Source: a virus (lineage: Duplodnaviria > Caudoviricetes). Taken from it: a stretch of 64,000 nucleotides of DNA. A program made the translations under genes and the position numbers. The DNA lies in the IMG/VR virus record IMGVR_UViG_3300031669_005479, positions 1-64,000 of that record. The stretch is one strand, 5' to 3'. The notes beneath the pieces were generated by a model. The model saw nothing but the letters and a program-made list of their open reading frames with translations, was not told the DNA's origin and made no database searches. Positions 1 through 64,000 of this stretch are shown one piece after another (position 1 is the first letter of the stretch; each line of letters opens with the position of its first letter).

Positions 1-35
1 TTATTTTAAGTTTGTATAATAATTTTTTAACTAAA

Positions 36-132
36 CCATAACAAGGTGTATAAAACATAACCTATTATAGTTCAGTGGTTAATATCAAAGTTCGTGGTTA
101 GATTACGTTTCATACACCCAACCGTTATCGGC
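36..132. repeat. attC-like site 1
   Basis: ccatAAC-aa-GGTGTATaaaacat...acgtttcATACACC-caacc-GTTatcggc. Confidence 0.75.
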
Positions 133-136
133 AACC

Positions 137-445
137 TTAAAGAGCAGCGTCCAACCATTGCCAATCTTCATTAGTTCCATACTCCCAATCTCTTGAAATT
201 ACTTTCGGTTTATAGTTTAAGTCCAAAAGACACATCAAAAGATTAAGCACAAACCCTTCTGCATACTTTACACTTACACCAAAAGAGCCACTTACTCGTA
301 TGTAGTGCTTTTTAAAATCAATATCACAAGGCGGCATTCCTGCAAGTCCTTGTTGGTTAAATTTAGACAGATTAACCATTGCTGTATCAAAGTCATTTTG
401 ACTTATTTCTTTTTCTTTGCTAATTAGATAAAATGAATACCCCAT
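137..445 (-). CDS. Hypothetical cassette protein (102 aa)
   Basis: ORF fills the unit between sites 1 and 2. Confidence 0.7.
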   Translation of the reverse strand: MGYSFYLISKEKEISQNDFDTAMVNLSKFNQQGLAGMPPCDIDFKKHYIRVSGSFGVSVKYAEGFVLNLLMCLLDLNYKPKVISRDWEYGTNEDWQWLDAAL

Positions 446-486
446 TGTTTTGATATTTAAAGTTTAAATTCGTTTTAATAAAGCCA

Positions 487-620
487 GCCGTTAACACGCT
501 ATATGCTTCATTGGCGTGTTCGTTTGTATTCGTAGTTTCTGTCATTTTATAAAGTGTTTAGTAATTTTATAAATTCGTTCTATTAATCGCCAACGAAAGC
601 ATATAGCCATCGTTAGCACC
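487..620. repeat. attC-like site 2
   Basis: gccgttAAC-ac-GCTATATGCTTcattggcg...cgccaacgaAAGCATATAGC-catc-GTTagcacc. Confidence 0.8.
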
Positions 621-837
621 TATAATCACGCTCCATGTAGCTGTTACATGTAAATGATTGAATGTTCACTATATAGTTTCTACCTAAATCGCAAATATGC
701 TGTTCATGTCGATATTTAGCATATTGGTTTTGTCTCAAATTATTACAAGTATTACAATTACGGGCGCTAACAACAGGTTTAACCAATAAAGGCTTCCTGC
801 GTATGCGGTCGGTAATGCGTTTAATAAAGTTCTTCAT
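613..837 (-). CDS. Hypothetical cassette protein, Cys-containing; starts in the loop of site 3
   Basis: Stop TAA lies in the site 2 core; N-terminus is read through the site 3 arm (KPVVSAR). Confidence 0.6.
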   Translation of the reverse strand: MKNFIKRITDRIRRKPLLVKPVVSARNCNTCNNLRQNQYAKYRHEQHICDLGRNYIVNIQSFTCNSYMERDYRC

Positions 838-895
838 ATCTTGATAATTTAGTTATTTTAATCCTTTACTGGTCAAACCTGCGACCGTTATAAAC
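763..895. repeat. attC-like site 3
   Basis: ggcgctAAC-aa-caggtttaaccaataaagg...cctttactggtcaaacctg-cgacc-GTTataaac; arms 17/19 complementary. Confidence 0.8.
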
Positions 896-1148
896 AATTA
901 AATACTACTTGGTCTTTCTCGTAGTTATTAAATTGTAATTTAGGCACTTCACCACAGAATACTATATCAACTTCACCGTTAATAGTATCTATTAGCAAAT
1001 GGTTTTCCTTTTGCTTAAAACCTAAATAAGTTCCTTTATCTTTAAAGTTTACAATCATGGTATTTCGTTTGGTTTTCCATTTTTCGTAAAAACCACCAAT
1101 AAATAAATGTTCTTCTCCTTTTTTGATTTTACATCTCATTTTATCCAT
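888..1148 (-). CDS. Hypothetical cassette protein (86 aa)
   Basis: Stop TAA lies in the site 3 core. Confidence 0.7.
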   Translation of the reverse strand: MDKMRCKIKKGEEHLFIGGFYEKWKTKRNTMIVNFKDKGTYLGFKQKENHLLIDTINGEVDIVFCGEVPKLQFNNYEKDQVVFNCL

Positions 1149-1156
1149 ATTTAAAA

Positions 1157-1220
1157 GTTTATAACAATGTGTAAATAATCATTTCGTTCCTCAACGCTTT
1201 TTACACAAAACGTTATAAAT
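1157..1220. repeat. attC-like site 4 (short)
   Basis: gtttatAAC-aa-TGTGTAAA...TTTACACA-aaac-GTTataaat. Confidence 0.75.
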
Positions 1221-1226
1221 AATAAA

Positions 1227-1427
1227 TTAAATTTTATTGTCTTTAAATATTAACTTTCCTGTTTCATTGTCCATCCAAACTATTCCTTGTACTTTGTTTC
1301 TAAATTCTTCCAAAGTTAATTCTTTTGGTTCTGATGTTCCTTCTACCTTTATTGTAGAGTAATAGTTTGGATTAATTGGGTTATCAACATATTTATTTTT
1401 CAACTCTTTACTTGCTTTCTTTTTCAT
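1227..1427 (-). CDS. Hypothetical cassette protein (66 aa)
   Basis: ORF fills the unit between sites 4 and 5. Confidence 0.6.
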   Translation of the reverse strand: MKKKASKELKNKYVDNPINPNYYSTIKVEGTSEPKELTLEEFRNKVQGIVWMDNETGKLIFKDNKI

Positions 1428-1449
1428 AGGTATAAAATTTAATTTACAT

Positions 1450-1574
1450 ATTTATAACAACAAATATAAAACATTGCTGTCGTGGTTTCTATTTACTTAT
1501 ACGTAATTATTTTAATTTTGTTACATTTATTTACATTCGTGTTGCAACGTTTTATATTTGCGACCGTTAGCAAC
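1450..1574. repeat. attC-like site 5
   Basis: atttatAAC-aa-caaatataaaacattgc...gcaacgttttatatttg-cgacc-GTTagcaac. Confidence 0.8.
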
Positions 1575-1579
1575 AACCG

Positions 1580-1846
1580 CTAAAACTCCGCTGGTCTATC
1601 AAAAGACATCATCGGTGGATTGTCGCTTATCATTTCAATGTAATCTTCGTAAAGGATTGCATCTTCTCTCCTTCCACATACGCTTTCTCCGTGTTTATTT
1701 ACATACTCATTGGGGTCATTACATTTGCCATCTTTATAGTGCTGACATTTCACTATTTCACAACCACTCAAAGCGGCAGTTGCTAACACACGGTCATCAG
1801 CAATATTTGCCGTGCCGTTTGGATAATTTTCTGCTAATTTTGTCAT
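1580..1846 (-). CDS. Hypothetical cassette protein, Cys-containing; starts in the loop of site 6
   Basis: ANIADDRVLAT is encoded by the site 6 arm and core. Confidence 0.6.
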   Translation of the reverse strand: MTKLAENYPNGTANIADDRVLATAALSGCEIVKCQHYKDGKCNDPNEYVNKHGESVCGRREDAILYEDYIEMISDNPPMMSFDRPAEF

Positions 1847-1907
1847 TTGTTCTTTGTTTTAAGTTTTGTGAAGCAAATACTGCTGATACCGTCAAACGTT
1901 ATGCGTT
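1779..1907. repeat. attC-like site 6
   Basis: gttgctAAC-ac-acggt(c)atcagcaatatttgc...gcaaatactgctgataccgt-caaac-GTTatgcgtt; one unpaired base in the left arm. Confidence 0.8.
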
Positions 1908-2240
1908 ATTGTAACGTGCAATAAACAGCTTATAGGTTTCATTAAAAATTCCTTGTGTTTCATCCATTTCAATTGCTAATCTATCAGATAAGTCTGTGTC
2001 TATTTCGCAAACCTTAAAGAAGTCTAAAGCACAACATTCACGCTCGACACTTCTATCAAATCCTGATATAACTTCTTCTTCATCGTCTGTGTCTAAATAT
2101 TCAGAACAATTTGCTTCGTAAGTGTAAACAGCACCGTAATCACTATCTCCAACTTCTTCGTGTCGGTAAAATGAACAATTAGAACAACAACGCATAACAG
2201 CATTTTGTGGCAATTGCGGGTTTTTGGTTTGTTTTTCCAT
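1899..2240 (-). CDS. Hypothetical acidic Cys-rich cassette protein; probable start MEKQ in the loop of site 7
   Basis: Track ORF 1899..2300; ATG at 2240; PQLPQNAVMRC is encoded by the site 7 arm; stop lies in the site 6 core. Confidence 0.65.
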   Translation of the reverse strand: MEKQTKNPQLPQNAVMRCCSNCSFYRHEEVGDSDYGAVYTYEANCSEYLDTDDEEEVISGFDRSVERECCALDFFKVCEIDTDLSDRLAIEMDETQGIFNETYKLFIARYNNA

Positions 2241-2336
2241 TTTAGTTTTTAAATTAAAGTTTAGTCTATTTTTGTATGGTCTGTAATTATTTATCCGCAA
2301 CTGACCACAAGATGCGAAACGTTAGCGAGAATATTT
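2189..2336. repeat. attC-like site 7
   Basis: aacgcatAAC-a-gcattttgtggcaattgcgg...ccgcaactg(a)ccacaagatgc-gaaac-GTTagcgag. Confidence 0.8.
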
Positions 2337-2549
2337 CGCCAACACTTTCCAATCAACTTCTTTTCCTGTTGTTATCTTTATTAATTCAGCAACATCACCA
2401 AGCAACATATATGGCATGTTCAAATGTTTATCGCAATAAGTTTCTTGAACATGTTTTATTGCTTTATCAAAAATATTCTCGTTAACATCAGATATAATTA
2501 ATTTTTTATTCGTGTTGTCAAGTTCAGTAATATTAATTTCTATTTTCAT
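2322..2549 (-). CDS. Hypothetical cassette protein; starts in the loop of site 8
   Basis: LIISDVNEN is encoded by the arm and core; stop lies in the site 7 core. Confidence 0.65.
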   Translation of the reverse strand: MKIEINITELDNTNKKLIISDVNENIFDKAIKHVQETYCDKHLNMPYMLLGDVAELIKITTGKEVDWKVLAKYSR

Positions 2550-2604
2550 TTTATTTAAATTTTAGTGTTATTAATTAAGTAAAAAACTAATCATATCTGC
2601 GACC
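2471..2604. repeat. attC-like site 8, degenerate (right GTT core missing)
   Basis: ctcgttAAC-at-cagatataattaatttttt (2489-2507) pairs 17/19 with 2581-2599, then cgacc followed by CCAG instead of GTT. Confidence 0.65.
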
Positions 2605-2708
2605 CCAGCAAAAGCTGGATAACTCCCATTCCCATTTCCTGTTACTAAAACAGCATTTGTGGCACATTTTACAACATCCCCCCTTCTAAATGATTTTTTA
2701 TTTTTCAT
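2571..2708 (-). CDS. 45-aa ORF, possibly truncated by fusion to site 8
   Basis: Own translation: MKNKKSFRRGDVVKCATNAVLVTGNGNGSYPAFAGVADMISFLLN. Confidence 0.45.
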   Translation of the reverse strand: MKNKKSFRRGDVVKCATNAVLVTGNGNGSYPAFAGVADMISFLLN

Positions 2709-2739
2709 ATAATTTAATTTAATATTTTAAATTCATTAA

Positions 2740-3492
2740 TTATTTGTGAATTTTTTTATATTCAATTCCTTTAGTATAGTATGAAAACCATCTTTGATAC
2801 ATATATGGCAAAATTTTATGATTGGAAAAACCATATAAACCACACGAAAAAAAATCGTGACATTCAATCACAAAAGTAGTTTTGTTAATGCCAACATCAA
2901 GCGTATATGCAACAGGTGCATTTTTATAGTTTTTAATCATACCGTTGATTTTATTAATATCTGGAAATCTAGTAAAATCACCAGAATAATGTTGTAATCC
3001 AACCATTTCATTTTGAAATACAAAAACACGCCATTCACTATCAATAGCAATTAACTCTGAAATCTGATAATTACCCGCAGGTATTTTATAAATATGATTA
3101 TTATCCAATACTATTGCATCTGAAAATCCTTTTATTTTATCATTATTTTTTATGTAAAAACTTCCTTTTATCTTTTCTAAATCAAATTGAGTTCCATTAA
3201 ATATTGACCTACCAGCATATCCATACAATTCTTCTGGAACATTTATTGGCTTAGGTATTTTACCGTAAAATTGAAATAAAAATGCTGATACAAATTGAAC
3301 GCTACCAATCGGTATATAATTTTTATGTATTGGTTTAAATATAAATCTTTCTTGATTTTCATGTGTATTAAAAAACACATATTTCATAATTATATTTCCC
3401 GCATACCAATTATTGTATCTAATTGATTCCAGTAGTGTAAATGTAAAATCATGTCTAACGCTGCCGTCAATTTTTTGTATCAGGAACTTCAT
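2740..3492 (-). CDS. ATP-grasp protein (DUF4343/R2K-like)
   Basis: EWRVFV, YTLDVG, VIECHDFFSCGLYG motifs. Confidence 0.7.
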   Translation of the reverse strand: MKFLIQKIDGSVRHDFTFTLLESIRYNNWYAGNIIMKYVFFNTHENQERFIFKPIHKNYIPIGSVQFVSAFLFQFYGKIPKPINVPEELYGYAGRSIFNGTQFDLEKIKGSFYIKNNDKIKGFSDAIVLDNNHIYKIPAGNYQISELIAIDSEWRVFVFQNEMVGLQHYSGDFTRFPDINKINGMIKNYKNAPVAYTLDVGINKTTFVIECHDFFSCGLYGFSNHKILPYMYQRWFSYYTKGIEYKKIHK

Positions 3493-3532
3493 TGCAAAAA
3501 TATTAATTTACAAATATACAAAACAATTCTAA

Positions 3533-4666
3533 TTATTCACAACCTTTATCAGAATAACTTGAAAATTGTTTACGAATTCCAACCAATTTATTAATTGCCG
3601 TTTTCTTACTTGAAATTAATTTTCCATTATTTGTTACAGATACAAAATCTGGAACTTGATCTAAACATGTAACCACAAGATTTTTATTTGAAAATTGATT
3701 ATGATATAAATCACAATCAAGTGCATATCGCAACATGTTAATATCCAACACAGATTTCTTAAATATTCCTTGTGCACCACCATTAACATTTGCTTCCAAT
3801 GGGTTTTCTTTAATGTAGGAAATATCCATATTTTCATTAATCATTGGACCATTTCCATGACGAGTTTGATATGCACGAGTAATATAGTATGTTTCATTAG
3901 GAACAATATTTAGTTTATTCAACATTTCAATTGCATTTTTTGAAGTTGTGTTGCTCCTAGTTACATGTGGAAAAAAACCATAATCCATATCCAACATAAT
4001 TCCTTGCCCACCTTCAAAAATAAAACTATCGTATGATAATGAACCAAAATCAGTAGCAATCTTAAACCTATTTACCAAATCATCACTTGCAACAATAAAT
4101 TCTTCAATTGCTTTATTCATATGCTCAACAAAATGTTTTGTTGAATGACCGATTTTTGTATTCATGTATTCACGAATCAAATTCAACTTTATATCTCTTA
4201 TGTTAGGATATAGCAAATCACGAACATATAACTTATAATGATCTGCATTACGTTGAATAGTTGCCCCAAAACCAACACCAACGCTACCATGTAACATATT
4301 TGTGCTATCCTGCATGTTACGATATATATCAAAAGGAGTTGTCACCATTGCATTTGGACTATAAATTACTTTTGGTGTGATACCTTGTGCTCTGAGTGCA
4401 TTTCCTTCCTTTAATACTGCAGTTGGATTTACTGTACAATATTCAGACCAATAAGTTGGAACACCTCTTAATGTGCCAGAACCAAAATTTGAAAATGTGT
4501 GTCTGATACTATTGTGAACAACAGTATGTCCAACTTGATGACCACCATTAAATCTAACAACCAATGGATTTTCATGCTTACCACAAAGATAATTAACAAA
4601 AGAACCTTTGCCTTCATCGCCATATCCCGCACCAATAACTAGACTAACATTCATATTATTTATCAT
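3533..4666 (-). CDS. purA: Adenylosuccinate synthetase-like protein (divergent PurA family)
   Basis: GAGYGDEGKG P-loop, RFNGGHQVGHT, FEGGQG, VTRSNT, TRHGNGP. Confidence 0.85.
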   Translation of the reverse strand: MINNMNVSLVIGAGYGDEGKGSFVNYLCGKHENPLVVRFNGGHQVGHTVVHNSIRHTFSNFGSGTLRGVPTYWSEYCTVNPTAVLKEGNALRAQGITPKVIYSPNAMVTTPFDIYRNMQDSTNMLHGSVGVGFGATIQRNADHYKLYVRDLLYPNIRDIKLNLIREYMNTKIGHSTKHFVEHMNKAIEEFIVASDDLVNRFKIATDFGSLSYDSFIFEGGQGIMLDMDYGFFPHVTRSNTTSKNAIEMLNKLNIVPNETYYITRAYQTRHGNGPMINENMDISYIKENPLEANVNGGAQGIFKKSVLDINMLRYALDCDLYHNQFSNKNLVVTCLDQVPDFVSVTNNGKLISSKKTAINKLVGIRKQFSSYSDKGCE

Positions 4667-4676
4667 TTTTTAATAT

Positions 4677-4703
4677 TATACGAACAATATTTTTTTTTGT
4701 TAC
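4677..4703 (-). promoter_or_regulatory. ECF-type promoter GTAAC-N16-CGTATA (purA-like)
   Basis: One of 5 copies, each upstream of a gene start. Confidence 0.6.
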
Positions 4704-4706
4704 AAA

Positions 4707-4736
4707 AAAAGGGGACATAATATTATGTCCCCTTTT
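4707..4736 (-). terminator. Palindromic terminator after the vWA gene
   Basis: Perfect 30-bp palindrome aaaaggggacataatattatgtcccctttt. Confidence 0.7.
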
Positions 4737-4752
4737 AAGTAAATGTAATTAA

Positions 4753-5664
4753 TTAAAGATTGATTACACCGTCATCATTCGTTGCAACGATGCTAGTATT
4801 TACTTTTGCAAGTGCAGTTGTAACTTCACCAGCAGTTTTTGCATCAAATTTACTTACAACTGTTGACATGTCAGCACCATGTTGAACTGCAATTAGTGTA
4901 GCAATTGTCGCACAAATAGCACGATAATCATTTAGAACAATAAGTCTTTCACCTAGCATTCTTTTCCAATAACCCAAAACGTCTGGATCATCACGATAAC
5001 TGGTTTCATTAATATGTATATGATATACATTATATAATCGTTGTGCCTCTTCAAGAAGTTGTACATCAGATACACTTTCTGACTGACTATAACCAAAAAG
5101 GTCTTTCAATGCCGATGCACTTAATTCATTCCAATTCTTTTCATCACCAATAGTAAAAAGAAATCCCTTTTCATTACGTTTTTCAAAACAATCAATAGAT
5201 GTATGACGACCAGCAGTAAGCCAAGCAAGTAAATAACTTTCCATATTTTGGCCACCACCACCGCCTTCAATAAATAATCCTGTTAACCATTTATCAAGGT
5301 CTTCAGTACCAGATTCAAATTGACCTAATTGAAGCGGAACCCTATCTATATGATGATCACCAATACCGCCAAAAAGAATTTGGGGATGTTCAACACCATT
5401 GTCAATAATGGTATTCATTAGTGTACCGAGTTCATTTTTCACAATGTTCTCTGGAATTCTACCCATACTACCAGTAACATCAAGAAAAACCATTACAGCC
5501 AATGAATCTGGATGTGCATCACTATCACGTGATTCTCTAATTGTGATGTTTTGGGGTAACATATCACTACTAGCATCCTTAGCAAAAATTTCATCAGCAT
5601 CCTTATGCACATAACTTGCACTTAAGTTAGTATATGCATCCTTTGTCCAACTGCTATATCCCAT
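4753..5664 (-). CDS. von Willebrand factor A domain protein
   Basis: MIDAS-like DVTGSMG, GIGD, GGGG..ESY, FTIGDE. Confidence 0.8.
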   Translation of the reverse strand: MGYSSWTKDAYTNLSASYVHKDADEIFAKDASSDMLPQNITIRESRDSDAHPDSLAVMVFLDVTGSMGRIPENIVKNELGTLMNTIIDNGVEHPQILFGGIGDHHIDRVPLQLGQFESGTEDLDKWLTGLFIEGGGGGQNMESYLLAWLTAGRHTSIDCFEKRNEKGFLFTIGDEKNWNELSASALKDLFGYSQSESVSDVQLLEEAQRLYNVYHIHINETSYRDDPDVLGYWKRMLGERLIVLNDYRAICATIATLIAVQHGADMSTVVSKFDAKTAGEVTTALAKVNTSIVATNDDGVINL

Positions 5665-5666
5665 AA

Positions 5667-5849
5667 CTATTCAGTTTTAGCAGTTTCAGTAGTTTTGTCA
5701 GAAACACCAATGATGTCTTCATCAACTACAACATTAGACATATCGCCTGATTCAGTTACTTCAGGTTCTGTAGTTTCAGCACCGTTTCGTGCTTCTTCTT
5801 TTGCCATGTCCTCGAAAGACTGGACTCTTGAAAATTGATCTAATCCCAT
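5667..5849 (-). CDS. Small acidic hypothetical protein
   Basis: ORF tightly packed within the operon. Confidence 0.55.
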   Translation of the reverse strand: MGLDQFSRVQSFEDMAKEEARNGAETTEPEVTESGDMSNVVVDEDIIGVSDKTTETAKTE

Positions 5850-5896
5850 AATTTAAAAATTTAATTGTTAGTATTAAAAAAACTGTTTAAAATTAG

Positions 5897-6784
5897 TTAC
5901 AAATCTAGTGAATAAAATTTACTTTCAAAATTTTTCTTCAATAAATCTCGATATTGAAGATATTCATCTTTATCATTTTTATGTTTAGTTAATAGAAAGT
6001 TTAAAATATTCTGATTAACATTAGCATCGCTTTTTAATTTAGTTCCAGCACTTGACTTATCACCTAGCAAATATAGTGCAATTTTTTTACAAAGTTCCAA
6101 ATCAATATCTGGGGTAGCAATTTTATTTACAAATAAATTGGTTGGATACCACATTTTATACTTAGCACTAATCGTTTCGGCTCTACTATTTACATTATGC
6201 ATATGGTAATAATTAATAATAATAATACCATGTGTTTCTGGCACAACAAAGACTGTTGTAGGATTTAAACCCAAGTGTGCATAGTTTATTTGCCTTAACC
6301 ATAAAACATATTCAAACATTCTGCTAAATATCCAATTAACATGAACTTGAGACAATTTCTGACCTGTTAATGGAATGCTGCGATCCTTTAAATAAATTGT
6401 TAATTTATTTTTTTCCAATTTCATGCTTTCTGGCATATAACGATGAAATGCCTCTGACGCTTTGTCATGTTTCGATTTAAGAATATTGTAATTATTAACA
6501 GATTTGGTAATTATTTTACGATTAGCATCCGTAACAACATACTCAATTCTTTTTTCAAATACTCTGAATTCACCTGCTTCATCAACATACAAAACACCCT
6601 TTTCAAGTATTTCTTTATATTGATTAATTTTCGTCATTGCTTCTGCAGCCAATGAATTTGAATGATAATCTGGATGTAATAGTTTACTGTAATTAAGATA
6701 ACTCCTTTTCCAATCATCACCACTAAAAATATCTGATGGTTTTGTTGATTTTAATACCATCTGAATTAGTTCAATATCTGTCAT
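5897..6784 (-). CDS. J-domain (HPD) fused to a degenerate kinase-like domain
   Basis: YSKLLHPDY near the N-terminus; YAHLGLNPTTVFV resembles a kinase catalytic loop. Confidence 0.6.
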   Translation of the reverse strand: MTDIELIQMVLKSTKPSDIFSGDDWKRSYLNYSKLLHPDYHSNSLAAEAMTKINQYKEILEKGVLYVDEAGEFRVFEKRIEYVVTDANRKIITKSVNNYNILKSKHDKASEAFHRYMPESMKLEKNKLTIYLKDRSIPLTGQKLSQVHVNWIFSRMFEYVLWLRQINYAHLGLNPTTVFVVPETHGIIIINYYHMHNVNSRAETISAKYKMWYPTNLFVNKIATPDIDLELCKKIALYLLGDKSSAGTKLKSDANVNQNILNFLLTKHKNDKDEYLQYRDLLKKNFESKFYSLDL

Positions 6785-6788
6785 TATT

Positions 6789-7385
6789 CTAAATATTTAG
6801 AAATTTTTCCACCTCATTACAAATTTTTTGTGTTAGTCCAAAATAACTATCAACATGAAAAAAATGTTCACGCTGATTTAATAAAAAATCTATACCATCA
6901 TCAATTATTGCATAATGATAAAAATTATGACTACTAGCATCAAAATATTCCTCAACATTATTTGTAAGCCATTTTTTTATTTCACATCCCCTATTACGAC
7001 ATTCGCAATTACCTGTTTTATCAATAATGGTAAATGTTGCACCAAGTTTCTTAAATATTACTTGTAAATCCTGAACATCCCATTGATTTCTCATTGAAGC
7101 ACTTAAAACTACAACGGAATTTGTTTTAACACACAAATCATTCAATAATTTAATTTTACTTAAATCGATTTGTGATTTATAATAATCAATAGTACTAATT
7201 TCTTGTGATTTAAGTAATTTACGTAAATATTTTTTCACTACCTTATATAATGGTATGCCATCATTCTTATGTAAATGTTTATATTGCTCTTCATAAAAAA
7301 GATCATGATTTAAAACTCCATCTACGTCACAAAAAATCAAAGACTTAAATTCATTTTTATTTTCCATATTTCTTTTAATTGTCAA
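6789..7385 (-). CDS. HAD-superfamily phosphatase (RNA-repair-like HAD)
   Basis: FCDVDGVLN, VVLSAS, YAIIDD; probable start 7367. Confidence 0.75.
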   Translation of the reverse strand: MTIKRNMENKNEFKSLIFCDVDGVLNHDLFYEEQYKHLHKNDGIPLYKVVKKYLRKLLKSQEISTIDYYKSQIDLSKIKLLNDLCVKTNSVVVLSASMRNQWDVQDLQVIFKKLGATFTIIDKTGNCECRNRGCEIKKWLTNNVEEYFDASSHNFYHYAIIDDGIDFLLNQREHFFHVDSYFGLTQKICNEVEKFLNI

Positions 7386-7389
7386 CCTA

Positions 7390-7416
7390 TATACGAAATA
7401 ATTCCTAAAATGTTAC
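7390..7416 (-). promoter_or_regulatory. ECF-type promoter GTAAC-N16-CGTATA (HAD operon)
   Basis: Same consensus. Confidence 0.6.
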
Positions 7417-7487
7417 ATGTGATCGTAAACAAAAAAACATTTTCGGGTGCAAATATATAAAAAATAATTAACGTGTGGCACAATCTT

Positions 7488-7513
7488 GTAACATTTAAAT
7501 ACTTTATTCGTAT
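7488..7513 (+). promoter_or_regulatory. ECF-type promoter GTAAC-N16-CGTAT (3D protein)
   Basis: Same consensus. Confidence 0.6.
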
Positions 7514-7530
7514 TACATATAAAAAGAACT

Positions 7531-8103
7531 ATGAAAAATTTAATTTATCGAAGCATTGCATTACTATCGATATTTTTAATATCAACATCAATGATTAACA
7601 ACTACACCTATAATAAAAAAAGTGTGGCCTTTGAGTTACTATATTGTAATGTGTGGGGTACGATTTATCATGCAACTAAACGGCAATGTGATAATAGTCC
7701 AACAATTACTGGAGACGGGTCGCATATTAATGTAAAAAACGCAAGTAAATATCGTTGGATCGCTATTAGTCAGGACATGCTTAAGAGTGTTAACCGTTTG
7801 AAACTATTAAAGAATCCACTAACCAGTAAAATATATAAAGGTAAAATTGTATATGGGGATACTGTTTGGATTAAAAGTGGCAATCCTAAAATTAATGGTT
7901 GGTGGGTTGTTCACGATGCAAAGAGTGCAAAGTGTGATAATAGTGGTAATTTACTATATTCTAAATCAATTGATTTTTTGCAAACAGAAGGTGATATCAA
8001 TCTATATAATGGTAATCCACTATGGTCTGGAAAATTCTGTGATATTAAAATATATCGATTGAAAAATGTTTACTATAAAAACATTAAAAGATTTGTAATC
8101 TAA
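7531..8103 (+). CDS. 3D-domain (RlpA/MltA-like) peptidoglycan-active protein with N-terminal signal
   Basis: Hydrophobic N-terminus; QCDNSPTITGDG, WIAISQD, YGDTVWI, VVHD, IDFL. Confidence 0.65.
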   Translation: MKNLIYRSIALLSIFLISTSMINNYTYNKKSVAFELLYCNVWGTIYHATKRQCDNSPTITGDGSHINVKNASKYRWIAISQDMLKSVNRLKLLKNPLTSKIYKGKIVYGDTVWIKSGNPKINGWWVVHDAKSAKCDNSGNLLYSKSIDFLQTEGDINLYNGNPLWSGKFCDIKIYRLKNVYYKNIKRFVI

Positions 8104-8177
8104 AATATTTTATTATATTTGCACCCTAATATACATTTAAACAATGAATCAACTCTATTTCATCATATTTATGATAC

Positions 8178-8843
8178 TTGTTCCGATTGTTGTTTTCGGA
8201 TATTTTAAACTTAAGTTTAATGGTTTTTTTGACAATATTTCGAAAAAATTTAAAAGAAAGAACAATGAAAAGAGAAATGCCTGATTTAAAAATAATTGAG
8301 GATTATGCAAGGCATAGTTATAGTGAATCTAATTGTAGATATGGGGATAATGAATACTATTTGCATATAAATATGGTATTGAATAATGTCAATAAATATC
8401 AAAATATTTTTAAAAATAATCTTGATGCACAACATACAATTGGTGCTGCACACACTCACGATCTCATCGAAGATGCAAAACAAGCATACAGTAATATTGC
8501 TAATGTATGTGGTAATGATGTTGCTGACATTACATTAGCAGTTACTGATGTACCTGCAGAAAATAGATTAATGAAGCATCTACTCACAATGGGCAAAACA
8601 GTTAAAGATCATCGTGCAATTATATTGAAAATGTGCGATATTCTTGCCAATGCCACATATAGCAAAGAATCTGGTAGTTCAATGTATATGAAATATGTTT
8701 TTGAGTATCAATATCGTAAACCAATTTTTAAAACCGCATTAACATGGTATCGAAACGAACTAGATGCAGTAGAACTAAATAAATTGTGGGATGAACTTGA
8801 TGTAATACATATGAGTAAACAAATAGACTTAAAAACAATATGA
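8178..8843 (+). CDS. HD-domain hydrolase, RelA/SpoT small-hydrolase-like
   Basis: YYLH, HTHDLIED, AILKMCDILAN-type motifs; probable start MKREMPD. Confidence 0.65.
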   Translation: MFRLLFSDILNLSLMVFLTIFRKNLKERTMKREMPDLKIIEDYARHSYSESNCRYGDNEYYLHINMVLNNVNKYQNIFKNNLDAQHTIGAAHTHDLIEDAKQAYSNIANVCGNDVADITLAVTDVPAENRLMKHLLTMGKTVKDHRAIILKMCDILANATYSKESGSSMYMKYVFEYQYRKPIFKTALTWYRNELDAVELNKLWDELDVIHMSKQIDLKTI

Positions 8844-8844
8844 T

Positions 8845-9408
8845 ATGAATGATAAAAATTTGGGTCATTTGATGCTCGACCTCGAAACAATGGGCAAGAA
8901 TAGTAATTCTGCAATTGTTTCAATTGGCGCAGTAGAATTTGATATTAATACAGGTGAAACTGGTAGAGAATTCTACGAAATTGTTGATTTACAATCATGT
9001 CTTGATAAAGGACTTATGGTAAATGCAAGCACTATTTATTGGTGGTTACTACAGAGTGATGCTGCTCGTAAACAAATCTGTCAACCAAACGATAGTCTTG
9101 AAAATGTTTTGAATAAATTAAATTCATATTTTGAATTACTCGGTGATTTTGAACTATGGGGTAATAGTGCAAGATTTGATATTGGCATTCTTGAGGATGC
9201 ATATACTGCTTGCGGATATCATGAAATGCCTTGGAATTTTAGAAAAGAAAGGGACGTGCGTACATTGGTTGCATTTGCACCAAGTGTTAAAGATAATTAT
9301 CCATTTACTGGTGTTATGCACAATCCCATTGATGATTGTAAAAATCAAATTGCTTATTGCAGTGCTATTTGGATGAAACTTATGCATAATAATAATAATA
9401 ATAAATAA
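8845..9408 (+). CDS. DEDDh 3'-5' exonuclease (Rv2179c/DUF5051-like)
   Basis: HLMLDLETMG, WGNSARFD, HNPIDD. Confidence 0.8.
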   Translation: MNDKNLGHLMLDLETMGKNSNSAIVSIGAVEFDINTGETGREFYEIVDLQSCLDKGLMVNASTIYWWLLQSDAARKQICQPNDSLENVLNKLNSYFELLGDFELWGNSARFDIGILEDAYTACGYHEMPWNFRKERDVRTLVAFAPSVKDNYPFTGVMHNPIDDCKNQIAYCSAIWMKLMHNNNNNK

Positions 9409-9413
9409 ACATT

Positions 9414-9764
9414 ATGGAAAATTTAACAACTGAAACATTTAAGGAAAAAATCTTTGACTATGGTCAAGAAGGTGATTGGTCATTTAATGGTACTAACCCA
9501 GCAATCATTGATTTCTATGCAGAATGGTGTGGACCATGTAAAACAATTGCTCCAATTCTTGAAGAACTTGATGATGAATATCCTAACATAGATTTTTATA
9601 AAGTAGATACTGAAGCACAAGCAGAATTAGCAGTTGCCTTTGGAATTAGAAGTATACCTGCAGTTTTATTTATTCCATTAACTGGAATGCCACAAATGTC
9701 ATTAGGTGCAATTCCTAAATCTACATTCAAAACAGCAATTAAAGAAATATTAGCAATAGAATAA
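9414..9764 (+). CDS. trxA: Thioredoxin
   Basis: DFYAEWCGPCK, GIRSIP. Confidence 0.95.
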   Translation: MENLTTETFKEKIFDYGQEGDWSFNGTNPAIIDFYAEWCGPCKTIAPILEELDDEYPNIDFYKVDTEAQAELAVAFGIRSIPAVLFIPLTGMPQMSLGAIPKSTFKTAIKEILAIE

Positions 9765-9778
9765 TTCTTCAAAATTCT

Positions 9779-9806
9779 GTAACAAATATATTTTACTTTT
9801 CGTATA
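9779..9806 (+). promoter_or_regulatory. ECF-type promoter GTAAC-N17-CGTATA (HAD)
   Basis: Same consensus. Confidence 0.6.
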
Positions 9807-9814
9807 AAATAGAT

Positions 9815-10291
9815 ATGGATAAGTTTTTATTTTTAGATATTGATGATGTGATTGTAACTTCAATACAACATAGTAGTAAAAAGTTACACCCAAAATATAA
9901 AACACACATGTTTGATAAAAAATGTGTTGATGTTCTCAATATAATTACAGATAAGACAAATCCAATAATTATTTTATCTAGTGATTGGAAACTTTATTTT
10001 GATATTGAAGCACTTAACGAGATATTTAGTGATAATAATGTTCACTGTAAAATTTCTGATATAACACCTGATTTATGGGGAACACAATTTACTAAATATG
10101 ACCAGTTAGAAATATGTAGAGCATCTGAAATCATGAAATATGTTGATGAGCATAGTATCAAAAACTTTGTTGCAGTAGACGATTTGGATTTAAATGATTG
10201 GATACCGAATAATTTTGTGCATTGTAAACGTTCAATGGAAGGGATTAAGCAAACAGGAATTAAAGAAAAAATTTTAAATATTTTAACATAA
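9815..10291 (+). CDS. HAD-superfamily phosphatase
   Basis: FLDIDDV, ILSSDW, VAVDD. Confidence 0.75.
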   Translation: MDKFLFLDIDDVIVTSIQHSSKKLHPKYKTHMFDKKCVDVLNIITDKTNPIIILSSDWKLYFDIEALNEIFSDNNVHCKISDITPDLWGTQFTKYDQLEICRASEIMKYVDEHSIKNFVAVDDLDLNDWIPNNFVHCKRSMEGIKQTGIKEKILNILT

Positions 10292-10307
10292 AAGATAATT
10301 TTGTATT

Positions 10308-10826
10308 ATGAGTTATTTTGTTATTGACGTAGAATCTGATGGTCCAATTATTGCTAAACATAGCATGGTATGTTTTGGTGCAGTTAAATTAACACCTGAA
10401 CTAAATTCAACATTCTACGGTAAAACTAAGCCAATCGGTGATGATTTCATACCATCTTCGCTTGCAGTGAGTGGTTTTACGAGAGAACAACATTTAAGTT
10501 TTGATGATCCAGCAATTGTTATGAAAAACTTTGCAGATTGGATTAAAATTCATAGTGTGGGTAAACCAATACTTATTTCAGATAATAATGGATATGATGC
10601 TAGTTGGATTAACTATTATTTTCACAGATATTATGGTTCAAATCCATTTGGCTGGTCTTCAAGAAGAATTGGAGATTTATATTGTGGTATGGTGAAAGAT
10701 ACGTGGGCAACTTGGAAGCATTTGAGAGTAACAGAACATACCCACAATCCTGTTGATGATGCTAAAGGTAATGCAGAGGCATTACTTAAAATGAAAGAAA
10801 TGGGACTAAAAATTGACACTAAATAA
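10308..10826 (+). CDS. DEDDh 3'-5' exonuclease
   Basis: DVESDG, GYDASW, HNPVDDA. Confidence 0.8.
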   Translation: MSYFVIDVESDGPIIAKHSMVCFGAVKLTPELNSTFYGKTKPIGDDFIPSSLAVSGFTREQHLSFDDPAIVMKNFADWIKIHSVGKPILISDNNGYDASWINYYFHRYYGSNPFGWSSRRIGDLYCGMVKDTWATWKHLRVTEHTHNPVDDAKGNAEALLKMKEMGLKIDTK

Positions 10827-10834
10827 AATAAATT

Positions 10835-11101
10835 ATGAATATTAAAAACATTGCCTTCTTATTTCCAGTAATGGCATACTATGCCATCGAATCATTAATT
10901 GCAGCATTATTCATTACAGTGCTATGGCGATTTGTATTATATCCAATTACAAATATTGACATCACCTATCTCCAGTGCGCATCAATTATTTGGATTATTA
11001 AAATCGTATTTTTTGATGTATTTAAATTGCTTACTGGACTTAGTGGCATACAAATTTCAAAAGAAAATCAAGAAACTGACCAAGAAACAACTGAAAATTA
11101 A
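10835..11101 (+). CDS. Small membrane protein
   Basis: Two hydrophobic segments. Confidence 0.55.
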   Translation: MNIKNIAFLFPVMAYYAIESLIAALFITVLWRFVLYPITNIDITYLQCASIIWIIKIVFFDVFKLLTGLSGIQISKENQETDQETTEN

Positions 11102-11325
11102 TGAAATACATAAAAGAATCACCAAGAATAACTATCAAAATTTATGATAGCGAGACTGAAGACCTTATCGTTACAATAAACGATAGAAACTGGATGAATG
11201 TAGGTGAAATATTTCCTGCACATATTATTAATAATCTAGTTATGGATGAATGTAAGAAAAGAAAAATATCTGCTCCAGATAAAATTTTAGTAATGATTGG
11301 AGAAGAATATATCTTGGAAGAATAA
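11101..11325 (+). CDS. Hypothetical protein
   Basis: Start overlaps the previous stop. Confidence 0.6.
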   Translation: MKYIKESPRITIKIYDSETEDLIVTINDRNWMNVGEIFPAHIINNLVMDECKKRKISAPDKILVMIGEEYILEE

Positions 11326-11378
11326 GACGTAAAACAATTAAATTTATTAAGCATGTTGTAATATACATGCTTTTTTTT

Positions 11379-11405
11379 GTAACAAATATTACCATTATTC
11401 GTATA
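11379..11405 (+). promoter_or_regulatory. ECF-type promoter GTAAC-N16-CGTATA (secreted protein)
   Basis: Same consensus. Confidence 0.6.
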
Positions 11406-11433
11406 TCTAGGTATAATAATTATAATACTTACT

Positions 11434-11961
11434 ATGAAAAAATTAATTGTATTATTGATAGCATTATTGCTAACAGCCAACCTCTTTGCAAATATTAGGG
11501 ACTATTCTTTAATTGAACCACATGGACAAGTCGAATATGGTTTTCATCACTATAGGGATTTGGATTGGATTCAATATCTTCCATTTGCACACTTTGTAAA
11601 AGATGGTAAACTTTATGTTATATCATACGAACCATTTACTGACGATGAGCGTCCATCGAGTATGATAATAAAAGCAAGAAAATTGTATCTTTATTGTAAG
11701 AATATGAGCAATCCAGATAATCCTTGGGTAATTGCGTCGGATGTTCTATTTACAGGTAACTTTTATTCCAATTTAACAATATCCAATGGACATACTAGCC
11801 TAGACATGCATTATTTAGACATTGAACTGTTTACCAGATATGGTTGTATGCTTACTGTTGATGGAAACAATGTAACAATTACTACACACAAGATAATCAA
11901 GGTTAATAATAGTGATTGTACCAGTGAACCAATAACGTTTCATATTAAACTAAAACAATGA
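11434..11961 (+). CDS. Secreted hypothetical protein
   Basis: MKKLIVLLIALLLTANLFA signal peptide; GTAAC/CGTATA promoter upstream. Confidence 0.6.
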   Translation: MKKLIVLLIALLLTANLFANIRDYSLIEPHGQVEYGFHHYRDLDWIQYLPFAHFVKDGKLYVISYEPFTDDERPSSMIIKARKLYLYCKNMSNPDNPWVIASDVLFTGNFYSNLTISNGHTSLDMHYLDIELFTRYGCMLTVDGNNVTITTHKIIKVNNSDCTSEPITFHIKLKQ

Positions 11962-12392
11962 TAAAAGCATTACCCTTTATCCTTACTGTTGGGAGTGAGA
12001 AATTCAAACAATTTCTTGCCAATCCATTTACAATCGACATGCTATATCCAATTTATGACATAAATTCTTGTGCAACATTGTTCGATGGCTGGCATGGAAA
12101 AAATATGGTAAATTGGTTTAAATTCACAAATGATGATAAAGTAATATTAGAATTTTATCCAAAGTATTATACTGCAAAAAATAATGAACCAAATTCAATT
12201 AAATATATGCTATCATTACCAGAAAATATTGGCGAATTTGTTAATGATATGAATAGGCTTGGAATAGAACTTTATTGGACGGAATTGATTGATAAAAATT
12301 TTGAACCCAAAGATTATTTACCAACAAATGAACTAAAAATTTATTGGACTAATCTATTAGAAAAAATGGGTAAATCTAGTGAATTGTTATAA
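11958..12392 (+). CDS. Hypothetical protein
   Basis: Coupled ORF. Confidence 0.6.
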   Translation: MIKALPFILTVGSEKFKQFLANPFTIDMLYPIYDINSCATLFDGWHGKNMVNWFKFTNDDKVILEFYPKYYTAKNNEPNSIKYMLSLPENIGEFVNDMNRLGIELYWTELIDKNFEPKDYLPTNELKIYWTNLLEKMGKSSELL

Positions 12393-12417
12393 ATTTGGAA
12401 CTTTGAAAAAATATACA

Positions 12418-12425
12418 TATATTTG
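12418..12425 (+). promoter_or_regulatory. Bacteroidota-type -7 box TATATTTG (representative of 8 copies)
   Basis: Also + 8114; minus-strand copies at 3511, 7450, 16713, 30061, 32307, 34431. Confidence 0.6.
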
Positions 12426-12442
12426 CACCAATAAAATATTAA

Positions 12443-13183
12443 ATGGACACTAATAATTTAAAATTATGGAATAACATCACATTTAAAACAGAAGGTTATC
12501 GAAAAAATTTTGATTTTATTAATGATGATGAAAATATTATTACAGAATATGATGGTAAAATTTCTGAAATTAGAATTTCTGAACTAAAACCTCCACATAT
12601 TATTGGAGAATATGGTTTTTCTGTATGGCATATAGATTTAGGAAAAAAATTTAACGTAAATTTGAAGAAATTAATTGCTAATCATCATATTGAAGATACC
12701 TATGATGAATTATTAAAAATAATTAAACAAAATGATTTTAATTTTGAAAATATAAACAAATTGGTATTGATTCACTCATTTGTTCTTAAAAGGGACTATC
12801 GTAAACGTGGTATTACTGAAGAATTCATTGAAACAATATATAGAGATTTTTTTGGTGAAAATGTTGCCATAATTATGTTAGTTAAACCGTTACAATATAA
12901 CAAAATTGATTTTGATTTTTATAAACATCACAAATCAGTTCAAGTTAAGGAGTCACTTAAATCAAAAAATGCATCATATATACATGCAATGGAATATTAT
13001 TCGTTAAATGAAATGCTTAAAAGGGAAGATATGGAAATGAACGAATATAAACTATTTAACGTTGCGAATAAATGTGGATTTAGTAGAATTGGTGAATCAC
13101 ACCTATTTAAATTTATTCCAGATAAAATTATCAAAAGAATGAATGATAAACATCAATATTTAAAAACAAATAAATTAATTTAA
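12443..13183 (+). CDS. GNAT-like protein
   Basis: SFVLKRDYRKRGI resembles acetyl-CoA-binding motif A. Confidence 0.4.
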   Translation: MDTNNLKLWNNITFKTEGYRKNFDFINDDENIITEYDGKISEIRISELKPPHIIGEYGFSVWHIDLGKKFNVNLKKLIANHHIEDTYDELLKIIKQNDFNFENINKLVLIHSFVLKRDYRKRGITEEFIETIYRDFFGENVAIIMLVKPLQYNKIDFDFYKHHKSVQVKESLKSKNASYIHAMEYYSLNEMLKREDMEMNEYKLFNVANKCGFSRIGESHLFKFIPDKIIKRMNDKHQYLKTNKLI

Positions 13184-13184
13184 T

Positions 13185-13430
13185 ATGAAGAACAAAAAGT
13201 CTAAAATCAAATTAGATACGTTTCATTACCATGAGGCTATTCACACTACGCACATTTTCAGTAAAATCTTGGAAGAACATCTTTTAAAACATCCTGTGGT
13301 ACAAAAACACCGTAAGGTTAAGAAAAAAGTAAATAAAGTATTGGAACTACTTGCTGATATTTACCAAGATATTAATGCCTACGATGCTAAACAAGATGAT
13401 ATCGATAATTATCGTCCTATTAATCAATAA
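13185..13430 (+). CDS. Hypothetical protein
   Basis: Coupled ORF. Confidence 0.55.
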   Translation: MKNKKSKIKLDTFHYHEAIHTTHIFSKILEEHLLKHPVVQKHRKVKKKVNKVLELLADIYQDINAYDAKQDDIDNYRPINQ

Positions 13431-13691
13431 ATTATCTGTTTTTTGATAATCATTGTATTTATATAACACGAGATGGAAAATAATTATAAAATATTGAAAA
13501 GAGTTAAGCAAAAAATACCTTACAATCAACGAATTTTGACAAAAAAATCGTCAATACCCGAAAAATTCAATTTTTTCGGGGATTTTAGTTTAAAAACACA
13601 ATTATTTTCCAATACATTTAAAATTTTTGGTTAAAAATCTAAAACAACTCATTGATTTTAAATGAAATAACAATTATTAAAAAATTAAATT

Positions 13692-14393
13692 ATGAAAAAA
13701 ATTATTTTAACACTACTTTTTATATTTACAATTTTTTCTTTTGCTAATATTTCAACTAGTAATGCTGAGTATTCTAAGTCAATGGTCTTTGTTAATAACA
13801 ATACTGATAATAGTATCGAATTGGCAAAAAAGGTCGAAAATTTGGAAAGAAAAATGTATGTAGATAATTTAATTCAACGAATTGAATTTGAGTCTGAAAT
13901 TATAATTCCAAATGCAATTAATGTTAAGTATGTCGAATATACATATAATCTAGCAAATCAACTTAAATTACCAACAAGAACTGTTTTCAGATTAATGTAT
14001 ACAGAATCTCGTTTTATTGATACGTTAACTTCATCAAAGGGTGCAAGAGGTTTAATGCAATTAATGCCAAATACACGTAATGAATATTATACACAATTAC
14101 GTGTAGATACGCTTAAACTTGATAATAATCAAGAAGATATTTATATTGCATTAAATATGTTGAAAGATTTACATAAATATTGGAAATCTAAAGGACATTC
14201 TGAAAAGTATTCGTGGAAATTAACATTGGCTTCCTATAATTCTGGAAGTGGTAGCGTTAAAAAATATCGTGGTATTCCACCATATACTGAAACAATTGAT
14301 TTTGTTAATTTTATTAGCAAATCACCATCCAACCCAGAGTTTTATTTTAAATACATAAGAAAATATGAGAACACAGTTAAGATCAGTTCATGA
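13692..14393 (+). CDS. Soluble lytic transglycosylase (SLT) with signal peptide
   Basis: TESRF, SSKGARGLMQLMP, ASYNSG, PPYTET. Confidence 0.9.
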   Translation: MKKIILTLLFIFTIFSFANISTSNAEYSKSMVFVNNNTDNSIELAKKVENLERKMYVDNLIQRIEFESEIIIPNAINVKYVEYTYNLANQLKLPTRTVFRLMYTESRFIDTLTSSKGARGLMQLMPNTRNEYYTQLRVDTLKLDNNQEDIYIALNMLKDLHKYWKSKGHSEKYSWKLTLASYNSGSGSVKKYRGIPPYTETIDFVNFISKSPSNPEFYFKYIRKYENTVKISS

Positions 14394-14661
14394 GGAACAA
14401 TATTCTACTGGTAGTAGAACATTAGGTGTAATAATAAATTATGATAATGAAGGTACATTTAAAGAAAGTTTTGTCTATATCTTCAACCATGAAAGAAAAA
14501 TGTATACATTTTTTGATACAATGGTTGATATGTTCGACTATATTTTCTATGGTGAAGAAGCAATGAAAAGAGCATATATGACTGAAGCAGATTTTGACCT
14601 TTACTATGATGCAGATTACCTCGACAATACGTTTAATCAAATATTAAAATGGACTAGTTAA
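14365..14661 (+). CDS. Hypothetical protein
   Basis: ORF followed by a hairpin terminator. Confidence 0.55.
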   Translation: MRTQLRSVHEEQYSTGSRTLGVIINYDNEGTFKESFVYIFNHERKMYTFFDTMVDMFDYIFYGEEAMKRAYMTEADFDLYYDADYLDNTFNQILKWTS

Positions 14662-14680
14662 GTCCATTTTAATATTTTTA
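14641..14680 (+). terminator. Hairpin terminator
   Basis: Perfect 15-bp inverted repeat atattaaaatggact/agtccattttaatat followed by a T-run. Confidence 0.7.
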
Positions 14681-14689
14681 TATAACGGA

Positions 14690-14839
14690 GCGTAAAACCC
14701 ATCCATCGTTTTTACGTGGATGGGATGTACGCGACATAACCTTGTGAAAGAATATATTCACGATGTGAAATTGCATCGATTTTAATGTTATTTAAACATG
14801 AGGTTATATGTTATACCATAAAATCATATTAGTGCACTA
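14690..14839. other. Structured non-coding element (long hairpin plus multi-branch fold)
   Basis: GCGTA..CCCATCCA/TGGATGGG..TACGC hairpin; ATAACCT/AGGTTAT closing three short arms; palindrome TTAGTGCACTAA. Confidence 0.5.
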
Positions 14840-14862
14840 AACACAGTAAAAATGACCCATTT

Positions 14863-15828
14863 CTACTGTTTCATTGTACTTGGTTCAAAGACTTCAACCC
14901 TATTTGAGTCAAATGCGGTATTATAACCTTCATCCCACCAATTTGACATTTCTTCCTCATCAAAAACTATACTACTTGAACTTAATTTTCTTGGTAACCA
15001 ATATATAGTAACCTTTGTACCTTCTTGATTCAAACTTCTGATTTTATCGTAAAATTGTTCAAATTCGATATCATATCTCATAATACCAATATTTGTTGCA
15101 ACATTTTCTAAAAGACCATTTATTTTCTTTCCTTCAAAAACATCAATCGTTTTTGTTCTGTGTAAAATAATATCAACTTCTTTATATCCTTTTCCAATTA
15201 ATTGATCAATACCAACTAAATCGCTCAATCCACCATCTCCCCATAATCCAACATGAAAATCACCAGTTTCACTATTCCAACTCTTTTTTACTAATGAAGT
15301 AAAAAACGGAAAATTTGCACTGCACCACATCCAATCTTTAAAGTCTTCATATGTTTCGTGCTGTGAACTAAAATAATGAATTTTTGATGGTACTTGTGCA
15401 TAATTCTGTGCGCCAACCAATACTTCCTTGTCTTGCATTCGTAGTGCATCAAAATAATTTTCAGTAAAAAATTTATCAATTGTCTTTCTTAATGCATTAG
15501 AGGTACGAACTGTCTTATGACCAAATAATAATGTTAACATTACGGGAATTGCCCTAATTTTACCATTTCTTGAGATCGGACTTCGCTTATACCAACTAGT
15601 ATCAAAAATACTCTGATTATTAACACTAGTATACCCAAATTTTAAAACATCCCATTCTTTTAATGCAGCCAATGGTGCTAATAAACTACCTGTAGATATT
15701 CCAACGATAATATCATAATCCTTATTAATTCTTGCTAGTGTTCCACCACCAAATGCACCCCATGATCCACCACCAGAAATCAATGCTGCTTTTTTTGTTG
15801 ACATAATTTTGTTTATGTATAAATACAA
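14863..15828 (-). CDS. Patatin-like phospholipase
   Basis: GGGSWG, GISTG, DGG; probable start 15804. Confidence 0.9.
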   Translation of the reverse strand: MYLYINKIMSTKKAALISGGGSWGAFGGGTLARINKDYDIIVGISTGSLLAPLAALKEWDVLKFGYTSVNNQSIFDTSWYKRSPISRNGKIRAIPVMLTLLFGHKTVRTSNALRKTIDKFFTENYFDALRMQDKEVLVGAQNYAQVPSKIHYFSSQHETYEDFKDWMWCSANFPFFTSLVKKSWNSETGDFHVGLWGDGGLSDLVGIDQLIGKGYKEVDIILHRTKTIDVFEGKKINGLLENVATNIGIMRYDIEFEQFYDKIRSLNQEGTKVTIYWLPRKLSSSSIVFDEEEMSNWWDEGYNTAFDSNRVEVFEPSTMKQ

Positions 15829-15865
15829 AAAATCGAAGTAAATAACTAAACTTACTTCGATTTTT
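15828..15865 (-). terminator. Hairpin terminator
   Basis: 14-bp inverted repeat aaaaatcgaagtaa/ttacttcgattttt. Confidence 0.65.
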
Positions 15866-15898
15866 AAAATATATGAATTTTATAAAAAACTTAATCAA

Positions 15899-16684
15899 TT
15901 ATAGTTGTCTCAACTCATTTACTAATTGAATAACTAAATTTGTTTGCGTTGCAGATTGTAGCGATAGATATTCAATTGTTTCTGCTGGTTTTTCTTTGAT
16001 ATTCATCCAATAATATCTACTTAATTCATCTTGCGACAATAAATCAATTTTCTTTTTAAGACCAAGATGTTCAGCCACGAGCATTAACGGAATGGGAATG
16101 CTACTATATGCATTAAATTTCCAAACATTGATAGTATCCATAATACCAGATTCCCAAGGCTTAATATTTAAACAATTCTTAAGAATATATGGAAGTTTTT
16201 TATTATCCAACTTATCCCTATTAAGTAAAAATCTTTTAATTAATAATGGTATGTCAAAATTAACAATATTGTGTCCGCACAGTATTGGAAAAAACTTGGG
16301 TTCTGATTTTAACCCTTCACTTGATACATAGTGCAACACATCCATAAATTGTGCAAGTATAAGTGGCTCGTCATCCCCATCAAATTTTTTTATTGAACGT
16401 TTTAGTGTACCGTTCTCATTATACACTGTGGCATATGTGATAGCAACAATTTTACAAAATTCTGGATAGTATGTCGCATATTTTTCATAGGTGCAGTCCT
16501 CATTATCACATAAATCATTTTCGCTAGAATATTTTGTCTTAGATACCAGTTTCCATGCCTGATATAGAGAATTGTTTTTTTCAATAAGTTCGGCAAGTGT
16601 TGGATAAATAAGCACAGACTTTACATTAAAGTAAAGCATGTCATAGATACATTTTGGATTAAATACGTCATCAAATAAGGTCAT
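15899..16684 (-). CDS. PolB-related 3'-5' exonuclease-like protein, acidic catalytic residues apparently lost
   Basis: YPEFCKIVAI, GHNIVNFDIPLL, DTINVWKF; ExoI region reads FNVKS. Confidence 0.6.
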   Translation of the reverse strand: MTLFDDVFNPKCIYDMLYFNVKSVLIYPTLAELIEKNNSLYQAWKLVSKTKYSSENDLCDNEDCTYEKYATYYPEFCKIVAITYATVYNENGTLKRSIKKFDGDDEPLILAQFMDVLHYVSSEGLKSEPKFFPILCGHNIVNFDIPLLIKRFLLNRDKLDNKKLPYILKNCLNIKPWESGIMDTINVWKFNAYSSIPIPLMLVAEHLGLKKKIDLLSQDELSRYYWMNIKEKPAETIEYLSLQSATQTNLVIQLVNELRQL

Positions 16685-16728
16685 ATTGAAATTTTATGTT
16701 AAAATTATTACACAAATATAGTTAATAT

Positions 16729-17091
16729 TTATTCCAAATTGAAAAGAAAATGAAAAAACTTAGAAATTTTTGAACGATTATTCTTATGCGTCTCATTATA
16801 AATGTCTTGAATGTCTTCAAAACTATATGTAGATAATATTTCAATATCATCTACACCATATTTACCTTTTGAATGCTTTATAATGTATGGAATTAACTTG
16901 TTTTTTTTAAAATCCTTCTCTCTTTTTTTCTTATCAATTTCCCTAAGATATTGCACACCCAATTCTTCAAATTCCAACGCAATTTTACTTTTTTGACGCA
17001 AAGTATTGTTTTGAAGAAATTCATCAAACGCAATATAATCATCGTCATCATCATCACTATCTATAGATATTATTTTCTCATCAATAGCCAT
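16729..17091 (-). CDS. Hypothetical protein
   Basis: ORF in the minus-strand run. Confidence 0.6.
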   Translation of the reverse strand: MAIDEKIISIDSDDDDDDYIAFDEFLQNNTLRQKSKIALEFEELGVQYLREIDKKKREKDFKKNKLIPYIIKHSKGKYGVDDIEILSTYSFEDIQDIYNETHKNNRSKISKFFHFLFNLE

Positions 17092-17098
17092 TGCAATA

Positions 17099-17641
17099 TT
17101 AATTACTTGTTTCAGTATTCTTTATTACTACTTCATCAATCGCCTTCACATTTTTTGATTTTAATGTCCGAGGCTTCCTTACTTTTTTATTTTCATCAGA
17201 ATTGGAATGTTTAACAAAATTATTATTGAGAGTTTTAAACGAATCTACCTTTAATATATCAAGTTCATCATAAAATTTCTTGGCCTCATTTTCCAACATA
17301 TTTTTCATTTCTTGCATCTTATCTGTAAATTCCTTTTCCTTATCAGCAATTTTTTTATTTGTATCAATTATGACACCAACAAATGCAACTAAATCATCAA
17401 TTAAAATACCAGATTTTTTGGGTGATATTTTTACTAATTTACCTGCAGTGCTTTCACTAATTATGTTGCACATAATTTCATCATTTTCCCCGAATTCCCA
17501 ATTAGGTGGCAATCCAACTTCAATTTCATACCATCCATCAGTAGGATTACGGTTAATGGACATAAGAAAACCCATAACGGGTTGTAGTGCTAATTCAATT
17601 GTATTCATCAGTTTAATATATATATGTAAAAAATATGGCAA
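17099..17641 (-). CDS. Hypothetical coiled-coil protein
   Basis: ORF in the minus-strand run. Confidence 0.65.
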   Translation of the reverse strand: MPYFLHIYIKLMNTIELALQPVMGFLMSINRNPTDGWYEIEVGLPPNWEFGENDEIMCNIISESTAGKLVKISPKKSGILIDDLVAFVGVIIDTNKKIADKEKEFTDKMQEMKNMLENEAKKFYDELDILKVDSFKTLNNNFVKHSNSDENKKVRKPRTLKSKNVKAIDEVVIKNTETSN

Positions 17642-17807
17642 CAGATATCCATAACAATACTTTTTCAGTATTTGTTAGTATAAATTTAGTATCCTTATTT
17701 AATTTAAATCTTCCATACATTTTTACCATCAAGTCACTAACGATATGAATAATAAAAATAATGGAAGATATAAATAAAAACTGATATATTTCAGTTAATA
17801 CATTCAT
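17613..17807 (-). CDS. Small membrane protein
   Basis: Two hydrophobic segments. Confidence 0.55.
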   Translation of the reverse strand: MNVLTEIYQFLFISSIIFIIHIVSDLMVKMYGRFKLNKDTKFILTNTEKVLLWISVAIFFTYIY

Positions 17808-18079
17808 TATTCACCGTGTGTTTGACCTTGATGAACCTGACCCATAGGTGCTGGAGCAGATGCTGGTTGTTGTGCTACAGATTGCTGTGGTTGAAAATAC
17901 TGATTAACTAACTCAATTTCCACGTTCAATAATGCAATTTGACGAAGTTGATACTGCATATTTTCAATTTTTGACCTGTAATTCATGTTTGGTTCACCAG
18001 CAAGACGAATTAATTCAAGTTCCTCAAACATTTTGTCATCAGTTAATTTTTTAAGTAGGTCTAATTTTAAATCGGCCAT
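17807..18079 (-). CDS. Hypothetical protein with Q/P-rich tail
   Basis: Coupled ORF. Confidence 0.6.
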   Translation of the reverse strand: MADLKLDLLKKLTDDKMFEELELIRLAGEPNMNYRSKIENMQYQLRQIALLNVEIELVNQYFQPQQSVAQQPASAPAPMGQVHQGQTHGE

Positions 18080-18151
18080 AATTTTTTTTTAAAATAAAGT
18101 AATTTTTGTGATTGTAAAAATAGTGATAAAAAATACTAAATGCAAGTAGTT

Positions 18152-18577
18152 TTAGGCTATTTCTAAAATATTTTTTTCTTGATTTATTGATTTATCATAA
18201 ATATTATAGATTTCAACTAAAATATTTATGATGTTTTTATTTTTTTGTTTATCAATTTCGAAAATATTGTTCCAAAACTTTTCAAAATATTCGATTGAAA
18301 CATCCTGATTTCCATCAGCCAAATAGAATTGATGATGGTAATACGCATAAAAATATTCCCTAAGTTCCTCATTATTACTGAAGTCAATTCCTTCTTGTTT
18401 AAATTCTGCACAAACTTTATTAAAACACCAGACGTAATGATTATGAATGTCTTCATCAGCATTTAAACTTTCTCTATCAATATAGTAGTTATAAATATAA
18501 TACAATAAGTTCATTGCAAAATCTTTATAGATTTCAACCCTATCTTTGACAATTATATATTTTTGCGTATTGCCCAT
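18152..18577 (-). CDS. Hypothetical protein
   Basis: Coupled to the lysozyme stop. Confidence 0.65.
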   Translation of the reverse strand: MGNTQKYIIVKDRVEIYKDFAMNLLYYIYNYYIDRESLNADEDIHNHYVWCFNKVCAEFKQEGIDFSNNEELREYFYAYYHHQFYLADGNQDVSIEYFEKFWNNIFEIDKQKNKNIINILVEIYNIYDKSINQEKNILEIA

Positions 18578-19257
18578 TAAAACAAATCATAATATGCTTT
18601 TTTCATTATGTTTAAATCAATATCACCATGATATCCATCAATACTACCCTTTTCAGTAAATTGCCAGATTTTCCAGTCATTCCAACCATTTGGAACTGCA
18701 GGTAGGCTAACTTCAGGATTATTCAGATACGCTGCTACCCAAAGTGGATATGTGCCAAATGCAGGTGTGGTATTTGCATCGATAAAACTTTTATACGAAT
18801 AAACTATAATATTATTCGGTTTTACTCCATTAATAAATGCAGTAACAAATCTATTCATGTGTTCAATTTTATCGCTATTATTCCAAATAAGTTGTGATGA
18901 ATAAGATTCAATATCCAACACAAGCGGTAGATTCGCTTTTGGCAGAAAACCTAAGTGGCTTAATACATTATCTACCTCTTCCTTAGCATCTGCTTCTGGG
19001 TTGGAAACATTTCCAGGTCTAGCAAAGTGATAATACCCAACCTTTACTCCATTTTTTTGAGCAGATTGTACTCTTGCCTTTAAATTATATATACTATCTT
19101 CATGTCCAGTAGTACCTTCAGTAATTTTTATAAATGCAAATTGAATTCCAGCCGCTTTTGCTTTACTCCAATTAATATCAACTTGATATTTACTGCAATC
19201 AAGACCTAAAACACAATCTAGGTCATCTAATCTTTGTTTTGATAGTGTAGTTACCAT
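18577..19257 (-). CDS. GH25 lysozyme (endolysin candidate)
   Basis: GLDCSKYQ, AFIKITEG, LDIES, WQFT, DIDLN. Confidence 0.9.
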   Translation of the reverse strand: MVTTLSKQRLDDLDCVLGLDCSKYQVDINWSKAKAAGIQFAFIKITEGTTGHEDSIYNLKARVQSAQKNGVKVGYYHFARPGNVSNPEADAKEEVDNVLSHLGFLPKANLPLVLDIESYSSQLIWNNSDKIEHMNRFVTAFINGVKPNNIIVYSYKSFIDANTTPAFGTYPLWVAAYLNNPEVSLPAVPNGWNDWKIWQFTEKGSIDGYHGDIDLNIMKKAYYDLF

Positions 19258-19310
19258 ATCTATATCAATATTTTCACATAAATACTCCTACATTTTCTTT
19301 TATAAAAAAA

Positions 19311-19337
19311 TGGGATGCACAATTAGAATGCATCCCA
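19311..19337 (-). terminator. Hairpin terminator
   Basis: tgggatgca/tgcatccca followed by a minus-strand T-run. Confidence 0.6.
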
Positions 19338-19360
19338 CAAATATAGTATTTAGTCTGTAA

Positions 19361-19732
19361 TTAATAGTATAGTTTTTCAATTAATTTATTGTATTCAATT
19401 TTTGTAATCCCCAATTCTTTTCGAACATTTGTTATTCTAAAATCATTGAGAAACACCGCACTAAATAGGTATGCCGTCAATAATATTAAAAGTATTGAAT
19501 ATAATATAGTAATAATCTCAACAATTTTTCGATTTACTTCAAACACTGTTCCAAAAAATCCGAAAATAAATAAGCCAATAAGAAATATTGATATGTTATT
19601 CCTTACCATCATTTTGGACATTTCCGTTTCTTGCGAAAAATACTTGAACGCAAACTTTATCCAGCCAGAGGCTGGATATTTATTATATGCTGCTTCAAAT
19701 TGCTCAATAGTAATTGCTGTCCAATCTGTCAT
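19361..19732 (-). CDS. Two-TM membrane protein (holin candidate)
   Basis: Two hydrophobic helices; next to the GH25 gene. Confidence 0.35.
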   Translation of the reverse strand: MTDWTAITIEQFEAAYNKYPASGWIKFAFKYFSQETEMSKMMVRNNISIFLIGLFIFGFFGTVFEVNRKIVEIITILYSILLILLTAYLFSAVFLNDFRITNVRKELGITKIEYNKLIEKLYY

Positions 19733-19734
19733 AA

Positions 19735-22686
19735 TTAAAATCCTCTATTATTTTTAATATTTTTTGTGTTTGTAAAATCACTTGGTTGATAATTTAACAA
19801 ATGTTTCATTTTATTCTGTTGTTCAATTAATATTTTATTATTTACAGAATTCTTGCTTTCATTTTCCAATCTATGATCCTCAGTCAATAATTTTTGCTTG
19901 TTTTTAACCACATAAACATTTTTTCCGTCACAATAAAACTGATTTTCGGTAATTAATTTAACAGTATTTTCATTTACATATACTTTATTATCGACAGATT
20001 TACTATAGTAAGTATTACCTAATGCAGTGAAATCTAATCGGAAGAAATTTTCGGTCAATTTATTACTTTCTATTATTTTAACTTCATTTACATCAAAGTC
20101 AACAAAATGTTTTTTATTTAGTAAATCAAAATATTTACCAGTAATCATTGATTCCTTAAGACCTTCTGGATTATTCCAACCCTCTTTATTTTTATCAAAC
20201 TGTAATTTATCTTCACCATTTTCAATTGGTTGGGTATCCTTATTATACATTGGTTGTTTAGCCAAATCCGCTTTTTGGTCTTCACCCATCTTATAAAACT
20301 TGTCACCCATTTCTTTCTTGGTGCGTTCAGTAAAACGTTTACTTGGCTGATTATCATAATTCCAACTATGCATTCCTTTACGATATAAGTCAACTTGTTT
20401 CTGTTCTTCAGAAGTCATATTACGTTTTGGCACTTCATCACCCTTATTGTTTGTGCTATCACCAACATTTTTAAATGCAGTGCCACCAGTAACTTTAATC
20501 TCATTCTTTTCGACATCTTGACCTAATTTTTGTGGGTCATTTGGAACATCTGTTTGCTGATCTTTCCATTCCAATTCATCCTCAATGTCAATAATTTCTT
20601 TTGTACCGCTATGCTCTAAATCCTTTTTGAAATTGGTTGGATTCTGTGCAATAATACGGTCTCTAGCAATTTCAGTTGGAATTTTTCTATCTTCACTCAT
20701 TTTCATTAATTTTTGATGGTGAATTGAATATGCATTCAACTCATTATTTAATTCTTCAAATAATTTACTTGCAGATTCAAAATCTGTCGATTCTCTCATT
20801 CCACCAGTTTCCTGAGTACCTGTTGGCACTCCAGTTCCTTGTTCACCTGCAGGTGTAACATAATTTGCAATTGAACCACTACTTGATTTTGCAATCATCG
20901 TTTGATCTGTTTCGTTGGTTCTAACCTTTTCTGGTAAATTTTTAGTTTTTGTTTTTGCAAAATCCTTAACATCTTTATGGCTAACATTATTTGCTATTTT
21001 TTTAACCGCACTTCCAACTTTATTCGGACTTAGTTCACCCTTTTGTATGGCATCTGCCATACCAAATAGTCTCTGCTGTGATGCTGACTTGGCTTTCTCA
21101 TTGACTTTGCCAATTAAGCCTTTTTTTGTAGTATTTTCTTCCATTGTATTTAAGTTTGGTTTATCTGGTGCTCCAGTTTTAATCGTATCCATTTCTACCT
21201 CAGTGTCAGACTCATCCCAATTTTTTACCATATCGCTTGAAAATGCATTGGTTTTATCATCAATATAATTATCAACACGTTCCTTATCTTTGATATAAAT
21301 GGTTTTATTTGTATTTTCATTCTTTCCAGAAATACCATCATTTTGTAAATTAGGATTTTTGGGATGTGGAAACATAGTATTATTATGCATCATGTCATTA
21401 TGCAATATTTTGACATCATCGTTTCTCATTTTATCGACATCTTGACCTACATATAGTGAAGTATTATCATCAATACCCCTTTTTAGGTCATTACGTGAGT
21501 TTTGCTGTGGCACTTCACTAACACCTAAGCCATTATTACTATTTGTATGTGATTTTTTATAATCAACACCTAATTTGGTTTGATATGATAGGTCTTCTTC
21601 ATTTAATGCCTGTATATATTTTGCAAAATCGCTTGGATCAATAAGATAATTTTTGTTTTCTTGAACGATTTTACCACCAGGAAATATCGGTTTTCTTATT
21701 GGTTTGCCTTTACTACCAAGTAAATCACCCTTTTCGCTCCACGCTGCGGGTCCAACATATACACCAGAACCACTAGAATTACTTCCACCATCAGCAGCAC
21801 CTGCACTACCAGTCATTTCATTAACCTTTTTCTCATAACCCAATGCTGGTGAAAATGCACCAGAACCACCTGCAGCACCAGTTGTTTCATTCGTTTGTGG
21901 TTCAATAACATCGAGATTATATCCAATATTTTCCAATTCTGACTTTAATGGCGCATATTCTTCAGGTGTTGCAGGACGGCTTTCTGCTGCATATTCTGGA
22001 CTTGCGGACGAATGCTGTCCAATATGTGAATATGCAGTTTTATATCTACCCTCATTATCATAATTTTCATCTGGAAAATATGCAAATAAATCAGGGTCTT
22101 TTGGATTTTTTTCATTAACCAAAAACATTACTTTGGTTAATGGTTCACTACTTTCAGTAACGTCAGATTTGTTTTTTTTTGATGTGTCGGATTTAGTCAT
22201 GCCAATCTCACCAGCCTTTTTCAGTTGATTAATTCCACTCTTATCTCTTCTCTTCTTTTCTTTAGGAATTGACATCTTATATTTTTGTAAATATTTTGTA
22301 CTATTTAATACATAATCATTAAATAACATATTCATAATGGTTTCATTATAGTGATAACCATATTTCTCCTCACCATTAACCGACATTTCATCATAAATCG
22401 AAGATAATCTTGGGTCAGAAAATACTAATGTTTCCATTTTTGACAGGTTAAAGATTTTCTTCTTCAACGATTGTTCAACTTCAGTCAATACACTATCGAC
22501 TTCATTGATCTCTTCGCCTTCCTTTAACTTTACACTAGGAGCAATTTTGCTCATAGACTTCTTAAAAACACTATCAGTTTTACTACCAAGCGGTGTTGGT
22601 GTATTTAATGTTGGTTTAAAACCACTTACTTCGTTTACTTTTTTCATTATTTTATATCTGTTTTCCAAAAATCTCTTTTTTGCCAC
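19735..22686 (-). CDS. Large low-complexity head-associated protein containing a DUF3008-like segment
   Basis: KAKSASQQRLFGMADAIQKGE...KDVKDFAKTKTKNLPEKV; many hydrophobic-x-E motifs. Confidence 0.55.
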   Translation of the reverse strand: MAKKRFLENRYKIMKKVNEVSGFKPTLNTPTPLGSKTDSVFKKSMSKIAPSVKLKEGEEINEVDSVLTEVEQSLKKKIFNLSKMETLVFSDPRLSSIYDEMSVNGEEKYGYHYNETIMNMLFNDYVLNSTKYLQKYKMSIPKEKKRRDKSGINQLKKAGEIGMTKSDTSKKNKSDVTESSEPLTKVMFLVNEKNPKDPDLFAYFPDENYDNEGRYKTAYSHIGQHSSASPEYAAESRPATPEEYAPLKSELENIGYNLDVIEPQTNETTGAAGGSGAFSPALGYEKKVNEMTGSAGAADGGSNSSGSGVYVGPAAWSEKGDLLGSKGKPIRKPIFPGGKIVQENKNYLIDPSDFAKYIQALNEEDLSYQTKLGVDYKKSHTNSNNGLGVSEVPQQNSRNDLKRGIDDNTSLYVGQDVDKMRNDDVKILHNDMMHNNTMFPHPKNPNLQNDGISGKNENTNKTIYIKDKERVDNYIDDKTNAFSSDMVKNWDESDTEVEMDTIKTGAPDKPNLNTMEENTTKKGLIGKVNEKAKSASQQRLFGMADAIQKGELSPNKVGSAVKKIANNVSHKDVKDFAKTKTKNLPEKVRTNETDQTMIAKSSSGSIANYVTPAGEQGTGVPTGTQETGGMRESTDFESASKLFEELNNELNAYSIHHQKLMKMSEDRKIPTEIARDRIIAQNPTNFKKDLEHSGTKEIIDIEDELEWKDQQTDVPNDPQKLGQDVEKNEIKVTGGTAFKNVGDSTNNKGDEVPKRNMTSEEQKQVDLYRKGMHSWNYDNQPSKRFTERTKKEMGDKFYKMGEDQKADLAKQPMYNKDTQPIENGEDKLQFDKNKEGWNNPEGLKESMITGKYFDLLNKKHFVDFDVNEVKIIESNKLTENFFRLDFTALGNTYYSKSVDNKVYVNENTVKLITENQFYCDGKNVYVVKNKQKLLTEDHRLENESKNSVNNKILIEQQNKMKHLLNYQPSDFTNTKNIKNNRGF

Positions 22687-22853
22687 AACACTTTATAAAC
22701 CGATTCCATTGCATTTTTTATTGAATTAATCATTTCATTTCTTGACTGTGTACTAGATTTAGCAAGAACTTTTTTAATTTCTTTATCAAATGAATCGTTA
22801 ACAAATTTATCAATTTCTTTTTTAACAATTTCTTCAACATCCGATTTATTCAT
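22647..22853 (-). CDS. Hypothetical protein
   Basis: GTATTTATA motif upstream. Confidence 0.6.
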   Translation of the reverse strand: MNKSDVEEIVKKEIDKFVNDSFDKEIKKVLAKSSTQSRNEMINSIKNAMESVYKVLWQKRDFWKTDIK

Positions 22854-22912
22854 GTTATATTTATTTGTTGTTTATAAATACTTATAGAACACAAAAAAAT
22901 AGGCATAAACAT

Positions 22913-22947
22913 AAAAGAACGCATGCAAATATAACATGCGTTCTTTT
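22913..22947 (-). terminator. Hairpin terminator
   Basis: 13-bp inverted repeat aaaagaacgcatg/catgcgttctttt. Confidence 0.65.
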
Positions 22948-22986
22948 AAATAATCAACGTGTCCCCATCTCAGTGGGTATATATTA

Positions 22987-23757
22987 CTATAATAATGTAT
23001 GCCCTGCAACTGCGCATGCACCTCCAATTAGGATAATTGTACCATTTTTCTTGACCCACGTCCAAGTTTTTTGCCATCCAGTTTGTTGAATAGCATCATG
23101 GTTAATTGTAGGTATTACATAACTTTCAATATTTGCAGTTTTAAAATATTCGTTTGAATTTGAAACACTAAATGAAACTGGATTACCCTTAGTTTTATCA
23201 AATTGAAAACTAACAAAAGCAGTATTTGGTAAATATAAACTTTTTATAAATAATGATGGCAATACATTTTTAATTGCAGGAACCACATTTCGAACTTCAA
23301 AATTATAGTTGAGATTAGGATTTTTTGTTTCAGAAAATGCGATTGTATTATTTGTAGTATCTATATTAACACTACCCGCATGTACTAGTGAGTCAATTTT
23401 CACGTTGGTATTAATTTGTGCAGCAGCAATTATATCACTTTTTTTATTTATTTCTTTAACTCTATCAATCAATTCTTTTTGTGAACTGGAAAGTTGACCA
23501 TACATTTTTGTTAAATTACTAATTGTTCCCTGTATTGCTAATTTTTCGGATACCCATTCATTCTCATTGTTTTTATACGTATGCACTGAATCAAGCAATG
23601 CATTTTTAAGTTTCACTTCTGTTTCATATTTATTATTCAACGAATTAATGCTTTGACGTTGAAAATAGATTACTGTCACCATAATTAATACTGCAAGCAT
23701 TATTATGGTAACTAATGCATGGTTTTTAGCCATCAACCAAGTTAATATTGCGTTCAT
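22987..23757 (-). CDS. Membrane-anchored coiled-coil protein (spanin-like candidate)
   Basis: N-terminal TM, coiled coil, hydrophobic C-terminus. Confidence 0.4.
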   Translation of the reverse strand: MNAILTWLMAKNHALVTIIMLAVLIMVTVIYFQRQSINSLNNKYETEVKLKNALLDSVHTYKNNENEWVSEKLAIQGTISNLTKMYGQLSSSQKELIDRVKEINKKSDIIAAAQINTNVKIDSLVHAGSVNIDTTNNTIAFSETKNPNLNYNFEVRNVVPAIKNVLPSLFIKSLYLPNTAFVSFQFDKTKGNPVSFSVSNSNEYFKTANIESYVIPTINHDAIQQTGWQKTWTWVKKNGTIILIGGACAVAGHTLL

Positions 23758-23768
23758 AATTTCAAATA

Positions 23769-24266
23769 TTACGTATTTATTTTACTAATTTCATCTTCCC
23801 AATAGTTATAAAATCGATTGTAAAATGATTCTACTTTCTTAATTATTTCATCGTTTTCTGGGTTATCTGGCGAAAATCCATCTAAATAATTAAATTTAAC
23901 TCCCGAAGTGTCCTCATCATTTGTTGCAATATAAACAAATTGAATAACACCATTAATTGTACCACCCCAATAGCCCATATCTTTAGTAAGTTCAATCTTA
24001 TTTCTTAACTTAACACTAACTTTCATCGACTTATCAAAAACATTTAAAAATTCATTTCTCAATGCCTTTTCTTCAACTGGAATTGCCAAATCAATATCTG
24101 AATCATTATTATCGCTTTCATTTAGTTTGCGTGTAATTTTTAACATATCACGCATACTATAGTTCGGCACAATTTCATTAGATTCATCAATATAATTCCC
24201 TTCACGAATGCGATTAATTAGTATTCTCATTTGATTTGGACTATTTTTTGTATTTATATCACCCAT
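23769..24266 (-). CDS. Hypothetical protein
   Basis: GTATTTATA motif upstream; KLNES motif. Confidence 0.6.
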   Translation of the reverse strand: MGDINTKNSPNQMRILINRIREGNYIDESNEIVPNYSMRDMLKITRKLNESDNNDSDIDLAIPVEEKALRNEFLNVFDKSMKVSVKLRNKIELTKDMGYWGGTINGVIQFVYIATNDEDTSGVKFNYLDGFSPDNPENDEIIKKVESFYNRFYNYWEDEISKINT

Positions 24267-24287
24267 ATATTTATTTTTATATAAATA

Positions 24288-24896
24288 CTATTTGTTGCAC
24301 AACATTTCATTAAATTTTGCAATATCTAATAATGGATTTGCATCGCTACTATCCTCGACATAGTTGCTCCGAAAAACAATCCCATTAAATTTAACAATGT
24401 CCTTATGATGGTGGTTAAAATCAATACATAGTTTAGGTATATTATGTTTTTCACATAGACTTATACATAATTCAGCTAAGGCTTCTATTTGAATCGAAGG
24501 TATTTTTTCCCAATAATTACAATAAAACCATTTTTTTTCAATAACATTTTCCTCATCACACGTTTCATTAATCCAGTTAATAAATTTGCCACTATCTGTT
24601 TCAAATAAACAACCCATATTTTCAATTACAATTGAAATTGATTTCTTATCTGCTTCTTTTATACCAAGAAAATCTGTATGGTAATTTGAATCATAATGTT
24701 CATATATTTTACCCTCTCTAGTTATTGTATAGGTATTCCATTTTTTGGTTTTACCAAATTCTTTATGTAGTAATCTAATGATATGATGGTTATCCTTCCT
24801 TAAACTAGTTCCAATCACAATTTGAGTTTTTACCGATGATGGTTTATACCTATTATCATCACCTATTCTATATTTTTCGCTGTCTATTTGCATCAT
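24288..24896 (-). CDS. Amidase_2-like (N-acetylmuramoyl-L-alanine amidase fold), Zn ligands degenerate
   Basis: YTITREGKIYE, SISIVIEN, QIEALAELC, DANP; first His position reads G. Confidence 0.6.
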   Translation of the reverse strand: MMQIDSEKYRIGDDNRYKPSSVKTQIVIGTSLRKDNHHIIRLLHKEFGKTKKWNTYTITREGKIYEHYDSNYHTDFLGIKEADKKSISIVIENMGCLFETDSGKFINWINETCDEENVIEKKWFYCNYWEKIPSIQIEALAELCISLCEKHNIPKLCIDFNHHHKDIVKFNGIVFRSNYVEDSSDANPLLDIAKFNEMLCNK

Positions 24897-25359
24897 AGTT
24901 CATATATATAATTTCAACACCACCTTCATTCAATTTTTCAATTGATAATCTAAATCCTGTGCCAAATGTTGGATTATTAAAATCTGGTTCTTTATCACAA
25001 AAAATTCTTTTAATTCCAGCATTTACTATCATTCCCGCACATTTTGAGCATGGAAACCAATTCAGATACATATCAGCACCCTTAGTTGATAAACCATTTC
25101 TAGCAGCATTAATAATTGCATTTTCTTCCGCATGCAATACCCAATCATATTTGGTTGGCCTTTCATGCCTTGTTTCGATATCATCATCACAACCACGGGG
25201 AAAACCATTATATCCCATAGATATTGGATTTTTATCCACAACAATAACAGCACCAACCCTAGTACTTCGATCTTTACTCCACTGTGCAACATAGTCTGCA
25301 AGTTGCATGAATCTTAAATCCCAATTAGTTTTATTCATTTTTGCTAATTTAATTTCCAT
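24868..25359 (-). CDS. dCMP deaminase
   Basis: SKDRSTRVGAVI, GYNGFPRG, HAEENAI, PCSKC. Confidence 0.93.
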   Translation of the reverse strand: MEIKLAKMNKTNWDLRFMQLADYVAQWSKDRSTRVGAVIVVDKNPISMGYNGFPRGCDDDIETRHERPTKYDWVLHAEENAIINAARNGLSTKGADMYLNWFPCSKCAGMIVNAGIKRIFCDKEPDFNNPTFGTGFRLSIEKLNEGGVEIIYMNYDANRQRKI

Positions 25360-25526
25360 AAACGATTTTTAGTTAATTTAATTGCCCTTTTAATTAAAGT
25401 TTCTAATTTATCCATATCATCTTCATCTACAAGGAAATTATCGACATCAATTTTAGCCAATTCATCTACAATCCTAAGCGATTCCTTAAGAAGTTCTGCT
25501 GTTTTTTTTGAATCAATACTTTCCAT
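25344..25526 (-). CDS. Hypothetical protein
   Basis: Coupled ORF. Confidence 0.55.
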   Translation of the reverse strand: MESIDSKKTAELLKESLRIVDELAKIDVDNFLVDEDDMDKLETLIKRAIKLTKNRLWKLN

Positions 25527-25527
25527 A

Positions 25528-26679
25528 TTATTTCATGTTTTCAATTATCCTTAATGCATCATCAAAACTATCGACAACATTCATTGCTTCATGATATGCA
25601 ACACTAATAAATCTTCTTTTTCCCACAGTATTAAATACGCCAAGCCTATCCATATCATGCAAAAATTCATCAATCATTTTATTTGAGTTCTGTATGTTTG
25701 TTTTTTCTGCAACCAATTGTTTTAATTCTAATCCACTAATTACTTTATCACCAATATTTAACTTGCCACCACCATAAATAAATGTCAATAATGAACGATA
25801 TCTATCTTTTTTTGCATAAATTTTTTCAAACTTCTGTTGATTTAACACATAGAGTTTATATTCAAAGTATTCTCTAAAATACACACCACAAAAAATAAGA
25901 ATTTCACTGAAGCAAGCAATAATAAGAAATAAAACGATATTTTGTGTATCATCAATTTTATTTTCAGATTTAGTTTGAACCATTTTTTGATTTAAATCAA
26001 GTATGTGTATATTTAACTGCGCATCAATCTTATCAATCTCAGATTGATTTTCGTTTATAATTTTAACGTTTTTGTCTATGCTTGATTGATATCCATTACG
26101 AATGGATACGTAATTTGTTGGTGTTTGTATAAGAGTATTGCGTATATCATTATTAATTTTTCTCAATTCATCATTATCTACAACATACGTATTTTTTCTT
26201 TTTTCATACATGGTTGAAATGCTATCAGCAACAGCATCTGATTTATTTTCAACAATTTTGTTTGTATATGAACTAGTTGATGCAAGATTTTTTGACCCAA
26301 AAATTGAAAGATAAAAACTTAATGCAATAATTGATATTGAGATTATTAACCATCCCCCACCTGCCATGTCGATTTTTCTACTATTTGCAACAAAATCTGC
26401 AGAAAAATTTCTAATTAAATATCTTTTAATTATTTCAAAAACAATCAAAAATGTGTTCGTGGCAATAAACGCTAACACAATTGCCAATATGCCATTAACA
26501 ATATTAATTGAAATTGCTTTGTGAAGTCCTGGGTATACAAGAAAATATGAGAAAAATATTGAACCGACATTACCAATAAATGAAAATCTATATAACCATT
26601 TATCCAGTCCCTTATAATTTCCTTCAAAATCCTTATTACTAATCTTTTTCCTTAGTTTATCATATGTAATAGAATCCAT
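25528..26679 (-). CDS. Multi-TM coiled-coil membrane protein
   Basis: Three N-terminal TMs, a coiled coil and one further TM. Confidence 0.6.
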   Translation of the reverse strand: MDSITYDKLRKKISNKDFEGNYKGLDKWLYRFSFIGNVGSIFFSYFLVYPGLHKAISINIVNGILAIVLAFIATNTFLIVFEIIKRYLIRNFSADFVANSRKIDMAGGGWLIISISIIALSFYLSIFGSKNLASTSSYTNKIVENKSDAVADSISTMYEKRKNTYVVDNDELRKINNDIRNTLIQTPTNYVSIRNGYQSSIDKNVKIINENQSEIDKIDAQLNIHILDLNQKMVQTKSENKIDDTQNIVLFLIIACFSEILIFCGVYFREYFEYKLYVLNQQKFEKIYAKKDRYRSLLTFIYGGGKLNIGDKVISGLELKQLVAEKTNIQNSNKMIDEFLHDMDRLGVFNTVGKRRFISVAYHEAMNVVDSFDDALRIIENMK

Positions 26680-26717
26680 ATATATATTGTTTATTCATAA
26701 ATAGTTTTAGTTATTTT

Positions 26718-29700
26718 TTATTCAATTGAAAGTGAAGACATACCATTCTCATCTACTTCAACATTAATTAAATAATCTGGATTAATATCTGCATGATGTT
26801 CAATTATTAACACCTTTTTCATATTATTCTTAATCAACTGTAATATTTCAACAAACTCTTCAACACTATTTTCATCCAACTTACCCATCACTTCGTCTAA
26901 TAGAAATATTGTTGGCTTTGCTTTTATATTAATTTGATTTAATGCAAATTTCAATACTACACTAGAAAATGTCCTTTCCTTACCACTAGCACTAATACAA
27001 TCAATAACAGAAGTTGGTCTATTATTGTAAATTAATTTAGGTCTGAGATCATCTAGGTCAAGCCACACTTTAAATGATGCTACCGACAGTATTTTCTCTA
27101 ATGTTAAATTAATTTTAGGTATAATATAGTTGCTTAATATTTGTCTTGGAATACCATCTCGATGAACACACTTTTTGTATAGATTCATCACCAAATCTCT
27201 ATATTCTTGTGCTTTAAATTCGATAATTAGCATTTCATTCGTTTTTATTTTTTGCAACTTTTCACCAATACTTGTTTTATGAATAAGTAAGTTTTCTTTT
27301 ACATCATTTTCTTCGATTTCTAATTCATTAATTCTTATTTTTGATGCAGCAATTCTCTTTTCAATTCTATGGTTTTCTTCGATTTGGAGCAAACTACTTT
27401 CATGTCCACCAATTTTTTGATTAAGAATATTAATTTTTAATGTTTCGTTTTGAATTTTAGTTGGAATAAAATCCAATTCTAGTTGAAGTTCCTTTCGTTT
27501 ATCCACATCATTTTTATCATTAGTGATTTCGCCAATTTCTTTCAACACATTTTCCATTTCAAGACTTTTACTAATAATACCTTCTTTAATCGTATTGATA
27601 TTATCATTTTTCAAACTAATAACATCTTGATACTTTTTAATGTCAATATCCTCTTTATCATGGATTTGTGATGCAATTTTTAACATTTCCCCTTTTTTAA
27701 TGTTAATGATATCATCAATATTATGTCGATGTTCAGGTAATAATTGCTGTCCACATGTTGGGCAAATTTTACTTTCATTTAATTCAATAATTTCTGCCTT
27801 ATATTTAGCACCATCTTTTTTTAATCTGAATATATCTCCATTAATGATTTCAATTTGATGACTATTTGTCTGAATTTCTTGCTCCAAATTCTTAATATCT
27901 AACTTAAGATTATATTCATTTATTTTATGTGTATTCTTTATTTCTTCAAGTTCTTTTAATCTCACAGCATCATAAGTTTGCTTCAAAGGTAATATACTTT
28001 GTTTTAAAACTAATTCTCGTGCACGAATTTCAACAATATTTTTTTTGTTTGCACTTATATCTTTCCGTGCAGCATCTACGTCTAAATTGTAGATTTCTGG
28101 GTCTATTTTATATAATTTCTTAGTCAAATCTTCAATATACTTTCTACCAGTCTGAATACTAGTCTGAATCTTTGGAAGTATTACTGTTTCAATGTTATTT
28201 ACATTTTCTTCAATTACTGCGATTTCTTGAGATAATTTCACATTTTCTGCAGTAGTTAACTCAACATTACAACTAACTCTTGGCTTTTCGTTAATGCGCT
28301 TTTGATATACTTTTAATCCTTCATGTTTTTTGTCAAATATATCCAATCCACTATCATAAAGTAGTGAATCAATAAAATCTGCCATATCGTTTGATAATAT
28401 GCGATTTAGAGTATCACTTGTTGTCATCACAATACGCATGAAATTATCATATGTTCCAATGATAGTTTCAATTTTCTTTTGCGTTAAATTTCGTCTATCT
28501 TCATCAAACTTTTCTATAGCAGATTCATCATTCATTTCATCATCAGGAGTTGCCAATAAATAGTAATTTAATGTCGTAGGTGCACCATTAATTTCACCAG
28601 ATTTATTTCTACTAATCTCGGTAATTTTTTTAATTCCAAAATATTCACCGTTTGCTTCAACCACAAGATATGCTTCACATGAGTTAGCACCATTCCGATT
28701 GTTTACAAAACGTTGATCGCCATATTTCATTCGAGATTCAGTCTCAATTGTCTTATTGAACATTAAATACGAAATTAACTTCATAATGGTTGTTTTACCT
28801 GCGGTATTGACACCATTAATCTGAAACAAGCCATCCATATCTCGCCAATCAATATCTAATTGACCATAGGACATGAAATTTTTGCCACCGAATTTAATTA
28901 TATTCCATTCTATACTTTCACTATCAATAATATCAATTTCACTTAAAATTTCCTTATCGAGCGCAATTACATCATTAATTACTTGCTCATCTGCGCCAAT
29001 TTTATTTAGAAATTCTTTAAAAATTTCATGTTGAACATTGACATCTATTATATTTTGTAGTGTAATTGTTTCATTAACATCAATTTTTTCTATTTCAAGA
29101 AATTCATTCTTATGGGAAATAATAACATTATTGTATTTTGATTTCAAGTATTCGATAATCTTTCTTTCGTTTTCTTTTGTACGTGTTTGCGGTAATGTAC
29201 ACCAAACAAACCTTACTTTCATATAAGTCGTTGGATTATCAATTTCGAAATCTAAATCATCAAAATCAAGATATTGGCTAATTTTAATGTTTTTAAACGA
29301 ATAATCGTTATGTATTGGAATTAATTCTGCACATTTATTAGAAACATTCCAAAGTAAATATCCATGAAAATTGTCGTCACCCTCTGAAACATCTTGCGCA
29401 ATTAATGACCCACAATATGCTTTAGTCTTATTTTTATCTAAGTATTGCATAAGATGTATGTCACCAAACATTGAAATATCACCCCTAAAATCCGAAATTT
29501 TATAGTATGAACTACTTTTCATTTCAAAACCTGTTGTAGATTTACATCCACCAACAGGATCATGGAATAAATCAATACTTGTAAGTCCACTTTGAGACTT
29601 ATATGCACTAATCTTTTTACCATCTTTTGTTTTCCAAGGATTGCTATTTTTTACGCCATGATGCCAAACCGCCCAAACAATGTTTTCGTCGGTAAAAAAA

Positions 29701-30044
29701 CCTGTTTCATCATAGTATTTAACATCTGCATCACCAAGGGTCTTAACAATTGCTTTTATACTATCAACACGCTTTAAATTTTTCTTTCTAAAATCATGAT
29801 TACCTCTAGTAATACGTACTGGTGCAATTTTACTTAATTCATGTAATAAATTATTTGCGGTGATGAGTTGTTCACTTTGTAAATCAAGATAGTCATGAAC
29901 TAAGTCCCCGACAATCACAATTCTATCTGGTTTTTTTTCTTTTAACGATTTAACTAAATTTTCAAATACCTTTTGATATTCATCATTTCTTGTGGGCACT
30001 TTACGCAAATGAATGTCTGCAAGATGAGCAATTGTATTAACCAT
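26718..30044 (-). CDS. sbcC: SbcD(Mre11)-SbcC(Rad50) fusion, gp47-gp46-like
   Basis: ADIH, GDLVHD, GNHD; GVNTAGKTT Walker A; CPTCG hook; SASGKE signature; LLDE Walker B. Confidence 0.92.
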   Translation of the reverse strand: MVNTIAHLADIHLRKVPTRNDEYQKVFENLVKSLKEKKPDRIVIVGDLVHDYLDLQSEQLITANNLLHELSKIAPVRITRGNHDFRKKNLKRVDSIKAIVKTLGDADVKYYDETGFFTDENIVWAVWHHGVKNSNPWKTKDGKKISAYKSQSGLTSIDLFHDPVGGCKSTTGFEMKSSSYYKISDFRGDISMFGDIHLMQYLDKNKTKAYCGSLIAQDVSEGDDNFHGYLLWNVSNKCAELIPIHNDYSFKNIKISQYLDFDDLDFEIDNPTTYMKVRFVWCTLPQTRTKENERKIIEYLKSKYNNVIISHKNEFLEIEKIDVNETITLQNIIDVNVQHEIFKEFLNKIGADEQVINDVIALDKEILSEIDIIDSESIEWNIIKFGGKNFMSYGQLDIDWRDMDGLFQINGVNTAGKTTIMKLISYLMFNKTIETESRMKYGDQRFVNNRNGANSCEAYLVVEANGEYFGIKKITEISRNKSGEINGAPTTLNYYLLATPDDEMNDESAIEKFDEDRRNLTQKKIETIIGTYDNFMRIVMTTSDTLNRILSNDMADFIDSLLYDSGLDIFDKKHEGLKVYQKRINEKPRVSCNVELTTAENVKLSQEIAVIEENVNNIETVILPKIQTSIQTGRKYIEDLTKKLYKIDPEIYNLDVDAARKDISANKKNIVEIRARELVLKQSILPLKQTYDAVRLKELEEIKNTHKINEYNLKLDIKNLEQEIQTNSHQIEIINGDIFRLKKDGAKYKAEIIELNESKICPTCGQQLLPEHRHNIDDIINIKKGEMLKIASQIHDKEDIDIKKYQDVISLKNDNINTIKEGIISKSLEMENVLKEIGEITNDKNDVDKRKELQLELDFIPTKIQNETLKINILNQKIGGHESSLLQIEENHRIEKRIAASKIRINELEIEENDVKENLLIHKTSIGEKLQKIKTNEMLIIEFKAQEYRDLVMNLYKKCVHRDGIPRQILSNYIIPKINLTLEKILSVASFKVWLDLDDLRPKLIYNNRPTSVIDCISASGKERTFSSVVLKFALNQINIKAKPTIFLLDEVMGKLDENSVEEFVEILQLIKNNMKKVLIIEHHADINPDYLINVEVDENGMSSLSIE

Positions 30045-30207
30045 GTTTTAAATTTTTTTACAAATATATTCAAAAGTATATCTATATGCAAGGGTTTTGC
30101 AAATTTGTCAATATCATAGTCATTTAACATGCAAATTTGTCATACAACCCTCAATGGCATTCGGTTTGTAATTTACAGTTTAAAATAACATTAACTTAAA
30201 AAATTAA

Positions 30208-30633
30208 ATGAATATGTTAATAAGAAAGTATGCAACGCCATCAACAGGAATTTTTGAGGCAGTTTTAGACGATTTATTTGAATTCTACACAATGAGTTCT
30301 AGCACTAAAGTAAAAACGCCAATACATGACGTTATTGAAAATGAAAATGAATATCTGGTCGAATTATTACTCGCTGGTATTAAAAAAGAAGATATTAACA
30401 TTGATATTGAAAAAGATGTGTTGATAATTAAAGCAGAACGCAAGGAAATTAATGATTTAAAATATAATCGTAAAGAAACATATTTTGGAAAATATGAAAG
30501 GTCTTTTAAACTTCCAGATAATGTGGATAAGGAAAAAATTGACGCATCGTTGACGGACGGAATACTAAAAATAATAGTTCCTAAACTTCAAAACGATAAA
30601 TTGGTTAATAAAAGAACCATTGAAATTAAATAA
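30208..30633 (+). CDS. Hsp20 / alpha-crystallin small heat-shock protein
   Basis: LAGIKKEDINI, FERSF-like YERSFKLP, ASLTDGILKIIVPK. Confidence 0.93.
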   Translation: MNMLIRKYATPSTGIFEAVLDDLFEFYTMSSSTKVKTPIHDVIENENEYLVELLLAGIKKEDINIDIEKDVLIIKAERKEINDLKYNRKETYFGKYERSFKLPDNVDKEKIDASLTDGILKIIVPKLQNDKLVNKRTIEIK

Positions 30634-30648
30634 TAACTGTTTCAAATG

Positions 30649-30680
30649 AAAAATGGATATCAAATCAGATATCCATTTTT
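30649..30680. terminator. Bidirectional terminator
   Basis: 13-bp inverted repeat between convergent genes. Confidence 0.7.
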
Positions 30681-30681
30681 A

Positions 30682-31347
30682 TTATTCATATATTATTTCC
30701 AAATTATTTTTCTTTAATTTAGATTTAATATAATTTACTCTATTACTTATGGTTGTACTGGTTACATTAAATTCCTTTCCAATCTCATTATAATCATATC
30801 CTTGAATGTATTTCATATCTAATAATGTAAAATCTTGGGCAGATAATTGTGCTGAAATGTAATTAATTGAATTGTCATTTTCAAATGTAATATTATTTGT
30901 TATAGAATAACTATTCAAATCAAACAAAGAATTGTTGCTTATTGTTGAATTAATATCACATAAGTTTGTAGAAATATTATTATCAATAAAGTTGGTAAAT
31001 GTAATGTTTTCGCTAACATTTGATGTAATAATAGGTGCACTATTCCTCCACTTATCAATCATGTAGTTTTTAGCAATACTGAATACCCATGAACTAAATT
31101 TTGATTTATTAAAATCAAATGAATTTAGATTCATAAAAATTTTAATCATTATTTCGGACACATCGTCATCAAGGTCATAATATGTTGAATATTTACTTCT
31201 AATAAAATTTTCTACAGACCTTTTATATTTATTATATAGTTTTTCTTGTGCTACTTGATTTCCATTCAAAATACTTTGAATAAGAACTTCGTCCTCCTGC
31301 TCTTTTATCATAAGGTTTTTGTAAATCACTAATAAAATAATCGTCAA
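30682..31347 (-). CDS. ECF-type RNA polymerase sigma factor
   Basis: AQEKLYNKY, DDDVSEIMIKIF, KFSSWVFSIAKNYMIDKWR, region 4 YNEIGKEFNVTSTTISNRVN. Confidence 0.88.
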   Translation of the reverse strand: MTIILLVIYKNLMIKEQEDEVLIQSILNGNQVAQEKLYNKYKRSVENFIRSKYSTYYDLDDDVSEIMIKIFMNLNSFDFNKSKFSSWVFSIAKNYMIDKWRNSAPIITSNVSENITFTNFIDNNISTNLCDINSTISNNSLFDLNSYSITNNITFENDNSINYISAQLSAQDFTLLDMKYIQGYDYNEIGKEFNVTSTTISNRVNYIKSKLKKNNLEIIYE

Positions 31348-32302
31348 TCGTTAAACCTCTTGCATCATATAAACATTTAATTACTTCATCGACACCTTGA
31401 TTTCTACGAAGTTCATCTAAATCTTCATTTGTTGGTAGTTTAACTATTCTGACTCTTTCTTCACAACCGATATAAATATTTTCTAGCATATAAAATAGTT
31501 CAATTGCATTTTTATAGGCATCTGGGTCTAATATAACAACAACATTAGGTTTTAATTCCTTAAGTTTCATATATAGTGCAACAAATATCGTTTTTCCAAG
31601 CATTGGTATGATATTCACAGGAAATGATAATTGCTCAAATGCACCTTCAACTAAATATACTGTAGAATCCCAATTTACAAGACCTTCATTAAAAATAATT
31701 TTATCTTTGTCAACTGGTGGATTTAAATACTTTCTTTTTTTTTCTTTTGGATCATAACTTCTGCCAACAAAATAGTTTAATTCACCCTGTGCATCAAATG
31801 AAGGAATTATTATTCTCTTAGCATATTTTCCAGTAGTGCAAAAACCAAGTCTATATTTTAAAATAATATCTCGGCTAATTTTTCTTTCGAGAACCAAATA
31901 ATTATATGCTTCGAAATGTTCTGGATTTTCCACATCCATTTGTGAGAATGAAATCATTTCATCTGGAAGTTGAACATGTGCACACTCGTCATCATTTTCA
32001 GTATCAGCATAATCGTGATAAATTCCAGCATACGACTTATACATTTCATAATCCATATGACTACCAAATGTTCTAATAAGTTTACCCAATGAACCACTAA
32101 ATCTTGGTTCATCGCACTTCCAGCATCTAAACATACGCTTGGCAGTGTTTATCTCAAGGTTAAACTTACCATCTGGGTGTGAAAGACCTTCACGCTCTTG
32201 ACAACGAGGACAATTTACTTGTAGTTGTTCACTGTGCTGTAAACCATTGACATCGCCAAAAACATTTTGAATTATTGAATGGAATTCTTCACCACGTATC
32301 AT
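31232..32302 (-). CDS. DNA primase (Zn finger + TOPRIM)
   Basis: CPRC..CWKC, RIIIPSF, YFVGR, LVEG, LDPDA. Confidence 0.88.
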   Translation of the reverse strand: MIRGEEFHSIIQNVFGDVNGLQHSEQLQVNCPRCQEREGLSHPDGKFNLEINTAKRMFRCWKCDEPRFSGSLGKLIRTFGSHMDYEMYKSYAGIYHDYADTENDDECAHVQLPDEMISFSQMDVENPEHFEAYNYLVLERKISRDIILKYRLGFCTTGKYAKRIIIPSFDAQGELNYFVGRSYDPKEKKRKYLNPPVDKDKIIFNEGLVNWDSTVYLVEGAFEQLSFPVNIIPMLGKTIFVALYMKLKELKPNVVVILDPDAYKNAIELFYMLENIYIGCEERVRIVKLPTNEDLDELRRNQGVDEVIKCLYDARGLTIDDYFISDLQKPYDKRAGGRSSYSKYFEWKSSSTRKTI

Positions 32303-32365
32303 ATGGCAAATATAAAAAAGTTTTGCCCCAAAACAAAGGTTTTAGGGCAAAACTTTAAAATTATA

Positions 32366-32917
32366 TTAATACTTTCTATAACTATCTAAGAAAGGGAAAA
32401 AAACAATCAGTTTATTTAAAAATGCAACAGGATATATGATTAAATTAGGTGTATTTGTAGTGGGGTTAATTCCCATACTAAATAAAGCATCCTGTAATTC
32501 ACTAAATAGTTTAACAACGTTTGTCTTAACATCGCCATCATCAAGTATGCCAGTACCATTTTTAAATTTTCTTAATTCTTCATAAATTCTAAAATAATCT
32601 GCCTTAGTTAATTCAAGTTCTGCTGTAAGACTTTTATTTTTTTCTGTAAGCAATTCTAATTGTTCTTCAAGCCACTCAACGCCAACAACTTCTTGTTTAG
32701 TAGATTGTTCACTGGACGTTGTTATGATATTTTCCTTTTTATCTGGATTCAAATTAATATCCTGTAAAAGTTCATCAACCTTTGCTTTTGCCTTTAGTTT
32801 ACGTTCATCTTCGGCAGTATGTGATGGTTTAACCACATTAGTTACTACATTTTTTTTTATGGTGGTAGTTTTATTTGTTCCACCTTTTGCTAATTTTAAT
32901 AGTTTTTCTTTTGCCAT
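32366..32917 (-). CDS. Hypothetical coiled-coil protein
   Basis: ORF in the minus-strand run. Confidence 0.6.
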   Translation of the reverse strand: MAKEKLLKLAKGGTNKTTTIKKNVVTNVVKPSHTAEDERKLKAKAKVDELLQDINLNPDKKENIITTSSEQSTKQEVVGVEWLEEQLELLTEKNKSLTAELELTKADYFRIYEELRKFKNGTGILDDGDVKTNVVKLFSELQDALFSMGINPTTNTPNLIIYPVAFLNKLIVFFPFLDSYRKY

Positions 32918-32919
32918 TT

Positions 32920-34395
32920 TTAATCAATTATTATGTTTGTATTTAAATGTGCAACCAATCCAAATTCATGATTCCATACAAACGCATCAGCTGCTTTCGT
33001 ACTTCCAACAAATCCTTTCTTATGATGCCATTCTTCCGTACCTGTGAGACTCGAAAGGTATCTAATTGTAACTCCAAGGTCTTCATTTAATTCTCTTGTC
33101 TTATTTAATTCATATTTAATATTACGCTTTCTATGTATATGACCTAAATGCCATTCATGAAATTTAGTTTCACTCCACATCGGTTTTGATTCGATATCCG
33201 TTGCCATTAACATTGGTAACGAACTTTCCTTTTCTTCACTTCCATGCGTAAGTCCCAACAATACATTACCAAAACGATAATATTTTCTTGGAGAAGCACC
33301 ATTATTAATATAAATCTGTGGGTCATTATTGAACCAAGCCTCTAAATATTTCCCCATATAATAGCTACGTTCAAAATCATGATTTCCAGGTATTACAACC
33401 ACATCAACAGGAACACCCATTTGTTTCAATAAATTAATTGCATCAACTAACAATCTAACACCAATATTAAATGTTTTTTGCCATCTAAGGTCTTCATCTT
33501 GCTGTGTGCCTTTTGTTGTAGTATTCAACAAATTATCACTGTTAAAAAAATCATTTCCAATTGGAAATAGTATTCGAGAGTATTGAAATCCACCTGCCCT
33601 ATACAAAAGTTTTGTAATTGAAGTTAAAAATCTTTCACGTGCAATTTTAGTATCATAATTTTCAAATGTTTCACCGCCCCATGCAAGTTTACCTATGTGT
33701 AAATCAAAAATGCTGATTTCAAGTAAATTATTTTCAACATCATCTGAAAGTTTACTTGGTATGTATTCAAGAACAGGTAAGGGTGGTTTATAATTTTTTA
33801 TCATATCGAGAAAAATTTCACCAACTTTTCTTTCCCTAACATCCATAACACTTTTCTCTAATCGTGCCTTAACTTGAAAATTTTGATATGTTCTTGCTTC
33901 TTCATTAATTATTGCAGTAACATCCCATTTATTTACTGTATAGTCCTTAACCTTCCATGTTTTAGTATCAACCTCACACACAGACAATAATTGGTCTAAT
34001 GTTTTTATATGATCGGCAGGATAATTTTTACCACTATTCCAATTAATTTCTGCGCTATTATCATTAACATTAAATGTAATTTGTTCGCCATTAGTTGATG
34101 GTGGAACATTACCACTTACATTCTCATTTGAATTTAAATTAGTGGTTTGAACTTCTGGTTTATTATATAATGAGATTGTGCTATTTGAAACATATCTACT
34201 ATATGCTGCATTAAATTGATTAAATTGCTCCGAATCCAACGTTCCATTATAATGTGACTCATAAGCCATTGCTTTAACATTTTTAACGTATGTGTCAGAA
34301 AATCCAGCTTTAACTGAGGCTTCCTTTACTGACATTTGATGTTTAATTGCATAGTCTATAATTTCAATTGCATTTTCAATTCGTTTACTTTTCAT
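32920..34395 (-). CDS. HTH + calcineurin-like metallophosphoesterase
   Basis: DLHIG, GNDFFN, PGNHD, THG, GHIH. Confidence 0.8.
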   Translation of the reverse strand: MKSKRIENAIEIIDYAIKHQMSVKEASVKAGFSDTYVKNVKAMAYESHYNGTLDSEQFNQFNAAYSRYVSNSTISLYNKPEVQTTNLNSNENVSGNVPPSTNGEQITFNVNDNSAEINWNSGKNYPADHIKTLDQLLSVCEVDTKTWKVKDYTVNKWDVTAIINEEARTYQNFQVKARLEKSVMDVRERKVGEIFLDMIKNYKPPLPVLEYIPSKLSDDVENNLLEISIFDLHIGKLAWGGETFENYDTKIARERFLTSITKLLYRAGGFQYSRILFPIGNDFFNSDNLLNTTTKGTQQDEDLRWQKTFNIGVRLLVDAINLLKQMGVPVDVVVIPGNHDFERSYYMGKYLEAWFNNDPQIYINNGASPRKYYRFGNVLLGLTHGSEEKESSLPMLMATDIESKPMWSETKFHEWHLGHIHRKRNIKYELNKTRELNEDLGVTIRYLSSLTGTEEWHHKKGFVGSTKAADAFVWNHEFGLVAHLNTNIIID

Positions 34396-34465
34396 ATTTA
34401 AATATTTAAATTAATGCTTTTAATTTTTGTCAAATCTATTACAAAAAACTTAAAAGCACAAGTGT

Positions 34466-34774
34466 TTATATAAATATATTACCGCTTTTTTTTAAATATT
34501 GTAGATTTTCCTCAATTTGTCTACATTCATTTTTAAAACTGATTTCATTACTGATTGACATATAAAACCATTCACCTTCTTTACGAAGATATGAATATCG
34601 CTGCTGCAATGCTTTTTCAATTTGATATGCAAATTCTGATTGATAAACTTCAACCAACCTTAACTTAGAGGAGTTTCCAGTTTGCAGTTGTGCTACACGT
34701 TTATTAGGATGCTTTGACACACCAATTTTATAATTACTATTTACTAAAGACTGAATTAAATAAACATATTTCAT
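34466..34774 (-). CDS. GIY-YIG-like nuclease (T5orf172/MUG113)
   Basis: YVYLI, YKIGVS, RVAQLQTGN. Confidence 0.85.
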   Translation of the reverse strand: MKYVYLIQSLVNSNYKIGVSKHPNKRVAQLQTGNSSKLRLVEVYQSEFAYQIEKALQQRYSYLRKEGEWFYMSISNEISFKNECRQIEENLQYLKKSGNIFI

Positions 34775-35382
34775 TTAATGATTCCCAACTGTTTTAAACC
34801 TGCAACACCTACAGTATAAGCATCCGACATATCATAGCACATATCTTTTGGCTCATTACTATTTTTTTTATAAAACCATTCAATTTGTGGCTCTAGTTCG
34901 CAGACTTTTTTCCAAATATACAACTTTTTTTTGTCACGATACTCAGGTGGGAACGATAATGTTTCGACAATTTCACCTTTTTTAACACTACTACTAACCA
35001 ATTCTGTGCAAAATAGCCTACGTGAATTATAAACACTAATTTTTTTTGGGTAAATACCAAATGTCGTATATAAAATATATCTACATATACCATTAAATCC
35101 AAATAGCAATGATACGGTATTTGAATTATTACTTCCACCAAGCGGTTCTTCTACTATGATATGAACGATTTCTCCATTAAGTTCGTTTAAAATATGTTCC
35201 TTATATTCATTAACATATTTTCTAAAAATTTCTGCCTTATGAATATCCCTATCCTCAGCAGGCACGTTTTTATCAGTTTTTAATTCAAGATGTTTAAGTT
35301 CAATAAGTTTTCCATTACTATCCCACAACGCACTTCCAATATTTGTGGTACTAATATCTAATGACCAAATATATTTTTCCAT
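34771..35382 (-). CDS. RuvC-like Holliday junction resolvase
   Basis: SLDISTT, IVEEP, DMSDAY. Confidence 0.7.
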   Translation of the reverse strand: MEKYIWSLDISTTNIGSALWDSNGKLIELKHLELKTDKNVPAEDRDIHKAEIFRKYVNEYKEHILNELNGEIVHIIVEEPLGGSNNSNTVSLLFGFNGICRYILYTTFGIYPKKISVYNSRRLFCTELVSSSVKKGEIVETLSFPPEYRDKKKLYIWKKVCELEPQIEWFYKKNSNEPKDMCYDMSDAYTVGVAGLKQLGIIK

Positions 35383-35391
35383 AACTATATC

Positions 35392-35601
35392 TTATTTATA
35401 ATTCAAATGATTTTCTTTAATCTCATCAACCATTTTCTGAATTGTTTTTGGATTATCTAGGTATAGTCTAATTAGGTCTTCAATAACACCACCAATTTTC
35501 AAACTTCTTCCCTTACAAAATAGTTTAAATTTGTTATGTAATTCACCTTCAATTATAATAGACTTTGGCTTAGTCTCACTCAAAATAAGTATATCTTTCA
35601 T
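35392..35601 (-). CDS. Small DNA-binding protein (ribbon-helix-helix-like)
   Basis: KSIII..ELHNKFKLFC..IGGVIEDLI pattern. Confidence 0.45.
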   Translation of the reverse strand: MKDILILSETKPKSIIIEGELHNKFKLFCKGRSLKIGGVIEDLIRLYLDNPKTIQKMVDEIKENHLNYK

Positions 35602-35680
35602 AATTTATCATAAATTTAATTTCATAATTTATAATAAATACTAAGAAATTATAAAAAAATATAAAAATTTTATATTTTAA

Positions 35681-36502
35681 TTAAAAATCAATTGCAAACA
35701 ATATTGTTCTTGAAATTGTTGAGTCTTTGGGTACTGGATCATTTAATTTACCAATTGCAACTAAATTTTTATTACTATCGTATATTCCAACTTCAGTTAT
35801 ATATACTTTCGAAACGCCATCCCAAGTTGAATTAGTTGTAGAATTAAATTCATTTAATGGCAAATTAATTGAAAGGTCTGTAGTATATACGTCTGCCTTA
35901 ATATCAGCGGTAACATTGCCAAAAAAATACGTTTCATCTCCAAAAGATAGTTGTTCTAGTTGACTCGATGATGGATAATTTAAATAATCCAAAGCATAAT
36001 TTAAATAACTATCATAGTTATTTAATGGAACCTTAAATACTACACTAACCAGTTGACTAGCAGTCAAGAATCCAATACCACTATATCCAACAACCTGATT
36101 TGTAACATCATAATATTTCCATGCACCAGAAATAGGATTAACTAATGAAATATCAGTATTTCCACTATTAACAACCTGAATAATAATATATATTCTATGT
36201 GCAGTAAAACCTGTGCCATTATTCAAATCATCACCTAAAAATTTAAATTCATTTACATTTTGAAAATTCACACGAACTTCTTGTATTGCCAAATTATCCG
36301 TTTGAATTTGCATTTTATTAATATAATTACAATGAATTGCTTGTCCATATCCTGCAGTATTCCCTGTTGGAACTAATGCGTATGTTGTAAAAATTGTATA
36401 ATTACTCATCATGTTTTTTTTAACTTCCAATACTATAATTAGGTAATGTCCAAGACCTATTTGACTTATATGACATTGCAAATAACAATTCTTGGTCTTC
36501 AA
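35681..36502 (-). CDS. Tail/baseplate structural protein
   Basis: C-terminal ITEVGIYD..LVAIGKL; structural context. Confidence 0.55.
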   Translation of the reverse strand: MKTKNCYLQCHISQIGLGHYLIIVLEVKKNMMSNYTIFTTYALVPTGNTAGYGQAIHCNYINKMQIQTDNLAIQEVRVNFQNVNEFKFLGDDLNNGTGFTAHRIYIIIQVVNSGNTDISLVNPISGAWKYYDVTNQVVGYSGIGFLTASQLVSVVFKVPLNNYDSYLNYALDYLNYPSSSQLEQLSFGDETYFFGNVTADIKADVYTTDLSINLPLNEFNSTTNSTWDGVSKVYITEVGIYDSNKNLVAIGKLNDPVPKDSTISRTILFAIDF

Positions 36503-37727
36503 TTACAAATAATTTCAAATCTGGAAATACTTTACCAACAACAATTCCTGATGGGTCTGTTAAGTTATAATATACCGTATTAAGTGATTTAGTTGCACCA
36601 GTCAATAATTTAGAACTACCGCTTGCAACCAATGTAACACCTAATGTATTGCCTGTTGATCTATGATACATTATTGTTGGTATTTCTAATTTGGGCATTT
36701 TATTATCTGGAATGCTAACCAAAAATCCTTCGGCATATACATTTGCTGGTGAATTATTGGTATAATGAATTACGCCTAATTTTTTATAAATAGGTGCTTG
36801 ATTCTGTATATAAGATACAAAACCACCAAATGCGATATTTTTAAATTGTGTATATTTTAGATTTCCAGCACCAATACCAGCAATTTCTTCAGTATATATT
36901 ATAGACATATTCCAAAATGGAAATACTACTGTCGGGCATTGACTATTTTGTAAAAACGAAATTACACTTTCATCAAGATATTCTGTTGGTGTCATACTGC
37001 TTATTGTCGCACCACTAAAATTAATGTGATTATAATAAATCATTGCACCTGCATATACTGAACCAGACACTCCTAATCCACTAAAGTCTGGCAGATTTCT
37101 ATCAACACTAACATTTATACCACTTCCAGATAATCTACCGCTACCATTTATTGATGTAATTTTATACCAAAGATTTGGTGTTGGATAATTTTTATTTACA
37201 TCATACCCTGTTGTATCACCAGAATTTGTCCACCTAATAAATAACAAATCACCAACTTCTGGCTCATTTACATTTGCACCATATGTTGGTGCTTGCAACA
37301 GAGTAAGTGATAACCCTCCGCTAACACCACTGACTTGAACCATTGCATCTGGCTGCTTCACATGATTGCTATCGGTAATAAAAGTAACTCCACTATCGGT
37401 AAAAAATCCAAGAGAACCTATTGAATTTTGAACAACATAGGATGTTGTTGGTATTGTAGCCATTTGGTTATACGAATCACCAGATAAATTTCTTGGAATA
37501 AATGATATTATGTTTGGATTTTTATCTATTGGTCTTAATATGTTAGCATTGAATGCAGTATAACCCGAAGAATCAACATGTGCATCAGCATTAAATTTAT
37601 AATCAATTTCACTATCTCCAAGTGCATAATAACTAAAATTTAACAAACCTTGTGATAGTAAATTTCTACCATATGATGTTAATTTTATATTAATTACAAC
37701 TGGGTCGTTTTTACTTATAAATGACAT
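36420..37727 (-). CDS. Tail structural protein
   Basis: IKLTSYGRNLL..LGDSEIDY N-terminus; G/S/T-rich. Confidence 0.55.
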   Translation of the reverse strand: MSFISKNDPVVINIKLTSYGRNLLSQGLLNFSYYALGDSEIDYKFNADAHVDSSGYTAFNANILRPIDKNPNIISFIPRNLSGDSYNQMATIPTTSYVVQNSIGSLGFFTDSGVTFITDSNHVKQPDAMVQVSGVSGGLSLTLLQAPTYGANVNEPEVGDLLFIRWTNSGDTTGYDVNKNYPTPNLWYKITSINGSGRLSGSGINVSVDRNLPDFSGLGVSGSVYAGAMIYYNHINFSGATISSMTPTEYLDESVISFLQNSQCPTVVFPFWNMSIIYTEEIAGIGAGNLKYTQFKNIAFGGFVSYIQNQAPIYKKLGVIHYTNNSPANVYAEGFLVSIPDNKMPKLEIPTIMYHRSTGNTLGVTLVASGSSKLLTGATKSLNTVYYNLTDPSGIVVGKVFPDLKLFVIEDQELLFAMSYKSNRSWTLPNYSIGS

Positions 37728-37783
37728 TTTTTTCTCTTTAGAATAAATACAGTTAAATTTATTTTATTACAATTTTATTCAAT

Positions 37784-38785
37784 TTACAACGGATTTCCAT
37801 TCACAATAGAAATTAAATTACAATTATTTGTTGGTGATATGCTTGAAAGAATATTTGAACTACTAGTTGTTGAAGTCAACTGAAGCGTTGAGGAAATTGT
37901 TGATGGACATAAACTAGAACATGCAACCTGATTATAGTAGCAAATACAATCACCACAATTCATTGTAAAACTTCCTGAATATGTTTGTGTTACTAAATCT
38001 GTATTATATGTTGCAATCGAAACAAATGATGCACAACCACTTGGTTTACAATAGATAATTGTCGATCTTTCACCATGTGAACCTAAATTATTTGATGGAT
38101 ATTTAAAATGATTTACACTATAGTCAACAGTAATTGATTGTCCAGCAGTTGTCAATAATGGCGATATTATGACATTACCACCACTACAAACACTTGAGAT
38201 GGATGTTGTATCATCATAAAATGTTTGATTTAGTAAAACAACTTCATTAATCGCAGGTATTTGAGCAGTTATTGCAGTTTTTATTGTGCCATATCCAACA
38301 CCGATTGCATTTCTAGCGAATGCTCGATACCACGTATTAGTATTTGCTGGAAGACTTGTTGCAGAAAAAGCAAATGTGGTTCCAGTCGTAATGTCAGTAT
38401 TATTGCTAACTTTTAAAACGCTTGAACCAATATTTGTGTAGACAAGCGTTGAATTTGTATTATATGAAAGATACTTCGTATATAATATGCCATATTCTAG
38501 TATTGGTAATATGCCATTTTTATTTGTAATCATATTACCAGTTACATAATATGATGACGTTGTTGGTGTATTAGCAATACCAGTTGAAACACTGGCTATA
38601 TTCATCGGTGGTGCACCTGTAGTGCCAGTTAAAACATTACCATAATATGAAATACCGTCAACAATAAAATATGATTGATATTCGTATATTGCACCTGCAG
38701 TTAAACCAGTTATGTTCCACGTATAACTATCACTAGCAAGTGGACCAGCATTTAATGGTGTAGGTATGAAAGGATTTGTTGGCAT
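37784..38785 (-). CDS. Tail fibre-like protein with FN3-like repeats and Cys-rich C-terminus
   Basis: GLTAGAIYEYQSY, WYRAFARNAIGVGYG. Confidence 0.55.
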   Translation of the reverse strand: MPTNPFIPTPLNAGPLASDSYTWNITGLTAGAIYEYQSYFIVDGISYYGNVLTGTTGAPPMNIASVSTGIANTPTTSSYYVTGNMITNKNGILPILEYGILYTKYLSYNTNSTLVYTNIGSSVLKVSNNTDITTGTTFAFSATSLPANTNTWYRAFARNAIGVGYGTIKTAITAQIPAINEVVLLNQTFYDDTTSISSVCSGGNVIISPLLTTAGQSITVDYSVNHFKYPSNNLGSHGERSTIIYCKPSGCASFVSIATYNTDLVTQTYSGSFTMNCGDCICYYNQVACSSLCPSTISSTLQLTSTTSSSNILSSISPTNNCNLISIVNGNPL

Positions 38786-38826
38786 TTTTTACTATTTTAC
38801 TATTTAAATTATTATTTTATTTGGCA

Positions 38827-41800
38827 TTACGTATACTGCATACACAAACTATTTAATCCACCTAATGTAAATTGGCCAACATTATTAGTAATGTTTGAAA
38901 TACTTACACATGAGAGTGACTGATTTGTTGTAGGATATGCAGCTACTGTGCATACCATTACGTTCCAGCAATGATTTACATAATCATTATATGTAATTAA
39001 TTTAGTACCAAATGTTCCAGTTAAGTTACATGCATTTACTCCTGTATATGCACAACTATAAACTACAGTATTTCCACATTTAACCTCTGCGCAGATTTTT
39101 GAAGTATTCGTTGCAAATGGCTTACACATATGATAGTTAAATGTAGCATAGAAAGATTCGCCTGCTGTCATTTCGGGTGCTAATATCACACCACAATTAC
39201 TACCGCTTAAACATGTTGGATAATCTGGATATGTTGGATATCCAGTGCAACCAGAGAGTATTACCTGCTTTTGATAAAGCGGATTGCCTAACTGATTAAT
39301 TGTAACACATTTTGGTGTGCCAACTAATGGTGAATATTTAACCACACCCGATCTAGCCAAGCCAGAATTTGCAGCAATTGTGAGATTATTAACAGTTCCT
39401 AATGGAGATGGTGCGACTGATATCGATGGTGTTATCCAACTAGTATTTCCACTAGTTGTATACGTATCCCATGTTGGTCCATATATTGTTACTGGACATG
39501 TAGTACCCGCAGATGAGATGCTCGAATATGTTGTTGGTGTTATTGTAATATCTGGAGTACCAACACATCTATATTGCATGCCATACCAAGCAATATCTGA
39601 ATATCTTTGAATATCCTTACCACCTGTTCCAATCAGTGAAGTGGAACTATATGATGTATTTTGAACTGTATGACCAGATGGAACGGGAAGTACTGAAGTT
39701 AGTGTTTTCAATAACAGCGTATTGCCTGTCGCAGATACAGTATCTGCAATAACAATTGCTCTATATTCGTAAGTAGTATCTTCGGTTAATCCAGTTATGG
39801 ATAAATTATATGCATCAGTATAACCATCAATTAGTGGATATTGTGTCCACGTAGTTGCACCTAATATTCTGTATTGCATACCATATTGTGTTAATTGTTC
39901 GTAACCAACAATATTTTCGCCACCAATATTTAGTAATGAACCAATTCCCGCACTACCAGCAACAGTATCGACAGATATGTTAGATAATTTTTGTGGAATA
40001 ACAAACATGCTACCATCATCACCAAAATACTGCAACGTAGTTCTTTCATTTAAATTACCAGCCTCAATATTGTCATAGGTAACTAATGGTGTTGAGTATA
40101 CTACACCAGAAACATTAACACCTCTTTTATATGTAAACTTTTGTTTTGTGAATATGCTATTTCTAATTAATAGTCCACCCTTTCTTACAATAATCGTTGC
40201 AGACAATAACTGGTCAACAAATCTTTGAAAAAATGCATTATACTTACTTAAAAATGGATATAAATTTTCAAATGTGTATCCATTTGAATGTAATGTATCA
40301 CCAGTCGGAAGTAAACTTCTCTGCATATACAATTCATATATTTTTAATATTGTTGGATACCAACCACCATTGAAGTTTGAAATTGTTTTTCTGTTTCTAG
40401 CATTCACCATTTTTCTCTGAACTAAATCAAGAAATTCGAGAAAAGATAAATTACTAATATCACCAATGCCAAAATCATCTGAAATTGCTGGAGTAAATAC
40501 TGAATTACCTCCAACTAGATAGTAAACACTAATAACTGTACCATATCTAAGTCCTTTTGGCAAGAACACTTCAAATGGGTTCATTACATTGATATCGTAA
40601 TCTCTATATGGTTCTAATGCAATACCATCAACTAAAAATTTAATATCCTCTGTTTTACTTGCTTTATAGTTAAGTTTATATACGTATTTATTTGCACTAT
40701 TATTAAAATATATTTTACTTGTATTAAAACTATCGATTCGCACAATTTCACTTCTTAAATTAATGTCATTGCTACCTGCAACTTGCACATACGCAACCTG
40801 TATTTCAGGATTTGTCGAAAGAAATGAAATTACATCTGGATTCTGTATTATAATTTGGCTAGAATCGACTGAATTATTAGGGTCTAAGATATAATCCGCA
40901 TTAAATTGGGAACTACCTTTAGTAAGTGCAATACCATTAATTGTTAACTGTAAATCACCACGAGGATAACTTGGTAATGGAATTGCTGTACCAGAAGGAT
41001 TTGATTTAATTCGAGTCACTATATATTGAACAGTAATCCCTGTTACTGGTTGAGTGCCACCAGTATATATTAAGGTTGCTTGAATAACATCACGTCTATT
41101 TCCACTAGTTGTTGCATTTTCAGTAAGCAAAGTAAATTGATTTCCAGTTACACTGTAATCGGCATTTGTTAAAGTATTACCCGTAGCACCTGTTTTAGGT
41201 GCATTTAATAAAATTCCATTATATCGAACCTCAAAATCACCCTGAATTTCATTAACGGTATATGGCAAAGTAAATGTATTTTGTTGACCAGTATAGTTTA
41301 AAGAAACGTTAACATATGAATATGGCAATGTATAGCCACTATTATTCGCTTTATAGTCTTCCTGAATATATTTATAAACATCATATTCAATACCACGAGC
41401 AGTATCTAATGCAATATCAACCTCTTTTGTATTGATGACCAATTTACTGTCTTCTTGGTAATATTGTGGAGTTGTATCATCAACCCTAATCGTCTCACCT
41501 GCACGAATCCAAGATTTTTTGTTATCAACGGTTGCAGATAACTTAAATCCTGCCATTCGAAATACATCAAGATATCTTTGGCCACTATCACTATTACCAG
41601 AAATTTGAAAATAAAAATTATTCGTTTCTAACGGTGCAACAGGATATCCACTTGTATCATATGGTAATGAGTTTGTTGGAAAATCTTGTTGGGCGAAAGG
41701 AACTGTATTTGGATTAATTTTACCTTCTACAGTATATACATATTCTGTGATATTGATAAATGGTTCTGGTATTCCAATCAGCAAAAACATCGATTTAATT

Positions 41801-43209
41801 GATTCACGAGTGCCCTTTGATTTCCAAAAATAATTGGTATTAAGTAAAATTCTTCTCCAAAGTTCGACATCAATTTCAGCAGGAAGTATGTCTTCATTTA
41901 GGTTTCTTTCAACATCGTCAACAGTTAAAAAACTCTGAACCAATTCTTCTTCATTAACTAACGAAAAATAATCCCAACCAAATGTTCTTGACATATTCTT
42001 AACTAATTGGTCTGGTATGTTATTTAACTTGTCATACGTTACTTTATTAATATAAACCAAAGAATCGATAAATTCTTTTATTTGATCAAATTCTCTTCCA
42101 TAAATTCTAAGTAATTTTGTAATTTTACCTTTCTCAGTAAAATCATATGTCTTAATTGATGTTGTAGTAAGAAATCTAGCAATTAAATCAGTTTTAATTT
42201 GATCATACTTAGAACCAATTGCCAAAACAATCTGTAAAAACTGTTGATACTGTGAAGTGTTGGTGTCAATATTATAGCCATCTGCTGTTGGCCAAAGTAT
42301 GTTCGTATCTGCATACACAATTGAACCATCATCAAGTAGCGTTGGATTTTTTAATGTAAATTTAAAACCTTTTGTATTGTCACGATATGAAACAATAAAT
42401 CTTTCATAATCATTTAATAATGCTCTAAATTCTTCAAAAACAATATTATTAGGCTTAATATGAAAACTAAGTTTACCATATATTTCGGTTGTGGTCGTAT
42501 CAATGCCTAGTTGTGTAAATGGGTTACCAATTACCTGAAACCTTAAAAAATTTTGCAAAAGACCGTTATTGCTATTGGTTGTATTTCCAGTAAATCCAAC
42601 AACCGCATACGATACATCTGGTTCCAATAATTTAGTTATTACGTATTGACCATATGAAATATTTAAATTTTTCAGTATATTATTATCTGGTATTGTTACG
42701 TTTCCAGCATTATACACTAATCCAAACGTATTTGTCAATGAAGAAATTGGAACATAAAATGTAGTAACATTAGTAATTGAATCATATGCATTTGTTAAAC
42801 CAGATGGTAAATAAAATGTATTTGTGCCACCAAAATTCATTTCAGAATTAGCATATAGGCTGGCAGGATATGCCAAAATAATATTTTGTATTGATACTCT
42901 TAAAAACTCGTATGCTGAACCAAATCTAACAAATGTATTTAAATCTGATCTATCTAAATTAAGTACTGCTTTTGTTGAATAATCATGTAATATTTGTGAT
43001 TGAATTTCAGAAACACCCATTGTGTCCAATGTAACAGTACGAACAAAACTACTTAATGTATTCGTGTAATCTACTGTTGTCTTACCATCAAAATTAGATG
43101 TAACATTAAAACTACCAAACGTAAATATTGTTTTTGATGGAAAATCATTAAAGTTTGTTCCATTTAAATTTGGGTCGAGATTTGTATTAATTACTTTTAC
43201 TTTTGCCAC
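38827..43209 (-). CDS. Large baseplate/tail protein with FN3-like and Cys-rich C-terminal region
   Basis: 1460 aa; KSKGTRESIKSMF; GLTEDTTYEYRA. Confidence 0.6.
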   Translation of the reverse strand: MAKVKVINTNLDPNLNGTNFNDFPSKTIFTFGSFNVTSNFDGKTTVDYTNTLSSFVRTVTLDTMGVSEIQSQILHDYSTKAVLNLDRSDLNTFVRFGSAYEFLRVSIQNIILAYPASLYANSEMNFGGTNTFYLPSGLTNAYDSITNVTTFYVPISSLTNTFGLVYNAGNVTIPDNNILKNLNISYGQYVITKLLEPDVSYAVVGFTGNTTNSNNGLLQNFLRFQVIGNPFTQLGIDTTTTEIYGKLSFHIKPNNIVFEEFRALLNDYERFIVSYRDNTKGFKFTLKNPTLLDDGSIVYADTNILWPTADGYNIDTNTSQYQQFLQIVLAIGSKYDQIKTDLIARFLTTTSIKTYDFTEKGKITKLLRIYGREFDQIKEFIDSLVYINKVTYDKLNNIPDQLVKNMSRTFGWDYFSLVNEEELVQSFLTVDDVERNLNEDILPAEIDVELWRRILLNTNYFWKSKGTRESIKSMFLLIGIPEPFINITEYVYTVEGKINPNTVPFAQQDFPTNSLPYDTSGYPVAPLETNNFYFQISGNSDSGQRYLDVFRMAGFKLSATVDNKKSWIRAGETIRVDDTTPQYYQEDSKLVINTKEVDIALDTARGIEYDVYKYIQEDYKANNSGYTLPYSYVNVSLNYTGQQNTFTLPYTVNEIQGDFEVRYNGILLNAPKTGATGNTLTNADYSVTGNQFTLLTENATTSGNRRDVIQATLIYTGGTQPVTGITVQYIVTRIKSNPSGTAIPLPSYPRGDLQLTINGIALTKGSSQFNADYILDPNNSVDSSQIIIQNPDVISFLSTNPEIQVAYVQVAGSNDINLRSEIVRIDSFNTSKIYFNNSANKYVYKLNYKASKTEDIKFLVDGIALEPYRDYDINVMNPFEVFLPKGLRYGTVISVYYLVGGNSVFTPAISDDFGIGDISNLSFLEFLDLVQRKMVNARNRKTISNFNGGWYPTILKIYELYMQRSLLPTGDTLHSNGYTFENLYPFLSKYNAFFQRFVDQLLSATIIVRKGGLLIRNSIFTKQKFTYKRGVNVSGVVYSTPLVTYDNIEAGNLNERTTLQYFGDDGSMFVIPQKLSNISVDTVAGSAGIGSLLNIGGENIVGYEQLTQYGMQYRILGATTWTQYPLIDGYTDAYNLSITGLTEDTTYEYRAIVIADTVSATGNTLLLKTLTSVLPVPSGHTVQNTSYSSTSLIGTGGKDIQRYSDIAWYGMQYRCVGTPDITITPTTYSSISSAGTTCPVTIYGPTWDTYTTSGNTSWITPSISVAPSPLGTVNNLTIAANSGLARSGVVKYSPLVGTPKCVTINQLGNPLYQKQVILSGCTGYPTYPDYPTCLSGSNCGVILAPEMTAGESFYATFNYHMCKPFATNTSKICAEVKCGNTVVYSCAYTGVNACNLTGTFGTKLITYNDYVNHCWNVMVCTVAAYPTTNQSLSCVSISNITNNVGQFTLGGLNSLCMQYT

Positions 43210-43225
43210 AGTCTTTTCAATTTAC

Positions 43226-43234
43226 TATAAATAC
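43226..43234 (-). promoter_or_regulatory. Putative late promoter GTATTTAT(A/G/T) (representative of about 15 copies)
   Basis: Minus-strand copies at 15818, 19277, 22873, 24280, 35633, 37742, 44662, 48090, 51581, 52906, 59806, 60564, 62155, 63585, each shortly upstream of a start codon. Confidence 0.65.
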
Positions 43235-43293
43235 AATAAAATAAAAAATCCTAACTCTTTTTTGAATTAGGATTTTTGAATGTGTGTTCAACA

Positions 43294-44208
43294 CTATTGT
43301 TGCACGTCACTAGTAACAACATCAAAGTCTTGTGTGGCATCAATGTTCGTCCTTCTTTCTTTCACTTCAAATAATGGTACGTCTCCAATATCATTTTTTA
43401 TTTCATAAATATTGAATTGTCTAGTAATAATTCTATTCGAATCATAGTATGTTAAAATACCATTATCAACATCCTTAATTTGCTCACCACCAACTAAATC
43501 AGAAAGTGTATCGATTGTATTTTGAACCATATCAATTTCAATCACCAATGGTGAAAAGAACGTATTTGATATTAAAATAGTTTGATTTGGAGTTCCAATA
43601 AATGGCGAAACATTCGCTTTTAAATCTGAACTGCTACTTGGTGTTAACTGCAAAAATATTAATGTACCACTATCATCAAACTTGTATCTAATTGACTTTT
43701 GGTTGGTATTGCCAATATTATCGCTAATTGGAACCACTTTATTTGAAGTTACCACGTATCGAAGAACATTTCTTTGTTTTAAATTTGTTGTTGGGTCAAC
43801 ATATTCAATACGATAGCCTTGTAGTGCATTATTTGCCCTTAATCCTTCAGGTAAACTATTCATATCCAACACAATTCCTCTTATATTGGGTAGCGATGAC
43901 AAAACACTACAATCGATAATTGTTGTTACGACTTTTTTTGGTCTAATATATACCGTATATATGCCCAAATTACTAAATACAGATGCAGGTAATCTCAAAT
44001 TATATAATCCTTCTAATAAGTTTTCATTACCTGAAACATATGAAGTATCATCACTCGGTAAATAATTATATGATAGTAATTGCGTTGCATCTAACTTATA
44101 GATGGTATCATTAATTGTTTCCCTATCGGGTGTATAATTATAGTAAATATCGATATCATCAATACTTACATCTGAAGGTCTTGTTATGCCATAAACGCCT
44201 ACTGCCAT
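43294..44208 (-). CDS. Probable structural protein
   Basis: Structural context. Confidence 0.5.
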   Translation of the reverse strand: MAVGVYGITRPSDVSIDDIDIYYNYTPDRETINDTIYKLDATQLLSYNYLPSDDTSYVSGNENLLEGLYNLRLPASVFSNLGIYTVYIRPKKVVTTIIDCSVLSSLPNIRGIVLDMNSLPEGLRANNALQGYRIEYVDPTTNLKQRNVLRYVVTSNKVVPISDNIGNTNQKSIRYKFDDSGTLIFLQLTPSSSSDLKANVSPFIGTPNQTILISNTFFSPLVIEIDMVQNTIDTLSDLVGGEQIKDVDNGILTYYDSNRIITRQFNIYEIKNDIGDVPLFEVKERRTNIDATQDFDVVTSDVQQ

Positions 44209-44209
44209 T

Positions 44210-44686
44210 TTACGTATTATTAATTATATTAAAAAATTTTCCACCTGCATATGTTAATAAATCGTTTAAATTTTTTATATACTCTAATCTATAATTCATA
44301 TCAAATGCAGATAACTCTTGTCTTACTATAAATACATCATCATTAATTTTTGGATTACTAACAATATTTTCTTTATTAGGGTCTTGATAATAATATGTGC
44401 TAATAAAATCTGGACTATCTGTTCCTTGTGGAGTATATGTAAATGTGGTTCCAGTTGTAGAACCAGTATATATATCGACATATTTAATTCCACCAATATA
44501 ATATGTAACAGTATTACCAGAAACTGAATTGTTAAAATCTACACCATCGTTAGTAATACTGCCATTACCAAAATATTGCTGACTAAAGGGCACATTAATG
44601 GCATATTTCTTTAACTCAGAGAGTCTACTATTACTTGTTGAACCAGTTGCTACCATATTTTCATAAATACTTATTTTCAAATGCAC
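44210..44686 (-). CDS. Probable structural protein (probable start 44655)
   Basis: GTATTTATG motif at 44662-44670 just upstream of MVATG. Confidence 0.5.
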   Translation of the reverse strand: MHLKISIYENMVATGSTSNSRLSELKKYAINVPFSQQYFGNGSITNDGVDFNNSVSGNTVTYYIGGIKYVDIYTGSTTGTTFTYTPQGTDSPDFISTYYYQDPNKENIVSNPKINDDVFIVRQELSAFDMNYRLEYIKNLNDLLTYAGGKFFNIINNT

Positions 44687-45554
44687 TAATTATTTGAGAA
44701 TGTTCTGGAAAAAATTTTTGTATTTTAAATTTAATCTTTTCAATGATATCACTTCTATATTTAGAATAACCCAATAGATGTGAGTATCCAATTTTAGATG
44801 GTAATGTCGAATACCAATGTTCTCGATCAAAACCATGTTCAATTATACTACTATATGGAATAATTTCAAATGGCTCAATATTATTTTCCTTTAGCACATA
44901 ATATAACAATGATTGTTCTGCAAGTAAAAACATTCCCTCATATTTTCGTCTATTATATTGAAATTCGTTACTATTTGAAATATCGAATAAAATCTCCTTT
45001 ACTTTATTGGTATAATCATTTTTCAATTTCATATCGTTAAAACCGACAACACCACAATTATATGCATAGCATCCATATTTTTCCCAATCAATGCCATGAT
45101 CAAAATTTTTGAATGGGTTTATGCAGTTAACATATAAGTCAAAAAATAGATTTCCAATGGTTTTTTCATTTTCAACAGATTGAACGACAGCAGAAAACTT
45201 ACCATTAATTAAATTATCACCAATTATATCTCTAAATAAAAAAACATCACCATCAATATGAACATATGGCTCAGTCATTAATGCATGCGTTTTAATTTTA
45301 CCCCAAATCCAAAATTTGGAACTAATTCCATCATCATCAAAGTCAATAATGTGTATTTTATCATACGGAATTAATGAATATATATCATATGCATTTTTAT
45401 CGCAATATAGTTCAATTTCATATCCCAATTTTTTTATAAGTAATGCACTAAGAAAATAAGAATAAAAATTTTTAATCAAATATTTTTCATCATATTTATT
45501 GTCAAAATTTTTGTCAATTGATGGTGTTGACCATAATGAGTGTATATATTTCAT
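44661..45554 (-). CDS. Nucleotide-sugar transferase-like protein (GT-A, DxD)
   Basis: WGKI, YVHIDGDVFL, YNCGVVG, AEQ, HLLG. Confidence 0.55.
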   Translation of the reverse strand: MKYIHSLWSTPSIDKNFDNKYDEKYLIKNFYSYFLSALLIKKLGYEIELYCDKNAYDIYSLIPYDKIHIIDFDDDGISSKFWIWGKIKTHALMTEPYVHIDGDVFLFRDIIGDNLINGKFSAVVQSVENEKTIGNLFFDLYVNCINPFKNFDHGIDWEKYGCYAYNCGVVGFNDMKLKNDYTNKVKEILFDISNSNEFQYNRRKYEGMFLLAEQSLLYYVLKENNIEPFEIIPYSSIIEHGFDREHWYSTLPSKIGYSHLLGYSKYRSDIIEKIKFKIQKFFPEHSQIISAFENKYL

Positions 45555-45556
45555 AA

Positions 45557-45808
45557 TTATATATATAAATCGTTCATTAGTAGTGATTCGCCCATTCCAT
45601 ATGCATCGTTTACATCATTTCCATATCCATCATAACCATAGCCATAATATGGTATCGGTAGTGAATCAAAAAATCCCCAATGATGCGCATCCTGAGTTAA
45701 CAATACCTTAAAATAATAAATTTTTGTCAAATCGGGAATAATAATTATATCATTACCTGTTTTTCCTGTTGTTAATGCCTGTAATATGGTTTTTCTAATA
45801 AATTCCAT
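45557..45808 (-). CDS. Hypothetical protein
   Basis: Coupled ORF. Confidence 0.5.
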   Translation of the reverse strand: MEFIRKTILQALTTGKTGNDIIIIPDLTKIYYFKVLLTQDAHHWGFFDSLPIPYYGYGYDGYGNDVNDAYGMGESLLMNDLYI

Positions 45809-47658
45809 TATCCTACCTTCTTTCTCATCAACACTTTAATATCCTTTTCAGGATACTTAATTTCAAACATTGAATCTTGTGTTGAATGTATTGTATTATT
45901 TTGAACAATAATTTGACCAGTAGTGTTATTTGAAACAGATTGTGAAATTGGATTATTTGAATATTGACCACCAACCTTATTATATACTGTAATTCCGACA
46001 ATGTTCACAACACCATTTGCAGTAAGTATTTCTGTTTGTAGTGGACCCAAAAAAATATCTTGGTTCATCTCATGCGTATTAATATCCAAATAATTACTAA
46101 CTAATGTTATAATACTATTTGCAATTGTATTGTCTGCAATATTTTCAACATATACGTCAATATCAAATGCTAGATTAAATATTTTTCCATCTTTAATTTC
46201 AATATAATCATTAATCATGCGATATTGACTTAAATATTCGGCAATATTTGTCTTTAATAGTGAATTACTTGTATTGGATAATTTTCCATCATCACCTATA
46301 TCAAGAATTGAAATTACAACTTTATTATTTTCTTTATATGCGTTAGCACGAAATGGAGACCCATACTTACCAGGCATTTTGTATATCTGTAATAAATAAT
46401 CAGTAAGCGTTACATCCCTAAATTGACTAGAAAAATTATATTTAACTAATTGCCTGATTTGCTCAACACTTAGTCCATCATTTCCACCAATAGCAGGAAT
46501 TGGATTTGTTACAGTTAAACTTCTTTTTACGATTTGATTATAACTTTGATTAGCACCCGCTACTGTTAAATTATAATTACCAAGTTTAGTTAGAACATTA
46601 CTACCAATATTTGAACTACTACCACCACCAGTTCTATATCGAACAAATAGTGTATAATTTGCTTTTAATTTTTCACCTAATGCCGTATTATTTAAAAAGT
46701 TTTCAAGAAAATATCGGTTACTAACTCCTTCTTTAAGAAATCCTTGTTGAAACGCATTAACATCTGCATTACCAGAACCAAAAGTTAATTTACAATATCC
46801 GTTTGGAGTGAATTCCTTAATGAATTTTTTCGTTACATCAATCCATGTTGCCGCCTTAATTCCCTGTGTATTAGTGTTTGCACTAGAACTCTGATAATCG
46901 TCAACAAATACTCTTTGTTGTGCAAGAAAGTCAACTTCATAAAATCTAACATTTGTGTTATAAAATTCACTAATGTCTGGATTTGTAGCATAGTTCGTTC
47001 CTTCCAATAAAATTACGCTTTCAATTTCAATAACATCTGGGTCGGGTAACGTAATGCTAAAAAATGGAATAACATCTGCACTATTAATAATTCTTTTATA
47101 TATGTTGGTGCTTCCATTCAAAACAACTTCTCTTTTTGTTACAGAGTAGTTCATAACAATACCATTTGTATCTAAAACAGGTAATATTCTACGATTAGGA
47201 TCACCTAAGCTACTATTTGAAGAATTCCAATCAATATTTTCTTGAATTTCAAAAACCTTTCCACCTCCAACAACCTGTGCACCATTATCTAACACAGGGT
47301 AATAACTAGCATCAGGTGCATTTCCTAATACTGGAACTGTAACAGTAAAATCAACAACTGTAACACTAGGTCTTCTTGGTGGAATATTAAATCCCATATT
47401 TTTTGCAATATTCAAAATAGATGATCTTTGTTGAGCATATTCTAATTGGGTTTCTTGAAATATTCTATCGGTATTTATTGATAAATTATTCGTTACACCA
47501 GCATTTAAGTCAATTAACATTGCACCAACACTCGAATCAGTAAAATCAGATAAAATTTCTGGATATGCCTGTTGAATGTATGATATTAAATCTGTTCTAA
47601 TGTCACCGAAAGTCCTACTTCCGTATTGTATTATATTTGTTGTGGTATCAGTTGCCAT
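45808..47658 (-). CDS. Baseplate wedge protein (T4 gp6 / baseplate J-like)
   Basis: SRTFGDIRTDLI, AQQRSSI..AKNMGF, RYRTGGG, AIGGND, RDVTLTDY. Confidence 0.85.
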   Translation of the reverse strand: MATDTTTNIIQYGSRTFGDIRTDLISYIQQAYPEILSDFTDSSVGAMLIDLNAGVTNNLSINTDRIFQETQLEYAQQRSSILNIAKNMGFNIPPRRPSVTVVDFTVTVPVLGNAPDASYYPVLDNGAQVVGGGKVFEIQENIDWNSSNSSLGDPNRRILPVLDTNGIVMNYSVTKREVVLNGSTNIYKRIINSADVIPFFSITLPDPDVIEIESVILLEGTNYATNPDISEFYNTNVRFYEVDFLAQQRVFVDDYQSSSANTNTQGIKAATWIDVTKKFIKEFTPNGYCKLTFGSGNADVNAFQQGFLKEGVSNRYFLENFLNNTALGEKLKANYTLFVRYRTGGGSSSNIGSNVLTKLGNYNLTVAGANQSYNQIVKRSLTVTNPIPAIGGNDGLSVEQIRQLVKYNFSSQFRDVTLTDYLLQIYKMPGKYGSPFRANAYKENNKVVISILDIGDDGKLSNTSNSLLKTNIAEYLSQYRMINDYIEIKDGKIFNLAFDIDVYVENIADNTIANSIITLVSNYLDINTHEMNQDIFLGPLQTEILTANGVVNIVGITVYNKVGGQYSNNPISQSVSNNTTGQIIVQNNTIHSTQDSMFEIKYPEKDIKVLMRKKVG

Positions 47659-47668
47659 ATTTTTTATA

Positions 47669-48073
47669 TTAAAAATTTAAATTAAGTTCACCTTGCTCAC
47701 TAAGACTCGCTTCTGCATAAACGAATTTGACATTAACATTAAGTTGATTATCAGGTATTGATTCACCATTATCGTCATAGTTCCAATTAAAATTCACCGC
47801 AGTAATTTTTAATTCTGGAATATACAACGCAACAGTATTTTTAATTTCTTCCTCAACTTGACCTGCAGTCAAGTTATCGTTAGGCTCAAAAACATATCTC
47901 AATAAATTTGTACCAAAGTCTGATTCATAATATCTTTCCCCCTTTTGTGTTAACAACAACAATAATAAATTAGATGTATAGGAATTCTTTGTCACACGAT
48001 TCATTGCAATAAAACTATTTGTAGAATTATCGTCTTGAAATGGATAAGTAATATTATATGAATTCATTGCCAT
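47669..48073 (-). CDS. Baseplate wedge subunit, gp25-like
   Basis: LLLTQKGERYYESDFGTNL..FEPND..IPEL. Confidence 0.85.
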   Translation of the reverse strand: MAMNSYNITYPFQDDNSTNSFIAMNRVTKNSYTSNLLLLLLTQKGERYYESDFGTNLLRYVFEPNDNLTAGQVEEEIKNTVALYIPELKITAVNFNWNYDDNGESIPDNQLNVNVKFVYAEASLSEQGELNLNF

Positions 48074-48108
48074 AATACCATATGTTTTCTATAAATACTT
48101 ATAAACAA

Positions 48109-48140
48109 AAAAATCCCGACAATTAATTGTCGGGATTTTT
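48109..48140 (-). terminator. Palindromic terminator
   Basis: Perfect 32-bp palindrome aaaaatcccgacaattaattgtcgggattttt. Confidence 0.7.
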
Positions 48141-48158
48141 TATTTTCACGATTAAGAT

Positions 48159-48623
48159 TTAAAATTGCTTCTTTTTTCTACCTTTCTTGGCCTTTGCCTG
48201 ATTCTTAGCCTCATCTTCTTGCTGTTTTTTTGCATCAAAAAGACTTTTAATTGACTCGTGCAACACAATAATCGGTTCGTGTCCATACTTTTGCAATACA
48301 CCAGTATGCGTATTAAAATTTGGTTTTTCTAGTGAAACTGCATCACTTTCACTAACACTAACACCTGCAAGACATTCTACAATAGCCATTTCTTGCATAT
48401 CCACTGGTAGTTGATTAAGAATTTCTTCATTAAAAACTACGGCAAAATTTATGCCATTTGTTAATATCTCTACGATATCATTAGTTTTTACAATCCGATA
48501 CAATTCCTTTTGTTTGGTATTACACAATACTTCAAACTCAATCCATTGCGGTATTGTAGTTTCGTCTCTAACTTTGTCAAAGAGACTAATCACATCTTCA
48601 GATGCTTTTTCAATTTTTGCCAT
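48159..48623 (-). CDS. Hypothetical protein
   Basis: ORF followed by a terminator. Confidence 0.65.
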   Translation of the reverse strand: MAKIEKASEDVISLFDKVRDETTIPQWIEFEVLCNTKQKELYRIVKTNDIVEILTNGINFAVVFNEEILNQLPVDMQEMAIVECLAGVSVSESDAVSLEKPNFNTHTGVLQKYGHEPIIVLHESIKSLFDAKKQQEDEAKNQAKAKKGRKKKQF

Positions 48624-48634
48624 AAAAATTATTT

Positions 48635-49075
48635 TTAATTGTTAATAAATGAACTATATTTTGATTTAAGTTCTTCAAGTTTTAATTGTAATAGAACAAA
48701 TGTTGGATTTTTAGATTTAATTTCTTCATCAAATCTTTCATCAAGTTCTGATACAAATGAAATTACGTCAGAAATACTTGCAATTACCATATCATCCATG
48801 TCAATCAAAATTGCCAATTGTTTATTGACAGTATCTTCCATTTTTAATTTTGCCATATTTTGTTCATATTGTGAATTGAGTGCAAGTTCATCTTCGGCAC
48901 TTGGAGTAACTAAACCAAGTTTAGATAATTTATCAGTATTAGTTTGGTTATTATCACTAATAACTACTTTACTTGCCAACTCATTTATTTCAACAATTTT
49001 TTTTGCTGCATCTGAATTAAATTCACCTGTATTCACAGCATTTTGTAAATTTTTTAAAAATTCTGATTGTGCCAT
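48635..49075 (-). CDS. Hypothetical protein
   Basis: ORF in the minus-strand run. Confidence 0.6.
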   Translation of the reverse strand: MAQSEFLKNLQNAVNTGEFNSDAAKKIVEINELASKVVISDNNQTNTDKLSKLGLVTPSAEDELALNSQYEQNMAKLKMEDTVNKQLAILIDMDDMVIASISDVISFVSELDERFDEEIKSKNPTFVLLQLKLEELKSKYSSFINN

Positions 49076-49107
49076 ATAATATTTATTATTTATTTATTAT
49101 CTATTTA

Positions 49108-50157
49108 TTATCTATTTAAACTAGTATTTTCCATCTCAATTCCTTGAAATTTCCAAACTTCATGCGTATCGTTATATTTTATTCTTTTGATAAATTTAAT
49201 AATTCCAAATCCCATTAATTCACCATAATCATTTTTCACAAAGATACTTTTAATATTTGTAATTTCATTAAAAATTTCAGAATTTTCTTCAATATTTTCA
49301 GTATTAAACTTTATTGGAATGAAAAACTCTAACTGTCTATACTCAAAACCGATTTTTTTAACATGTAAAAATTCTGTTAATTGTTCAATTTTATTTACAA
49401 CATCCAACCCTTCTTCACGATAAACCTTAATCGGAAATTCAAATGTTTTCGACTTTTCAAGATTATCGTGTAACTCAAATACATTTTGTTTTTCAAATTC
49501 AAGAACATGATGTATTTCTGAGGTTTCGGTTTTTTCCACATTTAATTCAATTGGAATAAATTCCATATTATCTGTTTTTTTTACAACATCAAATATTTTT
49601 GATAATCCTGCTTCAATTGGAATATTATTAAAAATGTATAGAATTTCATAATCATCGTCTTTCGTACGCCTCTCTTCAAATTCTTGTGCAATTACTTCAC
49701 CAAGCGTTTTACCTGCATTCTTATGCTTACCATCAAAAAACCCATAGTGTTCATAACGACGACCATATGCATCCTTTTTATTTGCCCTATCAAGTCCCCT
49801 TTCAAGATTAAATGAATGTGAATTGCCATCAGTTGCATCTACCATAAAACGCATATGCTTATCTGTCGCAACAGCAAAATCATGGGGTGTAGAATTTTTC
49901 ATAAACCTATCTGCCTTTTTCAGTATTTCATAATATTCTTTAACATATTTCTCATCTGTTTGCCCAACATAAAATTTTTCAAGCACATTGTTTCTATGTC
50001 GCATTCTTTGGATTTTCTTACCACTCTCGTTACAAATGTTTGGGTCAGCTTTTAATATTTCTTCTTCAGTATTATGTAATGCAATACTAATATTAATTAA
50101 TACTGAGTGAATTTTTATATAAATCCAAAGTATAATATTTTTAAAAATAGTTTTCAT
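49108..50157 (-). CDS. Hypothetical protein
   Basis: 349-aa ORF. Confidence 0.65.
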   Translation of the reverse strand: MKTIFKNIILWIYIKIHSVLINISIALHNTEEEILKADPNICNESGKKIQRMRHRNNVLEKFYVGQTDEKYVKEYYEILKKADRFMKNSTPHDFAVATDKHMRFMVDATDGNSHSFNLERGLDRANKKDAYGRRYEHYGFFDGKHKNAGKTLGEVIAQEFEERRTKDDDYEILYIFNNIPIEAGLSKIFDVVKKTDNMEFIPIELNVEKTETSEIHHVLEFEKQNVFELHDNLEKSKTFEFPIKVYREEGLDVVNKIEQLTEFLHVKKIGFEYRQLEFFIPIKFNTENIEENSEIFNEITNIKSIFVKNDYGELMGFGIIKFIKRIKYNDTHEVWKFQGIEMENTSLNR

Positions 50158-50162
50158 TAATA

Positions 50163-51542
50163 TTATTTTACCTCCAATGTTTTTGCAACAACTGCTTTAT
50201 AGAATTCAGCACGTTTCTTTGTAACCTCAGCAAGATCATACTTAATTTTAAAGTCTTCATGTAGTTGTTCACCAAGTTTTTTTCTTAATTCTGCATCCAA
50301 AATTAATTTTTTCAAATACTTTGCCCAATATTTACTAGCATTTTTCTCTGCAGGTATTAATACACAGTTTTCCATATGCTTACCATCAACATTATATGGT
50401 GGAATATCGCTACATACAATGGGCAGTTTTCTAGTCCAGCATTCAACTTGTTTTAAATTTGACTTCATCTTATTAAACGAATTGTCTGCAAGCGGTGCAA
50501 TTACAATGTCAGTTTCATCCAATACTTTCGCATATGCGTTGGCTTTTTCTGTCCAACGTCTACCAAAATTACCCTCGTTTTCATACCTCACATTTCTTTC
50601 ATAATTTTTTAACCATTGCAGATAATCTGAGTTTGTAATCATACGATGATTATCGCTTAAAACTTTTTCATAGTATAGGTAAACACTTTCTTCAGATTTG
50701 ATATCTCTTTCCTGACGATTAAATACATTACCTCTATATTTGTTCTTCAAATCAATTGGTATTTGAATTTTATCTATATCTCCCTTAGAACTATTGATTG
50801 ATTTAATTGTTTTTTGCGTCCACAATCCCCTCTTTTGTAATTCTTCACCAAATTCTTGATTAAATGTAATATCGGTAGTATTACCTTCAGTATCCCAACC
50901 AGCAATAATCACCTTAAATTTATCTTTCAATTGCCAATCACTTGAAAGTATATTCATCACACCCTCAAGTTGTTCAATATCTACCATATGACTACTACCA
51001 CCCATATATGTAATTCTAACCAATCCATCTTGGTCAGGTTTCCAATTATTTTGAAATTGTTTCATCCAAATAGGGTCAACAGAATTATACAATACCTTTA
51101 CGTTATCTCTACCAGTAATCTTGCGTATTTCATCTGCAAATAAATCTGTGGTCGTTGTCACATAATCAGCAATTTTTAAATTTTCCATGATTGGAATATG
51201 TAACTTTCTTTCAAGACTTACCTCATAAAATGGATGTTTTCTATGCAATTGCCAGTAGTCATCAATATCTACGATTAATTGTGTTCCAGATTTTCTTAAT
51301 TCATTTGCCAGCACTTCCATTTGCTTTGTATCTGAAAGGAATTGACGATGGTAATGAATTATGTGAAATGACTTGAGATAGTCAATAAACTTTGGGTCAT
51401 TAAAATCTATTTGTGGATTGATTTCAACGTAAAAATCATCCGAATGATTTCTTTCAAGTTCCATTGCTGGTGTTTGTGTTCTAAAATAATTTACCCCTGC
51501 ACCATCAAGGTTGTAAAATAAAATTCTAATCTTACCGTCCAT
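50163..51542 (-). CDS. GT-B (GT4-like) glycosyltransferase
   Basis: DIDDYW, DIVIAPL..FNKMKSNLKQVE, PIVCSDIPPY. Confidence 0.8.
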   Translation of the reverse strand: MDGKIRILFYNLDGAGVNYFRTQTPAMELERNHSDDFYVEINPQIDFNDPKFIDYLKSFHIIHYHRQFLSDTKQMEVLANELRKSGTQLIVDIDDYWQLHRKHPFYEVSLERKLHIPIMENLKIADYVTTTTDLFADEIRKITGRDNVKVLYNSVDPIWMKQFQNNWKPDQDGLVRITYMGGSSHMVDIEQLEGVMNILSSDWQLKDKFKVIIAGWDTEGNTTDITFNQEFGEELQKRGLWTQKTIKSINSSKGDIDKIQIPIDLKNKYRGNVFNRQERDIKSEESVYLYYEKVLSDNHRMITNSDYLQWLKNYERNVRYENEGNFGRRWTEKANAYAKVLDETDIVIAPLADNSFNKMKSNLKQVECWTRKLPIVCSDIPPYNVDGKHMENCVLIPAEKNASKYWAKYLKKLILDAELRKKLGEQLHEDFKIKYDLAEVTKKRAEFYKAVVAKTLEVK

Positions 51543-51693
51543 ATCGAGTTTATAAATTTTTATAAATTAATGTAATTAATTATAAATACGTAAAAATAAT
51601 ACAAAATCCTCAAATTTGAAAGGAATTTAAAAAATAAATGCCAACAAATGTTGGCAAATATGAAATATGGAAAGTGTATTTAGTTTGTTTTAA

Positions 51694-52068
51694 TTATTCA
51701 TCTTTTTGAATATCAGATTCATCATCTTTCCTACCAACTCTTTTTTTACTAGAATTGGTATTTTTATGCTCTACTTTATTTTTTTCTAATTCTCCAACTG
51801 GTGCGGTTTTATTAACTACTTTGGTAACATTCATTGTCTTATTAAGTTCGAAAGGTGTAACTTCGACAATAGTTATCATCTTTTTAATTCTTAATTTATG
51901 AACAGATAATGGTAAGGTTCCTATGGTTAAATATGCAGTATCACCAGGTTTTACACTAAGAATTTTCTTATTCATGTTATCAACATACTCAATATCAACA
52001 GTAACGTTAAATTTTACGTCACGTTTTCCTAAAAAATTTGTAATGTTTGTAATTTTATATGTATTCAT
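51694..52068 (-). CDS. Hypothetical protein
   Basis: ORF in the minus-strand run. Confidence 0.6.
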   Translation of the reverse strand: MNTYKITNITNFLGKRDVKFNVTVDIEYVDNMNKKILSVKPGDTAYLTIGTLPLSVHKLRIKKMITIVEVTPFELNKTMNVTKVVNKTAPVGELEKNKVEHKNTNSSKKRVGRKDDESDIQKDE

Positions 52069-52078
52069 AGTTTTTAAT

Positions 52079-52891
52079 TTATTTTAATCCCCAAATTATT
52101 GTATCAAACTTAATTCCATCAAAACCCATAGATTTTGCTTTCTTCGCAATTGCTTTATATTTTACATTTTCAGCAGTTGTATCATATTTTTCACCCAATG
52201 CCTCAAAATTAACATGTGGAAACCAAATCTTTGACAATATATCGATTGGATTTTGACCATCTTTATATGCAACGCCTGATGCTTGAGTATCAAACAAGTT
52301 TTCAAAATCTATTTGATATTTATCAAATCCACCTATAGGATTCGTAATAAAGAAATTTCCATTTGCAGAATTTTCTTTAATTGGGTCTTTCCTATAGCCA
52401 ATTATTGTTTGTTGGTTTGTATTTGGCTTTTCTGCTTGAACGTCAGTATTATCTTCTTCCAATGTATTCAGAAATTGATCTTCGTCATCACCATAAAAAT
52501 TAATGGCATCTTGTGCTTCAACTTCTTCCAGTCCCTGAGATTTCTCATAATCATAAATGTCCTGTATCTTATTCAATACTCTACATGCATCTTTACTATT
52601 TAAATTAATTTTAATTGCCATTAATTTTAATCCATCCAATAGTGCACGAACCATACGATGATGACCATCAATTACTTCCATATCATTGCTAACCCAAATT
52701 GGATTCTTATCATCTATATTTACATTCTCAACATCGTCACTAAATGTAATCCCTTGTAATGGTTGCAAATCATTTGGGTCTACTTCAGTCACAGTATAAT
52801 CCACATTTTCGTCGTCAAGTTTTTGCAATACTATTGTATATGGTGCACTAACTTGTGGCAAAAATCTTGGTTTATATCTCATATTAATCAT
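52079..52891 (-). CDS. ParB/Srx-like N-terminal domain protein
   Basis: LQPLQ, PIWVS, VIDGHHR. Confidence 0.6.
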   Translation of the reverse strand: MINMRYKPRFLPQVSAPYTIVLQKLDDENVDYTVTEVDPNDLQPLQGITFSDDVENVNIDDKNPIWVSNDMEVIDGHHRMVRALLDGLKLMAIKINLNSKDACRVLNKIQDIYDYEKSQGLEEVEAQDAINFYGDDEDQFLNTLEEDNTDVQAEKPNTNQQTIIGYRKDPIKENSANGNFFITNPIGGFDKYQIDFENLFDTQASGVAYKDGQNPIDILSKIWFPHVNFEALGEKYDTTAENVKYKAIAKKAKSMGFDGIKFDTIIWGLK

Positions 52892-52916
52892 TGTAGCAAG
52901 TTTACTATAAATACTA

Positions 52917-53483
52917 TTAAAATATTTTTTTAATTTCCTCCATAATGATATATAGTAAATTACCTGAACGACTTGTTTCTGTCAGCACTAATTTATCATT
53001 ATCTACAGCATAAATATTAAATTCAATACCGTTCGGTATTTCACTTCTGATTGCTTCATATGCGACAAGATCAGTCTCACGGTCATCATAAACATTAATT
53101 ACCTTTAAATCTGGCATTTGTTCAACATATCTCAATATCTTTATACCCTTATTACCTTCGGCACGTTTCATATCAATTTTATCCACATGTATGTTGTTTT
53201 TATCTAGGATTGCCTCAACTTGTGGACGCAGTTTTTCCATACGTGATGTTAATACCATTACATAGGTATTTGGTGTCGCTATTTCCCTTCTTAGTTGATT
53301 TAATATGGTGGGAAATGGTTTGATGTCAAAAACGTCCAAATCTAAACTTTCTGGTCTACCCCACCAGCCAGCATATGGATATGGTCTACCTGTCCTTTCT
53401 GACCATAGAATTTTTCCACGTTCAGGTTCAGGTGAATTTATCAAAGTACCGTCGAAATCGAATACGGAAAGTCTACTAATCAT
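52917..53483 (-). CDS. HAD phosphatase (Pnkp/RNA-repair-like)
   Basis: FDFDGTL, VLTSR, VYDDR. Confidence 0.8.
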   Translation of the reverse strand: MISRLSVFDFDGTLINSPEPERGKILWSERTGRPYPYAGWWGRPESLDLDVFDIKPFPTILNQLRREIATPNTYVMVLTSRMEKLRPQVEAILDKNNIHVDKIDMKRAEGNKGIKILRYVEQMPDLKVINVYDDRETDLVAYEAIRSEIPNGIEFNIYAVDNDKLVLTETSRSGNLLYIIMEEIKKIF

Positions 53484-53686
53484 ATTTTACCTATTTTTTT
53501 ATAAATTAAATGTTTAAAATCACTAAACGGTATTTTAATTAGGTTTTATTAACTATTTGTAAATTTTGTTAAATTTTACTTAGCAGTTGATTAACCCATC
53601 ATTTTCAGCCAATTTAATAAAAAGGTCTTCACATAAAAGACCTATAGTGGTATCACTATTAATTTTGACATACAATTCTTCATTCA

Positions 53687-54070
53687 TTACTTATATTCAA
53701 CTTCAACAATCTTTCCAGTTATCTGTAATGGTCTTTTAATTGGCCTCCAATCAGTCAACTTATTTGACATCATGGGTTTACCACCATTTTCAGTATTAAC
53801 TGCTAATGTTATGTGTGGTTTAACATTCTGACTATAAAAACCTGAAACGCCTACCGCAATTACCTTATCATCCATTGCAATATCATTAACAGTCAAATTA
53901 ACTATCAATCCTAAATATTTTACGTATTTAGGATTGATCTCACCCAAATTTATTGTCATATGGTGTGCAATGATTTTCCAGCCTTCTGGAATTTCAGACT
54001 TAAACTGCTCAATCAATCTTTCTCTCGATCTTTCATCAAGCACTACTGCACTATACGATATTTTTCCCAT
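53687..54070 (-). CDS. 2H phosphoesterase (tRNA-ligase CPDase-like)
   Basis: HHMTI and KPHITLA motifs. Confidence 0.8.
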   Translation of the reverse strand: MGKISYSAVVLDERSRERLIEQFKSEIPEGWKIIAHHMTINLGEINPKYVKYLGLIVNLTVNDIAMDDKVIAVGVSGFYSQNVKPHITLAVNTENGGKPMMSNKLTDWRPIKRPLQITGKIVEVEYK

Positions 54071-54079
54071 TTCTGCTAT

Positions 54080-55810
54080 TTATTTTTCATTTAACATTAA
54101 GACCTTACCATTTTCTTTACCTTTATGACCTTTCCACGTATAAACCAATTCGTTGCCAGTAAGTTTACGTTCCTTTTCAAATGATTTAACATATTTTTTG
54201 CCCCTACCTTTTTTTACATATGCCAATGTAATATGTGCATGATAGTCAGGAAAATCTGTTGTATGGGACAAAACACTCATAATTTTATTCAGTTTAGTTA
54301 ATATTTTAGATTTAACACCAAATTTAACAACATCAAATTCTGAATTTTCAAAAATTGATATACCATCAACACCAATTTCAATTGGCTTTAATGTCATATT
54401 CTCCCGATATAAATCAAATACCTCATCGGGCGTAACATCATCATGAAAACCATATAGTATTGTGGTATGTGGTTCAGTTTCAATTCCATATCCCTTTACA
54501 TCATAAATATCATTTTTATCTATAATGGATGTTATTTTATTCCAGATCGGAACATCTAAATATAACATTAAACATCCATATTCAATTCTTTCCGCTTTTT
54601 CCTCATTTATGGAATCTTTTTTTGATATTGAATCCAGTATATCTTTTCTATTGTTTTTCAATTTACCTGAATATATTTTCAACAATATCATTTTTAGAGT
54701 ATTGCCAATTTCTTTACCATTATACCCTAACTTCATCAAATCGTTTCCATTTACACTAAGTTCACCAATTATTTTTGGATATTTACCACTAAGCAATTCT
54801 TGTGCAGCAATTTCAATTATTCTTGGTAGTATTTGGCTTTGCAATGATTGTGGAAATGTAACATACATATTATGTGCAACACTTCTCGCTTCAATTAAAT
54901 TCGTTGCTTCACCACTATCATATGCCATCTGTAACGCTTTAATTTCCTTATATGTATTAATGTCTCCCTTAAGATTATTTTTATAAAATTCAGCAGGATT
55001 TGATAAATGTCTGGTTAATAAAAAAATAAATTCGCCCATAGTTCTAACATCTTCAAACGGACTTCTATCAATCACAGATTGCTTTATGTCAAATCCAAAA
55101 ATTTGTTGAAATAAACCGCTATCTTTTAGTAATTGTGCACCTAAACGTTTATTTCCCTTTTTAACAATTTTATCGAATTCAGTTAATATTCTTTCTGGTG
55201 GAATTTCTTTAATACGAGTCGCATTATCCTTAATCATTTGCATTGTCTGTGGTTCAATAGTAAAACCAAAACGTGATGCAAAACCAATTATTCTTAACAT
55301 TCTTAACGGGTCTTCCGAAAAAGCAGTTGCATTCGCAGCAGAAATTTGTTTTTTTTCAATATCTTCCAAACCACCCAATGGGTCAATGAACTTACCTGTA
55401 TTTATGTTAATTGCCATTGCATTGAACTTTGCATCTCTTCTGCTAAGGTCATCTTCAATTGGCAGATTTTGGTCGCTTTGAACATCAAATCCTCTATATC
55501 CACCACTATCATTTTTGGTTTCAGTTCTCGGTAAAGCAATATCATAATCAACACCATCCCTATCAACAAATTTAATAACGCCAAATGATTTACCCACAAC
55601 ATCAACCTTACCAAATTTTTGCAATTTTGCAACTAGCACATCGATTGAAACATTCCTAACAATTAAATCAATATCTTTATTTGGTTTATTTAGAATTAGG
55701 TCACGTACAACACCACCAATTGCATAGCACTCACCATTTAAATCATTAATGATTGATTTAATAAATGGCTTTTGTCTTAAATTTAATATAAAATCCTGTA
55801 TACTACCCAT
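54080..55810 (-). CDS. cca: CCA-adding / poly(A) polymerase-family nucleotidyltransferase fused to a 2H phosphoesterase
   Basis: GGVVRD, DIDL, RRDAKFNAMA, EDPLRMLR; C-terminal EPHTT and HAHIT motifs. Confidence 0.85.
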   Translation of the reverse strand: MGSIQDFILNLRQKPFIKSIINDLNGECYAIGGVVRDLILNKPNKDIDLIVRNVSIDVLVAKLQKFGKVDVVGKSFGVIKFVDRDGVDYDIALPRTETKNDSGGYRGFDVQSDQNLPIEDDLSRRDAKFNAMAININTGKFIDPLGGLEDIEKKQISAANATAFSEDPLRMLRIIGFASRFGFTIEPQTMQMIKDNATRIKEIPPERILTEFDKIVKKGNKRLGAQLLKDSGLFQQIFGFDIKQSVIDRSPFEDVRTMGEFIFLLTRHLSNPAEFYKNNLKGDINTYKEIKALQMAYDSGEATNLIEARSVAHNMYVTFPQSLQSQILPRIIEIAAQELLSGKYPKIIGELSVNGNDLMKLGYNGKEIGNTLKMILLKIYSGKLKNNRKDILDSISKKDSINEEKAERIEYGCLMLYLDVPIWNKITSIIDKNDIYDVKGYGIETEPHTTILYGFHDDVTPDEVFDLYRENMTLKPIEIGVDGISIFENSEFDVVKFGVKSKILTKLNKIMSVLSHTTDFPDYHAHITLAYVKKGRGKKYVKSFEKERKLTGNELVYTWKGHKGKENGKVLMLNEK

Positions 55811-55855
55811 TTTAATTCTTTTTTACATGATAATTCACTTTACAATGTTCAATTT

Positions 55856-58800
55856 CTAAGATATCATTTTTTTTGCCTCATTAATATTATTTAGTATTAC
55901 CTGTGCTTCGTTCATAGTTTTTTTCCTAATTTTCAACTTTTCATTCTCGGCAAAGATACCATATTTTTTTTGATTATTCTCATCCAACACAAAATTAACC
56001 AATTTCGCTTTATTTTCTGCAGTATTCGTTGAAAATACTTTATAATCTTTCGGATTTTCATAACTTAAATATATGGTATTATTACCATATTTAACCAAAT
56101 CATAAAACATTTTACTGAAAACAAGTTTTACCCTATTCTCATCATATCCGTTTAGTGACAATTCTGCACGATAATTTTTATCTTTTTCATAAACTACCCT
56201 AATCCATCCATCCTTAATTGCTGCATCAAATACCCTATCATAATCCCACCCATAATCTTTATCTCTATATCTTCTCATAATAAAATCTTTATGATTCAAT
56301 ACTTGAACTCTATAGAATTGATTATCTGGCGATATCCATCCCCAAAATGTTTCATTTGGTATGTATTCTTCGTTTATCGTATTATCATTTTTTTTACTAT
56401 TGCTATCTTTAATAATCTTTATTTGTTTTGGACTGAAAACAAAATAATCATCATCTAATTTAGCACCATCGTATCCCATATCATGTAATTGACCTAAGCC
56501 ATATTTTTCATACTCATTCCAACCAGCCATTTTTTTTATTGAAAGATATGCAGAAATTATTCTGCTTCGACCTGCAGCACCAGCATCGCCACGCTCAATC
56601 TTATCCTTATCAGATGAAAACCAAATAATTGGTTGTGCAGCATTTTTTAAACTAAATCTACTAAAATCATTGTTTGTTCCATGATAAACAATTAACGGAT
56701 TTCCTTCATCGTCAACGACTTTTGACCCATTAAACCAATTTGCATCAATACTTTCATTAAGACTATTGTTTCGTTTAATGGTGATTTCATTGTCATTTTC
56801 AACATAGCTATAGCCAGAAGGCAAATTCTTTATTATAAATTGTAGATATAGTTCAAATCTTCTTCTGTCTTCCGAACCTTTTGCTTTTACTGGTTCAAAC
56901 ATAATTGAATTTGGTTTCGTATTCAAAATAAATCCCCTAACTAATTTTACTAGAGTTGCCATTATTCTATAAACTCTACCCTTATTAACTGTGGTAATTA
57001 AATTTAATGTACCTCGCTCAGTTATTGTACCAAACGACATAATCCAATTATTTTCTTCTTCAAACATATTGAAAACAACAAAATACTTATCACCATCCTC
57101 AGTAGTAAATCTATACTGTTTATTATACTCATCAGACACTAGAATACTTATTGTATATGGCGTAGTATTTCCTTCACCAATTTCATTAAGTGGCTTTATG
57201 TCCAAATTTTTAATATCTCCTTGATTACAGGCGGTAGATGTATTGCCTAAACCACCTAGTCTACACTTTTTTTTTACACTTACTGAGCTACTTCCTTTCA
57301 TTGAAGACAATACTCTTTCAACAAGTTCATCAATTGTTGTGGGAACATTATTATCGGTAAGTGGAGAAGTATCATTTTGATCATAAGCGGGAAAGTCATC
57401 ACGTCCAATAGAATCTACAGACGAAAATTTGGATGACCCATCTTCATCAACACTAATTTCTTGTGCTTCTGGCTCAGAATTAACATTACCACCACCAATA
57501 TCAAAAAATGCAATTACCCCATCTTTCTTATATCCAAGATTTTTGGGATTGTAGTAATCAATGCTTTCAATGCCGTATTTTTCTGCTTCTTTTGCAATAT
57601 TCACAATATTGAAAAAGAAATTAGCATCCTGTGGATTTTTCACAAAATATCTATCAGTTTTATTAATATCCACATTTGTTTCAAATCTATGGCCATAGAG
57701 ATATGCCTCAACAACATCACTAAAGTTAACACCCAATAACTGTTCGAATGCAATTTCAAGTCTATGAAACATACGCTTAAACTCATCTAAATCAGTATTT
57801 AGTTTTTCCAAAACAATTGCATACACCTCTGGAGCATTTTGTGTTCTACTTGTAATTACATATACTGCATATGGTTCAGCAATATATTTTAACTTCTTAC
57901 CAATAAGTTTAATATTCTCATTTGCTTCACTTTTATCTGTAGTAATTTTTAATACTCTATCATTACCAATATCGTATGCAACCCCATTAGTTCCAGCATC
58001 AATATAACTTGCATTTCCTACTCCAAGTTTTCGAGCAATCTTGCTTGCAATATCGCCATATTTATTTTCAATATTTTCATTAATTTTTTCATCACCTTCA
58101 GGTAAATATATTATGTTTTTTTCACCTATTGCTGGTTCTGGACTTCTATATCCACCAAAATCAAAAAACATTAAAATATTATTTTTATATCCCAGATTTT
58201 TTCGATTGCCATAATCATTCGACTTTATATCGTATCTAACCAACTCATTTTTAATGTTAAACAGTCCAACCAAATAGTTAAATATTTTTTTTCTTTCGAC
58301 ACTTGAAATATTAGCATTGGGATTTTGATTGAGAACACCTTTTGCCAAACCAACCATTTCATCATAATTAAAATTTTTTTTCATTTTAATTAAAAAATCA
58401 ACATATGACATTTCATTTGGATTGATTTCATCTATTTCTCTACCATACTGAAGAAATAAATTTTCTGGTTTATCTTCAATATATTCTTCAACAATTCCTA
58501 TAAACGATAGGTTAGTATCTGTGTCAAATATTTTATAGATATTATAAACTTTAGCAATTGTTATTGGTTGAACTCTCATTAGCTTGGCTGCAGCATCTCC
58601 TTCACTAACGTCCGCAGAAACTTTAAATACGTTACCATCTTCAGTTAAAAATGCAAAACCGTTTGAACCACCACCCAAATATTTTTGAAACGTAAGTCCA
58701 ATTTTTTCGCAAGCATTTTTAGCAATCTCTGTTGCATATGCTTTGTCATCTAATGTATATCCTTTTACTGGTGGAATATTGCTCACATCATATTCTTCTT

Positions 58801-59785
58801 TTATGAGTCTATCTCTATTGTATAAATTCTCAGAAATAAGAAATTCTTGAAGTTTTAGTAAATTATTATAGAACTTTTTCTTATTTTTAACTCGATTTAA
58901 TACTTCCTTAATATTACCAATGCACTCATTAAAACCTTCAACCAAAATTGGCATTGCAGGTAATGGATTTTTTGACGAGTAGTCTACTGTATTTGATATT
59001 AAATCAACAATTTCCTCATTTATTACGCCATTACCATCACCTACACCATATGGAACTAATGCCCACATGCCTTTACGTGTATCAATGCCATCTTCTTGTG
59101 GTAAATCGCCAAGAATGTCATCATTACCGTCAGCAAAATTGTACATTTCATATATAGAATACCTCTGTTTTCTATCTGGACTATAGTAAGTATTATATAC
59201 CTCATCGTTTAGTCCATAATCGGTTAAAACAATTGCTGGTTGACCATCACGAATTACCTCACCATATGTGCTGGGTCTACCGTAATCGCCAACAATTTGA
59301 TTGTAATTTGCTACAAATTCAAACAATTCTTGTGCAAATTCATTTTCATTCAGCAGTTCAGTAATTTCGGGTTCAAGCGAATATGTCTGAGGTTTACGAT
59401 GATTTTTATCATATAATATCGATAAATATTTTCGCAAATCCCAAAGGCTTGGTATGCCAGTTATTTCTTTAATTCGTTTTTCAGTAACCTTTTTTGCTTT
59501 TTCTGAAATCAGCCAACTATCATCATCGGCACTATCAAATATTATTGCAACAATGTTATGTGTATCAGGATAGAAACCAGCACTTGCTTCTACTTCATTT
59601 TGTGCAACACCTTTAGTATTTTTCGCTAATTTTAAAATTTTTTGACCATCAATGTCGTAAACAACTCGACCGCTTCCGCTTCCGATTCTTGGCAAATATT
59701 GTTCAGCGTATTTAATTTTACCTGCAAACGACCTGATTTTAAGAAATTCTGGTAAGAATTTCTCTTTGAATTCTTCGTATGTCAT
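55856..59785 (-). CDS. Polyvalent protein: three kinase-like domains + ART-PolyVal-like domain + unknown domains
   Basis: Track ORF runs to 59851, probable ATG 59785; three Gly-loop/K/D..N/D-x-G sets; WFNGSKVVD..YHGT. Confidence 0.7.
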   Translation of the reverse strand: MTYEEFKEKFLPEFLKIRSFAGKIKYAEQYLPRIGSGSGRVVYDIDGQKILKLAKNTKGVAQNEVEASAGFYPDTHNIVAIIFDSADDDSWLISEKAKKVTEKRIKEITGIPSLWDLRKYLSILYDKNHRKPQTYSLEPEITELLNENEFAQELFEFVANYNQIVGDYGRPSTYGEVIRDGQPAIVLTDYGLNDEVYNTYYSPDRKQRYSIYEMYNFADGNDDILGDLPQEDGIDTRKGMWALVPYGVGDGNGVINEEIVDLISNTVDYSSKNPLPAMPILVEGFNECIGNIKEVLNRVKNKKKFYNNLLKLQEFLISENLYNRDRLIKEEYDVSNIPPVKGYTLDDKAYATEIAKNACEKIGLTFQKYLGGGSNGFAFLTEDGNVFKVSADVSEGDAAAKLMRVQPITIAKVYNIYKIFDTDTNLSFIGIVEEYIEDKPENLFLQYGREIDEINPNEMSYVDFLIKMKKNFNYDEMVGLAKGVLNQNPNANISSVERKKIFNYLVGLFNIKNELVRYDIKSNDYGNRKNLGYKNNILMFFDFGGYRSPEPAIGEKNIIYLPEGDEKINENIENKYGDIASKIARKLGVGNASYIDAGTNGVAYDIGNDRVLKITTDKSEANENIKLIGKKLKYIAEPYAVYVITSRTQNAPEVYAIVLEKLNTDLDEFKRMFHRLEIAFEQLLGVNFSDVVEAYLYGHRFETNVDINKTDRYFVKNPQDANFFFNIVNIAKEAEKYGIESIDYYNPKNLGYKKDGVIAFFDIGGGNVNSEPEAQEISVDEDGSSKFSSVDSIGRDDFPAYDQNDTSPLTDNNVPTTIDELVERVLSSMKGSSSVSVKKKCRLGGLGNTSTACNQGDIKNLDIKPLNEIGEGNTTPYTISILVSDEYNKQYRFTTEDGDKYFVVFNMFEEENNWIMSFGTITERGTLNLITTVNKGRVYRIMATLVKLVRGFILNTKPNSIMFEPVKAKGSEDRRRFELYLQFIIKNLPSGYSYVENDNEITIKRNNSLNESIDANWFNGSKVVDDEGNPLIVYHGTNNDFSRFSLKNAAQPIIWFSSDKDKIERGDAGAAGRSRIISAYLSIKKMAGWNEYEKYGLGQLHDMGYDGAKLDDDYFVFSPKQIKIIKDSNSKKNDNTINEEYIPNETFWGWISPDNQFYRVQVLNHKDFIMRRYRDKDYGWDYDRVFDAAIKDGWIRVVYEKDKNYRAELSLNGYDENRVKLVFSKMFYDLVKYGNNTIYLSYENPKDYKVFSTNTAENKAKLVNFVLDENNQKKYGIFAENEKLKIRKKTMNEAQVILNNINEAKKMIS

Positions 59786-59841
59786 ATTTGAATATAATAT
59801 ATATTCATAAATACAAAGTTCGTAATAAAAAGGGTAATAAA

Positions 59842-59867
59842 AAAAGCGCAATTATGATTGCGCTTTT
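59842..59867 (-). terminator. Hairpin terminator
   Basis: aaaagcgcaat/attgcgctttt over the upstream gene's stop. Confidence 0.6.
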
Positions 59868-60532
59868 GCTTTATTCTTTTTTTGAATTTCACGTATTGTT
59901 TCGTATACAATTGTCCTAATCATTTCACTATTTTCTGTTAGCACCTCTTTTATTCTCTCAACCGCATACATTTCAATTATTGTGCTCTTAATTGCTTCTT
60001 CAAATATTGGTTCTAAATTTTCTGTTAGGTAACCGTTAACAATATTCTTTACATTTTCAGTTAGATACGCTTCATTTAACTGCATCGATGAATTAGTTGG
60101 TGGCTGATTTACCATTGGTCTACCAGTATTCGGCATACTAATATATCCCTGCATCGACTCACTTAACGTCTGTTTTCTCTTATTTTCAAGGTCTCGATAA
60201 AGTAATTCATCCCTTTCTGGAGATATATCCATTGGTATGCCAAGATTTATTCTCTCTGGTTGGTGTGTTGGTGCAGGTGTTTCATTAAGTGGAATTTTAA
60301 CCCCACCGCCATTTTTATCAACAGCCTTATTATTAACAGTTTTAACTAAATTTGATGATGCATTATCTCTACCACTTTTTAATGATTCGGTTAATTCATA
60401 TAAAAATTTATCTCTTGGAGATACACCACTATAATCTTGTCCATCACCTGATGGTGACGATACCGTATTTCTCTCTCTTTTACGATTATCAATTTCTACT
60501 CTAAGTTTATTTAAATCAGGTTTTGTTGCCAT
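59852..60532 (-). CDS. Hypothetical head-associated protein
   Basis: LTES, LNET, LSES, LNEA, LTEN motifs; GTATTTATA upstream. Confidence 0.55.
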   Translation of the reverse strand: MATKPDLNKLRVEIDNRKRERNTVSSPSGDGQDYSGVSPRDKFLYELTESLKSGRDNASSNLVKTVNNKAVDKNGGGVKIPLNETPAPTHQPERINLGIPMDISPERDELLYRDLENKRKQTLSESMQGYISMPNTGRPMVNQPPTNSSMQLNEAYLTENVKNIVNGYLTENLEPIFEEAIKSTIIEMYAVERIKEVLTENSEMIRTIVYETIREIQKKNKAKAQS

Positions 60533-60573
60533 TACAAAAAAAATATAAAATTTTATTATTTTTTATAAATACG

Positions 60574-61533
60574 TTACTTTTTGAAAAAAGTCTTTCTTTC
60601 AAAAGGAATTGACGGTGAATTCTTATCAATTTCTTGTATTGATTGAAATCCACTTTCCATTTCTTTTCCTTTCTTTTGATTTATATTTGCCTGTGTCTTA
60701 TTTTTTGTATCATTAAAAAATTTGTCATTTTCAGGTGCATTTTTTTTAACTATTGAATCATATAAATATGGTAGACTTCCAACAACAGCACTATCTGGAA
60801 TACGTTCTCTTTTTATGTCATTTGCAGTAACAAGTTGATAATTATTCTTATCATCAACTACCACAACATACGTATCCATACTTTTTTTATGAAACTTACT
60901 AGCCAAATCACGTAGTTTAATAACGTCACTAGAAGTAATTTTCGTTCTAGCTGCGTTTCCCCTCCTAATACCATCCCATTTTTGTCTTATAACGTCCCTA
61001 TTTGGTGATTCTTTACCATAAAATTCTTTATCATACCTATATTCGAAATTTGGTTGATTTTTTGTCGAAACATATGCATCAATACTGCTCATATCAGCAT
61101 CACCACCTTCATGATATCCTGCTGGTATCATTACTGCCCCATTTGAATCAACAAATTTCTTACCAATTGGTAGTATTTTTGTTATCTTATCAATACGAAA
61201 CAAACGCCATCCAGGTTTACTTCCTTCCTCATCAACCCAATAATCATGTTTTTCACTATCACGACGAGTTGGTTTATTATCAAAATGCCAACTATTTTTT
61301 GGATTATCCTGCCATGCCCTTAATACTTTATTTCCAGAATTTTTTTGTGTGCCAATAACATAAGGTCTTACTGTACGATATCCACTTGCAGTCTTTTCAT
61401 CACCAGTATAGTAAAGATACACCCATTCATGATTGTTAATAGCATCAACAATACTGTTTTCACCAACACCTTCAGTTATGAGATGTCGAAAATTTTTAAT
61501 GTTTTCAAATAATATTTTGACCTCTGATATCAT
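60574..61533 (-). CDS. WYL-like domain protein
   Basis: YRTVRPYVIG, LRAWQ, WRLFRIDKI; track start 61593, probable ATG 61533. Confidence 0.6.
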   Translation of the reverse strand: MISEVKILFENIKNFRHLITEGVGENSIVDAINNHEWVYLYYTGDEKTASGYRTVRPYVIGTQKNSGNKVLRAWQDNPKNSWHFDNKPTRRDSEKHDYWVDEEGSKPGWRLFRIDKITKILPIGKKFVDSNGAVMIPAGYHEGGDADMSSIDAYVSTKNQPNFEYRYDKEFYGKESPNRDVIRQKWDGIRRGNAARTKITSSDVIKLRDLASKFHKKSMDTYVVVVDDKNNYQLVTANDIKRERIPDSAVVGSLPYLYDSIVKKNAPENDKFFNDTKNKTQANINQKKGKEMESGFQSIQEIDKNSPSIPFERKTFFKK

Positions 61534-61543
61534 TGATATGTTA

Positions 61544-62122
61544 TTAACAATTTCCTTCTCCATATGGACGTGCCGATACATAGCGTCCAGCATTTTTACT
61601 CAATTCTTTAGTTCTTGCATTAATATCAATACTTGTACCGATTGTACCAGAATCTCCTTGTGGGTCTCTTCCCCTACAATCACCATCAGACATAACATCC
61701 TTATTCCCAATTGTATATTCATTGCTTGGTGTGTAGCCACAACCATTTTTTGCAATCAAACAATTTCTCATATTAATATCAATGTTTGTACCGATTATAC
61801 CCGAACTTCCTTGTGGGTCTCTCCCCCTACAATCACCATCAGACATTACATCCTTATTTGTTATATTATATTCATTACTTGGTGTGTAGCCACAGCTATT
61901 TTTAACAATTAAGCAATTTCTCATATTAATATCAATATTTGTACCGATTGTACCCGAATCACCAATTGGGTCTCTCCCTCTACAATCACCATCAGACATT
62001 ACATCTTTACTAGTTGAATTATATTCTTTGCCATCGACATAGCCACAAACATTTTTCACTAAATTACTCGTTCTAAATTGTGCACTATATGCCAATAAAT
62101 TGCTATTATTTTCGTCTGCCAT
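61544..62122 (-). CDS. Protein with three 51-aa tandem repeats plus a partial fourth
   Basis: KDVMSDGDCRGRDP occurs three times; 153-bp DNA period (ttaatatcaat at 61620, 61773, 61926). Confidence 0.8.
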   Translation of the reverse strand: MADENNSNLLAYSAQFRTSNLVKNVCGYVDGKEYNSTSKDVMSDGDCRGRDPIGDSGTIGTNIDINMRNCLIVKNSCGYTPSNEYNITNKDVMSDGDCRGRDPQGSSGIIGTNIDINMRNCLIAKNGCGYTPSNEYTIGNKDVMSDGDCRGRDPQGDSGTIGTSIDINARTKELSKNAGRYVSARPYGEGNC

Positions 62123-62166
62123 TTTTTAATTTTTTAGTATTTCTAATTATTTACTATAAATACAAA

Positions 62167-62940
62167 TTATTCGTATTTTTTAAATGCTAATGTAATATAT
62201 TCCATTAAATGTGGTACAACATCCAAATATTTCATTTCACTTATATCATACCAACCATAATTAGTGTTTTCCTCATTTAATTTAATATCAGTTGGTTCGC
62301 CCTTATACCTACAAGCAAATACATGCTCAATGCTGTCAGTATTGCGTTGAATGCTAAATGTTTTAATAAATTTTTTAATTTCTAATCCAGTCTCTTCACT
62401 TATCTCACGTTCAATCGCCTTTTGTGGTGTTTCGCCCTTTTCAATACCACCACCAACCAATGACCATTTATTTGGCATCCACATCTTACCATCATCTGCT
62501 CTCTTAAGCAGCAATATTTTATTATCCACATCTACGATAATTGCCACAGCATTTTTTTTCAAGTCTCCCTTATCTTCATTAAGCCTAGGTGTTTGATATG
62601 GTTTTAATTCTGAATTCGGATTCGTATTCATATCCTGTTTAATTTTTTTACTACTTGCTACAGCATGCCTATCTTGATTCAATGTTGTTTCAACAAATCC
62701 TTTCATTAAATCACCACCAGCAAGTTCATATTGTGCATTGTCATTAGATTGAGAATCGTGATGATCAAAAAAATTTTTCAAACGCTTTAGTGCCTGATAT
62801 GTGATTACACCGTTATTAACTATGAATTTTGCCCTTTTAACGCCAGACCCATTCGGATTGGATATCAACATAGTCTGTATGTATTTAACTACGTTAGATG
62901 GCACTTTATATGATTTATTATACAATTCCTGATTTGCCAT
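62167..62940 (-). CDS. N-terminal unknown domain + NUDIX hydrolase
   Basis: GGGIEKGETPQKAIEREISEETGL Nudix box after RLNED. Confidence 0.85.
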   Translation of the reverse strand: MANQELYNKSYKVPSNVVKYIQTMLISNPNGSGVKRAKFIVNNGVITYQALKRLKNFFDHHDSQSNDNAQYELAGGDLMKGFVETTLNQDRHAVASSKKIKQDMNTNPNSELKPYQTPRLNEDKGDLKKNAVAIIVDVDNKILLLKRADDGKMWMPNKWSLVGGGIEKGETPQKAIEREISEETGLEIKKFIKTFSIQRNTDSIEHVFACRYKGEPTDIKLNEENTNYGWYDISEMKYLDVVPHLMEYITLAFKKYE

Positions 62941-62942
62941 AA

Positions 62943-63569
62943 TTATTTACGATTTATCTCAAGCAAATTAATTAACTTATCAATATCCTTCTTGTCTAAC
63001 TTATTGATTAAACCAGCAACCTTTTCGATTTTTTTATCCTTTATTTCGCTATTACTACTTCTCTTAGTAATCTCATCTTCGTTTTTTTTATCAACCATTT
63101 TATCTTCAACAACATTACCCTCATCAATATTTTTGGGTTCATCAAATGCTTTTTTAAAATGTTTTTCAATAACGCTAATAATCTTTTTTGCCCACTTAAC
63201 ATTATTTGTTTCAGATTCGTGCGAATATTCACTTTCAGATGCCTTTCTAAAATCAGACTTTAACTTATTTGGATTTCTATAGTAATATTCGAGAGTTTCC
63301 ATGTAATTGTCTCGCATTAACTCAGTTAATTCATCTAACATTTCGGTTTGTCCTGAATTTTCAACACCTTCCATAAACGGCATGAGTGTAAAACCAAAAC
63401 GACCCAACATATCATAACGATATGGTTGAGTCCCGATTTTGGCATTGTAATCAGTAGTATTTTTTGCCTGTGTATCTGCGTTAGCATCTACTTCTGGCAT
63501 ATCATTTGCACCAATTAATTCACTATTACTATCAATTATTTCATATAAATCTTTCTTTTTCAACTTCAT
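62943..63569 (-). CDS. Hypothetical protein
   Basis: GTATTTATA upstream. Confidence 0.6.
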   Translation of the reverse strand: MKLKKKDLYEIIDSNSELIGANDMPEVDANADTQAKNTTDYNAKIGTQPYRYDMLGRFGFTLMPFMEGVENSGQTEMLDELTELMRDNYMETLEYYYRNPNKLKSDFRKASESEYSHESETNNVKWAKKIISVIEKHFKKAFDEPKNIDEGNVVEDKMVDKKNEDEITKRSSNSEIKDKKIEKVAGLINKLDKKDIDKLINLLEINRK

Positions 63570-63603
63570 GATTGCATATTTTCATATAAATACTTATTAT
63601 TTG

Positions 63604-63933
63604 TTAATATGCACTATCACTATCGTCAACATCTAAATATTCAACAGCAGCATCCTCAACACTACATTCCAGTTCTTCAACAAAATCATTAAACGCAATG
63701 CTAGAATTTTCAATTTCAGCAAATACTTGTTCCATTGTAGCAACCAGTGGAATTCCAAATTTTTGTTTAAATTGTATAAAGTATTTTCTTCTCAATTCTT
63801 GCTGTGCTTCGAGAAAAATATCCCTATCTGTTTTAACTGAAAGTTCATTAACCTCTAATTCGCTAATCTTCTTTTGGTTTTCTTCAATAATTCTATCAAG
63901 TTCAAGTTCAACACTACTTTTAGGAATGTCCAC
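63604..63933 (-). CDS. Hypothetical protein
   Basis: ORF near the window edge; start uncertain. Confidence 0.5.
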   Translation of the reverse strand: MDIPKSSVELELDRIIEENQKKISELEVNELSVKTDRDIFLEAQQELRRKYFIQFKQKFGIPLVATMEQVFAEIENSSIAFNDFVEELECSVEDAAVEYLDVDDSDSAY

Positions 63934-64000
63934 ATTTGATCTAATAATCTGAATATAAACGCCATTATATTTACCAACATGATAGTTGCTGCTATCCTTT

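Follow-up and report, generated by a model that had tools for sequence, protein, structure and literature searches.

Eight hairpin elements at one end of a 202.8-kb phage contig, together with the small ORFs that lie between them, likely constitute a mobile gene cassette array, part of an integron-like system specific to phages of Flavobacteria-type (Bacteroidota) hosts. The array was found in the first 64,000 nucleotides of the contig (the whole of this stretch is referred to below as the window). We observe the architecture of the array, a homology boundary at TAAC, gain or loss of whole units at AAC and, in relatives, a polar link to a recombinase gene. Integrons are known as gene-capture platforms of bacteria. 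Their logic appears here as a separate phage-borne lineage with a simpler Xer-like enzyme and mirrored cassettes, found in hundreds of contigs from environmental phages as well as in cultured phages.

Hairpin elements and private stems

The window array extends from position 39 to position 2606 on the minus strand and consists of eight hairpin elements (W1 to W8, Table 1) with single small ORFs in between. The elements are 54-130 nt long and follow the consensus TAAC-N5-stem-loop-stem-N1-2-GTTA. All eight AAC cores listed by the first-pass annotation (at 40, 493, 769, 1163, 1456, 1785, 2196 and 2484) are present, each at the start of an imperfect inverted repeat whose far end is GTT. The spacer asymmetry that it described (1-2 nt against 4-5 nt on the opposite side) also holds, with constant polarity relative to the genes, as does the alternation of hairpins with single co-oriented small ORFs on the minus strand. 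The last point can be refined: in five of the eight elements the ATG of the next ORF lies inside the hairpin loop, and at five window elements the ORF before terminates at the TAA of TAAC. When the elements were tested against the definition of an attC-type site (an imperfect palindrome with AAC/GTT ends, conserved in structure over sequence, with an asymmetric unpaired spacer), the definition was met.

Several elements have recognizable relatives. W7 is ~77% identical to elements of the Flavobacterium siphophages filifjonk9-1 and mumin6-1, with homology ending at TAAC and GTTAT, W5 is 87% identical to copies in the huge phage LR756500, and a W1-type pattern of 29 specified bases was matched at more than 118 viral loci. 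Logan contigs of four soil runs match W3 exactly and diverge past position 890; a few Logan-contig joints at the array have short sides (20-34 nt) and are left uninterpreted. A GGTCGCA motif following the core is common to W8, W5 and W3. In W8 the gene-upstream core has decayed, GGGG replacing TAAC. An Rfam search (E up to 1) of window positions 1-4000 and of the second array described below found no family that matches the hairpins.

Each ORF sits between the arms of an inverted repeat of its own (the private stem), ~15 bp long and ending in GTTA and TAAC. In the window, the 12 nt past GTTA pair across the ORF with the 12 nt preceding the next TAAC. Every stem has 8-11 of 12 positions paired (Watson-Crick plus G·T), the mean being 10.0/12 for adjacent pairs vs 5.5 for all other combinations. 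In other phages, private pairing amounts to 7.7/12 over 325 adjacent pairs, compared with 3.99 for their own flanks and 4.07 for random pairs, and a value of at least 9/12 is reached by 52% of adjacent pairs vs 1% of controls. Family-wide, position 11 of the private stem is G·T in 82% of cases. Complementarity between the box after one site and the box before the next, an integron feature, was thereby tested and met. A Pfam scan of eight cassette ORFs (all but 420-545) returned nothing above cut-off.

On the gene-sense strand, mismatches in private stems are of the G·T type 189 times and of the A·C type 3 times; in the hairpin stems of 508 distinct elements the corresponding numbers are 879 and 153. 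Since stem mismatches are overwhelmingly G·T there, we infer that the gene-sense strand is the folding strand. Its fold is more stable than the antisense fold in 12 of 15 elements. The G·T bias fits RNA structure as well as single-stranded DNA, and the hairpins could instead be RNA-level signals in polycistronic early transcripts (RNase III-type processing, mRNA stabilisation or translational control), with homologous recombination shuffling the modules and the neighbouring recombinase being an ordinary integrase. We regard this as unlikely, for reasons given with the breakpoint data below, though both the bias and the stabler folds concern the transcribed strand, each gene's 5′ UTR is paired with the 3′ end of the same gene, and this UTR, along with the start codon and in some cases a conserved N-terminal leader, lies in loops or right flanks. 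The PeSL cassettes also provide a precedent (PMC2839356, PMC4122927), shuffling of this kind having been proposed for these promoter-terminator cassettes of T4-type phages. Ordinary terminators, which the first-pass annotation had named as an outcome that would count against its proposal, are not supported, the T-run of intrinsic terminators being absent. The window array has only three copies of the Bacteroidota -7 motif TAnnTTTG on its sense strand, in no case with an upstream TTG.

An initial unanchored duplex scan was too noisy for use. A strict anchored scan of the entire contig retrieved 10 elements, all of them within two arrays, against about 1 element per strand in shuffled genomes. 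The second array (array B) occupies genome positions 189,444-192,525 on the opposite strand, its strict-scan elements spanning 189,444-192,264. It ends in a TAAC-TAtnATATAT-type box (about 192,522), which is followed by a 77-aa ORF. TAACG and GTTAT show no genome-wide enrichment, and the array signal is therefore local and structural.

Table 1. Hairpin elements, cassette ORFs and private stems of the window array
Feature	Position	Strand	Remarks
Hairpin W8	2483..2606	-	20-nt arms, 90% complementary; folds
Hairpin W7	2195..2324	-	folded; sequence relatives in Flavobacterium siphophages
Hairpin W6	1784..1901	-	loop contains ATG of ORF 1580-1846
Hairpin W5	1455..1569	-	paralogue at genome 190,281-190,394
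Hairpin W4	1162..1215	-	short form, 54 nt
Hairpin W3	768..890	-	found by anchored scan, folded; Logan matches
Hairpin W2	492..615	-	z = -4.0; loop contains ATG of 41-aa ORF 420-545
Hairpin W1	39..127	-	most widespread family; final element ahead of contig end
Nine small cassette ORFs	137..2708	-	from ORF list
Cassette ORF	2571-2708	-	45 aa; extends into 5′ arm of W8
Cassette ORF	2322-2549	-	
Cassette ORF	1899-2300	-	
Cassette ORF	1580-1846	-	
Cassette ORF	1227-1427	-	
Cassette ORF	888-1148	-	
Cassette ORF	613-837	-	
Cassette ORF	420-545	-	
Cassette ORF	137-445	-	
Seven private stems	128..2482	-	pairing computed across each ORF
Private stem 1, arms	2471-2482/2325-2336	-	
Private stem 2, arms	2183-2194/1902-1913	-	
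Private stem 3, arms	1772-1783/1570-1581	-	
Private stem 4, arms	1443-1454/1216-1227	-	
Private stem 5, arms	1150-1161/891-902	-	
Private stem 6, arms	756-767/616-627	-	
Private stem 7, arms	480-491/128-139	-	

Distribution and movement of hairpin-plus-ORF units

The array architecture was found in more than 150 viral contigs with about 500 elements. Among 486 elements in 149 viral loci (1.26 Mb), almost all have spacer offsets of (5,2) or (5,1). Bacterial and archaeal records gave just 22 matches among 185,579 species genomes, all of them in short MAG contigs. The strict TAAC...GTTA scan misses the arrays of the Polaribacter phage Freya because their first core reads CAAC, and the Freya elements were identified by eye. 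DNA methyltransferases are the commonest identifiable cargo in the arrays of relatives. The contig itself has no protein in common with the complete phages mumin6-1 and P12002L except for a weak nuclease match. A literature search found no paper on this hairpin-cassette system, which does not prove that none exists.

Homology between contigs begins exactly at TAAC. The starts of HSPs of at least 150 bp cluster at the T of this core (284 at position 0 and 501 within 3 nt), with the match extending downstream, and about 12 starts fall in the first 10 nt of the element. Where a hairpin core is linked to one flank only, this is the downstream one in 61 cases and never the upstream one. Fourteen HSPs, 82-100% identical, coincide exactly with the interval between successive TAAC cores; in the five of them that were inspected the flanks are unrelated. 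Entire hairpin-plus-ORF units, 92-100% identical, are found within unrelated flanks, including a 100% identical 315-bp unit in another contig. Were the hairpins RNA signals shuffled by homologous recombination, exchange within them should scatter breakpoints over 90-120 nt, contrary to the concentration of HSP starts at the TAAC core.

Sharp TAAC/GTTA edges and near-identical hairpin cores dispersed in unrelated flanks (1,056 of 1,157 related-core pairs) would also be produced by non-autonomous transposable elements (MITE-like or IS200/IS605-PATE-like) that insert at TA/TAAC between genes and rely on a transposase encoded elsewhere, and the strand-specific fold recalls Y1 (HUH) single-strand transposition. 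We nevertheless consider such an origin very improbable. What is gained or lost is a hairpin plus an ORF and not the hairpin alone, and the private complementarity spans the ORF rather than the hairpin. The contig has no Y1 transposase, nor was a transposase of any kind present among the ten most widespread neighbour families, the only ones scanned; the enzyme in polar association with the arrays is a tyrosine recombinase.

The mobile unit can be seen directly in near-identical genomes. In the contig pairs L007/L020 and L077/L136 (99.8-100% identical), the indels are hairpin-plus-ORF units flanked by GCTAAC, AACGGT or CTAACGT. The cultured Polaribacter phages Freya_1, Freya_5, Freya_8 and Freya_10 differ only in blocks upstream of the integrase gene, where each junction lies immediately 3′ of a YAAC core and the variable block adjoins a site equivalent to the TAAC-TAtnATATAT box. 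Whole units thus differ, and all resolved indel junctions are at the AAC core, which is the outcome that the first-pass annotation had expected from a comparison of related genomes. The requirement that crossover occur in AAC/GTT is met by seven indel junctions within or beside AAC, all from relatives and not from the window. Resolution is limited by the 3-7 nt held in common at a junction, and the crossover can be placed only within AAC.

The microhomologies at indel junctions are 4-7 nt long, and the Freya context TTGTTnnYAAC is similar; together they would also allow replication slippage or microhomology-mediated deletion. Units might then only be lost, by slippage between short TAAC(G) direct repeats brought together by the hairpins, with no dedicated machinery. 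The hairpin and private stem would, by inference, juxtapose successive TAAC cores, and all Freya variants can be read as nested deletions of the Freya_10 array. We give hardly any credence to loss alone: slippage cannot put the identical 315-bp unit into the unrelated flanks of another contig and leaves unexplained the conserved site and recombinase at array ends. Overlaps this short likewise speak against homologous recombination between RNA-signal modules as the source of the indels.

Some other homology breaks lie at the GTTA side (contigs L059/L115, and the B2-B3 block common to L127), and others at the end of a shared N-terminal leader. Shuffling of these regions must therefore owe something to homologous recombination among conserved modules as well.

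Recombinase, putative platform box and proposed mechanism

Among proteins encoded near the arrays, a tyrosine recombinase is the second most widespread family (17 loci). In relatives, this Xer-like protein of 266 aa is encoded directly downstream of the array, co-oriented with it, behind a TAAC-TAtnATATAT box that lies 45-75 nt ahead of the recombinase ATG. In 14 loci fetched by the recombinase gene, hairpins were upstream and co-oriented in 12 and downstream in none, and the box was present wherever a fetched locus includes the gene start (13 of 13). The array-box-recombinase layout recurs in three near-complete jumbo phages of 281-362 kb. Such strict polarity and adjacency behind a conserved box would be unexpected for the ordinary lysogeny integrase that the RNA-signal explanation assumes. 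Regulatory and recombination roles of the hairpins are not mutually exclusive.

The relatives' recombinase is not a typical IntI. It remains below the curated cut-offs of the NCBIfam integron-integrase models (155 bits with TIGR02249, whose cut-off is 265), and its alignment to VchIntIA (PDB 2a3v) falls into two stretches with 37 residues between them where IntI has 85. By the criterion of the IntI-specific extra domain, the enzyme linked to the arrays in relatives is not an integron integrase, and the contig has no PF00589 match at all.

The first-pass annotation had advised a search of the contig for an IntI- or XerD-like recombinase. Profile searches with PF00589 (tyrosine), PF00239 and PF01797 found no match, and thus no tyrosine, serine or Y1 recombinase; the contig is about 66% complete and the window array runs off its end. 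The expectation was borne out only in relatives, where a XerD-like enzyme stands at the array end. The cultured phages mumin6-1, filifjonk9-1 and P12002L, which are complete and carry elements, lack a PF00589 gene, as does one complete 362-kb jumbo phage. Either the enzyme reaches these phages in trans, or their units move by some other mechanism; the absence of a recombinase from several complete phages with elements also counts in favour of the RNA-signal explanation. We infer that the contig's arrays may be served by a recombinase encoded in the missing third, or in trans. Taken together, unit gain and loss, unrelated flanks and the linked recombinase in relatives support the earlier suggestion of an integron-like cassette platform of a distinct family.

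We propose that the cassette unit would run from one TAAC core to the next and would comprise the hairpin (with the 5′ UTR and often the first codons), the remaining ORF and a 3′ segment of ~11 nt. This segment, with TAAC, is predicted to pair with GTTA and the ~11 nt just past the hairpin. If a unit were excised as a circle, an intermediate not seen so far, the private segments would lengthen the hairpin into one long imperfect stem, made of a 15-bp outer box with a fixed G·T, a 5 × 1-2 nt asymmetric spacer and a ~20-bp inner stem with fixed G·T pairs. The putative substrate is folded gene-sense single-stranded DNA, which the recombinase would cut and rejoin at the AAC core, presumably as AA|C by analogy with integrons. 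New units may enter at the recombinase-proximal site, and the cargo may serve host-range or anti-defence functions; both points are inferred.

On balance we lean towards a wider proposal, that a dedicated integron analogue is common to the phages of Flavobacteriia and related Bacteroidota, whose genomes range from 38 kb in siphoviruses to >300 kb in jumbo phages. It would consist of the 266-aa Xer-like recombinase, a TAAC-TATATAT platform and cassettes recombined as folded sense-strand DNA, and would be a main trade route for methyltransferases and other small host-interaction genes; "lysogeny integrases" such as that of Freya would be cassette recombinases. If so, large aquatic and soil phages would have a concrete mechanism behind their hyperplastic regions, with the small orphan genes found there, the gene-block differences among isolates of one phage species would be explained, and an "integrase" annotation alone would no longer imply a temperate lifestyle. 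The hairpin and private stem provide a search handle for the accessory genes on which selection probably acts fastest, candidate counter-defence genes among them. A direct test is possible in culture, with the pair Polaribacter sp. HaHaR_3_91 and phage Freya.

Comparison with known systems

A Xer-type tyrosine recombinase also works on folded phage DNA in the Vibrio cholerae CTX phage, its substrate being a hairpin formed by one strand. There the whole genome integrates at chromosomal dif via host XerCD, and gene cassette arrays are not known to be involved.

Exchange of PeSL cassettes in T4-type phages is reportedly ascribed to homology between motifs, without a dedicated recombinase. Unlike them, the phage cassettes described here break at a 3-4 nt core, have complementarity private to each ORF and, in relatives, come with a tyrosine recombinase and a putative platform site. 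The definition of a PeSL (promoter plus terminator stem-loop, exchange inside the motif) is not met, since there is no T-run and breakpoints lie at the core. The two are alike in their occurrence in large lytic phages, in small accessory ORFs of hyperplastic regions, and in conserved stem-loop regulatory motifs that flank ORFs and allow modular shuffling (Arbiol et al. 2010, PMC2839356; Comeau et al. 2014, PMC4122927).

The rAID-1 clusters of gut Bacteroidales (Ross et al. 2019, bioRxiv 10.1101/471110) are also found in Bacteroidota and have a XerD-family tyrosine recombinase beside a long co-directional array of small AT-rich accessory genes, with repetitive intergenic sequences that the authors deem reminiscent of integrons. 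They differ in being chromosomal or ICE-borne, in their immunity-gene cargo, and in that their recombinase lies at the 5′ end of the array and not, as in the phages, at the 3′ end. To count as rAID-1, an array must have at its 5′ end a recombinase that shares at least 44% identity with the rAID recombinase of B. fragilis. The likeness concerns layout only, with no comparison of recombinases or repeats behind it.

The first-pass annotation had stated that integron arrays are not an established feature of lytic phages. This is partly outdated, as attC clusters of virulent phages have been published (Qi et al. 2023, PMC9892861). That survey counted only 17 CALINs among 10,705 phage genomes, with Polaribacter phage P12002L as one carrier, and the classical integrons that it reports are few and come from temperate phages. 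The published phage site closest to our elements, P12002L_attC1, is built in the same way as the hairpin elements and was the sole one of six without a verified IntI1 junction (PMC9892861), which counts against the integron-like reading. Judged on structure alone, without the official attC model, the window array satisfies the CALIN criterion (at least two neighbouring attC-like sites with no integrase nearby): its eight sites lie within 2.6 kb, and the 202.8-kb contig shows no recombinase.

From classical integrons the phage system differs in several respects. It is phage-borne and nearly absent from bacterial genomes, and its 266-aa recombinase is XerA-like and lacks the IntI-specific insertion. 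The ORFs are on the folding strand (the integron "bottom" strand), and the hairpin precedes the gene and carries its 5′ UTR and start. In integron terms the ORFs are inverted, because the unit is a hairpin plus its downstream ORF and the crossover core AAC is on the gene-sense strand. The integron criterion of promoterless top-strand ORFs driven by a common Pc is not met, each ORF having its own hairpin and UTR. The outer box, which has a fixed G·T pair, measures about 15 bp as opposed to 7 bp, the spacers are 5 and 1-2 nt as opposed to 5 and about 5-6 in the aadA7 attC, and elements are often 90-130 nt and up to about 270 nt long.

There are also likenesses. In both systems the sites are conserved in structure and not in sequence, the TAAC...GTTA cores resembling R″/R′, and the classical aadA7 attC also reads ...TCTAACG...TTGTTAGA.... 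In many cases the core TAA doubles as a stop codon, the outer box that follows a site pairs with the one before the next, and crossover maps to the AAC/GTT core. On the AAC-crossover strand, the order in relatives is cassettes, putative platform site and recombinase gene in sense, which corresponds to the integron layout, and methyltransferases are frequent cargo in both.

The hairpin array of the window

The alternation of AAC...GTT hairpins with single small co-oriented ORFs that had been described in the first-pass annotation is a real feature of this genome. All genes between positions 1 and 7385 of the window are on the minus strand, and eight elements that read TAAC-G-N4-stem-loop-stem-N1-2-GTTA on that strand are located between nine small ORFs (see the table; an element and its downstream ORF, from one TAAC to the next, are referred to as a unit, or cassette). 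Five of the TAAC cores supply, with their TAA, the stop codon of the ORF before them, and five of the hairpin loops contain the start of the ORF that follows. The unequal spacers pointed out in that annotation also held, the long, 5-nt spacer being invariably on the gene-upstream side. Scanning of eight cassette ORFs of the window against Pfam retrieved no family, and a search of the hairpins against Rfam retrieved no matching one.

Coordinates of hairpin elements (window positions are those of the plus strand), of the second array and of example loci with methyltransferase or SmpB genes next to arrays
Feature	Position	Strand	Remark
Hairpin element	window 39-127	minus	
Hairpin element	window 492-615	minus	
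Hairpin element	window 768-890	minus	
Hairpin element	window 1162-1215	minus	
Hairpin element	window 1455-1569	minus	
Hairpin element	window 1784-1901	minus	
Hairpin element	window 2195-2324	minus	
Hairpin element	window 2483-2606	minus	
Second array	genome 189,444-192,525 (L004:3445-6526)	plus	seven hairpin-plus-ORF units
Strict-scan elements of second array	within genome 189,444-192,264	plus	
Methyltransferase/SmpB array neighbour	L117:670-1440		
Methyltransferase/SmpB array neighbour	L048:848-1798		
Methyltransferase/SmpB array neighbour	L115:5183-5659		

A strict scan, in which an element had to have both cores and, within 7 nt of them, a stem matching without gaps at 13 or more of 16 positions, retrieved ten elements from the 202,814-bp contig, all of them in the window array or in a second array; shuffled genomes yielded about one element per strand. 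The box that follows GTTA pairs across the ORF with the box that precedes the next TAAC, forming what we call the private stem. Adjacent boxes of the window paired at 10.0 of 12 positions, versus 5.5 for all other combinations; in the second array there are private stems of 13-15 nt with a single mismatch.

In run X1, the sequencing run of what is probably the source sample, Logan contigs are interrupted at hairpin elements within window positions 1-4000, where depth over the elements is 2-4-fold higher, as expected for repeats common to several co-occurring phages. Further along the minus strand, an R2K-clade ATP-grasp protein (2740-3492) adjoins an adenylosuccinate synthetase homologue (3533-4666). 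The nearest phage DNA matches of the latter gene are in Rhizobium phages, where they are annotated as adenylosuccinate or 2-aminooxy-adenylosuccinate synthetase, and its product could be a PurZ-type enzyme for modified adenine.

A phage-specific family of apparently mobile units

BLAST searches retrieved copies of element 2195-2324 (ca. 77% identity) from Flavobacterium siphophages and copies of element 1455-1569 (87% identity) from an uncultured 462-kb phage. In both cases the match ends precisely at TAAC and GTTAT, with unrelated genes on either side. Exact-pattern scans of IMG/VR with two patterns found 29 and more than 118 loci, and the same pattern scan of 185,579 species genomes found only 22 places, all in short MAG contigs. 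The elements are a large phage-specific family. The 149 viral loci gathered for comparison (L-numbers) contain 486 elements, nearly all with the asymmetry of 5 versus 1-2 nt in the spacers. Private stems are also a family-wide property: 325 adjacent pairs matched at 7.7 of 12 positions, compared with 3.99 for own flanks and 4.07 for random pairs, and at least 9 of 12 matches were reached by 52% of adjacent pairs versus 1% of controls. The private stem is about 15 bp long, GTTA/TAAC included, and its Watson-Crick pairs vary freely, with position 11 (G·T in 82%) as the exception. Among recognisable proteins encoded around the arrays, DNA methyltransferases are the most frequent, with the N6/N4 type at 18 loci and the C5 type at 8; seven loci have a phage-encoded homologue of SmpB near an array.

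All-against-all BLAST of the collected loci produced 284 HSPs of at least 150 bp that start at the T of TAAC and 501 that start within 3 nt of it. From there the matches continue in the downstream direction, across the hairpin and into the gene, with few breaks inside the element; where related hairpin cores were linked to one flank only, it was the downstream one in 61 pairs and the upstream one in none. Fourteen HSPs (82-100% identity) each cover precisely one unit from TAAC to TAAC; one such unit, of 315 bp, is 100% identical in L040 and L125, whose flanks are unrelated. Gain or loss of whole units, which the first-pass annotation had suggested looking for in related phages, was seen in two pairs of near-identical loci: L020 carries two extra units, flanked by GCTAAC, relative to L007, which in turn has one of its own flanked by AACGGT, and L077 carries one, flanked by CTAACGT, relative to L136. 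The sequence common to all of these indel junctions is AAC.

One replacement has its border on the GTTA side and not at the TAAC core, and some hairpin-plus-UTR modules continue into different ORF bodies after a common N-terminal leader of about 22 amino acids; homologous exchange therefore contributes too. The leader, MSEDIRKMIDKVKNFKQFVNE, belongs to one hairpin family with a conserved 115-nt 5′ UTR, present in the second array (genome 191,402-192,148; L004:5403-6149) and at loci L146, L071 and L129, and the protein body fused to it is unrelated from one phage to another. The leader appears to resemble the sequences that target T4 internal proteins to the capsid. Inspection by eye suggests that the two UTRs (5′ and 3′) of the leader-carrying unit are complementary over tens of nucleotides.

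A tyrosine recombinase next to the arrays of relatives

When ORFs around the arrays were clustered into protein families, the second most widespread family (17 loci) was a tyrosine recombinase of 265-270 amino acids with PF00589 and an N-terminal SAM-like domain; L035:2239-3039 encodes a 266-aa example. In almost all 17 loci its gene is directly 3′ of the last unit and co-oriented with it, preceded by the last private box and TAAC and then by a conserved TAtnATATAT motif ca. 45-75 nt upstream of the ATG (the putative platform site). In the converse search, seeded with the recombinase, co-oriented hairpins were located upstream at 12 of 14 loci and downstream at none; of the 13 loci that include the gene start, every one has the TAAC-TAtnATATAT box. 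Four of five near-complete jumbo phages with elements have a PF00589 gene, and all three in which it is intact show the same array-box-recombinase layout. The protein is closest to archaeal XerA (PDB 4a8e). It aligns with the integron integrase VchIntIA in two pieces only, lacks the IntI-specific insertion and scores under the curated cut-offs of integron-integrase models. In metagenomes it makes up well over a hundred clusters at 90% identity, for which "XerD" is the only name given.

No recombinase, neither of the IntI/XerD-like kind that the first-pass annotation led one to look for nor of the serine or Y1 kind, was found in the contig, which is linear and ca. 66% complete. The window array stops 38 nt short of the contig end, on the side where the platform is expected, and the second array ends in a platform-like private box, TAAC and TATATAT-type motif, followed by a 77-aa ORF and tRNA genes, with no recombinase gene downstream of the box. 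Some complete phages with elements have no tyrosine recombinase at all, and one must therefore assume that an enzyme acts in trans or that there is a second mechanism.

Polaribacter phages Freya and Leef and Cellulophaga phage Ingeline encode "integrases" that are homologues of the recombinase at 38-41% identity. In the original Freya paper the integrase is taken to indicate that lysogeny is possible, and cassettes are not mentioned. Ten Freya isolates from one host, Polaribacter sp. HaHaR_3_91 (Freya_1 to Freya_10, MT732463-MT732472), have genomes of 44.0-48.9 kb. Freya_1, _5, _8 and _10 align at 99.2-100% identity on both sides of a variable block and differ solely within it; the block holds up to 12 small co-oriented genes and lies directly ahead of the integrase gene. 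Each of the three resolved junctions is directly 3′ of a YAAC core, which in Freya_1 and Freya_5 is joined to sequence ca. 55 nt ahead of the integrase ATG. At least five array states exist among these four isolates and Freya_2, of which only a part was compared. We regard an integron-like mechanism as the best-supported reading and as probably correct, no circular intermediate or enzymatic activity having been observed and the read data being assembled contigs only.

Folding strand and comparison with known systems

Private-stem mismatches are of G·T type in 189 cases and of A·C type in 3; among 508 distinct elements, the hairpin stems have 879 of the former and 153 of the latter, and the G·T ones cluster at stem positions 8 and 13. 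By this bias the gene-sense strand is under selection as a single strand, whether as RNA or as single-stranded DNA being indistinguishable by such data.

On the strand reading AAC at the crossover, cassettes come first, then the platform site and then the recombinase gene in sense. Integrons have the same order, and it is their AAC-reading strand, called "bottom", that folds and is cut between AA and C; fold-competent strand and crossover core of the phage arrays agree with the integron layout. Unlike in integrons, however, the ORFs are on the AAC-reading strand itself, so each hairpin precedes its own gene, the outer box is ca. 15 bp long and contains a fixed G·T pair, the spacers differ in geometry and the enzyme is not an IntI. 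On account of these differences the phage system is not classed as an integron.

The PeSLs of T4-type phages are reportedly regulatory cassettes without a dedicated enzyme. In gut Bacteroidales, rAID-1 is an array on the chromosome that is associated with an XerD-like enzyme (Ross et al. 2019, bioRxiv 10.1101/471110). Clusters of attC have been described in virulent phages, including Polaribacter phage P12002L (Qi et al. 2023, PMC9892861), whose attC1, the one of six sites without a verified IntI1 junction, has the same build as the elements studied here. The phage array, for which no enzymatic activity has been observed, probably works like an integron without being one.

Follow-up and report, generated by a model that had tools for sequence, protein, structure and literature searches.

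The stretch of DNA investigated here (hereafter the window) comprises 64,000 nucleotides at the beginning of a 202.8-kb contig (IMGVR_UViG_3300031669_005479), which represents 66% of the genome of a large soil phage. Positions 1-2604 are occupied by a row of cassettes, made up of seven units and eight attC-like sites (W0-W7), whose coordinates are given below on the + strand. On its attI side the row extends beyond the contig start, by which the first element (1-124, +) is truncated to the 3' part of a cassette. This part holds the site W0 (TAAC at 39-42, GTT at 124-126; 40-126 according to the site finder) with hairpin arms at 45-64 and 99-118, a hairpin type also present in the megaphage LR756500. 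Five of the window sites, all on the + strand, are matched by R1, a covariance model derived from 30 chromosomal sites of Bacteroidota, with E values from 4.5e-15 to 8e-4.

Each of the seven units (all +) combines one small antisense open reading frame (ORF) with a site. Cassette 1 (125-612) contains an ORF at 137-445 (102 aa) and ends in W1 (TAAC 492-495 to GTT 612-614; R1 match 479-628, E 1e-7). Cassette 2 (613-887) follows with an ORF at 613-837 (74 aa), which takes its stop codon from the core TTA and its start codon from the hairpin loop of W2 (768-889; R1 match 755-903). Cassette 3 (888-1212; ORF 888-1148, 86 aa) has the short site W3 (1162-1214), measuring 52 nt from AAC to GTT. In cassette 4 (1213-1566) the ORF extends from 1227 to 1427 (66 aa) and the site W4 from 1455 to 1568 (R1 match 1442-1582), and in cassette 5 (1567-1898) the ORF at 1580-1846 (88 aa) takes its start codon from the loop of W5 (1784-1900; R1 match 1771-1914). 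Cassette 6 (1899-2321) carries an ORF at 1899-2240 (113 aa), again with the core TTA as stop codon, and W6 (2195-2323), the best R1 match of the window (2182-2337, E 4.5e-15). The last one, cassette 7 (2322-2604; ORF 2322-2549, 75 aa), ends in the terminal site W7 (TAAC 2483-2486, arms 2489-2508 and 2580-2599), where CCA is found at the position expected for GTT. As the right arm of W7 recurs in another locus (L153), there followed by a proper GTTATGG, W7 has lost its R' box, and this loss marks the right edge of the array. The missing GTT of W7 is a point against the integron-type reading given below.

A second array (array B) of seven units and seven sites lies inverted on the same contig, at 189.4-192.3 kb of the genome; with at least two sites and no integrase nearby, it is a CALIN by definition. 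The proteins of the cassettes (seven from the window, three from array B) belong to no informative family in Pfam or PHROGs; a hit of DUF6922 on the first cassette protein (E 0.0078) was below the cut-off and was disregarded. A tblastn search with the contig's 1460-aa protein against 50,697 phage records gave no match, so that no close isolate is known, and a search with the flanking ATP-grasp gene matched just one short contig, which was devoid of an array.

Read along the + strand, a site consists of an outer box, TAAC, a 2-nt spacer, an imperfect stem-loop, a spacer of about 5 nt and the G of the core; the spacers are thus asymmetric (2 versus 4-6 nt). Four elements recur in the eight sites of the window and the seven of array B, namely TAACA, T at +7, CGTTA and A at +11, and TAAC and GTTA are invariant in all 25 phage sites and all 30 bacterial sites compared. 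Apart from the central spacer, the unpaired features are 1x1 A.C mismatches, and bulged bases were not seen. The bottom strand, which has G.T where the top strand has A.C, is the more stable one in all 23 phage sites examined and in 26 of 30 bacterial ones. The window sites belong to a family of hairpin sites found across the Bacteroidota phylum: the same sites, with identical invariant bases, form arrays adjoining a tyrosine recombinase in Bacteroidota chromosomes. A further 38 phage sites are matched by R1, in every case with the genes lying on the other strand, and with E values across phage sites reaching down to 1e-17. An exact 23-base site pattern, expected about once by chance, occurs in more than 120 genome contigs of Bacteroidota and in more than 120 viral contigs. 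Arrays with and without a recombinase gene, including array B, further share an attI-like motif, GT.YATAT..TA|GTTA.

A first-pass annotation of this DNA had proposed that each unit possesses its own private pair of complementary ends, and all seven pairs which it quoted are present: 124/495 (8/9), 612/771 (8/9), 887/1165 (9/9), 1212/1458 (10/10), 1566/1787 (9/9), 1898/2198 (10/10) and 2321/2486 (15/16). The right ends 771, 1787, 2198 and 2486 fall inside ORFs, because the genes are antisense and often start in the hairpin. When the seven window units and the seven units of array B were pooled and 12 positions beyond the common GTTA were counted, cognate ends matched at 8.9 positions and non-cognate pairings at 3.6; none of 200,000 permutations reached the observed sum (P < 5e-6), which rules out chance as the cause. 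The two flanks of one hairpin match at only 3.5 of 12 positions, and the annotation was right in stating that they fit each other less well than the two ends of one unit. The rule repeats itself in 21 units of three other phages (9.5 versus 4.3; 0 of 100,000 permutations). The complementarity is even longer than previously recognised, with about 10 bp, a fixed mismatch at position 11, where the GTTA side has A and the TAAC side usually has C, and about five further pairs; in cassette 3 the match of 9/9 extends to 18 nt at 89%. After circularisation in silico, each cassette folds to one long hairpin, which is conserved. Among 23 cases of up to 200 nt, the circular fold was more stable than the site in its array form in 21, equally stable in one and less stable in one; for cassette 3 the values are -13.4 and -9.3 kcal/mol, respectively. 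Both the site structure and the co-variation of the cassette ends are thus directly observed.

Cassette gain can be followed in cultured Flavobacterium phages. In comparison with mumin6-1, filifjonk9-1 has gained three cassettes behind a single hairpin, with the insertion point precisely at G|TTA, and one more at the left boundary of the array. For the phage of the window itself, neither a circular cassette nor an empty site was observed among the contigs. Homologues of units 1 and 6 lead to the same breakpoint, since their homology begins at the G of GTT: for cassette 1, whose homologue in the locus L147 is 79% identical at the amino acid level, this is window position 124, and the homologue of cassette 6 (L003, also 79% aa) is the first cassette of its array, adjoining the attI-like boundary. 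Contigs from metagenomes depart from one another at 768, 890 and 1451, where the hairpins are covered 3-4 times deeper than the units; the joints 903>1149 and 903>1451, seen in one run and short-sided, were not used, as they may be misaligned complementary ends. Hairpins also recur with different cargo on their TAAC side, an observation for which a canonical bottom-strand crossover gives no explanation.

The assumption that the units had been inserted one by one as circles, by crossover within the AAC/GTT core, needs to be divided. Crossover in the core is supported by three independent lines, the G|TTA insertions, the homologues starting at GTT and the bacterial arrays with their recombinase. 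Insertion one by one does not follow from them, and several cassettes can also be moved jointly as one block. Nor is the unit as originally delimited the mobile one: the latter additionally includes the hairpin on the TAAC side and ends at the G of the next GTT. A cassette consisting of the GTTA-side hairpin plus the unit was considered and rejected, because the insertion in filifjonk9-1 leaves the upstream hairpin unchanged and because the gene starts lie in the TAAC-side hairpin.

The recurrence of single hairpins could be taken to mean that they are regulatory modules similar to the promoter-stem-loop cassettes (PeSLs) of T4-type phages, and that homologous recombination between near-identical hairpins of co-infecting phages shuffles genes in the absence of any site-specific enzyme. 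The hairpins W2, W4 and W5 are indeed 80-94% identical across unrelated phage contigs in which both flanks differ (W2: 80-94% in six other phage contigs; W4: 87-94% in LR756500, in L148 and in array B of the same contig; W5: 85-92% in six phage contigs, with the homology stopping at the cores). In several complete phage genomes no recombinase was found, and in T4-type phages such exchange does make mini-circles (PMC2839356). Homologous exchange within hairpins would, however, not explain why the ends of a unit are complementary and co-vary, the breakpoints lie at the 4-base core instead of inside the hairpins, a Bacteroidota-type promoter is absent from both arrays, and a tyrosine recombinase is encoded next to the same sites in bacterial and in certain phage genomes. 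We therefore regard this explanation as very improbable. Exchange of the PeSL type may still contribute to the shuffling.

All seven units of the window and all seven of array B carry their gene antisense to the site, and the usual integron layout, with the gene upstream of attC on the same strand, does not occur in the window. Among IMG/VR phage loci, 185 are antisense and 7 sense (about 97% antisense), in contrast to 24 antisense and 215 sense bacterial loci (90% sense; p = 4e-94). Many hairpins supply a start codon together with a leader of about 22 residues that is common to unrelated proteins; this holds for the 22-residue leader of cassette 2 (W2), which is found fused to unrelated proteins, and for that of cassette 5, which begins with MTKLAEN. 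The Bacteroidota-type promoter TTG-N17-21-TAnnTTTG is present 63 times in the whole contig and not once in either array, and as no promoter lies in or near the hairpins, a separate promoter for every cassette was no longer considered.

Sites that provide start codons raise the question whether the structures act in RNA, as terminators or in processing or translation control, with the matched ends reflecting long-range pairing in the mRNA. The gene-sense strand of phages folds better and has G.U-compatible pairs, and the start codons are located in loops, both of which favour such a function. In bacterial arrays, however, the genes run antisense to this better-folding strand, and the asymmetry consequently belongs to the DNA site. 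RNA pairing also leaves presence/absence polymorphisms ending at G|TTA unexplained, and no family in Rfam matches the hairpins, so that the probability of this explanation is close to negligible.

The site family is linked to an Xer-like tyrosine recombinase in bacteria and in some phages: in at least 14 bacterial genomes such a gene is found no more than a few kb from an array, and in 9 phage contigs it adjoins the attI-like end, the phage version having 266 aa. With 174-203 bits, the recombinases linked to arrays stay below the TIGR02249 cut-off of 265, leaving model positions ~184-238 unmatched, and they align end to end with XerA, with about 42 residues fewer than VchIntIA (2a3v). Judged by its sequence, the linked enzyme is Xer-like and not a canonical IntI, and it lacks the IntI insert. 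This insert of about 40 residues is considered essential for the recombination of folded attC sites and, in IntI1, is tied to single-strand activity. Its absence counts against an integron-type reading, and a complete IntI-based integron, recognised by this IntI-specific insert in the catalytic domain, is not what these loci represent.

The contig itself, which is 66% complete and in which the window array is truncated on the attI side, contains no tyrosine, serine or HUH recombinase in its 202.8 kb, and neither PF00589 nor TIGR02249 matches anywhere in it. A recombinase was not found in three complete genomes of array-carrying cultured phages either, and both results count against an integron-type reading. 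When all proteins of four phages with arrays were compared with each other, none proved common to the four. Catalysis in trans is therefore assumed: the recombinase would act from the host, from a co-infecting phage or from the missing third of the genome. The Xer-like recombinase probably does the cutting, and the bottom strand is its likely substrate.

Other kinds of DNA mobility, namely a single-strand transposon of the IS200/IS605 type or double-stranded Xer modules such as pdif of Acinetobacter plasmids, also deserve consideration. Hairpins with a fixed 4-base target resemble IS200/IS605 ends, and an Xer-like enzyme without the IntI insert would suit an Xer module. The contig, however, contains no Y1 transposase (no match to PF01797), and its units stand head to tail with one site each, whereas IS200/IS605 elements have subterminal hairpins at both ends. 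A double-stranded Xer site needs conserved arms around its spacer, which are not what varies here, and complementarity of the outer boxes across 150-650 bp makes sense only if the site folds in a circle. We consider mobility of these kinds very unlikely.

Taken together, positions 1-2604 of the window very probably represent an array of gene cassettes of the integron type, carried by a large phage that infects Bacteroidota. Read on the + strand, a cassette begins with the TTA that follows the G closing the preceding site, contains one small gene on the opposite strand and ends with its own folded site. A tyrosine recombinase would cut G|TT in the folded strand and release the cassette in circular form, whereupon the two outer boxes may pair to a stem of about 16 bp. 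The circle could re-enter either at a further site or at a simple one of the attI-like kind (GT.YATAT..TA|GTTA), and insertion would place the halves of the outer stem at opposite ends of the cassette. This split stem would give rise to the private pair of ends noticed in the first-pass annotation.

Whether the locus stands for more than itself seems to us evenly poised. Bacteroidota and their phages may share a parallel, largely unrecognised integron-like system with an Xer-like enzyme devoid of the IntI insert, long folded sites and a 16-bp R box, in which phages keep a mirror-image pool of cassettes, with the site upstream of the gene and read antisense, so that it gives the translation start and a shared N-terminal leader. 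If this is true, phage and host can draw on one enzyme and one type of site, yet cassettes that change hands between them are not expressed.

Gene capture is the textbook role of integrons, and the origin of their cassettes is still debated. The same logic, performed by an enzyme without the insert presumed necessary, would open the evolutionary step from Xer to IntI to experiment, and reversed genes with site-encoded leaders represent a second way of building a cassette, which may bear on cassette origin. Arrays of exchangeable genes occur in phages, cultured lytic Flavobacterium phages among them, and the presence of DNA methyltransferases among these genes suggests a way in which counter-defence genes are rapidly replaced. 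The insert of IntI is a requirement of current integron finders, by which these recombinases would not be classed as IntI and the arrays could be listed only as clusters devoid of an integrase.

Among known systems, the sites most resemble attC, especially the long sites of sedentary chromosomal integrons (the Vibrio cholerae repeats), in their imperfect hairpin, the AAC/GTT triplets, the unpaired asymmetric spacer and a crossover at G|TT, so that R'' pairs with the start of its own cassette. They differ from attC by an R-box pairing of about 16 bp with a fixed A.C mismatch and by the lack of visible bulged extrahelical bases. One gene per cassette, co-oriented sites and the better folding of the bottom strand are shared with integrons, whereas the antisense phage gene beginning inside the site and the linked recombinase without IntI insert are not. 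In inverted integrons (Treponema denticola type) the integrase lies on the strand of the cassettes. Similarly, the recombinase is co-directional with the top strand of the sites in four Bacteroidota loci (L134, L137, L138 and L139), and that of phage arrays with the cassette genes; the phage layout of recombinase and sites is nevertheless the classical divergent one, and it is the genes within the cassettes that are flipped. Conserved stem-loops between small non-essential genes in plastic regions recall the PeSLs of T4-type phages, for which circular intermediates were proposed as gene carriers between phages (PMC2839356, PMC4122927). PeSLs, however, combine promoter and terminator and rely on homology-based recombination, in contrast to the fixed 4-base crossover core, the cassette-specific complementary ends and the missing promoter motif found here.

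Integrase-less attC clusters in virulent phages have already been published, including one site of the present type (Qi et al. 2023, PMC9892861). Polaribacter phage P12002L of that study is similar in its integrase-less array, its lytic type and its Flavobacteriia host; two sites in 'divergent directions' were reported, of which P12002L_attC1 was predicted by HattCI (PMC9892861). According to our comparison, P12002L_attC1 (30005-30058) is of the same type as the window sites, and the methyltransferase genes there are antisense, too. It was the only one of six phage sites without verified IntI1 recombination junctions (PMC9892861), an outcome that counts against an integron-type reading. The site family, the host arrays, the reversed gene orientation and the leader are not described in the text of that article (PMC9892861), and to P12002L the window adds a phage contig of about 200 kb carrying two arrays.

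The window constitutes the initial 64 kb of a 202,814-bp IMG/VR virus contig (estimated completeness 66%), whose positions 1-2604 harbour exclusively minus-strand small ORFs with imperfect hairpins of 52-128 nt between them. Scanning the whole contig, we observed a further array of this type in opposite orientation at 189.4-192.3 kb (array B). The first-pass annotation had proposed that each unit, i.e. each stretch between hairpins, within 124-2486 possesses its own private pair of complementary ends, and all seven end pairs quoted there were found in the sequence as given. Scoring the 12 positions past the common GTTA in 14 units pooled from both arrays, the two ends of a unit showed 8.9/12 matches, compared to 3.6/12 for non-cognate ends and 3.5/12 for the two flanks of a single hairpin; in the permutation test proposed along with the claim, the observed total was reached in none of 200,000 permutations. 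The 21 units of three other phages behaved in the same way (9.5 vs 4.3, 0/100,000 permutations). End matching is genuine and highly non-random. The complementarity had, however, been described as too short: about 10 bp of pairing are followed by a fixed mismatch at position 11, where the GTTA-side base is A in all sites examined, and then by about five further pairs.

On the plus strand, every site consists of an outer box, TAAC, A, a 1-2 nt spacer, left arm, loop, right arm, a 4-6 nt spacer with final C, GTTA and an outer box. Joining the cassette ends in silico, as the annotation had also suggested, yields a single conserved long hairpin, composed of an outer stem of 4-6 bp, an A.C mismatch, a 10-bp stem including the core, an asymmetric internal loop and an inner stem with two more 1x1 mismatches; compared with the array form, circularisation increases stability in 21 of 23 cases. 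Since the plus-strand mismatches are A.C, the minus (bottom) strand has G.T at these positions, and 23/23 phage sites and 26/30 bacterial sites fold better on the minus strand; the bottom strand would be the one used as recombination substrate. One site of array B (genome 190,964-191,235; 6964-7235 of L001, a stretch of the same contig) is 272 nt long, and some 60 codons of its cassette gene fall within the loop, so that coding sequence lies between the hairpin arms. A 45-aa minus-strand ORF (window 2571-2708) shares sequence with both the loop and the right arm of the terminal attC-like site W7, exactly where GTT was replaced. Adjoining the window array, an R2K-clade ATP-grasp protein (250 aa) and an adenylosuccinate synthetase (377 aa), both auxiliary metabolic genes, are encoded at 2740-4666. 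L001 further carries a ribonucleotide reductase large subunit split by an intein with LAGLIDADG homing endonuclease (10560-14168; genome 194,560-198,168) and a GIY-YIG protein (17560-18486).

In DNA searches, individual window hairpins turned up again in an uncultured phage of 462 kb and in cultured Flavobacterium phages (genus Muminvirus), all of which contain full arrays of the same sites. Comparing filifjonk9-1 with mumin6-1, three additional cassettes lie between an unaltered hairpin and the TTAGTGGC next to it in mumin6-1, and one additional cassette is found at the array's left edge, the genomes being identical as far as tattgta|GTTATAAG. Because of these differences, the mobile cassette is TTA, gene, TAAC, hairpin and G; they contradict the earlier view of the unit alone as the mobile piece, and equally rule out a unit together with its GTTA-side hairpin. 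In the phage contig L003 (IMG/VR), an array of at least 12 sites opens with a homologue of the unit-6 gene (79% aa), with homology beginning at GTT, and homology to unit 1 in another phage contig, L147, begins at window position 124. In soil metagenome contigs, hairpins reach 3-4 times the depth of units, and the contigs part ways at 768, 890 and 1451, all of them cores. The proposed crossover within the core is supported by the end matching, the filifjonk9-1/mumin6-1 insertions and the homologue breakpoints at GTT: the matched ends are the footprint of a crossover in the core of the folded site.

Two Muminvirus cassettes (L005 1648-2060 and L004 7021-7379) have both outer boxes, the gene-upstream region and the hairpin in common, while their ORFs (82 and 61 aa) are unrelated; the cargo has been swapped within a conserved cassette frame. 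Decayed forms flank a cassette 5 homologue (90% aa) in IMGVR_UViG_3300010347_001159 (L140 2980-3290): on one side TAAC is followed by GTT 12 nt later with the hairpin absent, and on the other the hairpin retains just its in-gene arm.

Searching with an exact 23-base pattern from one site sub-type (chance expectation about one match), we found more than 120 Bacteroidota genome contigs, many of the matches falling within arrays, a few matches in Ignavibacteria and Chlorobi, and more than 120 IMG/VR contigs. The invariant bases of the phage sites, namely TAACA, T at +7, CGTTA and A at +11, are also present in 30 chromosomal sites. A covariance model built from these chromosomal sites detects five window sites (E 4.5e-15 to 8e-4), 38 other phage sites (E down to 7e-18) and 289 sites across 100 bacterial loci; its matches in phages all lie on the strand opposite to the phage genes. 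In Flavobacterium wongokense, a tyrosine recombinase gene is followed downstream by a homogeneous set of at least 23 sites. In this locus (contig 9; G006:C32 6000-25000) the sites are near-identical, the recombinase directly upstream is a 347-aa Xer-like protein without the insert of the integron integrase (IntI), and several cassettes are duplicated with differing GTTA-side neighbours.

An array-linked tyrosine recombinase gene, divergent or co-directional, occurs within a few kb of the array in at least 14 genomes. The enzyme scores right about the cut-off of the XerA/integron-integrase model and reaches 174-203 bits on the integron-integrase model (TIGR02249), under its cut-off of 265, the stretch corresponding to the IntI insert being without match. 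In comparisons with solved structures, its alignment with XerA spans the entire length, and compared with VchIntIA about 42 residues are missing between VchIntIA residues 181 and 244. Catalysis at these sites would fall to this Xer-like enzyme. No tyrosine recombinase was found in six phage records, including three complete cultured-phage genomes and this contig, and neither a serine recombinase nor an HUH enzyme in this contig (66% complete). Nine of 120 IMG/VR loci carry a 260-aa-class recombinase adjoining the array's attI-like end (a simple site at the first GTTA). The motif GT.YATAT..TA ahead of the first GTTA is common to arrays with and without a recombinase gene, the latter including array B, L003 and Muminvirus, and the window array extends past the contig start on exactly its attI-like/recombinase side; the recombinase may act in trans. 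The phage contig IMGVR_UViG_3300020045_012733 (L188 6886-8320) has its own 266-aa recombinase (PF00589 and PF13495), with the attI-like motif about 50 bp upstream of its start codon, followed by at least seven sites; its cassette genes point toward the recombinase gene, and an antirepressor and a helicase-methylase fusion are among the genes nearby.

Measured by the longest ORF between sites relative to the site top strand, bacterial arrays are mostly sense (215 vs 24 antisense), whereas antisense genes prevail in phages: 22 to 0 in L003 and two cultured Muminvirus phages, 185 to 7 in 120 IMG/VR loci and 14 to 0 in the two arrays of this contig (Fisher's exact test, phage vs bacterial, p = 4e-94). 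The phage coding strand is real, since methyltransferase genes are annotated in Muminvirus and the Polaribacter phage P12002L. A few 'bacterial' loci hold phage-like, antisense-dominant arrays (L046, Flavobacterium caseinilyticum contig2 304-312 kb; L114; L103; L034) and could represent prophages or phage contigs that were mis-binned. The core TTA is the stop codon in 16/37 phage cassettes, and the start codon lies within the hairpin loop in 17/37. A leader of about 22 residues as at site W5 (MTKLAEN start) is common to seven contigs, one of about 23 residues as at W2 (MKNFIKR start) to seven others; each continues in frame into proteins that are otherwise unrelated, and the translation start is therefore supplied by the site. 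A motif scan found no promoter motif within the contig's two arrays, which are therefore probably read within a long leftward transcript.

That R'', an outer box of attC, matches the beginning of the cassette it belongs to is a classical feature of integrons, and the array is a variant of the integron-type cassette array. IntegronFinder 2.0 reported very few integrons for Bacteroidetes, and a 2024 preprint lists Bacteroidota among the clades earlier found without integrons. Our literature search for the site family, the reversed phage cassettes and the leaders returned no description, though an earlier one may exist. Already known are integrase-less attC clusters in virulent phages; there, P12002L_attC1 is the sole site whose recombination junctions with IntI1 were not verified (Qi et al. 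2023, PMC9892861). This very site belongs to the present family and is antisense to its methyltransferase genes. Unlike in classical integrons, phage cassette genes are antisense to the site, and many of the sites supply stop or start codons as well as shared N-terminal leaders to the genes.
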